A stretch of 63,997 nucleotides of DNA, filler included, from Rhabdomonas costata (taxonomy: Eukaryota): the NCBI GenBank assembly GCA_019059605.1. It is 40 parts of 40 records of this genome, joined end to end, with 100 filler letters (N's around TTAATTAATTAA, not from the genome) between each part and the next. Parts side by side here need not be neighbours in the genome. Positions count along the whole stretch, not along the records: positions 57,689 to 59,195 come from JAHMHO010014367.1; 39 more parts are not named here. One strand, written 5' to 3'. Position numbers and translations under genes: made by a program. Shown piece by piece: positions 1 through 63,997 of this stretch (position 1 is its first letter; every line of letters begins with the position of its first letter). Below the pieces are notes generated by a model. That model was not told the origin of the DNA and did no database searches. It saw nothing but the letters and a program-made list of their open reading frames with translations.

Positions 1-749
1 GGTGGTTTTTTTTCCAGCTTTTTGCAATGCTAACTCCTATCTTTGCCGCAAACACTATCTTTGCCGCAAACACAGCAATTATGTGTTGCCCACGCTGGAG
101 TCCGTGGAGGTTTCCGCACAAACTGCCGTGTACAATGACTACTTCGAATGCGGTTTGTGCCTGTCTCGTGTCGTGGGGTGCCTGCATTCACACACAGTAT
201 TTCCTTTGGACCATCGGAAGGATGCAGTCTTGTGAAACCTCCTCAGCTGTGCTGAAAAAGCCACACCCTGTGGTTCCCATTGCTGTGAATATGAATACTC
301 TGGACTTTCAACTCTGAGTCACCATCATTCTTCAAAATAGCAGTAATTGCTGGCTGTTCTTGATTTCCTTCTTTTCTCATCATTTTTTTTTACCACACTC
401 CTTCAAGTTCCTCTCCACACCTATCCACACCCGCATCGGTTTTTGGTGCAGCCTGGAATTCAAGCTAGCAAGGTGTGATCCCCTAACTCCGCCAAAAGTA
501 TGGCGTTTGCAGCGTTTGGATGACATCCTTGGGCCGTGATGATGCTATCGAAACACCACTCAGATAGAATGGGTAACCCAAATAGCCTCAATCTACTGCA
601 ATTAAATCTCGCAACCACTATCAGACGCTACTTGGTTGGACTCTCTCTTTCTGGCGCCCGCTCCCCCCCCCCCTTCCCCTATTACCTGTTAATAGTCGCC
701 CCTCTGTAGTTGCCCTGAGATGGTGATGGGGTTGGGCCTCCGTGCGCAG

Positions 750-913
750 ATGCCATCATCGATGCCAACGGAGGTGGGGCCTACCCCATGGTGCAGTTCA
801 ACTACTTCGTGGTGCAGACCAGCGTGACCACGACGCCCGCGGGGTGCGCCGCGCTGAACGCCACGCTGAGCCTTATCAGCTGGATCAACACTAACAGCAG
901 CGTGCGGGCGATG
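750..913 (+). CDS. Internal exon encoding a PstS/phosphate-binding-protein-like domain segment (probably the ectodomain of a receptor protein)
   Basis: cgcAG|ATGCC...GCGATG|GTGTGA; translates (D)AIIDANGGGAYPMVQFNYFVVQTSVTTTPAGCAALNATLSLISWINTNSSVRAM, resembling the PstS C-terminal pattern NA.G..AYPI..F.Y...L..F..W; strong GC3 bias; absent from the ORF track. Confidence 0.6.
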
Positions 914-1502
914 GTGTGAGGCCGGGAGCCCCTGTGTTGCGTGTGCATGCGGTGACTACCTCATAGAAGTGATGTTAGATGATGTGCCTGCTCTGTGAAA
1001 AGCATATCTTCTTGGGTTACATTCCTTGTGATCTCTCTTTATCGCTTCTGAGAAAACAGCTTTTGAGAACTGAGTCGAGTTGCAATGAATCGACTTCCCA
1101 GCTTTGTTTCAAAGTGTGTGTTTTTCGTTTTTGCGTGTCTTCTTTCGTTTTGCCAATTTTGTTGGGATTGTTCTATGTAAAAAGGGTGCCGAGAAACAAT
1201 GCCGCCCCTGCACTACCATTACGGAAGCTTTAGGGACAGAATATATTATGGAGAAGCTGCACCGCCGTTCAGCTCGCTACTGTTTACAAAAACGCCCAGC
1301 CCAAAGATTCTTGGATAAATCGTCAACCGAAACACATGGGCCCAATTTCCTTGTTCCATGGTAGGATGTGTTGTGTTTTGGCATTTCTTTGGGTCAAGAG
1401 ATCGGAATGATGACTCGCACGTGGCGTCTCGTCACCCTCAGATTGAATCGAAATATTTCATCCCCGCTCTGCTGCCCACCACCACCAACCACACCCACCA
1501 CA

Positions 1503-1602
1503 NNNNNNNNNNNNNNNNNNNNNNNNNNNNNNNNNNNNNNNNNNNNTTAATTAATTAANNNNNNNNNNNNNNNNNNNNNNNNNNNNNNNNNNNNNNNNNN
1601 NN
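1503..1602. other. Artificial contig-joining linker (44 N + TTAATTAATTAA + 44 N); first of 39 copies spaced about every 1.6 kb
   Basis: The same N-padded six-frame-stop linker recurs throughout (e.g. 3106-3205, 4709-4808 ... 62397-62496); flanking segments are all about 1500 bp and unrelated. Confidence 0.99.
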
Positions 1603-3530
1603 TGAGGCAGAAGCGGCTCACGGGGTTGAAGAAGAGATGGAGGACGTGTACTCGGGAGCTCAAGTGGAGCAGGAAACTTCAGTTGACGTCTCCCACGAAG
1701 CTGAAGCTGAAGCTGAAGCTGCGAATAGCGCCAGGCAGCGCGTTGGAGAGAATTGCACGAGCAGATAGATAAACGTTTGAGGAGACCCACAGCTAAAAAA
1801 ACCCAGATAATGGATCGTTTGAGGCGATGGAAGCTGACAAGAAAGAGTGAAGCACGGTTTCGGTATGAGGGAGGAGCGAAGGATAATCAGCGCAAAGCGG
1901 TATTCATGCGAGGTTGTTTCCTTTGGCACCCTCCCAAAAACGTTTATGCCCCCAGCAATGGGGCCGCCGCTTCGACGGAGAGTTAGGTTTGCCCTTCTAC
2001 TATTGGAATTGAACAACCCCACTCCCCAGCCCCAATGTTGTTTTGCAAAAACGCAAACCCGACATTGATAAGTAGGAGCGGCGGCCAAAATTTTTGGTTG
2101 TTCAAAGTATTTTGGAAAACGTTGTCTTGGCGACGGCTTCCTTAAACGGGGGAATATGAGCAGGAAGAGGAGTCTTGCGCATAACTAAAACACCCAATCC
2201 ATAACACACTTCAAAGGGTGTGTGTTTTTACACCCCTAATAAAGCACTCTACTGCGGTATGGGGTGTCGTCTTTGGATGCAAAATTGCACTTTTTCTTTC
2301 CTGTGTGTTGTGTTGTGTTTTGTGGCTTTTCGCAAGGCTAAAAAGTATTATGGGTTAAAGCGGCTGGGTTTGACGCGGCCGAAGGCCGTTCAGCGGCAGA
2401 AACATTGGTTTTGTCATGTTTTTGTACAGTGTTTTTGCCCGGTACGAGCGGCAAGATGCCCAACATTTTGCCCGTTATTGTCGGCAGGACCGCATATTAA
2501 TACGTGTGGTCGATGTAAACCAGAACACGCGAAGGGGAGTCGTGCTGGGCAACGGCCTTCTCCTCGCCTCACATTTCAGGCGCTCGAAATTGTCAATTTT
2601 TTCCAAATTCCTGTTGAAGCGCCCAAAATGGCCATTTTAACCGTTTTTGTTTCACTTTCTTGCCAAACAACGCGCGTAGGATACTGCGTTCGGTAAGGTG
2701 CTGGGAATCCACCTTCCAATAATGGAATTGAACAACTTCCCATTTTCGAACGTTGGTCGGCAAAACGGTCTTCGGAAAACGTTGTTACCCCCGACCTGTG
2801 TCCGTTTTCCTTCCTTGTCTTCACTCTGTCTCGTTCCTCTCTAAATTATTCCCATTTTGGGCATCGACATGCTTCTGTGCATTATATTTTTCGCTTTCTG
2901 CTGCGGAACACGGGCACCAGGCGACCGGGTTGGTATTTGGGCGCATTCTGACACACGTTCATATTTGGGCGCAGTCTGACACACGTTCCGCGCGGGCACG
3001 GGAATCCGCGGTGTAAAGGCGAAAAAGCAGAGGATAATTATAAAATTAATATCATCAGGTTTGCTGCAGCGTTTTATTGAAGAAGTCGGAATGCGCCCAA
3101 ACACCNNNNNNNNNNNNNNNNNNNNNNNNNNNNNNNNNNNNNNNNNNNNTTAATTAATTAANNNNNNNNNNNNNNNNNNNNNNNNNNNNNNNNNNNNNNN
3201 NNNNNGTGGTTTTTGCAGCAAATAGCGTGTGCTGACTATGTGAAGCAGCTGTTGTCCGGGTATGTGCCTTGACCACCCAAGGCGAACTCGGGATGCGTTT
3301 TGACTGACTTGATACGGACAGCAACTGTGCAATTCAGAGGCGAAATTCGGCCTAATTTGTGTCGCCCCCTCACCCAGCAAACCCTACTCGTGAATAGCCA
3401 ATGCTATTCACGGGGGTTGAATGGAAGGACGGGGAGTGGGGAAAGTGAAACAGACTATGCCCACAAACTTCTGCCAATATTTCTTTTCACCCAAAAGTAT
3501 ATTTCCCCTTTTTTTTCTCTCCGAATGGAC

Positions 3531-3697
3531 CTGAAGATCAGTCCGCAGATCTTCTGTCGGGTGACCCGGCTGGTAAAGGGCAGCAACACAAGCGTGGTGA
3601 GGGCCTCCAGTACAAACGCGACGACCCAGCTGGTGATAATCAGAACCCCCCCGCACACTGTGGCCGCATACTGCTGCGCTGAGGTGATCCCAGCCAT
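3531..3697 (-). CDS. First exon of a putative 1-acyl-sn-glycerol-3-phosphate acyltransferase-like membrane protein
   Basis: ATG at 3697 preceded by a pyrimidine tract and AG; MAGITSAQQYAATVCGGVLIITSWVVAFVLEALTTLVLLPFTSRVTRQKICGLIFR then AG|GTCCAT donor; resembles (from memory) the N-terminal TM region of trypanosomatid LPAAT-like proteins. Confidence 0.45.
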
Positions 3698-5785
3698 TCG
3701 CCGCTCGAAGGAGCAGGAGAGAGTGTGAGTGAAACTAGAAGGAGCGCGGCAATGGTAGAGCCAGAAAAGAAGAAAAGAACAACACAAGACTGAGCGCGCG
3801 CACACACACACACACAAACATGAGAGCGACACATAACAAATCGCAGACGGGGCGGAGCGCCCGCAGTGGTGTGCCACGTTGAGACGTTGCAGAGTGGGAA
3901 CCACGTGCTGACCTTCATTGCTTTGCAACTGGAACAACTGGAAAACACACCTCAGCATAACTTTCGGCTCAAAATCACAGCGCAAAGTGGTACTATCAGT
4001 TCTAAGGTAATGCGGAAACAAGGTCTCGAAGCAGGGGATGAGGGGGACCGAACGTCTATCCGGCCGGAGCGTCCGCCTAACTCCCAGACCATGCTCTTTC
4101 TCCATGAAAGCCTCGCAAACATGTGGGGGTGAACCCTTACCCCACGTCAGTGAACCTATCAGGGTCCACCGACATGGGGGAAAATGGAAATTCAACTCCA
4201 GGCAATCCACCCAACTTCACGCTTTTGAGGTTGGGGTTGCAAGAAAGCAAACCGCTAATTTAAGCACCCTTATTTGTAAATATCTCAGCGGGAAATGCTC
4301 GTTTCACGTACCTGATGTTCCAATGCATACCCCACAAAGGGTGGGAGTTATGGGCCATCAACTTGTCATATTTTCCACATTCGTATTGTGCGCTATTGGT
4401 CCTTTCATCGCACGCAAAACGGGGACAGCGGCGTTACGTACCGGTATAAAAAAAAGTAGAGGACAGTCATTTTTGTGGCTCGCTGTGGCAGTTTTGAGTC
4501 CATTTCGTATTGCACTTGTTCTTCAAAAAAAATTATCCCAGGTTACAATGGCACCCAGTCCATTGTCGGGACCCAGCACAAGTCCAACGTTATTGCCTGG
4601 GATTAATGCACCTCAAGTTCACACTCTTTACCCTTATAATACAGGATGTGGGGCATGAGCTCTGCAGAGACGAAGACCGGTTTTCCTATCTTCGCTTTTT
4701 CCAACCCANNNNNNNNNNNNNNNNNNNNNNNNNNNNNNNNNNNNNNNNNNNNTTAATTAATTAANNNNNNNNNNNNNNNNNNNNNNNNNNNNNNNNNNNN
4801 NNNNNNNNAATCAATGGGTACCCGACAATCACTCCAGCCCTCCTGGGTGTGTTGCACAAGCTGGATTGGATAAAGTGTCGCTCTCATCTTCCAGTTTGCT
4901 GCGCTTTGCTTTTTTGAATTTGGTTGGGTCGTTGGGTACCTCTACTCCTTTGTGGGCCTTGCAGAGGTGTGTTGTGATGCTAAACTTCCTCTGTGTGGTG
5001 TTTTGGAAAACATATTCATTGCATTGGGTTTATGGGGGCCCAACAGTCTGCAGAAAATCAGAAATCGACAGCGCAGCTCCAGGAATAACTGCGGGCTGCA
5101 GAAGAGGGGGAAAGTGACCTTCGATGTTCTCGCGTTTCTGTACACCACTTTGAACTTTGCACTTTATTGTTTTTGTGGGCTTTCTGTGATTTATTTTAAA
5201 AGCATTACAACTGCGTGCTGACGTGCTGCAGTGAAGTACCAGGGTTCTTCGCGTACAAGAAGAGAACAAAAGAGCACTCCCTCTTTGTTGTTTGTTTCCA
5301 TCGGCACCCACAAATCGCGGACCCCCATCGCAGATACCCTCACATCACCTTTCCTTGCTAATTGTTTTGAAAGCAACGTCTACCTCTTCCTTCTTACTTC
5401 TTTCTGATTCGCTTGCGCTTCTCTGTTTCACTGTTGCGCGGACCAATGACCGCAAAACAAAATAAAACAGCTGCTATCGTGATCAGTGTTACAGTTCAAG
5501 AAAAGATTTTCATGCAAGAAAGGGATACAAATATGTTCAGTCGAGAGTTGTTGCGAGCACTTTGTCACTTTGCCAAGTCGGACGCTATGTTGCAGTGATC
5601 ACGGAGGAACAAACGCGAAACAAAAACCACTTCTAGCCACTGCTAGCGCCAGAAGAGGGTGTGTACACCCCACTTCAACGCCTATCTGGCCACTTTGGCA
5701 ATGGTGCTTATGTCACCACGGTTGGGTGGGGCTGAGTGGTACCACTTGCTTGTGTCTCGCACAGCGAGAGAAACGCCACCTTAGC

Positions 5786-5881
5786 CGCTCCAAGCTGGAG
5801 GAGATTGTCTACAGCAACCTTGTGAATCAGGTCGACGAGGTCATTGCTTCGGAGGTGGCGGGCTTGATCTTCGCCCGCTGA
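5786..5881 (+). CDS. Probable terminal exon of an unidentified gene
   Basis: ccttAG acceptor then GC3-biased RSKLEEIVYSNLVNQVDEVIASEVAGLIFAR*. Confidence 0.35.
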   Translation, partial: RSKLEEIVYSNLVNQVDEVIASEVAGLIFAR

Positions 5882-7499
5882 CAACCCGAGAGATTCAGAA
5901 GCACTTTGACGACTTTGGCCTTTTCGCGGAGTTTGGTTAGCACACGCACACCACTCAACTCAACCACCTGCTTTCGGCTCTTCTAACTCAGCGGCTATTG
6001 CTCTTCAAAAATTCCACCATACCTTCTCTCCCATTGTTCATTGGTAAAGTAGTTTGGTGGTGGCTAGTATGTTACCTTCCATTTATTGGGTTTGGCCTCC
6101 ATGCAGCTCTTACACCACAGAATGGCGCGTGTAATAAAGAAGTGAATATTGTGGATGCCAGCGAACACACAAACAATAACAGCCGGCAGACGCACATCAA
6201 TCATGTGCCAAAAGCGGTCACTCACAGGAAGTGAGCGGTAAATCTGGCTCTGCAGACGACAAAAACGGTACACACTCTGCCATGGTCCTTTTCGCGTGGA
6301 AAAAACAAACANNNNNNNNNNNNNNNNNNNNNNNNNNNNNNNNNNNNNNNNNNNNTTAATTAATTAANNNNNNNNNNNNNNNNNNNNNNNNNNNNNNNNN
6401 NNNNNNNNNNNTTGTTTTTGTACTCACGTCCGTTACCTAATGTTGCTGATCAGCTACCTGGAAGACAACCAGGCCAGCAGCTTTCCGCCAACGGATGTGA
6501 GTACAAAAACGAAGTGTGAAAGCCGCACAAAAACGCTGGGCAGACAGTGGAGCAGTTGTGATAAACAGAAGTCGAAAAGTTCCTTAGGTGAAAGAAAGTC
6601 CTCGTTTCCCATGTTCTTTTACACTACCTACTGTAGAGTGCTTTCGGCTGGTATCTCTCTGCTTTCTCCACTCTTGGCTACCTTAGCGCTGCGGGATGAG
6701 GAATTTTCACCCTTATCTAATTCCTCCTAGGCTTGAAGTTTTTGAAAGGTGATCTCTGTATCCGTGTCCTCGTGTTTTTTTTCAGCCCGTGGGCTCAAGA
6801 CGCACAAGATGAGTAAGGCGACACACGGTTTCCTTCTTTTTGGTGCTGTTGGGTCACCAAAATGCACTTAACTCCAATACAAGGAACGAACCTACGCCAT
6901 TTTTTTTGCCAAAACTGCGTCTGTGCAATATATCCCATTAGGATTTGTTTTTGTTGGAGTACCAAGTTTGTGGCAAAAGCGTTATCCTGGTGTACGCCTG
7001 TTCGAACTTCGTTCCAGCCTCTTATGAACTGTATCTCTAATTGTGAATCTCAGCATACCACCAAAAATCCCGATCCACCTCGCTAACCACTCTGGACGGG
7101 TTGTCAAACTCGGGTCTGAATAGGTAATGTTTCGGACAGATAAGGAGGTGCACGTGATACAAGGCAAAGTAAACATTGTCTACCTCTGGAACTCTGTACG
7201 CCCACGCCAGCTCCATCGGCAACTTCATTGTCCAACGCGGCTACTTCCCCTTCATATGGAACTCTGCAAGAGAAACGAACTTCTCGAGTACGCCATTGCC
7301 TGTGGTTACTGAAGTTCCTCCAGCACCAAAACAGGAGCGAGTTTCAGTTCGCACACCGATAGTTTAACATACTCCCTGTGTCAACCGCTTCTATCCACGT
7401 CACGGATGGATCATGTGGAACTCTGGATTCAACAACCTCACTCGAATATTCTATTAACTTTATATGGCATAACTCCACCTTAGGACCTACCGAATTAGT

Positions 7500-7880
7500 A
7501 GTCAGAACGGAATGTCCAGCACGAACAAGGTCCAGAAGAGTCAAAAAGGGGTCAGAAGCATCAGAGAGGTTGCTTCTCCACTGGAACTCTTTGAGATTCT
7601 CCCACAAGAGGTGGTCCTGTGCCCCGCCGCGGGCATTTAGCCAGGTCTTCAGGCGTCCCCAGCAACCACCAATGGTGTTGGTGTGAACCCGGAAGGTCAG
7701 TCATCCAAACACCTCATCTTTAGCATACTGCTCGTGAACATGGTCCACGTAGCTGTGCTTGTAACTGTCCCCAAACCGATGCCGATACCTGTCATCGCTC
7801 TTGCTTCAAGGACCCTCTCCTCTTGTCTAGATCCATTCCCTCAACAATGTCCAGGTTTCTCTGGATGTGTAACGAATCTC
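7500..7880 (-). mobile_element. Degenerate Merlin (IS1595/ISXO2-like) DDE transposase, C-terminal half
   Basis: One frame reads SRETWTLLREWI*TRGEGP*SKSDDRYRHRFGDSYKHSYVDH...*LTFRVHTNTIGGCWGRLKTWLNARGGAQDHLLWENLKEFQWRSN...DPFLTLLDLVR, matching the Merlin pattern Y.H..VNH...VHTNTIE..W..LK...G...L.EF.WR...D.F..LL; stops at 7827-7829, 7806-7808, 7701-7703; catalytic Glu replaced by Gly. Confidence 0.8.
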
Positions 7881-8141
7881 ACACGACTTCTAAGTCGTTT
7901 GCGCTCACAAAACANNNNNNNNNNNNNNNNNNNNNNNNNNNNNNNNNNNNNNNNNNNNTTAATTAATTAANNNNNNNNNNNNNNNNNNNNNNNNNNNNNN
8001 NNNNNNNNNNNNNNGGTTGGTTGGTCGAACGACTAGAATGTTCCGCGATTTGGTAAAGATGGTGAGAAAGTAAACAAAGGGTCTCCGTCCAAGACGGCTT
8101 TTCAAAATCGCGGAACATTCTAGTCGTTCGACCCACCTACT

Positions 8142-8324
8142 TCATACGAAAAGTCGCAGAAAGTATGTTAGCATTTCCCTTCCAAGGATAGACCTGTCCT
8201 CCCAGTGGCTCTCGCAAAGTCGGCGGCAGTGGTTCCGGAAGTGTTCGCTACTCAGCACCTGGGTGACGACCTGCCGCACCAGTGCGGCCAAGGGGTCCTG
8301 CTCGGCAGGCGCCGAGGCTACCGC
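8142..8324 (-). CDS. Exon of an unidentified gene, divergent from the E2 exon
   Basis: ctcAG acceptor, GC-rich AVASAPAEQDPLAALVRQVVTQVLSSEHFRNHCRRLCESHWEDR; 3' boundary uncertain. Confidence 0.35.
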   Translation of the reverse strand, partial: AVASAPAEQDPLAALVRQVVTQVLSSEHFRNHCRRLCESHWEDRSILGREMLTYFLRLFV

Positions 8325-9099
8325 TGAGTCCAATCCGCCCCCACACACACCACACAAGACAAAAGCAAAAAAAAAAACTGCGTTGTGCTTTTGTATCACG
8401 TTTCTCACAAAATGCAAACTGCCCTGATGATTGCTTCAAACAAACCACTCTGTTCTTTTCTGTGATTGATTGAAAGACAGAACTTGTCGTGAGGGAGTTA
8501 ATTCAACCGAACGTGGAGTTGTATTTTTGGTTGTTGGGGGGGGGGGCGGTTGTTGCGTAAAGTGCTTAACGTTTGTAAATCGTGGGATGAGGTGCGAAGG
8601 GCATCCTGGCGACGTTGAATTAGAAAAAGTGCGGAGATAAGAACCATTGAAATCTACACCCGCCTCAGCCGCCCGCTCCGCGCCGCGTGCTGGTTTCCAC
8701 GGCCCGCAGTTGCGCGGCGGCTGGCCTGCGCCCCGAAGTTAATCGAATTCCTTTTGGTAATAACTAAAGCCCAGCAAGGAATGAGTTCCTATCACCAATA
8801 CTGACCAACGTGAAACATAACGGAATTGTCAAAGATAGATTTTTCATAGACCGCCCCATGACCGTAAAAAGCCCCGCCCCGTGGCCGCGAAAAGGACGGA
8901 CATCTTTGATGCTGAAGAGTGGATGAGGACGTGTTGGGTGTTTGCTCGCAGCCAGCGGACATCAGTTGTTTGTTGTACTGAGGGGGTGCCTAACAGCAAT
9001 CGTGCACCGCCGACGTATCCCATCCGCCAAACAGGGGACCAGTGGCTGAGCGGGCAAAAAAAAAACGTTTGCAGGAAATAGGATGCTTTGACCGCGCAG

Positions 9100-9266
9100 A
9101 TGTGGTGGAGCTCTCGCAGAATCCTGTGGAAGGCGTTGAGGTCACCGTGCACGACGTGTTTGACTGGGAGGTCGAGGTGGAGGGCCCGCCGGGCACGGCT
9201 TACGAGGGCCAATCGCTGAGGATGCGCGTGCATTTCCCCATCGAGTACCCCCACAAACCACCCACG
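9100..9266 (+). CDS. Ubiquitin-conjugating enzyme (E2/UBC fold), internal exon
   Basis: gcgcAG|ATGTGG...CCCACG|GTCTCT; DVVELSQNPVEGVEVTVHDVFDWEVEVEGPPGTAYEGQSLRMRVHFPIEYPHKPPT contains the UBC motifs W...I.GP..T.YEG and FP..YP..PP; catalytic Cys exon not identified. Confidence 0.88.
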
Positions 9267-9753
9267 GTCTCTCACTCACTCACTCACACTCTTTCCCACA
9301 TGCATCCGCGTCTCATGTCGGGAAGTGGAAAACTTGAGCTCAGTACTGAGGCCTTTTATGCCAAGAGTCGGACATGGTGAAGGACTGCCTGCCGCAGAAC
9401 CACAAACACAGCCTGTCGTCGATCATGTCGCTCTTTGTGTGTGTGCCCGTGGCGATTGAGAGAGACTTTTTGGAGCCACCGGAGTAGGCCACTTGCTACC
9501 AACATATGAACCCCCCCNNNNNNNNNNNNNNNNNNNNNNNNNNNNNNNNNNNNNNNNNNNNTTAATTAATTAANNNNNNNNNNNNNNNNNNNNNNNNNNN
9601 NNNNNNNNNNNNNNNNNCAACTCCCAATCACCCATTAACCACCACTTCTCCGGTCCCCGCTTTCTGCCTTTCTTCATTCAGTCGTCACTGTACCGCAGAT
9701 CCAAAGCAGAAAAAAGGGCTCCTGTCGCAGCATAAGGCATCGCTCTCCCTCAC

Positions 9754-10803
9754 CTGAGTCCGGAGAGGGTACCGCTGGGCTTCCAGGAGCAGGGCTGGTC
9801 CCTGGCGGGGTTTCCGAGGGGCCCCGTTCAGCCTCCAAGAAGGGCTCCACCCACCGCAGCAGCTCCTCAGGGCACTCCCCGGGCAGGGCCCCACAGCCAA
9901 CTTCGGAAAGGATCTCCGTGCTCAGGTCGGTGTCCCGAAGGCTGACCGCAGGGGAAGGCTCCACGGAAAGCACCCGAAACCGGTACACCTTTGGGCGAAG
10001 GAGACGGTGGGAAGCGTCGCAGAGAATAATCAAGACTGAGAAGGCAGAGATAAGGCAAAGAGTCCGCGGTCCACCAGGGTTATCATAAAAAATTAAGTTG
10101 CATCCAGAACCGCCGAGTTGAGGAAAATTGAAATTCAAGTCCCCCGGTACCCTCCAAAAGGGGTTTTTGCATTCGCTCTGGCGTTGCCAGGTGTGAAAAG
10201 CACGGGTTCTGCGTTCAGAGGGAAATTACCTTGGCCCTATGACCCTGCGCTTTCCGGTGCCCTGCAGACGGCGGCGTTTAATTGGAAAAGCGCGTACCGA
10301 AACCGTCCATAATCGAAGGCACCTTTCTCGTTCGTTGCTTGTTCATTTGGAGAACCGGCAGACCTTCCTGTTGTGCGGGCTAGTGACCGCCAGAAGGTCC
10401 CCCGAGGTGAGTGTGTGGCACCGCCGCAGCTCGAACTCCAGAAGGGCGTCGGAGGACGGGACATGGGCCCAGCCTTCACTCAGAGGTTGCAGCCGCGCAG
10501 CACGCCCTAAAAGCAACAGCCGTATTTTCTCCGTTCCTCCATCCCTACCCCACTTCCGAAAAAGAAGGTCCCACAGAAGAAGGCAGCACAGTCGGCAGGG
10601 GTCCTGCAAACGACTGACCTCTGAAACGACCCAATGAGAATAAAAAAATCCAAAGCGAAACCGACCGCTGTTCCCAAACCTGCGGCAGGCGCTTTCATCA
10701 ATACAGAAACCAAAAACTTCACACAGGTCGCACCTTTGGGGAGGGTGACGGTGCGGAAGCATGCCAGGGAGCCCTCCTGGAGCCCCAGCTTGGCCAACAC
10801 CAC
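9754..10803 (-). CDS. UFD1-like protein, three exons (10803-10734, 10506-10364, 9988-9754)
   Basis: GT-AG splicing joins VVLAKLGLQEGSLACFRTVTLPKG / RAARLQPLSEGWAHVPSSDALLEFELRRCHTLTSGDLLAVTSPHNRK / VYRFRVLSVEPSPAVSLRDTDLSTEI in frame, colinear with the UFD1 domain (L.L.EG, LQP, A.LE..LR...LT.GD, P..AVS...D). Confidence 0.82.
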
Positions 10804-11469
10804 CTGAAACCCCCCCCACAAATAATCCAATACATTTCATTTTCCTCTGCCCACTTCTAAGTGCGGGTGTCTTTTCAGCAGTCGCTGCACGCGTCAATGC
10901 GTAGGAGGGTTTTGGTTTTCGTTATTTTTATAAAGCGCTGTGTGTGCTTGGCAACCGCGGGGCAGCCGGAGAGTTGTTTGCTGAGCCGTTGCCCCGCGGC
11001 TCACAACATGATGAGGGGAATCGTGTGAGTACAGACAGCGAGTTTCCTACGACAACTATTGCATGGCGTTCATCTTTTGGATCACTGCTTTCAGCCTTTC
11101 TACTCATGGCCACAAAACCCNNNNNNNNNNNNNNNNNNNNNNNNNNNNNNNNNNNNNNNNNNNNTTAATTAATTAANNNNNNNNNNNNNNNNNNNNNNNN
11201 NNNNNNNNNNNNNNNNNNNNGGTTGGGGGGTATTACACGACCCTACCTGCTGGACGAGCAAGCTGACTTTTACGCGTGGATGTACGCCTGGGACCCGTGG
11301 GGCAGGCGATGGATCTTGATCTGTTGTCACTGGCTCCCAAAAGTGCTGCACGGTCCTCGTGCCAGCATCCAGGCAACGAAGACATTTCTGTTAACAACTT
11401 TTCATTCACGCCTGGTTTCATCTATCCTCAAAACTTACCAAGTCCCAAGTGAACAACACAAATAGAGAC

Positions 11470-11647
11470 CTGTTCGAGCTTCTCGCGGAACTTCCACTGC
11501 GTGTTGGCCAGGGTTTCGGAGGGGCGCTTGCCCAGCTTGCGGGCCATCTTCGCGTTGAAGGCCTCCCACTGCTCCCTCTGCGCCTCCCACCGCTCCAGAG
11601 CGCGCTCCTGAGCCGCCGTCATGGTGTCTTTTGCGCTGCGGCTAAAC
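11470..11647 (-). CDS. Internal exon, coiled-coil protein, possibly MYCBPAP/FAP147-like flagellar protein
   Basis: tgcAG|GTTT...GAACAG|GTCTCT; MTAAQERALERWEAQREQWEAFNAKMARKLGKRPSETLANTQWKFREKLEQ; family assignment from remembered pattern only. Confidence 0.4.
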
Positions 11648-12955
11648 CTGCAGAATCCCTCCCCCCAGATTTCTATCTGTGAGCGCGGACAGTCCCGCGC
11701 AGACGCGGCGGCTCGACCAAAAGGCTTTCCATTCACTGGGCTGCTCTGCCAATTCAATTCCCTCTGAACTTCATCGCTTTTTGTGCCCAAATCACACACA
11801 AGTATGTGATTAAACAGTGAGCGGTGCGCGGAGCAGTGGCCTCAGTGCATTTACTAATTGGCTCCTCCAATTGGCAAACCAGTTCAAGGTTGTTGTTGTA
11901 GGAACAGACGCTGGATTACGAACACGATTTACTTGTGCCCAGGTGCTCAACGGGCCCTTCACCGACCACTTCGGCACACAACAAGTCGGCCGTTGACGCT
12001 GAAGGACCCTTCACTGCATTATCCGCAGAAACAAGGGACTTCCGCCGTAACCTTCAAGTTGCATGGCAAGCAAAGATGGCGATGACTGGGAAGAAAATGA
12101 TACAAGGATAAAGAGATACCGCAGAATGAAAGTGGAGAGAATATACTGCTCCCCTTAACCAAAAAAGCCGCATACCCTCTGGGACGATGATACACCCAAG
12201 GGACGGATCAAGGAAACGAACTAAACATGCGAGGGCCCGAGCACACAGCAAGGAAAAGGAAAACTACAGCACAGCAGGGAAAAGAGATGCACAGGGAACA
12301 AATCACAAAACTATCTGCGGAAGTGGGCAGAAGAAGCTGCCGCAGGCGGGGGGCGGCATTTCTTAGAGCAATCAAGGCCATTCCACCCTTTTCTTTCCTC
12401 CGGGATAAACTGGACGCAATTTTACGCATTTTACGTAGAACTTCAAACGCTCCAACATTCTTACGATTTAGAGTAAAACTCATTTTGCTCGAAGAAAAAA
12501 AATGCAGATTCCCTCTCTGCAGGCTGAGCCATTGAGTGAATCCAACAAGGAAACACGAGCAAGAAGGTAGTACACGGGCGGTACTTGTGGTACAGTTGAG
12601 ACGTGGGGATACAATTAAGCGGCACCAATGATGGCATCGTAAACTTCTGCACACACACAGAGGAGCATTCCACAGCTGCAGCAGTGACACTTCACACGAT
12701 ATCCCCTCTTCCCAAACGTCTTTNNNNNNNNNNNNNNNNNNNNNNNNNNNNNNNNNNNNNNNNNNNNTTAATTAATTAANNNNNNNNNNNNNNNNNNNNN
12801 NNNNNNNNNNNNNNNNNNNNNNNGGTGGTGGGGGTGTACTCACTGCATCCAAAGAACCGGAAGAGAGCACACGGTGGAAGCCCGCGCTGGATAAAAGAGG
12901 AATACAGGAATCATCGCCCCCCCCACCCCTGCCGCTGTTCCCTGTGAGTGCACAC

Positions 12956-25158: not shown

Positions 25159-27762
25159 GTCTCCATCGTTTCCAGGGATGATGCCGTGAAGGTTATTATT
25201 TCCTCTGCATCTGCCCTCTCTATTACTTTCGATGGACGATTCGCAATTCTTAACATCGGCCTTTCTTATATTTTACCCACTATCTGATACAAGGCTTGCT
25301 CTTTTCGGTAGGTAATTAAACGAAAGTTATCCATCTGTAGGTCATTACCCTTACTTCGCACAAAGGGCGATTAGAGTTCAGCGTGGGTGTTGTCGGATTG
25401 CAGGTGAAAAATGAGGCATTCTATGTGGATTTCCATCTTGAAGTACACACCAAGAGAGCGATATGGAATCCACACTGACACCGACACCGACTGGAGACAC
25501 AACATGCACCATACAACAACTACCAACCTGTGACACCGTGACCCAAAACANNNNNNNNNNNNNNNNNNNNNNNNNNNNNNNNNNNNNNNNNNNNTTAATT
25601 AATTAANNNNNNNNNNNNNNNNNNNNNNNNNNNNNNNNNNNNNNNNNNNNGTTGTTGTGTTGACATCTATTTAGTGTTTCCTCTCATCACCGCTTTTCGC
25701 TCGTTGAAATTATTGTTTGCCGCAAAAATGGGGAGTGTGTTGAGCTCTTCTACCCCCTCCTTGTTGGCACTGGGGACTGTCATTCTGATCGCACAGCGCC
25801 ACATCGGCTGTGGAGTTCTGCCCCTGCCCTCTGTCGGTCTCATGGCAATGACCCTCGCCCTGTTCACGATCATTCTTTTGCTCGTCCGCAACACCCTCCT
25901 TACGGTGACCCCATCACTTCTTTCTTATATTTTGTACTCTCTGCACTTTGCAATGCTCTGGGTCCGAGGTGTTGTAGTTGTGGGGGGAGGGGGTGTTAAA
26001 CGGTCGTAACGTTCAGCGGCTGCTGTGCTTGAAACATGAGATACGCTTTCGCTTTGGGACCATCGAGGCTGCGGAAATTGATCAGTCTTTGCAGGGGTCC
26101 ACTGCCGCTAGTTGTGTCGCCTTTAGCCAGTCGGCATGTCGGTATCGTTGGGTCGTCGTTAACAACTCTAGGTCATGTTAACCCCATTCCCCATCCACGA
26201 AATACACCACCGCGATGTCATCGATTTTCAACCCCCTCCTTTTGATGTGGACCGCGCGCTTCTCTCCGTCCTTTCGGCTGTGGCTGTGCAGACTACCTAG
26301 CACCGATGCGAGCCGGTCTGCGGTTGAATTTTGCTCCACTTGGTCAGCGTGTAGTTTTGTGTGCTGTGCTCGTGAATTCTGAGTTCCCCACATTCTCGTT
26401 CCCGACATACGCGAAGTCTAAACGCGAAAATCTGATGGCTGCATGCACCCCCCCCGTGGTGCAATACCCCGAGCTCGCTTCCGTTGTTGGGTGGGAAACC
26501 AAGCACAGGACAGGGCAATGCCCGCCTGCCACCTTACTAGCCTGCCAGCATGTTTTTTGTTGGTAGTGAGTGATTAGCGAGTGGGTGACTGTGGTGTGGT
26601 GACCATGGCTGCGTGTCAGATTCTGTTCATGCCGTCGCTGCTCATCTCGCGGTTCATGGCCTCGCTGACCCAGGCCCGAGAGAAGGCCCTGGAGCACCCC
26701 GGGTGGCGCCCTGTGGTTATGCCCACGGCGGACGGTGCCGCGGCGGTGGACCCCGCCCGGTGGCAGATATGGTGCAACTCCAATGGCATGTGCTACGAGG
26801 TATACGCACCATACACTAATTCACTGAATCACTCACCAGCAGCAGCTCCAGACACCAGTGCCCGTTTACCCATCCAATGAAAAAAGTTATCAGGGTCGTT
26901 TCCGCGAGAGAAGGCCCCAGCCCTCCCCCCTCTCTAAAAAAAGGGAGTGCGGAGCCTGAGAGACCCGAGCATCAATGGTCCACCACTTTTTCAAAAAGCT
27001 TCCAGCATTGTGGCTCAGGTGGCTCCCTAGCTGTTGCAATTCCCTCAAAATTGCTGCTGCCTCTGACACCCCCCGCGTTACTTCCGGGGGTTCCTGCCCT
27101 CTGGGTGACTCCCGCTCTGGCCTGGGGTTTGGTCCTTGGTCCTCCCAACACCCNNNNNNNNNNNNNNNNNNNNNNNNNNNNNNNNNNNNNNNNNNNNTTA
27201 ATTAATTAANNNNNNNNNNNNNNNNNNNNNNNNNNNNNNNNNNNNNNNNNNNNGGGGGTGGTTGTTACACCTTCATTAACTCATCATGGGGTCCTCAAGT
27301 CTTATCGTACCCCACCTGGCGACTACACTCTGATCACACCTGGTACCACCTGATGCCTAGATGAGCCCAAAAATGGTATGGATGCCACTGCAGTCGCCAG
27401 GTGGGGTACGATAAGACTTGAGGACCCCATGATGAGTTAATGAAGGTGTAACAACCACCACACTTCGCATGGTGATTTCGACACTTGCTACGTAAATGCT
27501 ACCTTCCGGTGGCCCTTGATAACCTACTGCGCGGTGACGCAAAAAGGTGCTCCGTAAAAACGGGTCACGTTCGTTCATCTGGCTTTTCTCGACTGTTCCT
27601 TCATCTATAAAAAATCATTTCTTTTTTTTACAACAGATCAGGAACGGAAATACAAGTGATTGAGTCTGACACTCAGCGACATTCAGCTGGTCAGGGGTCA
27701 TGATGAAATGTGGCGAGGGCTGCTGGTTAGGATGTCGTCACATAGTCTTCTTCCTTGATCAG

Positions 27763-28648
27763 CGGGCGTGGGTGTGGAAGACGGTGCGCTCAACGCCTGG
27801 AATGTGATTCCCCGGCGTGTGCTCGACGAGCTGTCCCGAAGATATGAAGAGGTTACTGTGCGCGGTGAGTGTGTAGTATTTAGATCCCTCCCTTGTGGTT
27901 GAAAAGGCTCGGGACTGCTGCACGAAGGATCCAACTGGATGCCTCGTTGCGTCCCTTCATAGGATCGTTGTTCTGAGAGTTTCTCTCACGCTACATATAC
28001 GCATGACCATCGTTCAAGCCAAAAAGATGCACTTTGGTGGTCTCAGAACCTGCCCTTGATTTTCATCTCCCTCCATCGAGCTGGTTCTTTGGTAGGACTG
28101 TGAGACGAATGCAAAAATCGTATGGCGAACCTGCAAGCTGTGGATGACTACCTATGCCACGCTGGCATTGCTGCACAGAGTGGCTTTCTTGTGGGCAAAG
28201 TGTGAAGCACGATGAGCATCGTTGGCAGGTGAGGATTTGGTACAAATGTTATGAGGGACACAACAGTCATCAATGGTTGTTTGTTGTTGTCAACTCTAGA
28301 CGATGTGATGTTATAATGTGATGTGATGCCGCCCTAATGTGATGCTGCATTTCAACCATTCTAACCTCGTCACGGCTGGTGATTTGGGCAGGACAAGTGT
28401 GAGGGATGAGGGGCGATAGGATGTATGTAGGATGTATGTAGAGGGAAGCACTGAGAATAAAGGTTGACTGGGTACAGGGAATGCGTGCCTTCGTCGCTGG
28501 AGATCTGCACAGCGCAGAAAATGCCTTCGCGATTACCGCGGAGGTCGCACCCGAGGATGGCCCCACGAAACTTCTGCTTCAGCTGTGCCGCGAGGGGAAG
28601 AAGCCCGGGGTGCGGTGGGATGGGGTAATCCGCTTTGAGCGCAAGTGA
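27763..28648 (+). CDS. Class III adenylate/guanylate cyclase C-terminal region, last two exons (27763-27851, 28478-28648)
   Basis: Spliced ...VLDELSRRYEE|GMRAFVAGDLHSAENAFAITAEVAPEDGPTKLLLQLCREGKKPGVRWDGVIRFERK* matches the Y..G...F..A...F....P.D.P....C....WDGV...K* tail of bacterial-type cyclases; GT-AG intron 27852-28477; absent from the ORF track. Confidence 0.75.
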
Positions 28649-30904
28649 AGTTGTTTAGGTTGTGTCTTTAGTCCTTTCCACACACACACACACAAAGCAC
28701 ACGACTGCCTGCTGACTGCTGACGCCCGCCCGCCGCTCGAAAGCGATTCTTTTTTNNNNNNNNNNNNNNNNNNNNNNNNNNNNNNNNNNNNNNNNNNNNT
28801 TAATTAATTAANNNNNNNNNNNNNNNNNNNNNNNNNNNNNNNNNNNNNNNNNNNNGAGGAGGGGAGATGGCGGGCGTGGTGGCCACAACGGTGGCCATCG
28901 CAGACTCACACGTCTCGTCACGGGATGAGGCACACACAGGAGGAGATAAGAATCAGGGGTGTGAGGTAGGATGGGTGGATGGGAGGCACAACCCCAGCTC
29001 CACCCGGAAAAAAGGAGCCTGTCCAAGGGAAAATTGAACCTTGAACGAAAGGGTGCCCCCACAAGGTTGGGTTAAAACTTGCTCGAGTTACTATTTACGT
29101 ATTGCTAAATTTCGAGCTGTTGAATAATTTACGATTTTTTTTGCTTTGTTTCTTGTCTTCGCGCGCGCTTGCGTTTGTGTGGAAACTTGAAAACAATCGC
29201 ACACAAAAACTTCAGAAAGGTAGTGAAGGTTTTAGACAAGGGGGCGGGACATCGACAAGGTTACACGCTTGGTGCGTTTCCACTTCCAGCACTTTCGCGC
29301 CAAAGACATCACGCTCCCCAAAGGCACATAAAGTCAATCCTTGATTGAGGACTACAGACCCGTCAATTAATGATTGGACCGAAAACAGATGAAGAAAAAG
29401 GACCAAGAATATTCAACACCTTTACCCCGTAAAAACCCCGATTAGTCTGATTTTAAGCTAAACCGTAGAACGTAAGCCGAAATACTCAACAGTCGTTTGG
29501 GTTCAAATGCTTGTTTTCAGATGGATAAACAACCAGATTCCGAACCTCAAACTGTACTAGTTTATCGAGACCGCAAACATGAAAAATAAGGATATGTTTA
29601 TCGCGTGAGGTGACTTGCATGGAAAGGTGCCTGCCGAATTCTGGCAAGAAATACAATCGTCACTGTTAGTACCCTGTTGGTAGGCTTGAAAGTTGCTTTT
29701 CTCCCTTATCTTGTACACCGTGTCACTTGTCTCGTATTTTTTGTCGTCTCATTTAATAAATTCTTGAACCGAAAGCGACAGGATGGGATCGTACTTTAAC
29801 TGTTCAAAACATTCTTTCTTCCCACACACAACAGAAAATAGGAGGGACACGGCGGCAACACCAAAAAAGTACAGGTGCCAAGTCACGAAGTGGTAGCATG
29901 GCGATTCTGTCCAAAGGAGATGCTTAGGCGCTGAAGGCAAAGTCTTCCGTTGGAGCGGGCCAAGGCAGCAGCACGTCTCACTTTCTTCGGGGGCCTAGGG
30001 CTTCATGAAAGTCTCAGTGAACTTGTGCTGCCGTGCTGGGCGGGCTGTGCGCAGAACATGGAAGCAAGTGGTCTACAGCCTCGGTGCTGCAAGTCCATTG
30101 CTACTTCGAAACCGTTTGGGAAACCACCTACCACACGACCCATACAAAAGGTGTGAGACGGAAGAGGGCGAATGCTCTCGGCAGCCCCCAGCCACACAGC
30201 AGCGGCGCAAGCGAGCAATCAAGAGCCCAGATCCGGAAGTGCTACTAGATGAAGGACTACTAGCGTTTTCTGAAGCTGAACGTCGTGCCCCACATATTAT
30301 GCTGGTGAGTGCTGAACTGCCACAGTGATGCATCCACCAAAGCCGTACCCCAAAAACNNNNNNNNNNNNNNNNNNNNNNNNNNNNNNNNNNNNNNNNNNN
30401 NTTAATTAATTAANNNNNNNNNNNNNNNNNNNNNNNNNNNNNNNNNNNNNNNNNNNNACAGAGCCGCCTAGGGGTACGGGTGGGTTCCAGGCTACGGGTG
30501 AAAGGACCGGCCACGCAGTGTTTCGGGGGCCCACTTAACATAAAAACCCCGGGCCTCGGCTTTGCCAAATCTCGGTTCGGGTTTGTTTTCATATCTTTTT
30601 TGTGGTGTTTACTCTTATGTCTCATTCAAGCACGCATGCAAGAACAAAAGCGACCGTCATCAGTGATTTTTAGCTGCACAGGTGAAACCCTGCACTGGTT
30701 GCAAAGATTACTTAGTGTTCTGGCCCTCCAGGTCCAGGTCCAGGTTTTCACCGTCACCTTTGCGCGAGGCCCATGCCATGCAGATGTGATTGCTTTCCCC
30801 AGTTTGGGATTAGATCTCTTGCGCAATCTTTATTTAGGACGTCAGCGACCTAGCGCTGGCGGCGCTGCGACAGCCCCTGCACCGCACGTGCAGCCCGTGC
30901 ACAG

Positions 30905-31685
30905 GGTCACAGCTGCAGCGGTGGGTGCAGTGTGGTGTCCTGGAGGCCCTTTGCGCGCTGACCTATCGAGCAACACCCCTGTCAGTTGCTCAGCTGGACG
31001 ACGTACGAACGCGCCCCCTCCTCTCCCTGCGATTTTCCTCCTCCTTCTCTGCTTTTATTGCTCTGATTTGCGCACCTCCCGATCCCGATCTGCGCCTCAC
31101 GTGTTTGCGCTGGCACCGTTTAATCGTCTTAACGTCTGCGTGGCTGCACACAGGCGTTCCGCTTTTCGGTTTGTGTTTATTCGTGTGTCTCCGTCCCCTG
31201 CACTGTCAACATTTTTTAAAATGAAAGATGGCAAAATCAAATAATACGCCCCATGGTGACTTTCAGATCTTTCTGAGAGCTTGCTAAAAGCCCAAGCGCA
31301 GCTCTGGGCTCTGATGCCAGCACAATATACTCCTGAGCTCTAAACTAAGGGAAATCAAAGGGGCCCATCCTGAATGCACAGTCGAACCACTGATTCAGTG
31401 ATTCAGATGGAGATGTGTAGTCAGGACGCAGCGCCAGTATGTGTTTATGCCTGTGAATCCCTCTGGTACTGGATCTGGTTGCACACAGGTGGTGAGTATT
31501 CTGGGCTGCTTTCTTGTGGTCCCTGGATTCCACATGCCCTTCCTGGAGGCTGCCGTGCGCACCGCTAGTGTCAACCCCAAGGGCCCCACCGCCGACCTGG
31601 CTTACCTGCTCTGCGCCGGGCTCCGGTTCCGGGGCTTTGCCGCGTGCGCTGCGGAGATCAATCTGCTCACGGTACTGCAGCAGTG
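30905..31685 (+). CDS. Two probable exons (~30905-31002, ~31489-31685) of an unidentified helical protein
   Basis: cacAG acceptors and GT donors flank SQLQRWVQCGVLEALCALTYRATPLSVAQLDD and VVSILGCFLVVPGFHMPFLEAAVR...AEINLLTVLQQW. Confidence 0.4.
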
Positions 31686-32895
31686 GTACACCAGTCGCTG
31701 CCTGCTCCCCAAGAAGAGCACCAGTTTCAATAGCGCGGTGTGTGGGGGCCCGGATGATTTCGTTCCTGCTTTCTGATACTGCCACCTAGCTGCGCCAGGC
31801 TTATAAGGTGTTTTATAAAGCAGGCATTTTTACGTTGCAGCCGGTATTTCGTTGTAGAAAAGTTTGCTGTTGAGTTTTTGTTGAAAGTGCAGCATTTGAA
31901 CAGCTTGAACAGCTTAGCTGTACTTATCCGTGCAACAGTGTACTGAAAGTCGGCACAATNNNNNNNNNNNNNNNNNNNNNNNNNNNNNNNNNNNNNNNNN
32001 NNNTTAATTAATTAANNNNNNNNNNNNNNNNNNNNNNNNNNNNNNNNNNNNNNNNNNNNATCTAGGCGGTTGGTTGGGGTTGGGGCTCTTCCTCCATGGC
32101 CTTGCTGTCATAAGTAGGTTGCTCCGTTTGACTTTAAAAAGCACTTGATAATACCCTTGATCAGCCTCAGTTGGTCAGCCTCCGCTCAAATCCAAAGGAA
32201 GATATCTTTTTCCACGGCTAGGACAATCCAAGCGAACTCTTGGGGTGCGGTACAGCACAATTGGGGTCTCTTGCCGGGGGCTGTGCCTTCGGAGAATGGG
32301 TCACTCCTATGAAAGAAAAACCCTCTGTTGGTGCTGGAGCCAGTTTTTTTGGGGTTTGGCGGGTTATAGCATTGTCGCAGCGTCATTTACATGGGGGGCT
32401 ATCCTTAATATAAACCAGGGCAATTCTTGGGGACATTTTTCAGCTCACCGGCACAAAAACTGTTTTAAGCTTTCATTGGAGATAAACGGTAAGTACCATT
32501 ATAAATTTTAGGTGCTGATTCTATGATGTTATTCTCGAGCACTCGGTTGGGTGTGGTGTGCCACTGCCCTCGCCCCCCCCCCCTCCAAAATGAGATCACT
32601 CAAATAGTTAGGTTTGACGGTGTCAAAGGCTCAACGTCGAGCTTAAACGCACTCCTCTCCCCAAGTAGGCCCGCTGACTAAGCCGGTCAATCCATGATCC
32701 CCAACAAAAGCGGAGTGGGGGTGGGGAGTTGGCCCTGTCATCAACCCCAAAGCCGACTCATGAAGGAGTTTTTCTGGCGCCCGAGCATTCCAGCATAGTT
32801 TGAAATCTTGTCGTTGAACGACGTCAAAACCGTTTAACGCCCCCCCCCCCGGCCATCGTCCCTATTTTAGCCTGCTCTCCCCGTCCGCTAGAGAC

Positions 32896-33034
32896 CTCTT
32901 AGGCCGCGGGGCAGGCGGCGCTTGAGCAGGATATCCGCCATCTCTGGGCTGCTGAGGTAGTCCATTGGGGTGCACCGCCAGCGATTGCGGCCCAGAAGAA
33001 GCCGCGGGCAGTGCCGCATCAACAGCGCCGCAAC
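32896..33034 (-). CDS. Ankyrin-repeat exon
   Basis: cacAG|GTTGCG...AGAG|GTCTCT; VAALLMRHCPRLLLGRNRWRCTPMDYLSSPEMADILL fits the ankyrin LL....RN....TP.D....EM..LL pattern; absent from the ORF track. Confidence 0.6.
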
Positions 33035-34612
33035 CTGTGAAGACCGGACCTGCATCACAGTCTATGCTTCGGCAGACAAGAGTGGTGTGAAGGAGCTCGC
33101 ATCTGCCTGCTAGAATGGATGCCTGCTGGAATAGGGGATGAGGCCAGTGCGGAATCTTATCTTATCTTATGTCTTCAGCCACTTGTTTCTTTCGTGCTTG
33201 CGAGAAGCACTATAGTGATGTGAAGACGTTCTGTGAAGGGCTTTTGGTATTTACCTCAGAACGTGGGAAGAAGTGACTGAGGAGGCAGACGGTTAATGAA
33301 ATGGTTTTACCCATTGCCGATAAGAAAAACAGCCATAAGCAAGATAATCTCCCGTCAGGAAGTACAGGGTGTTCCATTTACAAAGATAAATATGGATTTA
33401 AACATACAGAGAACGGACCGGATGAAGGCTCTCGGTGTGTAGAAAAGAAGCGGGTGATGCCTGACGACCATAACAGTAGCGGAGACACAAAAAAAGGAGC
33501 ATCATCATCAGACAACATAATGCTATAGTGTTTCCAACATGCCTTGACATGATTCTGCTCNNNNNNNNNNNNNNNNNNNNNNNNNNNNNNNNNNNNNNNN
33601 NNNNTTAATTAATTAANNNNNNNNNNNNNNNNNNNNNNNNNNNNNNNNNNNNNNNNNNNNGTTTTGGTTTCCAGTGGTTTCCAGTCAACTCGTTTGCAGC
33701 GGTTGTAATGAATTCCGCTGTGTAGAACTCAGCCGCTCTCGGGGAGGGGACGTGGACGGGGGGTGACCAACGGGTCAAACTTGGGCGCCAACTCATTTGG
33801 AGCTCAGGACTGAAACCCTTGCGAATTTTCAGAAAAACTCTAATTTTCAAAAAGAAAAACCGATCTTTTCGGATCATTTCTGAAGCCAGAGTCAATCGCC
33901 CACCCGCCTTGCCCCTGCTCAGTCCCCTGTATTTTTTTATAAATAAAACTCGATTTTAAAGGGGCCATCATGGGCAGCAATTCACCCTCTCGCGTGCAAA
34001 TGCTTTTCACGTCCTGTTTTCTCCCTATTTTGATTCGGTTACCATGAAGCGTTTTGAAAATACTTCCACCGAGAATGGGGTCTGGACCATATTTCAGGCT
34101 CGTTGTTCGCCTGATTTGGCCATTTTTAGCCCTTTTTGCTTGGTTGTGCTCCATTGTCCGTTTTAAGCCCCCCCCTTTTTTTTTTGCCGTGTTTTTTGAT
34201 TTTCCACCAGGTGTCAAATGCAAATGGTTTTGCTCAATTGAGGCCCCAGCTGCTCGTGGAACAACATGCGTGACACTTGGTTTGTTTTCAAAATGAATAA
34301 CTGGTGACTTCCTGTTAACCTCTCGGGTTTTTGCGGACGGGTGTTTCATAGTCGGGTGCAATGCAGAGGGTCTTTCTTCGCGGATTCCGGTAGTGCTACC
34401 TGCAACCCGGTGATCGTCCGCGCTCTTCCATGAAAAAGATGAACGGATGTGCTTTTCAGTGCTGTTCTGGAGAGCCAGATTCTTTTGTTTTGCCCCTGGA
34501 ACATTTCATCTGTGTTTTTTTGTTTCATCGTGGTTGGACGGGGCCTAGCTCGGGGGTGCCCCTGTGCCCCCCTTCCCCGTCTTTATATTATCATTCCCAA
34601 ATGGCTTTGCAG

Positions 34613-34792
34613 TACTTCGAGGGAGGGCGGGTGTGCGCGCTTTCTGAGGCCCCAGCGGTGGGCGTTCGGACTCTTTCCCGGGACAGCTTCGCTCATGAGT
34701 TTGCTCTGCGACACAAGCTGAAGGGCCTCCCTGACGCCCCAGACTTCTGCCCCTTGCGGACCACCGCGGTCATAATCACTGGGCTGAGACAG
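34613..34792 (+). CDS. Probable internal exon of an unidentified protein
   Basis: ttgcAG|TACTTC...AGACAG|GTTTGA, 180 nt open frame YFEGGRVCALSEAP...TAVIITGLRQ. Confidence 0.4.
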
Positions 34793-36002
34793 GTTTGACC
34801 CACTGCCCCCCCGCCCGGTTTTGTTGAAGTTGGTCTGCCCACATGTTCCTCCTTGAATGCGTTTGCTGCCAAAAGAGGGGCGTTAGGTGGTGGTTGTGTT
34901 GGTGGGGTCGTGCGCAGGCGCCTGGGGCCTTCGCCGGTCTATTTCCGGGGCGGGGGGCTTCACGATACAACGCCGTTATACGGTAGAACCGTGTGATATC
35001 GTATAACGGGGTTATACCGTATACGTTATGCGGTCATGGGGCGGTATATGAAAATCGGTTTTTGGCCATTACGTTATCTTTCACGTTGCTCAGTATTGTT
35101 GGTGGGGACTCATTCCTTGCCGTCGAATCTGACTTTTGCAGCTTGGTTTGAATTCCCAACCNNNNNNNNNNNNNNNNNNNNNNNNNNNNNNNNNNNNNNN
35201 NNNNNTTAATTAATTAANNNNNNNNNNNNNNNNNNNNNNNNNNNNNNNNNNNNNNNNNNNNGTTTTTGTTTCCTTATGTTTGTTTGCAGCAGAGCACACG
35301 TCAGGGCAAGGATGGCTCACACCAAGCTGTCACCAAGTTCGCAGTGTGTAAGTGACTAAGTGGTGCCATGACCAACGAAGATCTCATCACAGTTGCTCAG
35401 CAAGGTGCAAGAGGCGCACACCGAGAGCAAACAAACATAAGGAAACTAAAAACTTAAAAGCAACAAAAATTTACAGAAAGGGCAGACGCTGCAAAATAGC
35501 GGATACAAGCGAGAAAGTTACAAGCAAGTTACAAGCAGAAGAGAAGCAGCCTCGCAGATTTTGGCATTGGCGTATTTTCAAAATGAGAGCGGAGCAAAGA
35601 ACCTTGCGTTGGGGAGGAGAATGAATGCGCAACCTTTGATGAAGTGAAACTGCGATGAAGAAATCGCCCCACGCCACTTTCCTACCCCCCATAAACACGC
35701 TGATGCTGTGGTTGCCGCACTTTCAACAGTGTGCGAGCTTAGGAGACAATTTTTCTTTTTTTGTGTGTGTGGTGTTGAACGACTTTTTACGACCACAATA
35801 ACGTTTGCTTCGCAAACCATGGTGTCACCACGGAAGAAGGCAGGACCGGATACTTGTCCAGTGACCCAGGGGCTGGGTCACCTTGCCGCAAGGGATTGCA
35901 TGTATGCTTCCAGGTTGCTCGTGTGCGCATGGGTCAACGTACGCACACATGCACATCTCCCTCCGCTCTCTCTGTCATTTCTCTCCTCGCGGTGCATTTT
36001 AG

Positions 36003-36625
36003 GTGGTTTTGCGATCGATGACCCCACCACGGCGATGCTGCGGGAGAAGCTGCAGGCCCGGCTGCGGGTGGCCAGCGAGGAACGGGACTTCTACAAGGCC
36101 GAGCTGCAGCGCAGGCCCCTCACCGTGCATAACGCAGAGTGCAGCACGGTACGTGCTCTTTTCTCTCTGCTTCTGTGGGCCTGAAAAAGGTTCCACAAAA
36201 CCGATAACGTGCTGGGGTGTTCCTGGGAGTGAGGGGCCTGCCTCGGCAAAGGTGGGATGGCGCCGGGTACCTGGATCTTGTAGCGACGGCCTGCAATACA
36301 TCCTCCGCTGCATGGGGCAAAAAGCCTCGCAAATGGGATGCCATAGAGCCGCAAAGGGGCACCACAACCGGAAAGGTGAGGAAATCCTGACCGCCCCGCT
36401 GCGTTTCGGGAGGTATGCAAAGGACCCCAGGCCTGCTTCGGCTTAGCCCTCATCTGGTACACGAGAGTGTTTGCCCTCCGTCCTGTCAGGAGTAATGTCG
36501 GGCGACCTGGGAAGACGGAAAACAGGGACTGAGCAGCCTCCCTTTTTAACGGCTGCATGTTCATTGCAGATGACTACGCCCACGCTGGGCCGTGCTGAGG
36601 CGGAGAGCATCTTGGCACAGATTGA
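36003..36625 (+). CDS. Two probable exons (36003-36148, ~36570-36625) of an unidentified coiled-coil protein
   Basis: tttAG and ttgcAG acceptors, GTACGT and GTGGCT donors; MLREKLQARLRVASEERDFYKAELQRR / MTTPTLGRAEAESILAQIE. Confidence 0.45.
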
Positions 36626-37053
36626 GGTGGCTTTCCTTTCGTTTACCTTTACTCCACCCGACTTCTCTCCACTCTCTGCTGCTTTGGTGCCCGCGTCAAA
36701 GCAGCAGAGAGTGGAGAGAAGTCGGGTGGAGTAAAGGTAAACGAAAGGAAAGCCACCCCAACCNNNNNNNNNNNNNNNNNNNNNNNNNNNNNNNNNNNNN
36801 NNNNNNNTTAATTAATTAANNNNNNNNNNNNNNNNNNNNNNNNNNNNNNNNNNNNNNNNNNNNCGCACAAACTTTGGAAGCAACAATCCTTGGGAAGAAG
36901 CACATCTCATTGAAAGAAGGATATGCTGGAATATTGCGGGTAAAAAGGAGAGAGGAGGCCATGGCAATAATGCAATGCATAATTCTGATGAGAGGTGGAC
37001 ATACCACGATTAAAGATTACCTGTGGAGGGGGTCTCGGCTTGCGGAAATACTC

Positions 37054-37706
37054 CTAGGTCTTTTCCATGGCCTCGTTCCGGCTCCTCGGATTGTTCGCCA
37101 TCACCTTCGCCTGGATGTCCACTTCCAAGCATCTTACGAACAGGTACTGCAATAAGGTCTCGCTCTCAAACATCGCTCCCTTCAGCAAATTCATTCCAGT
37201 CACAAACTGCTGATGGTAAAACTGAAAGTTTCCTTCTTGCATCTTCAGCTGCTCCAACCTCCAAACCACATTATGGTCCCAGGTCTGGGCACACAGCCTC
37301 CTATTGAGCGTTTCAACAAATTCTTTCCAGTCGGCAAACGTCTGGCCTGGCGCTACGATCCCTCTGGCGTATGATCCCAAAGCTCCTGTGGCGTAGATGA
37401 TTGCCACCTGATCTGGAAGTCTCCGGAAGTCCTTCAGCTCCTCTACAAAACCCAACCACGGCAAAAAATGTGATGGATTTCAGTCGTACTTCGGGAACTC
37501 TGGATCTTTCTCTTGGACTTTTGCAACGCTCCGGCTACTTCTGGGACTGTGGATGCGGGCGCCCCTCCTCCACTCTGCGAACCTTCTGCTGGGGGCCCAT
37601 CAACCACTCTGCGCAGCAACTCCTGAGTAAGATTGTGATTTGCCCTCTGTTGCTGCTTCATGCTCTGAAAGAATGAAACCATTTGAGTAAGAAAATTCTG
37701 CTCCAT
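37054..37706 (-). mobile_element. gag: Degenerate Ty3/Gypsy-type retrotransposon gag
   Basis: MEQNFLTQMVSFFQSMKQQQ..., frameshift, then DPEFPKYD*NPSHFLPWL...FADWKEFVETLNRRL...RLEQLKMQEGNFQFYHQQF...FVRCLEVDIQAKV..NPRS..EAM; fits retrotransposon gag (P..F.G, W..F...L, L.Q....Y...F, F..GL...I); stops at 37480-37482 and 37054-37056. Confidence 0.78.
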
Positions 37707-38047
37707 CGGTGGTGCGTGTGCTGCGCTTGGGTTAGGTGGCGGGGGATTTCATGTCTCCCCCTCTGATTACCACTTGATGGTACTTAGCTCCCCTCGGTAT
37801 TGCACTGCCTCTGGAAGACCTCCACTCGGGGGGGGGGGAATTCTGTGCCTCTGTGCTCAGAATTCGCCGTTAGGTCGCTTGGGTCTCGTAGCGTCCTCTG
37901 CGCTTCCCTTGAGCCTGCGGCCGCACTTTTCCTTTCCATACCAATCCCCTATGTGGATTCATTAACCGTAAATCTCTACCCGCACTATGTGGATGGATTG
38001 CTCGCCTATCTTCTCTTGTTTCCGCGGCCTTTTTCGCTAGGGGGGGG

Positions 38048-38366
38048 TCTGCTACCAAGTGTCACACTCCAAATATGCTGCGGGAACTCTTACGTGGCTC
38101 CTTCCTTTTTGGGTGGTCGTGCCTCTGGATCCCACTTGAGCTGGACTGTATCCCGACCTTGCTTGCACAATGTGGGCGCTGCCTCGGCTTACCTAGGTGT
38201 CTTGGCACCTAGAACGGGGCGGAGGTCTCTTCCGTTCGTCAGGGGGTCGCTCTGGTGCTCTCTGCGGGCGTCGCCTTTCTGAAACGGGGGCGGGGGTGCC
38301 AACCACTTTTCGATTTACCAAGCCGCTTCGGCGTAAATCTGGCGACCTCTGGGGGCACTACTCTGC
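38048..38366 (-). mobile_element. Candidate 5' LTR end plus tRNA-iMet primer-binding site of the gag-bearing element
   Basis: Minus strand reads ...TGTGACA-CT-TGGTAGCAGA (38066-38048): an LTR-like CA end, 2-nt spacer and 10-nt match to the 3' end of a eukaryotic initiator tRNA-Met, about 340 nt upstream of gag. Confidence 0.5.
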
Positions 38367-41300
38367 NNNNNNNNNNNNNNNNNNNNNNNNNNNNNNNNNN
38401 NNNNNNNNNNTTAATTAATTAANNNNNNNNNNNNNNNNNNNNNNNNNNNNNNNNNNNNNNNNNNNNTTGTGTGTTTTGTGGTTTTTTTAAGTGGTGGGAA
38501 CGTTTTTGTTTGTGCTTTGGAGCAAATCAAATACGTGTGAATCGTTATCGTGGTACTAATTATTATGGCAGGAGACCAAACGCGCATTTCACCTCTGTTT
38601 TATACATAATTGTTCGTGCTCATTCATTCCACTACGTTTTGAGCCGTTTCCTGAGGTACCAAAAATCTAAGTGTGTGCCAAGGAATGTGTGTCGTCCAGA
38701 GTAAACTCCAGTGAGCACCGAACTGTCCATTCAAAATCAGTACCCCAAAACCAGCCTATAATTTATTGCCATTTTCTGTGTAATTTAGATTTTTAATTTA
38801 ACTTTATCTTCTACTTCAAATCCAGCACACATGTACCACAATTTTATCCGCGCGACCTGCGAACAGAGTATTGCCTTGGCGATGAATTCTTAAGATTTTG
38901 CGGTGGTGGTTAAAACAAAAAACATCCAAAACGTGGTTTTATACGTAGCATTCAAAGGAAAGAGATTTAAAACAAACATGCGCTTGTCCCAGCACCAGCT
39001 CCATAAAGCCCAATTACCCGTTGCCTTCTTGTGGCCATTGCTGAAATGTATGTTACAGACCAAAAAGACAAGGCCACTATGTATGAACCAGATTTGCTGT
39101 TGTTAATGGTTTTGTGTACTGAATCTTAGAGTTTTGGCGCAATTATGTAATGGAATCGACATTTTTATGTTCTGCTATGGTTTGGAGCTTGCTCTGGTTG
39201 GATTAAACCATCAGTTGCAAGATTAGTAATAATCAAGTGGAATCACAAAACACGAAAACATAGATTTCAATGTTTTCCTGAGGATCGGCTCTTGGAAAAC
39301 GTCCCTATCCTATGCACGTTTCTTCCCTACAAATTTCTGTATTTATCGTATCAGCGTTACACCTCTACGTAGCATCCATCGTGGGAGTTTTGTTGTTTTT
39401 GCGGTTGCTGCATTGCGGTGGATGTGGAGCAGCCGTGACTATGGATGGAATGGAACGGGAAATGTTGTCGTTGTAAATGCTTCTAAAATAACTGCGGGAA
39501 CAGAACGCGTGTGCACAGATTGGATCGCACAAAGTTGGATTGAAAATCAAGCATTTTAGCAAAATGGCAATGATCAAAAAAAGACTGGGTGCCGCGTTCT
39601 CCATGGGGCATACTGTCATACGTGCGGTTTCCTATCAAGCCAGCTATTGGTGCACGTCAGGGACCTTTTCTTGCCACTCGTAGGTGGTCATGGCATCTCA
39701 AGTCCGTGAAATTGTCCACGCATGTGACCATCTGCAGATCTCCCACTTCCGTAAATCTGAAGCGCTGTGCTGCCAGAGACTGTCTGGGCGCTAGCAAGCC
39801 ACTCTGGCTTGGCTGCATAGGCCCACCTCTTTTTGGGCACCTCATCTAGAACAACGTAAACGTAGCACACAGCTGCTATGGCGGCAGCCATAGCCTCCAC
39901 CAAGTGGCGCGTGCGCATCAATCGCATCAATTATCCACCAGAGTCAGCCACAGCTACTACCAAAACAANNNNNNNNNNNNNNNNNNNNNNNNNNNNNNNN
40001 NNNNNNNNNNNNTTAATTAATTAANNNNNNNNNNNNNNNNNNNNNNNNNNNNNNNNNNNNNNNNNNNNTGTGGTGTGTTTGGTTTGGGGTGGGGCTGTGC
40101 GGAAGACGCAGTAGGAGTTCCAGCCATGCGCATCGTGGTCGAAAAAAGCACAAAGGAAGAAAGGAAAGAGTGGGGTCTGCCGAGATGGAATGACCAGTCA
40201 CCTCTTGCACTCAGTTAGTGGAGACAGCAACGGTTCATCCCTCGATCTCTGTGTCTCTTCTGCGGTGCTTGCAGGTGGGCGACATGTCCCCAGTCGAACA
40301 ACACTTTCAGCAAGAGGCTTAGGAGGTGGACGACGGCTCCGAAGCAGTTAAAGACGAACATGGGGTGTCACTGCGAGTGAGAGAGAGCCTTTTGCGACTC
40401 ATATTCTTCACGTTGCGTTGCATGACATTTTCAAATTGTTGAGATCATTCGGCACGGTAACTTCGTAGGCTCGGCACCACATGCCACCCTCCCTTGCCTC
40501 GAAGATTCGGAGGCTCTCACACAGGTTCTGGTACACATAAAACGGACCTAAAAGATTTTTATGCAATGTTTCGCCACTTTTTGCAGGGGCAATAAAAAGG
40601 CCCGGTGCAGCGGTGGCAGGGGGTCCACAAGGTGTCCCTGTCTGAGAAGAAAAGTGCGCCCACTTTTTATTCAGAATTGGGTTTCCATTTTTTATTAATT
40701 CGCTCCAGTGCATTGCTCCAGGAAAATTTAGACCTCGCCAGAAACTGTCATTTCTTTGTGGTGAAACCTTTGAACATGAGTACATCCCCCACACCTGCCA
40801 ATTCATCCGGAAAACCTGGGGAAAATGGACCCACTACCTGATGACAACAATGACCAGAGGTCTGTTCAACCGGGCAGGGCAGGAAAGACGGTTTTGCAAA
40901 TGGATGGGTAGTACAGCAAGCACAGGTAGTGCAGCGGGTTCGTGGACCTTTGACAGCACAGACCGTCCACCCTTTTGTAGTCATTTCAGAGCACGGGGAA
41001 GAGAGGTCCAGGTGTTCCCTTTTTGGTTTGCAAAATCAAAATCCCTCCATAAGAAGGGCCGACGTGGAAGGGGTGCACGGACAATTTCACTTCCAAGAGA
41101 ACAAGCTCGTTGTTGACTAGAAAGCGTTGTTGATGAAGGGCCGTTCTTGTTTCTTGTTCACGGGTGCCTTCTCCAACACAAACTCCTTCAAATTCAATCA
41201 ACAACCACATCCGCACCTGCGTCCGCACTGTACTGAATCCCCGTTACGCACAGATAAAACAGAAAATAATGTGACGAACACTTCGTGAGGCCAGAAACAC

Positions 41301-43421
41301 ACCGCTTTCCTCAAATCGGTCCATTCCACGCCACCATACAGCACGGTTTGCAAACCCCAAAGGCCTTTTCCTCAGCGGAACGTATACATCACGAACAAAG
41401 CTCCAACAAACAAAAAACCTCTCACGCAAACCGAAAACCAAAATCACCCACTCCGCGCCCAGAAGAATTTCATGTGGTCTGCGTGAGGTTGTGACTCTGA
41501 ACTCAAGAGGGCAGTACAAAAAAATACGGAGAAAAATACGGAGAAAAATACGGAGGTGCGGGTGCTGGTGNNNNNNNNNNNNNNNNNNNNNNNNNNNNNN
41601 NNNNNNNNNNNNNNTTAATTAATTAANNNNNNNNNNNNNNNNNNNNNNNNNNNNNNNNNNNNNNNNNNNNGGTTGGGGGTGGTTCCCGCAGAAGGGGCAG
41701 AACCTCCACTGAGGGGAGGTCGCGCGGCCCCTCCTGCATCTCGAGAGGTGGGCGGGCGTGACGGGTGGTGCCCGGGGTGGGCAGTGTCGGTTTCCACGGC
41801 TTGTCAAGACTTGTGGTTGGGCCTGGGTCCGTACGGGGACCGGCGCAGGGGAGGAGTCCACCGCGACCCCCTTGTGGGTTGCTCGCTCTTCTCGCTCTCG
41901 TTCTCGCTGCTCTCGCTCTCTCGTTTTCCACTTCAGCGTTTCTGTCTTCCACACCGCAATACATCTCCGTCGTGTCCAGCACGTGCGTCATCGGCGCATT
42001 CTTCCCGACTGCCCGCCTGGCCGCCTTGCTGACCGTGCTGAGGAGGAGGCCTCCGGGAGGGACGGGTCTTCTTGATCTTCCTCATCGTCACTGTCCGATT
42101 CCCGGGCGCGCCGCGTTGCGTGCTTGGTCTGCCCCTACCAGCGCAGCTGCAGTAGGCGAAACCGCATCCAGCTGGCGAGGTAGACCAAGCGGCGCTCCTC
42201 CTTGGACCAGCCCAAAATGGTTCTGTGTAGAGCACAAATGGTCAGTCATCAGTACAGAAGTGGAATTCACAGCAGCTACCAAAACGTTTTGAACGGAATG
42301 TGGTGTGGACAATATATCAGCCCCTTGCCAAGCCAAATCAACCTCAGTAAATGTGCCATTGTTATAATCCAGCTGACTGACAATATGCAAGAGTTATCCG
42401 CTTACTTTTGTGCATCAGAATGACGTGTAGTGATTATGCAGTAATTAAAAGCTCAGACTGCAGCGTACGGTACAAGCTCTGGAATGCAAGCGACTGTTCT
42501 ATTCTGATTAGGGTGTTGCTCTTAGATGATCATCACTACTGCTACAGGAACATGTGATTGGTTATTACCCACCTGTTGTAAACGGTGCTTCTCCTTCAGT
42601 CAATAGAGGTTTTGAAATTATGTGGAATTTGAAATGTGCAACCTAGTGCGATGGTACGTGTCGTGGAAACGCGTGACACGCAGTAACAGACTGGAATGTT
42701 ATTAACAACGCTTTCCATGAGGTGGACAAAATGCCTTGTCCACTTGAAATAAAACATCTTATAGAATGACTTGCGCACCATCATGCACTAATGACTTAGT
42801 CAGAGGCTCCAGAATCCAGAAAATAGAGGTATCTTTGCTACAACGGTAACCGGCAGAGTTTGTCCTATAACACAACTGGAAATGGATGTTCGGTATTGAT
42901 AAGTACAGGGTTATTAAAGTAAAACATTCTGCACAAGCCTCTTGGGTTCGTTTCCGTAAGGTGTGTCTCAGTGAAATGGAGGTTTATTTATTATAGGAAT
43001 TAAGTAATAAAAGGCATTTAAATGGCTGTCTTTGATAATCCAGTATGTTCTATGCTATTTAGCTTTTCCTAGAGATTCCTAGGGAATCTGAATCACAATG
43101 ATTCTCAACTTAGAATACGATACACACCCTTCTGCGGCATGCATTACAATAAAAGTGAGTCGAAAAACAAAANNNNNNNNNNNNNNNNNNNNNNNNNNNN
43201 NNNNNNNNNNNNNNNNTTAATTAATTAANNNNNNNNNNNNNNNNNNNNNNNNNNNNNNNNNNNNNNNNNNNNGGTTTTGTGTGCGTGAGTCATAGTTTTT
43301 TTGTGGTGCTGGGGTTGGCGACGGTGACCAAACCGCTGAAGTACCCAAAAAATGTTGGCTGTTCACGATGGGGTTCTTGTACAGCCATCAAGGTTGGAGC
43401 TGAACCGACTGAGACACCAAT

Positions 43422-44773
43422 GTGCGCACAATAAAATCGCGGAGCTCTCCTGCCCGAAGCGCAGCGTCAATGACTTCCACTGGGTCTTCCAGGATCAGCG
43501 TCGAGACTCTAGGGCTTCCCCAGCTCGAAGGCATACCCGAGCCCTCCACCGGAATTCCGGAGAATGAGGATGAGGTTCTGGTAGTTGACATGGAGGCAGT
43601 GGATGAGTTCTGGGGGCTGGCCAATGACTTCTTTTCGGACGGGGGCAACCTTTTGGAGGCCAAGCAGGTAATCGAAAATCGGCTGCGAGTTGATGAGGAG
43701 ACATACGGCAGAGATCATTTAGAAGTTGCCTCTGGGAAGTGCGTGTATGCCAACCTCCTCAGCGATGCAGGGAGCTACACCAAAGCAGAGCCTCTGTACA
43801 AAGAGTCGCTGAGAATCATGAAGCAGCAGCTCGGGGCAGAGCATCCTGCTTTGGCGACGAGTTTGAATAACCTCGCGATGTTGTATAAGACACAAGGCAA
43901 GTATTCCGCAGCAGAGCCTCTTTACCAAGAGTCCCTGAGGATCACGAAGCAGCAACTTGGGGCAGAGCATCCCTCTGTGGCGATGAGCTTGAATAACCTC
44001 GCCATGTTGTATAAGACACAAGGCAAGTATTCCGATGCGGAACCACTCTACCAAGAGTCGCTGAGAATCAGGAAGAATAGTTTGGGGCAGAGCATCCCGC
44101 TGTGGCAACGAGTTTGAATAACCTCGCGATGCTATACCACGCCCAAAGCAAGTATTCTGACGCAGAGCCTCTCTACCAAGAGTCGCTGAGGATCACAAAA
44201 AAGCAGCTCGGGGCAGACCATCCATCTGTAGCGACGAGCTTCAACAACCTCGCGATTTTTTACAAGACTCAAGGCAAGTATTCCGAAGCAGAGCCACTTT
44301 ACCAAGAGTCGCTGAGAATCAGAAAGAAGCAGCTCGGGGCAGAGCATTCGGATGTGGCCGCGAGCTTGAATAATCTCGCGGGCTTGTACCACGCTCAAGG
44401 CAAGTATTCCGAAGCAGAACCACTCTACCAAGAGTCGCTGAGAATCAGAAAGAAGCAGCTCGGGGCAGAGCATCCTGATGTGGCGACGAGCTTGAATAAT
44501 CTCGCAATGCTGTATGACGCTCAAGGCAAGTATCCCGACGCAGAGCCCCTTTATCAAGAGTCGCTGAGGATCACGAAGCAGCAGCTCGGGGCAGAGCATC
44601 CTGATGTGGCGACGAGCTTGAATAACCTCGCAATGTTGTATAAGACACAAGGCAAGTATCCCGACGCAGAGCCCCTCTTCCAAGAGTCGCTGAGAATCAG
44701 GAAGCAGCAGCTTGGAGCTGAGCATCCCGCTGTGGCGGCGAGTTTGAATAACCTCGCGATGTTGTACCCCCCA
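43422..44773 (+). pseudogene. Intronless TPR-array gene (42-aa kinesin-light-chain/nephrocystin-3-type TPRs) with a frameshift near 44076; runs off the contig
   Basis: Eight 126-bp units (AEPLYQESLRI.K.QLGAEHP.VA.SLNNLA.LY..QGKY..); third unit reads AGG AAG AA- TAG TTT GGG instead of AGG AAG CAG CAG CTC GGG. Confidence 0.85.
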
Positions 44774-46217
44774 NNNNNNNNNNNNNNNNNNNNNNNNNNN
44801 NNNNNNNNNNNNNNNNNTTAATTAATTAANNNNNNNNNNNNNNNNNNNNNNNNNNNNNNNNNNNNNNNNNNNNGTTGGTGGTGTGAATGCCTTTACGAAG
44901 AGGCCTCTTCGTAAAGGCATTCACATCACCAATTGAGCTCCTTGATGGTTTTTAAGGTCTCCAAAGGTCAGTGAGCTGCCCACTGTCTGTGTCTGACTTC
45001 TTCACTTCAAAAGGAAAAAGAAGCACTCTGCAGGCACTGTCAGTGGAGCTCTGGGCTGCCCTTTTCTTTACTTTTTCTTTTGCTTTGCTTTTAGGTGCGG
45101 ACAAGGCTGCGGAGATGCTGGCAAGTACCCCAGAGTGGAAGGTTCCTTCCCTTTCCCTCACTCCTCACTCCTGTGCTGCATCCCATCACTGAAGATCCTC
45201 CTTTCCCCTTTATCAGCCGGATCATAATTCAGAGCAGAACGAGCTTCATCCAAGTGTAAAAAATAGGCAATGCATCACAGTAAGAGGGGCATCAAGTGGA
45301 GAAGTTAAAGCAGAGACACAATAATGAAGCGCGGCCAGCCATAAAGATGCAGGGGAAAAAAAGAAGGGAAGAAAGTGTTGTTGCTGGAATGCAGTGGGGT
45401 TGGGTAAAACCAGGTAAACAGTGCTAAGCCGAAGCAGGCCTGGGGTCTTTTGTATTTACAGCGGGCCTCCCGAAACGCTGCGTGGCCGGTCCTTGGGGTC
45501 AGAGCTTCCTGAATGAGGAGGCAACAAATAACTTAAAAAGTCAGCTGGGGTTTGGGGACGGGGGGCATCAAGCGGAGGGAAAGCGGTGTCTGCATCTCAC
45601 CAATATCAGCTCCTGCTGAAAGCTCCTGCTGCTTCAGTCTAAAAGTGAGAATTGTGCTTAATGGCGAAAAAAAAGGTCTCACATTCTTTCTCGTACCCTG
45701 CTTTTTCTTCTCCAATCCTCCATGTCGCCCCAAAGATATACTTTTCCTGTTTATTTTCTGTTTCATGTTAATTGGTCCCTGTTTTTGTTGAGCAGCTGCG
45801 TCTTGCTACCTCAGCAATGCTTGTGCGGTGAACACAAGCGTCATTAATTATAAAATTGAAAATTGATTAAGAATTCCTCGTCAATCCGTGGTTGGTTCAG
45901 TTGTCTCAAGGCTTCCACTTCTCTTCTTCCCTAAGCCTTTCCCTTTCCCTTGTCTTTGAAAGCAGTCTACATATGTTTGCGGTTTGCCCACATGTGTACA
46001 TGGATGAGCCTGAACAGCTGCACCCCGTTTGAATGGGTTCTCAGTGATTTTTCATGTGTTCTTCAACAAGGATAAAATGTAAAATGAAAATAAACGGAAC
46101 GCCTGTTTCCTGAATTGCCTTGTCGCGTCCTGTCTTTGAACCATTAATGTCACGCTTCTCACTTTTAATGTGTTTAATCTGAAGCGGGGCATGTCAAACC
46201 TTCTGACACCACCAAAG

Positions 46218-46375
46218 GCGGCGAGGGTGCTGAAGTGCAACCCAGACAGCCCCCAGCTAGCAGTGCGAGCTCTGGCACTGGCCCAGGGTAAGCTGGTGTA
46301 CATGGCCGTGCCCAGGCTGGCACGGCCCAACCCCTTCTTCCTTCTAGACCCCGCCGCCCTGCGGGCCAAAGGCGT
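46218..46375 (+). CDS. 5-formyltetrahydrofolate cyclo-ligase-like (MTHFSD/COG0212 family) exon
   Basis: aaAG|GCG; AARVLKCNPDSPQLAVRALALAQGKLVYMAVPRLARPNPFFLLDP has the family motif K.NPD.PQ..VR...L..GK.....PRL. Confidence 0.8.
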
Positions 46376-49300
46376 NNNNNNNNNNNNNNNNNNNNNNNNN
46401 NNNNNNNNNNNNNNNNNNNTTAATTAATTAANNNNNNNNNNNNNNNNNNNNNNNNNNNNNNNNNNNNNNNNNNNNTGTTGGTTTTCTGCCCATCGATGCT
46501 CGTCGAGATGAATACCCTGAAGATTGAAGGAATTTGGCAACGATCAGATGGAGAATTAAAATAGAAACAATTCAGTGTTATTAAACTTTGATTTAAAGAT
46601 ATGGAGGAAAGGGTATTAAAACAGACGTCTGACGTCGGATGATTTTGTTTGAGTTGAATTTGGCATATATTGCTTTTGTTGCGCTTTTTGGTTGTGATTA
46701 GAAAGATGTTTACCTATTCTACAGGTCATAGCTAAAAAGCTCAGTGGAGACAGGCTTAAGCGATGTAGAGGATATTCAGGGCTAAAGGCGTATCTCCGAA
46801 CCTTCTCACTTCACCTGTGCTTTGGTGCATTTTTCTTCTTTCTTACCTTGTTTTTTGGTGCAAAAAGCGCAAGAGTACGGCTGTGTAGAGTAAATACCTC
46901 CAGTATCACACTTTTGGGCGGAACTCTCAAAAGAAAGGGCTTTTGAAACGAGCAGCCAGCAGGGAAGTCCAGGTAAACCACTTCATGGATCAGTTAAAGA
47001 GAACAGCACCATCTAGAGCAAACCAGCGCGGAGACGAAGAGCCCGATGCCACACACCCAAGCCAGAAAACAATTATAGCCCACCCGACGGTGACAAACCT
47101 CAGAGCACGACCGGGACAGGGGTAAACTCAGCCTCGTACTCCATTCCATGACAATTTGGACCGTACGTTTTCAACCGGCAATTTATAATCTACGACCGGT
47201 TGGTGGTGTACCGCGACTACGTCACGAAACACACACGCATCATATCGCAATCATCCTCCTTGGTAGGGAAGAGAGCCCTACCTTCCGCATGGCCGCTTCT
47301 AATTCGAAGGGTTGAACAGATCAGCACCGCTATATTCTAGGTGCCCGCTGTGTCAAGGGTAAGGGGCAAAGCCCGTGGATTCCTGAACGCCATTAAATCC
47401 ATGTGAAGTGCCTTGATTTTTCTGCTCATCCTTTTTGGGTAAAGGCAATTTTTGGGGAACAGGGCGGGTAAACGAGGCGAAACCTGAGGGGATTTAGGGG
47501 TGAGCAAAAGAAAGAATACCCGTACCTTTACTTTATAAAAAAGAACAAATAACAACACCCACACCCGGCTGGAGCACAAAAATGCCAAATTCCTGTGGAT
47601 TCCCCTCCGGGAAAGAGACGGAAAAAGAGACAAACGCAGAACTTTACTACGGCGGCCAGCTCATCGATGTCAGCCCAGAGCGGGCGCAAGCTGAAACTAA
47701 AACAGCGCTTTCAACCTTTGGGGTCGTCTGGTCCAGCGGCCGCTTCTTAGGTTCTTGGGATTCTTGATCCGGCTCTTCCTTCGGAGGCCTTCGAGGTATT
47801 CGCGGCGGCGGCCTTCGGCCAACAGGGGACAGGTCCTTTCCTGGAGGCAAGCCGCCGGACGTCAACGGGCAACCGGCGCTGGCCGTTGACAGGACCCGGA
47901 GGCGCCGGGAAGCGGGGCACTTTTGACCCCGACACCCTTAAGGAAACCAAGGGGGGCACGCGCCTCATGACGGCAGANNNNNNNNNNNNNNNNNNNNNNN
48001 NNNNNNNNNNNNNNNNNNNNNTTAATTAATTAANNNNNNNNNNNNNNNNNNNNNNNNNNNNNNNNNNNNNNNNNNNNTTTGGGGGGTTGGGGTTGGGAGG
48101 GGAGGGAGGGAATGAGGGAGAGGTTTCCCTTTCGGGTTTCATTGTCTCCACTTCCGCAGGTGTTTATGCATTAGTGAAGACTCAGTGAGTCAGTGAGAAG
48201 GGAGGTTCATTTGTTGCTGTTACCGCCATGACTGAGTTTGATGGATAGGTCCCCGCCTTTTTTTCTTTGTGCTGTAAGAGCTTTGTGAGTTGTATTGTAT
48301 TTCTTTTTATTCGAAGTGGGCGCGCAGATCCCCGCTTTGGCTTTGCTGTGTGGGTATTTACACTTTTTGGGCTGAGTACGTCACAAAAACACTGTTGTGT
48401 GTCTTCTTTCCCCACCCCTTGTTTTGCTCTGCCAAAAGAAGGACCGCGTCAAATTGACTTTCGATCACAGTGTCCCTAAACTGGTCGGCTGACTATGAAG
48501 ATCTCATTATTATAGTAGGCTCCACCGTAACTCAGACTTTCATCGGAGCAGTTCAAGTACTGTGTTTAGGGCAGTCGGTGTGTCGGCTGATGTTTGACGT
48601 TGAAGGTGCACGCCATGCACCCGAAACACGCCAATGTCCTCTTCAAAAAAAGACTGTTCTCTAGGCCGAAACTTCGCCTTTGCACGGTGTACCCAAAGGC
48701 TAAAAGGACTGGAGATTTACTCCTAAAAGTCCGGGCGTCTTCGGCGCGCAAAGCTCCTTTCCATACCATATACCGAATCATCTACGGGCTGCGCTCATCT
48801 CCACGTATACAACATTTTGAGACCAGCAGCAAATAAACAGGGTAAAAAGACTCCCGTTCGGAAGTGTTACAGACTAATCCCTCAGTTTCCGGGTGGAGCA
48901 ACATTATATATTTTTAACATTGGACATTTTGGGGTGTCTGTGGACACGGCGTTGCTCTCCTCCAGGTTGGGTCTTCGTTATCTCACTTACCAAAAGCACC
49001 TTTTCACGACAGTTTCTGATAAGATTTTTTCTCACAATGGCGGTTGCTTTTCTGGTGGTGCCGCACCTGACTACTGGAGGCATGTCTCTTGCACGTAGCA
49101 TAGATCGGTTTGGTGACCAACGAACCCTTTTCGTTTCCCTCGCTTTTGATTCGGCGCTGCAGAATTATACGTCTCCAGATGCGGTTATTGAGGATGGATG
49201 TGCTTTGTGCTATTCACACGAAAATACCCCCAGTCTTCTGTCAAAAGGCTCAAAACAATTCTGTACACAAAAAGTCGACCATCGATCATTGGCCATTGCC

Positions 49301-51905
49301 GTAAAGTCAAGTTTTTTATTGGACAGTTGCGATTATTTTTTTTGTGTTTGTATATGTTTGTGCGAACAGGGGACACACCCACCCATGAAAAGAATGAAAA
49401 AAGAAAAGCTGCCCGTTTATGAAAGCAGGTTGCACGTAACGTTAGAGTTGACAGATGCAAATACTGGGAAAACATGAGAGAATGCAAAAGACAAGCATGT
49501 CTGAAAAGGAATGGAGCAACTGATATGGCCTGTTTCACACCAAACGCGAGAATTTTCGACATCCGATCAAGAAACACACNNNNNNNNNNNNNNNNNNNNN
49601 NNNNNNNNNNNNNNNNNNNNNNNTTAATTAATTAANNNNNNNNNNNNNNNNNNNNNNNNNNNNNNNNNNNNNNNNNNNNGTGGTGGGCACTTACACACAA
49701 ACATGCACAAGGGAACGTCGTTTACTGACTTGCGGGGGGTACAAAGGGGTGCTCACTTTTTCTGTGGTCGACTTACTTCTTCGGGGTGGTGCACGAACTT
49801 CCCGCGGTGAGACCCAGGCAGGGCTTCGTGGACAAGGCCTTGAAGCTGGGCGCTTCCTCCGCAGGGGTCACCCGGGGTGGGGTGCGGGGGCGACCCCCGG
49901 AGACCAGGGCCAGGTGGGTCGTTGCCAAGGGAACCGCCATGGCGTCTCTCACGCCGAAGTGGGGGTAACCCGGCTCCTCTCGGCTGTGCCATTCGACAAG
50001 AGGGAAGTGATAGGAGAAAAGAGCAAGCACATGTCATTGGTTTGTGTTGCCCACGTTGCGCATAGGAAGGGGATTGCATTCCCCAACTGGTCTGCGGTGA
50101 GCAGGGTTGTCTTCAACAACAGTGTTCTTCGCATGCGCGAGATACAACGCATTTGTGGAAAGCAAATGGGAGAAAAAACGGGTCTATAAAAAAGCCATGT
50201 TCAAGTTTTCTCTTCGCGCCCAAAAGAGAGGGAGCAGGAACGAGCCGATGAATGGGAAGGGGCGGGGGTGGCGCATCTTTTTGCCTTGCCTTTGTTCTGC
50301 AACCCACATTTGCCCCTGTGACATCTCTCTCTGTCAAAACGATACTTTCGGGAAAAGTTAACGACGACCGACTGCAGAAAAGTCGCAAGGCAATTCAGGA
50401 TGAACACGGGATCAACCGGTGATGTTTTCCTCTTATAAACGTCGCTGGTCACAGAGATGGGGGAAAAAGAAACGTGAAAGTGAAGGATACCCATGGAAAA
50501 AGAACGCTGGTGGAAATGTCTCTTCCCACACCCACAAAACAGACACGACAACCACCTCCATTGCTGCCAAAACCTCAATGCTCAAAAGAAGGATGAGAGC
50601 TGCCCACCACACCCGTCTTTAGAAGGTGAGGTCGCGGCAAGGACTGCTTCCTTGGGACAGACTCCTGCAAAAGACAGCAAAAGAAAAGAACCAGGCTTCG
50701 AGGTGATATCGCAGCTGTCTGCTCTGTTTCCTAATAATGGGTGAAGAACGGGCGAAACCGAAGAAGGCCTCGCGTCCTTTACAAAAGCAAAAGGTCTCAG
50801 AAATGCTGCAGGGCCAGTTCTTGACAGAAAGGAAAGCAACGCCAAAACCAGGGTGTGCGCCCAATCGTTGCAGCTTTCTTTCTAAATGTGAAAAAAAACG
50901 CAATTTGAGCAATTTTCCACACCGGGCGGGAGATGGCGAGTCCCTGGAGGCGGGAACGCTGGCCGCCTGCTGATCGAAACCTGGAGCGCTTGGGGATGCA
51001 CTCGGGGAGGGGCCGCGGCGAAAGGGAGGCGAGTAGTGCGAGGTGGTATTACCCAGCAGGCTCATGACGGAAAGACAAACACTAAAGCGACGTCTGCTTC
51101 AAAACGCGGCAAATCAGCAGGCGTCCGAAGCTTTTGGCTTCTGCCTTCCCGTCATGAGCCTGCTGGGTAATACCACCACCCNNNNNNNNNNNNNNNNNNN
51201 NNNNNNNNNNNNNNNNNNNNNNNNNTTAATTAATTAANNNNNNNNNNNNNNNNNNNNNNNNNNNNNNNNNNNNNNNNNNNNCTCGGCCTTCCTCTTGGTT
51301 ACCCGTTAAGGTATATTGCTCTGGGCATGGTTTTTGGTCGTCCTATATACTGTGCTGTGTTTTGCTCAGCCTGCTTTGGCTTGTCATTGCACAATCACCA
51401 ACAAACAAGCACAACAGTTCGGAAGTCAAAAGGAGCAGGCTGGCTTCTGCTTTGCTCGTCTTTGGGCCCATGGCATCATCTGTTCCCTTGGCTCACCTTC
51501 TGCCCGCTGCTTTCCGTAGGGAAACAGGGTTGCAGGGTTGGTTGCAATGTACTCATGTGTAAGGGAAGGAAGGATCGCCTTTTTTATTGCCAGTACTAGC
51601 CTTCATGCTAGTGACCATGCTCGTGTTTTCTCTCCTCTTTTTCCCCCACCACCACCTATTTTTTTTGCCAGTTTCTGGCTTTGTGTCGCCCGAAGGGGTG
51701 GCGCAGTGTGGTCGCCACTCTGAACCCCTTTGAGGCTGTTCAAGTGGAGGTGGGGTGCACAGATTGTGCATCGTTTTTCTTTGCACAGCAGTCTTTGTGT
51801 GAAGTTAAATCTGACGTCGGGTCGGTTTACTTGATGTGTGTGTTGGACGCGAATCTGGCACGGAGATATTAATGTTCTCTGACTGTGCTTTTTCTTCATT
51901 TCTTC

Positions 51906-52171
51906 AGTTGGTCAGTGTGGAACGAAGCTTCCCCTCAGCTTGCGTGTTTCTTTTGGGTTTTCTGTGCAAGGAGGTCCTTCATAGTTCTCATTTGTGGGCC
52001 TGAATTCCAAGGCGAAGAGATTTGTTGGAAAACGCTGAAGTTGGTCAGTGTGGAACGAAGCTTCCCCTCAGCTTGCGTGTTTCTTTTGGGTTTTCTGTGC
52101 AAGGAGGTCCTTCATAGTTCTCATTCGTGGGCCTGAATTCCCTGGCGAAGAGATTTGTTGGAAAACGCTGA
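51906..52171. repeat. Tandem direct duplication, 2 x 133 bp
   Basis: 51906-52038 and 52039-52171 differ at only 3 positions. Confidence 0.95.
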
Positions 52172-53140
52172 GGTGTCTGCAACAAGAACACCGGGAAGGC
52201 CTTTTCACCCGCCCAGGGCACAGACCAAGACGCTGTGCCTTCCAGGTTGACAGTATTATGGGACAGCCCCCGGCCTCCCCCTTCAGTGTCGGATTCAACC
52301 TCAGTGGGATTCGGTTGTTTCAAAGTTCAAAATTTACAGTTATGTTTAGTCGAGCCGCCCCGCCAGCAATCGCTACAAATCGGGGAAGCAGGTGGGTTCC
52401 GGCCTCAGGGTGCAAGGTGCAGAACAAACAGACACAATGATGCCTTAAGTCAAAGAAGGACCGGCGACGCAGCGCTTTGGGACGACCAGTGTGTGCAAAA
52501 AGACCCGGGCCTTCTTTGCTTCGCGCTCTGCAGCTTGTTGGAGAACTCAAAAAGCAAGATTTTGAGCAATCTATAACACACACTTAACGCCAGCTTTTCC
52601 CTTCCAAACCTCCTGCAACCCCATTCTGGCCGAAGAGTCGGTTTCGGTCCCCCATCCACACACACTCACACACACACAAGAACTATACAAAATAAGGTCA
52701 CCCCTTTCCCCCGCCCGACCTCCTCACTGAAACTTACTCACGTGCACCGCCTCGAGGCGGTAGCTTTTCAAAGACCCAAAACCNNNNNNNNNNNNNNNNN
52801 NNNNNNNNNNNNNNNNNNNNNNNNNNNTTAATTAATTAANNNNNNNNNNNNNNNNNNNNNNNNNNNNNNNNNNNNNNNNNNNNGGTGTTGGTGAAGGACA
52901 AGCCGGTATGGACTGGAAAAGCAGTTGGGCTAGTCGCAAAGCTGAGGACGTCGGGAGAAAAGTGGGACTCGGCCTGCATCAAGTGCGTGCTTCTCGGTTC
53001 CAGGCAGGCCAGATATAATCCGCGTTTGCTTTTGGGTGTGCAATTGGCCTTTCTATTGCGTAGAACACGAGAATAAAGTGAGTTTGTGTATGTGTGTGTG
53101 TGTGCGCGCGCGTGGGTGCATCAGGGGTGGGGAGGTGTAC

Positions 53141-53658
53141 AGATCAGCGGCAGAGGTGACGAAGGTCGACTGCGCAGCAGTTGTGGCGGGAAGGGTGGTC
53201 GTCCTGAGAAAGCAATCGCCCCGCAATGCGTGAATGCATCTCCACGGACGGGGCACTTTTGAGAGCAGGAGGGTGCGAGCGGGGGCCCAACGATTCTTCG
53301 TACAAGCGGATCCAAAGGCACGCGACTAAGTGGAAAGGACAGCAACCAGGGGCAGCACAGAAACAGGTTTTGGCTCTTAAGGCCCTCCTCCATATATATG
53401 GGTATGGAATTAAGAAGGCCCACAAGTTGCAATTGAAGGCCGAAAACATGCCTTTCCTAAAAAAAAAAACACTGAATCAATCGAAAATTTGTGCACTCCT
53501 TGTGCAACCGCAAGCCCATACGTAGCCCATAGCCCATACGGGCGCATATGATTGCCTGGACTTCTGACCCCCTAAACAGAAGCAAATGTGGGGGAATGGG
53601 GAAGACGTACGGCACAGCGGTGGTGACGAAGCTCGGCTGCGCTGAAGGTGTGGTCGTC
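53141..53658 (-). CDS. Two paralogous Thr/Ser/Pro-rich mini-exons (53658-53611 and 53203-53141)
   Basis: Both start after gctttctcAG|G and end at GTAC donors; TTTPSAQPSFVTTAVP and TTTLPATTAAQSTFVTSAADL; upstream intron sequence is also duplicated. Confidence 0.55.
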
Positions 53659-54485
53659 CTGAGAAAGCGTTCCCCCGCAAAGTGTGTGAAGGACATCACC
53701 ACTACATATCTCCACGGACCGGGAACAGCACGGTGTGTGCGGGGGCCCAAACATTGTTTTAACTAGTGGTTCCCCGCACGTGAATAGGAGTTGGTTTTTC
53801 AAGGCACCCCCCCCCCCAAAAGAAAAATTGTATGGAATCAACACGGCTAAAAAGTTACCATTAAGGTGCACGTCATGCCCTTCCTCAAATTTGCTCTGGA
53901 GGTTGGGGGTGGGGGTGGTAAAGGTTACCAGCGGCAGCAATCTGTATGTGAGAGCATATTATAAAAGTGCTACAGAAATAATATCATCTAGTGAATACAG
54001 GCACACTTTACCTATCCCCAGTGCACCGAAAAAACCTTTCTTGAAAAAAAGATTATTTTTGTGTTTAACGGTGTTAAACGTTCAATGTTCAATGCCGCCG
54101 TAAAACAGCAAAAGTCAAATTTTCGCAATACCCTGGTCACGTTCCCGCCCCTACCGCCCGCTTCGGCGCCGACGTGGAATCCCAGCCATTCGCAACCTTA
54201 GCCAGCAGTAGTTTTCAGCAGCTAAGCAAAAACACTGAAAAGGAGAACTGACAAACTTTACCTACTCACTGTACACAAAAATAAAGGCATTTCGGGAGTG
54301 CCAACATGCTTTACCTCACCGTCTTTAGTTATTTTTAGAAAAAGGTAGTTTATGTTACCATTGGAATCTGTTACCACACACACACNNNNNNNNNNNNNNN
54401 NNNNNNNNNNNNNNNNNNNNNNNNNNNNNTTAATTAATTAANNNNNNNNNNNNNNNNNNNNNNNNNNNNNNNNNNNNNNNNNNNN

Positions 54486-55494
54486 GGTGGGAGGACATGC
54501 ATTGGGTGTTGGCCTGCGCGGTGGCTGCGCTGGGGGTGCTGTACTACCTCCTTGTTCTCTCGGGCGTGCTGGCGTATGTACAGGTGCCGGCGCTCACTGC
54601 TTCCTTCAGCTAGTTTAGAAGGGCCCTGGCCTTGGGTCCATAGATTTTCGTTTCATACTTTTGGCTTTATCGCAACCGCGAAGCTTCCTTCCTGTGCGGG
54701 AGGTTGATTTCCAAGTTAATTTAACACAAAACCTCTGCAGTAATATATGATGCTGTCTTCATTTCTGCCTCGTGGGTGGTGACTGATGAAAAGCCTTGGT
54801 CGAACGTGGGGTGCCCGATTCGCTCACGTGCCTTCGTGCCTTCTTTCTGCAGCATAGCACTTCCAGAATCGATATCTGAGCTTGGGCTTGTGTTTCTGGC
54901 GAGCCGCCTTTTGGCACCCATTTCCACTCCGCCCCCACCCCTACATGTGTGCAGTCCAGTGATCTGGGCTACAACAAGCTCTTCCTTGGGGTGCAGTTCC
55001 AGATGAAAGTTGCGGCCTCGGTGACCTTTGCGATGTTCCAGGAGAGCCTGCGGTGTGTCCCACCTGAAGGAAAGGCGTTTGAGTCAGCCACTGCGGTTGA
55101 CTTCTCCTGTCCAAGATTTCCTCAAACCATCCTTTCTCTCTCGCAAGCGAGTCGTCGTTAAAGCAAAGCGAAACATGGATGCGCCACTCCGAAGCTCATG
55201 CCGTGGGGTGTTTTTTTGATTTCCTTTTAATGTGAAATATTTTTCTAAACTGCCATGAATGCTCCCACTCCTGCGCCCGAATGACTCAACCGCCAATGTG
55301 CTGAGCACTGAACTGCATTCTCATTTTTCTGTATGACTTAATTTGTGGGGTGCAGTGGTTGGTGAAAAGGTTTTTTTTTGCGAGAACTTCAAAAGGTTGG
55401 CGGGCTCAGGTGGGTTCACGTTGGCTTTGTGCTGTTCGCCACTGTGGGTCTACTCGTGGCAAACATCCTCCTGCGGCCGTGCTTCATAGAAAAG
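54486..55494 (+). CDS. Multi-exon membrane protein, unidentified
   Basis: Hydrophobic exons MHWVLACAVAALGVLYYLLVLSGVLAYVQ|GT, AG|SSDLGYNKLFLGVQFQMK and AG|WVHVGFVLFATVGLLVANILLRPCFIEK|GT. Confidence 0.4.
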
Positions 55495-57688
55495 GTAGCC
55501 CTTTGCTTTTTTTGTGGAGCAGGTATAGGAAAAATCTCTTCAACGCTTTACTACAGTTATTACATTCAGGATTTTTTTTCGCACCAGAGCGATGCACTCG
55601 CGTCTTGGCTTGCACTGCAGCACCCAGTGAACCAAACAAGGCAAATCAAACGCTGGGCTGATTCTCACCTTGCACAATCGATATGTTCTGATGGAAGAGT
55701 GTCGTCAGAGCCGGGCTTGCCTGGTTCTTTTTTTTTCAAGGCGCAGAATCGCTCCGCGGCAGTTGCACCAAAAGTCTTTCGGGTGCGGCAACGACCGCTG
55801 GACGCCCATGAATGGCAACTGTGCATTAGTTGCGCTGAGGTGAGGGAATGTTTGTGAAAACGGTGAACAGCATTGGACACCCACACCCTTAACAACCTCT
55901 TCAACCTGCCATAAGGCGCAGTGAGAAAGGCAGTAATGCACTGAATCTCGGTATCCCAGGTGTGCAGTATTGGGAACCACCCCCCCCNNNNNNNNNNNNN
56001 NNNNNNNNNNNNNNNNNNNNNNNNNNNNNNNTTAATTAATTAANNNNNNNNNNNNNNNNNNNNNNNNNNNNNNNNNNNNNNNNNNNNGGGGGGTTTGGTC
56101 AGGAAATAGTGGAGAGGATGGGGAAGGAGATACCTTCAGGCGGCCGAACTTCTGCTGGAGGTTCGCCTTCCGGGCCTGCACCATCAGGCGGATCTTCTCC
56201 CCAGAGCGGTGGAACCACTGCAGCATCTCCCGGTGGGCCCGCTCCAGGTGGCCTTCCAGGGACGCCATCGCCGTATTCTGTACAGAAATTGGGACCGATG
56301 GCAAGGATTCTACAGAGCCAAGCACACGACATTTTTTCCGAAGATTCGACGTATAATTCGGTGGGAGAATATCCCGAGAATATCGCGTGGGAGCAGCAGA
56401 AAAGGGCACCGCTTGATAGCACTCTGACGGTCGACCCGAATGCTACAGAGCTCAGTATGCTATCGGATCGCCACTTCGGATGACACTACGAACCCTCGAG
56501 CAAGCCTATTCAAAAGAATTTGGGTTTGGGTCGCTTGAACGACTTCTTGGACGGCTCAAGACGAACTATAGAGCAAGCAAAACACAGAAAGCACTACAAA
56601 GTTACTGCACAATATATAAGCAAGGACCACCTCTTGCTGAAGCAGCGCCTGGGTCTCTTGCTCAAGGGACTCCTCGGCCCTCTTGGCTTGGCTGAGTAAA
56701 AAAGGGCAGGTGGGCAAAGCAGAGTCTCGGTGTTGCAAAAATAACATCTGGCAAAAAGAGACAGCTCTTAGACGATGTGTAGTTTGGATGACTTGTTTTT
56801 GAGGGCATTGTTCATCACAAACTTTCGAAAACAGTGCCATTATATTTCTGAACCTCCCGGAAGCAGTGTGTGGTCGTAAAGCAATAGCTCAGAAGAAATG
56901 TGGCGTCATATTTGCATAGCGCCTTGGTGTGGCGTGTACGACGCTGGTTTGCTCTCGTAATGTGAACAAGACGCAATAGGTTTGTTTGTGCAAACAGCCA
57001 AAATGTTCCAAAAAATCAAAAAGTTTCGATTTTTTTTTTTGAAAATTTAGGCTTTTTCGAATTCTTTCGAATTTTTCCAATGGTCTTGTGCGAAGCGCGA
57101 TAAAGTGCGATGGTGGATCCACACTGCAAGTATACTCCTTAATCACTGTACTCCCTGCAACCGATCACTCTCTATGATCGTTCGAACCCACCCTCCCCTC
57201 CGAATTATCAGAGAAACAGGCTTATTGCAAAAGGGTCGCGTTGCTTGCCCGCAATAACGGAGGAGCAGCTCATTCCTAGCGCCACGTGGTTATTTGACCA
57301 GCGTTAAGCATCCATCCCCAGCGGGGTACACCTTGTACCGACAGTCAACCAATGGGTTCCACAACCATATGGTGCCAAATTGCAAGGCCATCAAATCCTA
57401 CAACATTCTTAGCGTCCGGCGCAACTACAATAAAATTAACCCTATTCTGAGTCAAAAGGCCCCAGACCTGTTGCCCCACCCCCACCCAAGGAAGGGTTTG
57501 GCTGAATGATAAAAACCAATCGCCCCAACCCTGCCAACCCAAGCGAGCTGCTTTCTCACCCACTCCCACTCCCGTTCCAATCAACACANNNNNNNNNNNN
57601 NNNNNNNNNNNNNNNNNNNNNNNNNNNNNNNNTTAATTAATTAANNNNNNNNNNNNNNNNNNNNNNNNNNNNNNNNNNNNNNNNNNNN

Positions 57689-57885
57689 TCTGGTGGTCAG
57701 GGGTTCGTTAGGTATCGGTCTGTCGGCGTAGCGGGTTCGTGGGTCAGGGTTCGTGGGTCAGGGTTCGTGAGGGTATGGGTTCGTGTGGGTATGGGTTCGT
57801 GTGGGTATCGGTGTCAGGTGTGAGGGTATCGGTGTCAGGGGTCAGGTGTGAGGGTATCGGTGTCAGGTGTCAGGGTATCGGTGGT
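57689..57885. repeat. G/T-rich degenerate tandem repeats (GGGTTCGT, GGGTATCGGTGTCAGG units)
   Basis: Repeated GGGTTCGTGGGTCA, GGGTATGGGTTCGTGT and GGGTATCGGTGTCAGG seen directly. Confidence 0.85.
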
Positions 57886-59195
57886 GCGTGTACTTCGGCT
57901 GTTCTTTCCCATTTCGCTAGTTGTGTAGGCATTCCTGGTTGTCATTGGGTTTCTTTGGTGCACTGTCTTTCGTCGCGCGTGATGGAGGTGATTGGATAGG
58001 AGACCTAGGGGGACTGTGAGACCATGCAGAAGGCACTACCCGCTTTATAGCTACGGCCTAGGATAACGACACCAACACGAGTACACACGACAAGCTGAGA
58101 TCCTACGTAGGAAGTGCGCATGTAACGTCAGTACTACGTAGAAGGCCGCTGGGAACAGTAGAGCTAAGGCTATGCATGAACGCCACAGGTTGGTCAAGTG
58201 CATGTGCTGCGGTGATGCTGAGACACAGAGGGTGAGCCGTTGACGTAAACCACAGGTTGGCACACGTCACATGGCCCTCTGTCACCAGTAGACACTACAC
58301 CACTATCTATGTGTGTGGATGCCAACGTAGGAGCTTAGTTATCCTATTAGTAGCTGTACACGTACGTAGGTTGTAGGGTAGGAGTAGCGTTGTAGGGTTG
58401 AGGCGTAGGAGTAACATCCAACCTTCCACCTGTAGCGATACCCCTATCTATGGTTGGTCGTGGCAGTGTTGGTGCTTAGCGTAGTCTCAGCATACAACCC
58501 CTGTAGTGGTATGGGCGTAACACACCCTGTAATCCCACGCCTTGGGTTCATGTTGATACGATGCTTGTGCTGATGCTGTTACGCCTCCTGTTGGTGGTAA
58601 CGTCATGGCTGAGGGACAACCTGGTAATGGTGATGCCTACCGGTGTGAAGCCCTCAAGGTACAACATCCGAAGTGGAGGTCGCCGAGACCGACATGAACG
58701 ATGCGAACACCCTGAGGCGCAGCAACACTCACAGCATCAACCCACTGCTACGGTTAACGCTCAGCCTGATGTGGTGTTCATGGCTGTCAGGGAAGGGCGT
58801 AGGCTGTCATGGTGTCCCGTAATGCAAAGGGCCATCGTACACCTCCAACCTTCACCACACCCTAACCCTTAGCGTAAAGGCATAAGGTGTAAAGGCGTAA
58901 CCTGACAGCATCGGCAATCCTCACCCTTCCACCCACAGCGAAGGTCAAAGGTGATGCGTAAGGCAGAAGTTAACCCTGATGCGTAATGCTGATGGTGTAG
59001 TAGATGCTAAGCGTAAACCCAAGGCTAAGGTGTAACGTGAAGGCGTAGGATAAGCGTAACCCTCCCTCAGGGTATTCCTGCGTGGCTTCGCCCGGTCGGA
59101 GTGACACGTACCGGCTTATGCCGGGGAGTGGAACGAAGAGACAGGTATAGGCATGATGCTATCCCCATGCCTTACTCACTGCGTTCGTAAGTCAT
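57886..59195. other. Compositionally atypical contig body ending in conserved blocks shared with 18369-18584; candidate mitochondrial mini-chromosome piece
   Basis: Near absence of long A/T runs, abundant CGTA/GTAG; shared blocks at 59075-59095, 59097-59109 and 59177-59186. Confidence 0.4.
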
Positions 59196-59809
59196 NNNNN
59201 NNNNNNNNNNNNNNNNNNNNNNNNNNNNNNNNNNNNNNNTTAATTAATTAANNNNNNNNNNNNNNNNNNNNNNNNNNNNNNNNNNNNNNNNNNNNAGTGG
59301 GGGGGTTGCTCTTTCGCTGATCAACTTCCAATAGTGGTGGTGTTCGGGGGCGTGATTCTGATCCGACTCGATTGGAGCGATTGGAGATTGGAGATTGGCT
59401 CGATTGGAGATTGGAGATTGGAGATTTATTGTCTACGCGCTGCTCCTGCTTGGTGAATCCCTTGGACATCTGATATTGTTGGCCCCACCACTTACCTGTG
59501 CTGAAACATGGTTCAATGAATAGTGTGAGTTTTTTCTTGCTCTTTTTGAGCTGCATCAGGCCCAAACAATCAAGGTGAACTCTGAACAACATTTACTGCT
59601 CGAAGACATTTACTGTCTTGTACTCCTTCTTTTGGTTTCTGAGCAGGAAAGGATTTGTATCCCTCCTCTTCTTTGCCAAGGGTTCTCCTCCTCCTCTTTC
59701 CTCTGCCCTGTTGTTTTCTTTGTACTGTGACGAGTAGTGTAGTGTTGGTGGGTGCGTTACTTACCTCTTTTCTTCTCCTTTGTATTCACACTGTGTCCGG
59801 TCTTCTAAC

Positions 59810-60237
59810 ATGAGTCGCAAGGATGCTGTCCCGGTACGCGTCGAATCTCCGAACCGCCATCAGTCCCCCATTATGATCGGCACCACCGCAAGCACAATGA
59901 ACACCCCGATCCTCACTTCGATTGTGCCCGTTTCCCTGCCAGCTCTCTCGTCGACCTCCCCGCACCGCGCGTCCGCTTCGGAGCCCAGAGCTAGCCTGGT
60001 GGACAAGGACTTCCCGGAAGAGGAGGCCCTTGCTTCGCTCGAGGAGGGCTCGTGGGCCCGGCGCGCGCGGTGGGTGCGGCGGCATCTATGCTCGCTGACA
60101 GTGTTTGTGGTGGTGCTGATTCCCCTTGTGTATGCCGGGAGCTGTGTGGTGGTGGGGACAGTGATTGGGGTTGCGGGGTACTCCAGCGCGGAGGCGCTGG
60201 CCAACCAGGCCCTGGAGAACGCCATCCAGGAAGTGAT
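59810..60237 (+). CDS. First exon of a membrane receptor-type protein (possibly a Cache-domain adenylate cyclase or kinase)
   Basis: ATG after a long pyrimidine tract; disordered N-terminus then TM helix SLTVFVVVLIPLVYAGSCVVVGTVIGVAG and amphipathic YSSAEALANQALENAIQEV; donor AT|GTATGC. Confidence 0.45.
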
Positions 60238-61091
60238 GTATGCACTCTGTGCTTACCCCCCCCCCCCCCGAGGGGGGGAGATGCCCCCCTTCTTCTGTCA
60301 TTGTCACTTCCTTTTTTTGCATGCGCTCTGCGGGAAGGCTTTATTCACGGTTTCCTGTTCCTTCCTGTTGTGCTCCGGGATCCTCCCGAGGCATTAGTTG
60401 GGGTCACCAGAGTGCTCCTGCAACCGTGATACCGTGACACGAGTCACGGAAATGCTCGCGGATACTTTGTTTGACGAATGAGGACTGGACTTGCAAGAAA
60501 CGCCATCGCCTGACCACCAAGACCCCGAAAACAGGTCCGAAATCTAGTTTAAAAGGCTCTAGAACGACCTTCTAAGATTTTTAGGTTGGAAACTGCCTTC
60601 TGAAGCTTCCGCGATGGAAAGTTCTGTGATGAGTATCATGTTTATCTTGTTTTTTGTTTCTCGTGTTGTTTTTCGAATCAGGGTGTCCACCACGATATGG
60701 ACGGAACGGATGCGAGTTGTTGAGATAGGGAGTTGAGGTTGTCATCGTTCGTAAAAAGATTCCAAAAACTAGTTTTGTACTGTAACGGTTCTACNNNNNN
60801 NNNNNNNNNNNNNNNNNNNNNNNNNNNNNNNNNNNNNNTTAATTAATTAANNNNNNNNNNNNNNNNNNNNNNNNNNNNNNNNNNNNNNNNNNNNTTTTGT
60901 TGGTCTCTGAAATTATTTTGGGGTTGACCATTGAATCCGAATTTTGGGTACTGAAATTCTACTTCGAATTGAGTCCATTTCAGTCCTTTTCTGAGGTGGG
61001 TAGTTCGTCAAATTCCAGTGGACTTTCGCATTTCAAGGAGCATGCCCCACCACCCCCTGTTCGTTTGCTCTGGACTGCTGTGCGTTCTCAG

Positions 61092-62396
61092 TGGTGGACG
61101 CAATGCGGGCGGCGGTGGGCACCGAGGTGGGGCTGCTGAACAGCGGCGCGCTGCGCGCGGACGTCATGTACGCCTCGGGGGGCTCGCTTACCGTGAAGGA
61201 CGCCCTGGACATCCTCCCCCTGGAGGACGTCATCGTGACGCTCCGGCTCAGCGGGGCTGTGCTGCGGGCCGCTCTGGAGGCCGGGCTTTGCCGGTTTCCT
61301 GCCCAAGAGGGGAGGTTCCCGCTGGTGTCGGGGATGCGCGTGACGGCGGACGCCGGGGGGCCTCCGGGGAACAGGATCAAAGAGGTCACCACTACCCCGC
61401 CCCCCCTTCTCTCTGCCATCACACACAGGCAGCCAGCGGCTTAGCGGAAGTGATGTATCGTTGGTAGTCATCGCGGGTTGGTTTTATTCGATCCGCACAT
61501 ATGTGTGCACATTCGCACAAATGCCATATCTGCTCTGTCCTTCGGCAGGGTGATGCAACGTTCCACCCCCGTTTTTTTTGGTCACACGTATCATTGTTGT
61601 GGTCACATCTTCCAAATTTTCGCCAGTTTGTCGGGGCGAGGCACGAGAATCAATTCGCAACCGATGCGGCGGAAGCTTCGGTCGTTTAACTGTCCTTAGG
61701 GGTTGAAATGAGGGCCACTTTGGCAGCGATAAAAAGCACATGGTTCTTGCCTTTTTTGTAATCCCGGCCTTGACGATGAGGTCTGGGACAATGCCTCCCA
61801 AATGAGGACCTGAGGCGCTTCAGCTTCAGCTCCCAACAAAGAGGTGAAGTGCACGGGGGAAGGAGGTAACGAGATGCTCAGTTATCGGCCATGTTAAACC
61901 CCCTTTTAATTCGATTTTTGTCACGTACTGTCATAAAAATGGAACACTGTGAACATGAGCCGTCAAAGAAGAGACTGGACGAGACTGGCCTGGAGGTGCA
62001 AGGAATTGAACCCTCTTTTTCGGCTCAAGCCCAGGTTTAGTCCTCACAGAATTGTGATTGTCTTACCCAGGTTCTAATCGGAGGCGATGAGCTGGACGAC
62101 GAGAGGCTGTACACCCTGGCTTGCACCGAATACATGCTGCACGGGGGAGACGGCTATTCCCCGCTGCAAGATTGCCAGGCCGTACTGGTGGACGCCGAGA
62201 ACGGTCAGATCCTCCCGGAGATCTTCAAGCACGCCCTGCTGCAGCTTCCCGGGCAGAGGCGCTCCCTGGATGGGCTTCCTGAGCTCCGGCCCTCCGTCGA
62301 TGGGCGGCTGGGGCTGCACCGCCGCCTGCCCAGAGTCGCCGCTGGAATGCTCTGCCGCTGTGTCAGCACCGCGGCCTTTCCCGCCATTCCCAGGAG
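61092..62396 (+). CDS. 5'-nucleotidase C-terminal domain, two exons (61092-61384, 62071-contig end)
   Basis: VDAMR...VGLLNSGALRAD...LTVKDALDILPLEDVIVTLRLSGAVLRAALE.G...EGRFPLVSGM...PGNRIKE|VLIGGDELDDERLYTLACTEYMLHGGDGY is the canonical 5_nucleotid_C pattern; GT-AG intron 61385-62070. Confidence 0.92.
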
Positions 62397-62783
62397 NNNN
62401 NNNNNNNNNNNNNNNNNNNNNNNNNNNNNNNNNNNNNNNNTTAATTAATTAANNNNNNNNNNNNNNNNNNNNNNNNNNNNNNNNNNNNNNNNNNNNGGTG
62501 TGGGTTAAGTAAGAGACCGGGCTCCAAAGAAGATGACGTCAGCATTGCGGCAAGTCATGACACCTCATGCAGTTGCCATTTCTTGGAGCTCGAGTGGTGC
62601 CGTGCATTTCCGGTAAGGTACATCAGAGCAGCTGTGCGAGCTGTTCCCACTGTACTGTGCGGATGGTTTCTAGTTACTTTCTTTCTAACTCTGGGATCCC
62701 AGGCCAGTTTTACCGATGTTGGCGGGGATGCTCCCTTCGGAGGAGAATGATGTGAGCTGTAACCGTGGTCTCAGCCCTAGAAC

Positions 62784-63571
62784 CTGAAGGGGAGCACCCC
62801 CAGTAGGGACTGTTCCGGGTTGGTGGCGGCAGCGGCGGTTTCAGAAGTTGACAGCAACCCACGGCTGCACCGCTCACACACTACAGCGAGGTCCCCGCGG
62901 GTGTTATACATCTCACGGGCCATGGGGTGGTAAGCGCTCAGCACAGAACCGTACTGCAGCCGTAAGTGAAGGTCTTTGAGGATGATCCGGATCACCCACT
63001 TTTGCTCCAACGCCGAAGTCCGAGAGACAATCGAGGTGAACACCCGAACCTTCTCTTCCTGGAAAAAAGAGTTACTGCAGTCTCGCAGCAATAAAAAAGG
63101 CGCCTTCCAAAGTCCCTGTCGGGAAGTGTACTGAACCAATTCATCTTCGACGGCATAGAGGCGTACCGAAGCTGAGGCTGCGCAGAGAGCGTCCAGAAGA
63201 CTGTTCAGCTGCGAAACATCCAGAGGTAATTCTTTGTCTCGAATCTGCCAGCCTCGCTTTTGCAAAACCGTGTAAACCTGCAGAAAAAACAAAATATGCA
63301 CTTGGAACACCGGCCGAAGCCGCCTGTGGTTATGCAATCAGCACCTGTCTGCAAAAGTCACCACTGCGCGCCGTAGGTGACAGTCTAAATTGGAACCGAC
63401 ACAACCGAAAGACTTGTCCATAAAACCCTGCAATGAACATACCATATCCGAAAAGTGGATTCCCCCAATGGTGTGCCCCGAGGGATCCTTCCAATGCCTC
63501 AAACGTGCCACATCCAAAGACGACTCCGGAATGCACAAGAAGTCGATGTAAACCTTTGCCAGCTTGCTCTC
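62784..63571 (-). CDS. LIG4: DNA ligase IV, DNA-binding domain, three exons (63571-63443, 63277-63167, 63058-62784)
   Basis: ESKLAKVYIDFLCIPESSLDVARLRHWKDP...FSDM|VYTVLQKR...LNSLLDAL...|EEKVRVF...SALEQKWVIRIILKDLHL...VLSAYHPMAREMYNTRGDLAVVC matches LIG4 (KE..LAK.YI, EQKW.IR.I.KDL, H..A....N...DL..VC); GT-AG introns. Confidence 0.88.
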
Positions 63572-63997
63572 CTGATCCCAAAATATGCAAAAAGACCTCG
63601 TGACGTGAACGCCATGACAAGCTTCGCATTGCCACAAAGTCGAGCAAGAATCCAGCTCGCCTGTGGTAACTCAATGACCACATTCGGAATTCTGGCCAGA
63701 ATATTATGTGTATGGCGAAGAACGATTAGGGAAGACGTTGGTTTGCGGGGCGCTTCTATTGGTGTCCTGAGGTGACTCTGGCGGCAGGTAAAAGGTATCC
63801 TGGCTTGCAAAGAGAGTGGGCACCTCACGGTACGCAGTTGCAACAGGACCCGCACGCAGTCGCACACGCCGCACGCAAGTTCCACTGGTCTACACCGGAT
63901 CCGAGTTATCCCGGTTCTTTCTGTTTCCTTTATCCTCCCTTATGATAAAGTCCTTTTTTCTTTCCAACACTTCTTCCTACGTAGCACCCACCCACAC

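Follow-up and report, generated by a model that had tools for sequence, protein, structure and literature searches.

The two contigs considered here lie in a window of 63,997 nt (the whole stretch of DNA that was analyzed, filler included) from the Rhabdomonas costata assembly GCA_019059605.1. The window is composed of 40 contigs of 1499-1508 nt each, joined by runs of N and TTAATTAATTAA linkers, and is a length-sorted slice of a fragmented assembly. Since all 40 contigs measure ~1.5 kb, the similar length of the two is uninformative. Positions are given along the whole window, contig A extending from 17637 to 19139 and contig B from 57689 to 59195. The following parts were distinguished in them:

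17637-18204: left part of contig A, ordinary host-type DNA, with four A/T runs of 6 nt and z values of -1.4 to +0.5 under the B-trained 5-mer model
17637-17657 and 17678-17698: terminal fold-back of 21 nt at the start of contig A
18205-19139, plus strand: right part of contig A, 935 nt of B-like non-coding DNA, with k-mer windows at z 3.4-4.6
18750-19139, plus strand: A/C-rich tract of contig A (A 0.39, C 0.37), not a tandem array (no TRF row)
57689-57900, minus strand: C/A-rich tract of contig B (G/T-rich on the plus strand), formed by degenerate tandem repeats with a period of 14 to 28 nt
57901-59074, minus strand: body of contig B, non-coding, rich in TpA, and containing a large number of degenerate direct repeats

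Contig A is a mosaic of host-type and B-like DNA. Positions 17637-18236 scored like ordinary contigs (z -1.4 to +0.5), while all seven 300-nt windows from 18237 on reached z 3.4-4.6, above the maximum of the other 38 contigs (-0.092, against a score of -0.07 for window 18337). The change point was placed at 18204 under each of three thresholds, and the split statistic of A was larger than that of every one of the 38 other contigs. Both contigs had been described, in an earlier reading made from the sequence only, as lacking A/T homopolymers; this does not hold for A, which has five runs of at least 6 nt, four of them to the left of 18204. B has none, as is likewise the case for four of the other 38 contigs, and it contains no A/T run of at least 5 nt. 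Direct repeats are numerous in B (23 families), and G+C content is 47% and 54% in the two contigs.

The quality of the assembly bears on how this junction is read. Exact terminal fold-backs (arms of at least 12 nt starting at most 5 nt from a contig end) were found in 6 of the 40 contigs, A among them, against ~0.01 expected by chance in a rough estimate:

1603-3105: contig with exact terminal arms
6412-7914: contig with exact terminal arms
17637-19139: contig A, exact terminal arms
22446-23948: contig with exact terminal arms
49680-51181: contig with exact terminal arms
27254-27460: exact arms of 68 nt, the longest observed, at the start of contig 27254

These structures look like the signature of amplification or assembly chimeras, and their presence in 6 of 40 contigs marks the library as chimera-prone and probably amplified, so that the 18204 junction in A could be an artefact. 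The stretch 27254-27553 was considered as a third member of the pair, being B-like under a combined model; it was discarded, as it contains the 68-nt-arm terminal fold-back and none of the blocks described below. As a separate observation, the 9-mer TTCGTAAGT has its only exact copies in the window at 17640-17648, 17687-17695 (minus strand) and 59184-59192, within a few bases of a terminus both at the start of A (inside the fold-back) and at the end of B. Judging from this placement, the two contigs may break at the same repeated word.

The similarity in word usage between the two contigs was reciprocal. With the shared blocks and a second shared 13-mer masked, models of 5-mers and 6-mers trained on B ranked A first of 39 contigs (z 3.5 and 4.4, respectively), and those trained on A ranked B first (z 3.8 and 5.1). 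The hexamer GCGTAR was found, counting both strands, 8 times in A and 13 times in B, against 15 times in total in the other 38 contigs (0.39 per contig), which represents a ~20- to 30-fold enrichment in 18205-19139 and 57689-59195. Of the copies in contig B, 12 are on the plus strand, and the body (57901-59074) contains 11 of these. Neither an extended flanking consensus nor a regular spacing of GCGTAR was detected, and its orientation relative to the blocks is opposite in A and B. The TpA odds ratio was 1.21 in B vs. 0.34-0.78 elsewhere.

Strand-biased tracts were a further trait in common. Over 200 nt, the tract of A is 79% A+C and that of B 78% G+T, and they stand on the same side of the blocks in matching orientation; an amino/keto skew of 70% was reached in 3 of the 40 contigs, the third one only just, strong tracts being confined to A and B. 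The tracts could not be aligned to each other (273 of 500 shuffles scored as well). Of the A/C-rich, strand-biased repeat tract that had been attributed to both contigs, the skew was thus recovered in both, while a tandem repeat was found only in B (57733-57891).

Taken by composition, contig B (57689-59195) and the right part of contig A (18205-19139) belong, as separate pieces, to a single class of non-coding DNA, rich in TpA and in GCGTAR, with a strongly A+C/G+T-skewed tract at one side and a word usage unlike that of the rest of the assembly. The earlier proposal that A and B form a family is probably right, in view of the k-mer reciprocity, the GCGTAR enrichment, the oriented skewed tracts and a collinear ATAA hairpin described below.

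Word usage and a TpA level unlike those of the other 38 contigs could also be read as the mark of foreign DNA, the right part of A and all of B deriving from a co-sampled second organism or virus and contig A being a chimeric join, as the terminal fold-backs of a chimera-prone assembly would allow. We consider this improbable. Whether read with the standard code or with any of four stop-codon reassignments, A and B had longest open frames equal to those of shuffled sequence, and such a lack of open frames is unusual for bacterial or viral DNA. Neither contig matched the plasmid collections searched, and the block 2 and 3 patterns gave 0 matches in metagenome, prokaryote-genome and viral contigs, a weak negative since B itself was also absent there. 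Moreover, amplification chimeras are mostly joins between nearby parts of one molecule.

The family had been proposed on the basis of three short blocks in a common order, the positions of which, on the plus strand of A and the minus strand of B, were confirmed exactly:

18369-18378, plus strand: block 1 in A, GAACGCAGTG, exact match
59177-59186, minus strand: block 1 in B, GAACGCAGTG, 9 nt from the contig end
18519-18531, plus strand: block 2 in A, ACGTGTCACTCCG, exact 13-mer
59097-59109, minus strand: block 2 in B, ACGTGTCACTCCG, exact 13-mer
18566-18584, plus strand: block 3 in A, CCGGGCGGAGCCACAGGAA
59075-59095, minus strand: block 3 in B, CCGGGCGAAGCCACGCAGGAA
18283-18295 in A (plus strand) and 58119-58131 in B (minus strand): second shared exact 13-mer, CTGACGTTACATG, not collinear with the blocks

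The spacers differ in length, as had been noticed: blocks 1 and 2 are separated by 140 nt in A vs. 67 nt in B, and blocks 2 and 3 by 34 vs. 1 nt, which gives the whole module, from block 1 to block 3, a length of 216 nt in A and of 112 nt in B. The surroundings are indeed non-alignable. No match between A and B was returned by BLAST at E<1 (word size 7), blocks 2 and 3 were missed by MAFFT, and the spacers and downstream sequence behaved like shuffled sequence (alignment z 0.2-1.3 against shuffles). What A and B have in common amounts to about 50 nt in short blocks, the rest being unalignable. None of the blocks was found in the other 38 contigs of the window and no paper containing their sequences was found in the literature. 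Each block is single-copy within A and within B, and the blocks are therefore not part of the repeated vocabulary of these contigs. Since block 1 starts 165 nt inside the 18204 boundary of A and lies 9 nt from the end of B, the module lies close to one margin of the odd DNA in each contig. With the mosaic structure of A, this favors a nuclear element of insert or island type.

In order to grade the chain of blocks against chance, it was scored as an exact anchor of at least 13 nt between different contigs, to which the scores of the best local alignments within 200-nt boxes on either side were added. The A-B chain totaled 70, joint 5th of the 46 anchors in the window, most of those ranked above it being genuine dispersed repeats. 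A chain of at least 70 was present in 72 of 520 dinucleotide-shuffled windows (14%), and the A-B flank sum was reached in 29 of 520; three ordered blocks taken alone are therefore a chance outcome in roughly one window in 7 to 18. For the A-B pair by itself, the observed chain was reached in 5 of 21,514 shuffles, and on account of this rarity a real relationship between A and B is likely; that the module is a real conserved one is somewhat less likely.

The counts of shared words were examined for the same pair. Anchors of at least 13 nt between A and B numbered 2, against 0.026 expected per shuffled pair, and in the number of 8-mers and of 9-mers shared, the pair of A with the minus strand of B came first among 1,560 pair-orientations. 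Once the block regions were removed, the 8-, 9- and 10-mers shared by A and B were within Markov expectation. Between blocks 1 and 2, both contigs contain a short hairpin with the same loop:

18479-18490, plus strand: hairpin CACC-ATAA-GGTG in A, between blocks 1 and 2
18540-18551, plus strand: near-copy CACC-ATAC-GGTG in A, grouped with the preceding hairpin in repeat family D3
59111-59124, minus strand: hairpin CCGGC-ATAA-GCCGG in B, between blocks 1 and 2

The ATAA tetraloop is collinear in A and B, and the stems are entirely different. Sharing of an identical tetraloop hairpin was seen in 1 of 3,000 shuffled pairs and in 69 of 40,000 real unrelated segment pairs; the hairpin and the skewed tracts were examined once the pair was already singled out, which makes their p-values optimistic.

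It could be argued that the blocks are coincidental, the right part of A and B merely having the same odd composition and no specific conserved module. Such an outcome would agree with the frequency of equally strong chains in shuffled windows, with the joint 5th place of the pair among the anchors and its rank of 45 among 1,560 pair-orientations by log-regime local alignment, and with block 1, which alone is at chance level; the spacers are random, the remaining words of 9-13 nt in common are dispersed and found in both orientations, and dinucleotide shuffles may be too lenient a control where word usage is specific to a class. The pair-level chain, the single copy of each block per contig, the collinear ATAA hairpin with its unlike stems, and the location of the blocks near an edge of odd DNA or a contig end in both contigs argue against it, and we regard coincidence as unlikely, though deserving some weight.

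The genuine dispersed repeats of the window, which are alignable over 70-110 nt, differ from A and B, which are not alignable in that way. They are described here in their own right, together with other elements of the window:

30490-30570, 45410-45505 (minus strand), 36380-36460, 52445-52530 and 50735-50800 (minus strand): dispersed repeat family of ~70 nt in five contigs, with a mean column identity of 60% and BLAST E values down to 1.5e-10 between members
35020-35130 and 8765-8875 (minus strand): shared element of ~110 nt, with 85% identity over 91 nt by BLAST (E 2e-22) and a mean column identity of 88%, overlapping a 23-nt tandem repeat at 8851-8894
51906-52171: unit of 133 nt in two tandem copies with 97% identity
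43783-44768: tandem array with a period of 126 nt (42 aa), encoding TPR_12 / NPHP3-like repeats, the units being 83% alike
12772-13722, minus strand: open frame in which residues 175-252 match the dynein heavy chain AAA lid domain

Aligned over 28% of the query, this last frame shows ~50% identity to axonemal dyneins from a wide range of eukaryotes, and is therefore read as one dynein exon flanked by intron-like sequence. Together with the TPR_12 array, it marks the source as a flagellated eukaryote with introns.

Searches for structured RNAs and regulatory signals in the pair of contigs gave little. Scans against Rfam, both at gathering and at permissive thresholds, returned nothing in B up to an E value of 5 and, in A, no more than noise; no tRNA-like elements were found in A or B, folding energies were shuffle-like (z -1.5, -0.1 and -1.4), and a scan of B for bacterial promoters and terminators yielded nothing. 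These results weigh on the idea that the module belongs to a promoter (a duplicated spacer promoter, for example) or to the gene of a small structured RNA, of which A and B would hold two diverged copies. Conserved short blocks, a hairpin with a conserved loop and changed stems, and inserts of variable length between the blocks are what would recommend it; given the Rfam scans, the absence of a tRNA-like element and the folding energies, we hold this idea to be quite improbable, if anything slightly more so than a foreign origin.

The sequence-only reading had gone further and taken the two contigs as candidates for a mitochondrial minicircle or mini-chromosome family. In a scan for mitochondrial genes, 26 of the 33 code-4 frames of at least 60 aa were without a Pfam family up to an E value of 1, RHINO at E=0.16, a noise hit, being the one exception; the remaining 7 frames run into N linkers, and fragments below 60 aa and edited genes are beyond the reach of such a scan. 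Kinetoplast conserved sequence boxes were searched in the whole window: CSB-3 (GGGGTTGGTGTA, the motif as it appears in PMC6868439), with up to 2 mismatches, had 7 matches vs. 5.4 by chance, and CSB-1 (GGGCGTGCA), with up to 1 mismatch, had 17 vs. 16 expected, none of them in A or B in either case. No direct overlap between contig ends was found in A or B. With no gene fragment, CSB, coding signal, fixed spacing or long constant region detected, and a G+C content of 47% and 54%, the mitochondrial proposal was left unsupported.

Comparison with the known systems led in the same direction. The minicircles of Trypanosoma brucei, as characterized in PMC6868439, have one common region of ~120 bp with CSB-1, CSB-2 and the CSB-3 dodecamer, together with phased A-tracts. 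Resemblance to kinetoplast minicircles lies in the three short ordered blocks within ~100-200 nt, beside variable non-coding sequence. A and B are, however, without the CSB-3 dodecamer and CSB-1; in contrast to the single region of ~120 bp described in that source, their spacings differ two-fold and more and are unalignable; the phased A-tracts reported there are absent here, B having no A/T run of 5 nt or longer; and the copy in A is joined to host-type DNA. The circles of Diplonema, in the account of PMC4806707, measure 6-7 kb and have a shared non-coding part that takes up ~95% of the circle within a class, next to a gene module. The likeness in this case is that of many small molecules made of a shared part plus a unique part, but against the ~95% given there A and B share about 50 nt and are otherwise unalignable, and no gene module was detected in A or B among code-4 frames of at least 60 aa. 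Finally, the mitochondrial linear fragments of Euglena gracilis, according to the description in PMC4700960, are short and heterogeneous molecules that contain repeats and short stretches in common, in scrambled order, and that carry genes which can be recognized as well as scattered fragments of genes. The resemblance lies in the heterogeneity, the repeats and the scrambled shared stretches, whereas genes and gene fragments of the kind reported there were not found in A or B.

A broader version of the proposal was also considered, by which the right part of A and B would be small extrachromosomal non-coding molecules, mitochondrial or otherwise, the blocks with the ATAA hairpin acting as an origin of replication unrelated in sequence to kinetoplast CSBs, and the A junction having arisen either as a chimera during amplification or by the copying of organellar DNA into the nucleus. 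The layout of short ordered blocks next to a variable region would fit, as would the non-coding nature of the DNA (guide-RNA minicircles would be non-coding as well), its composition distinct from that of nuclear contigs, the chimera-prone assembly and the diversity that PMC4806707 and PMC8130358 report for euglenozoan mtDNAs. Against it stand the lack of a mitochondrial gene fragment in the 26 of 33 frames mentioned, the absence of CSB-3 and CSB-1 from A and B, block spacings that vary between the copies (140 vs. 67 nt and 34 vs. 1 nt), the lack of a shared constant region of the diplonemid kind and of contig-end overlap, the G+C content of 47-54%, and the joining of A to host-type DNA. In addition, the single-cell mtDNAs of heterotrophic euglenids described so far are, as presented in PMC8130358, multigene contigs. 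We therefore judge a mini-chromosome family, in any of these forms, to be very unlikely.

The location of the A copy pointed elsewhere. Presence of the blocks inside nuclear contigs had been named beforehand as a finding that would count against a mitochondrial origin, and it was observed in part: the blocks of A lie 165 nt from ~18204, with host-like DNA and A/T homopolymers to the left. Because the class is joined to ordinary host-type DNA in A, it is most likely nuclear, unless the junction is a product of the chimera-prone assembly. Our best explanation, which we put forward tentatively with a probability of roughly 0.45, is that A and B belong to a class of non-coding nuclear repeats or inserts that bear a conserved module in subterminal position. 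Counting against it, only two copies were found, with no third in the window or in the public collections searched, from which B itself is also absent.

Under this nuclear explanation, the class would be either a non-coding element of the dispersed kind or an island formed by decayed repeats. A short way in from the class edge, the module would run in the order block 1, ATAA-loop hairpin, block 2 and block 3, an order that would have been kept while the surroundings diverged beyond alignment. The module could consist of cis-acting sites, namely protein-binding boxes plus a hairpin, serving in the copying or insertion of the element, and such a use may be the reason why it survives near the element end.

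Non-autonomous nuclear transposable elements of MITE- or Helitron-like type carry conserved motifs together with hairpins in their subterminal regions, which would be the nearest functional analogy for the module. The resemblance consists in the non-coding nature of the DNA, a short conserved module with a hairpin near one edge and a diverged interior, and in the A copy abutting ordinary host DNA, the B copy ending at the contig break. In contrast to MITE- and Helitron-like elements, no terminal inverted repeat, target-site duplication or Helitron termini were identified in A or B, where only one edge and two copies, with no body that can be aligned between them, are seen, and no transposase was seen in either contig.

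These results carry a caution for the comparison of short contigs, as three ordered short blocks between contigs of 1.5 kb appear by chance in about one window in seven, and the relationship between A and B becomes credible only through the independent tests of composition. Were the class to prove high-copy and extrachromosomal, the idea of a mini-chromosome would revive. If the nuclear reading holds instead, A and B would represent a lineage-specific non-coding repeat class bearing a small conserved module, which would not be surprising in itself and would aid the annotation of the assembly. The class, recognizable by its excess of TpA and its enrichment in GCGTAR, would merit being followed across the whole R. 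costata assembly.
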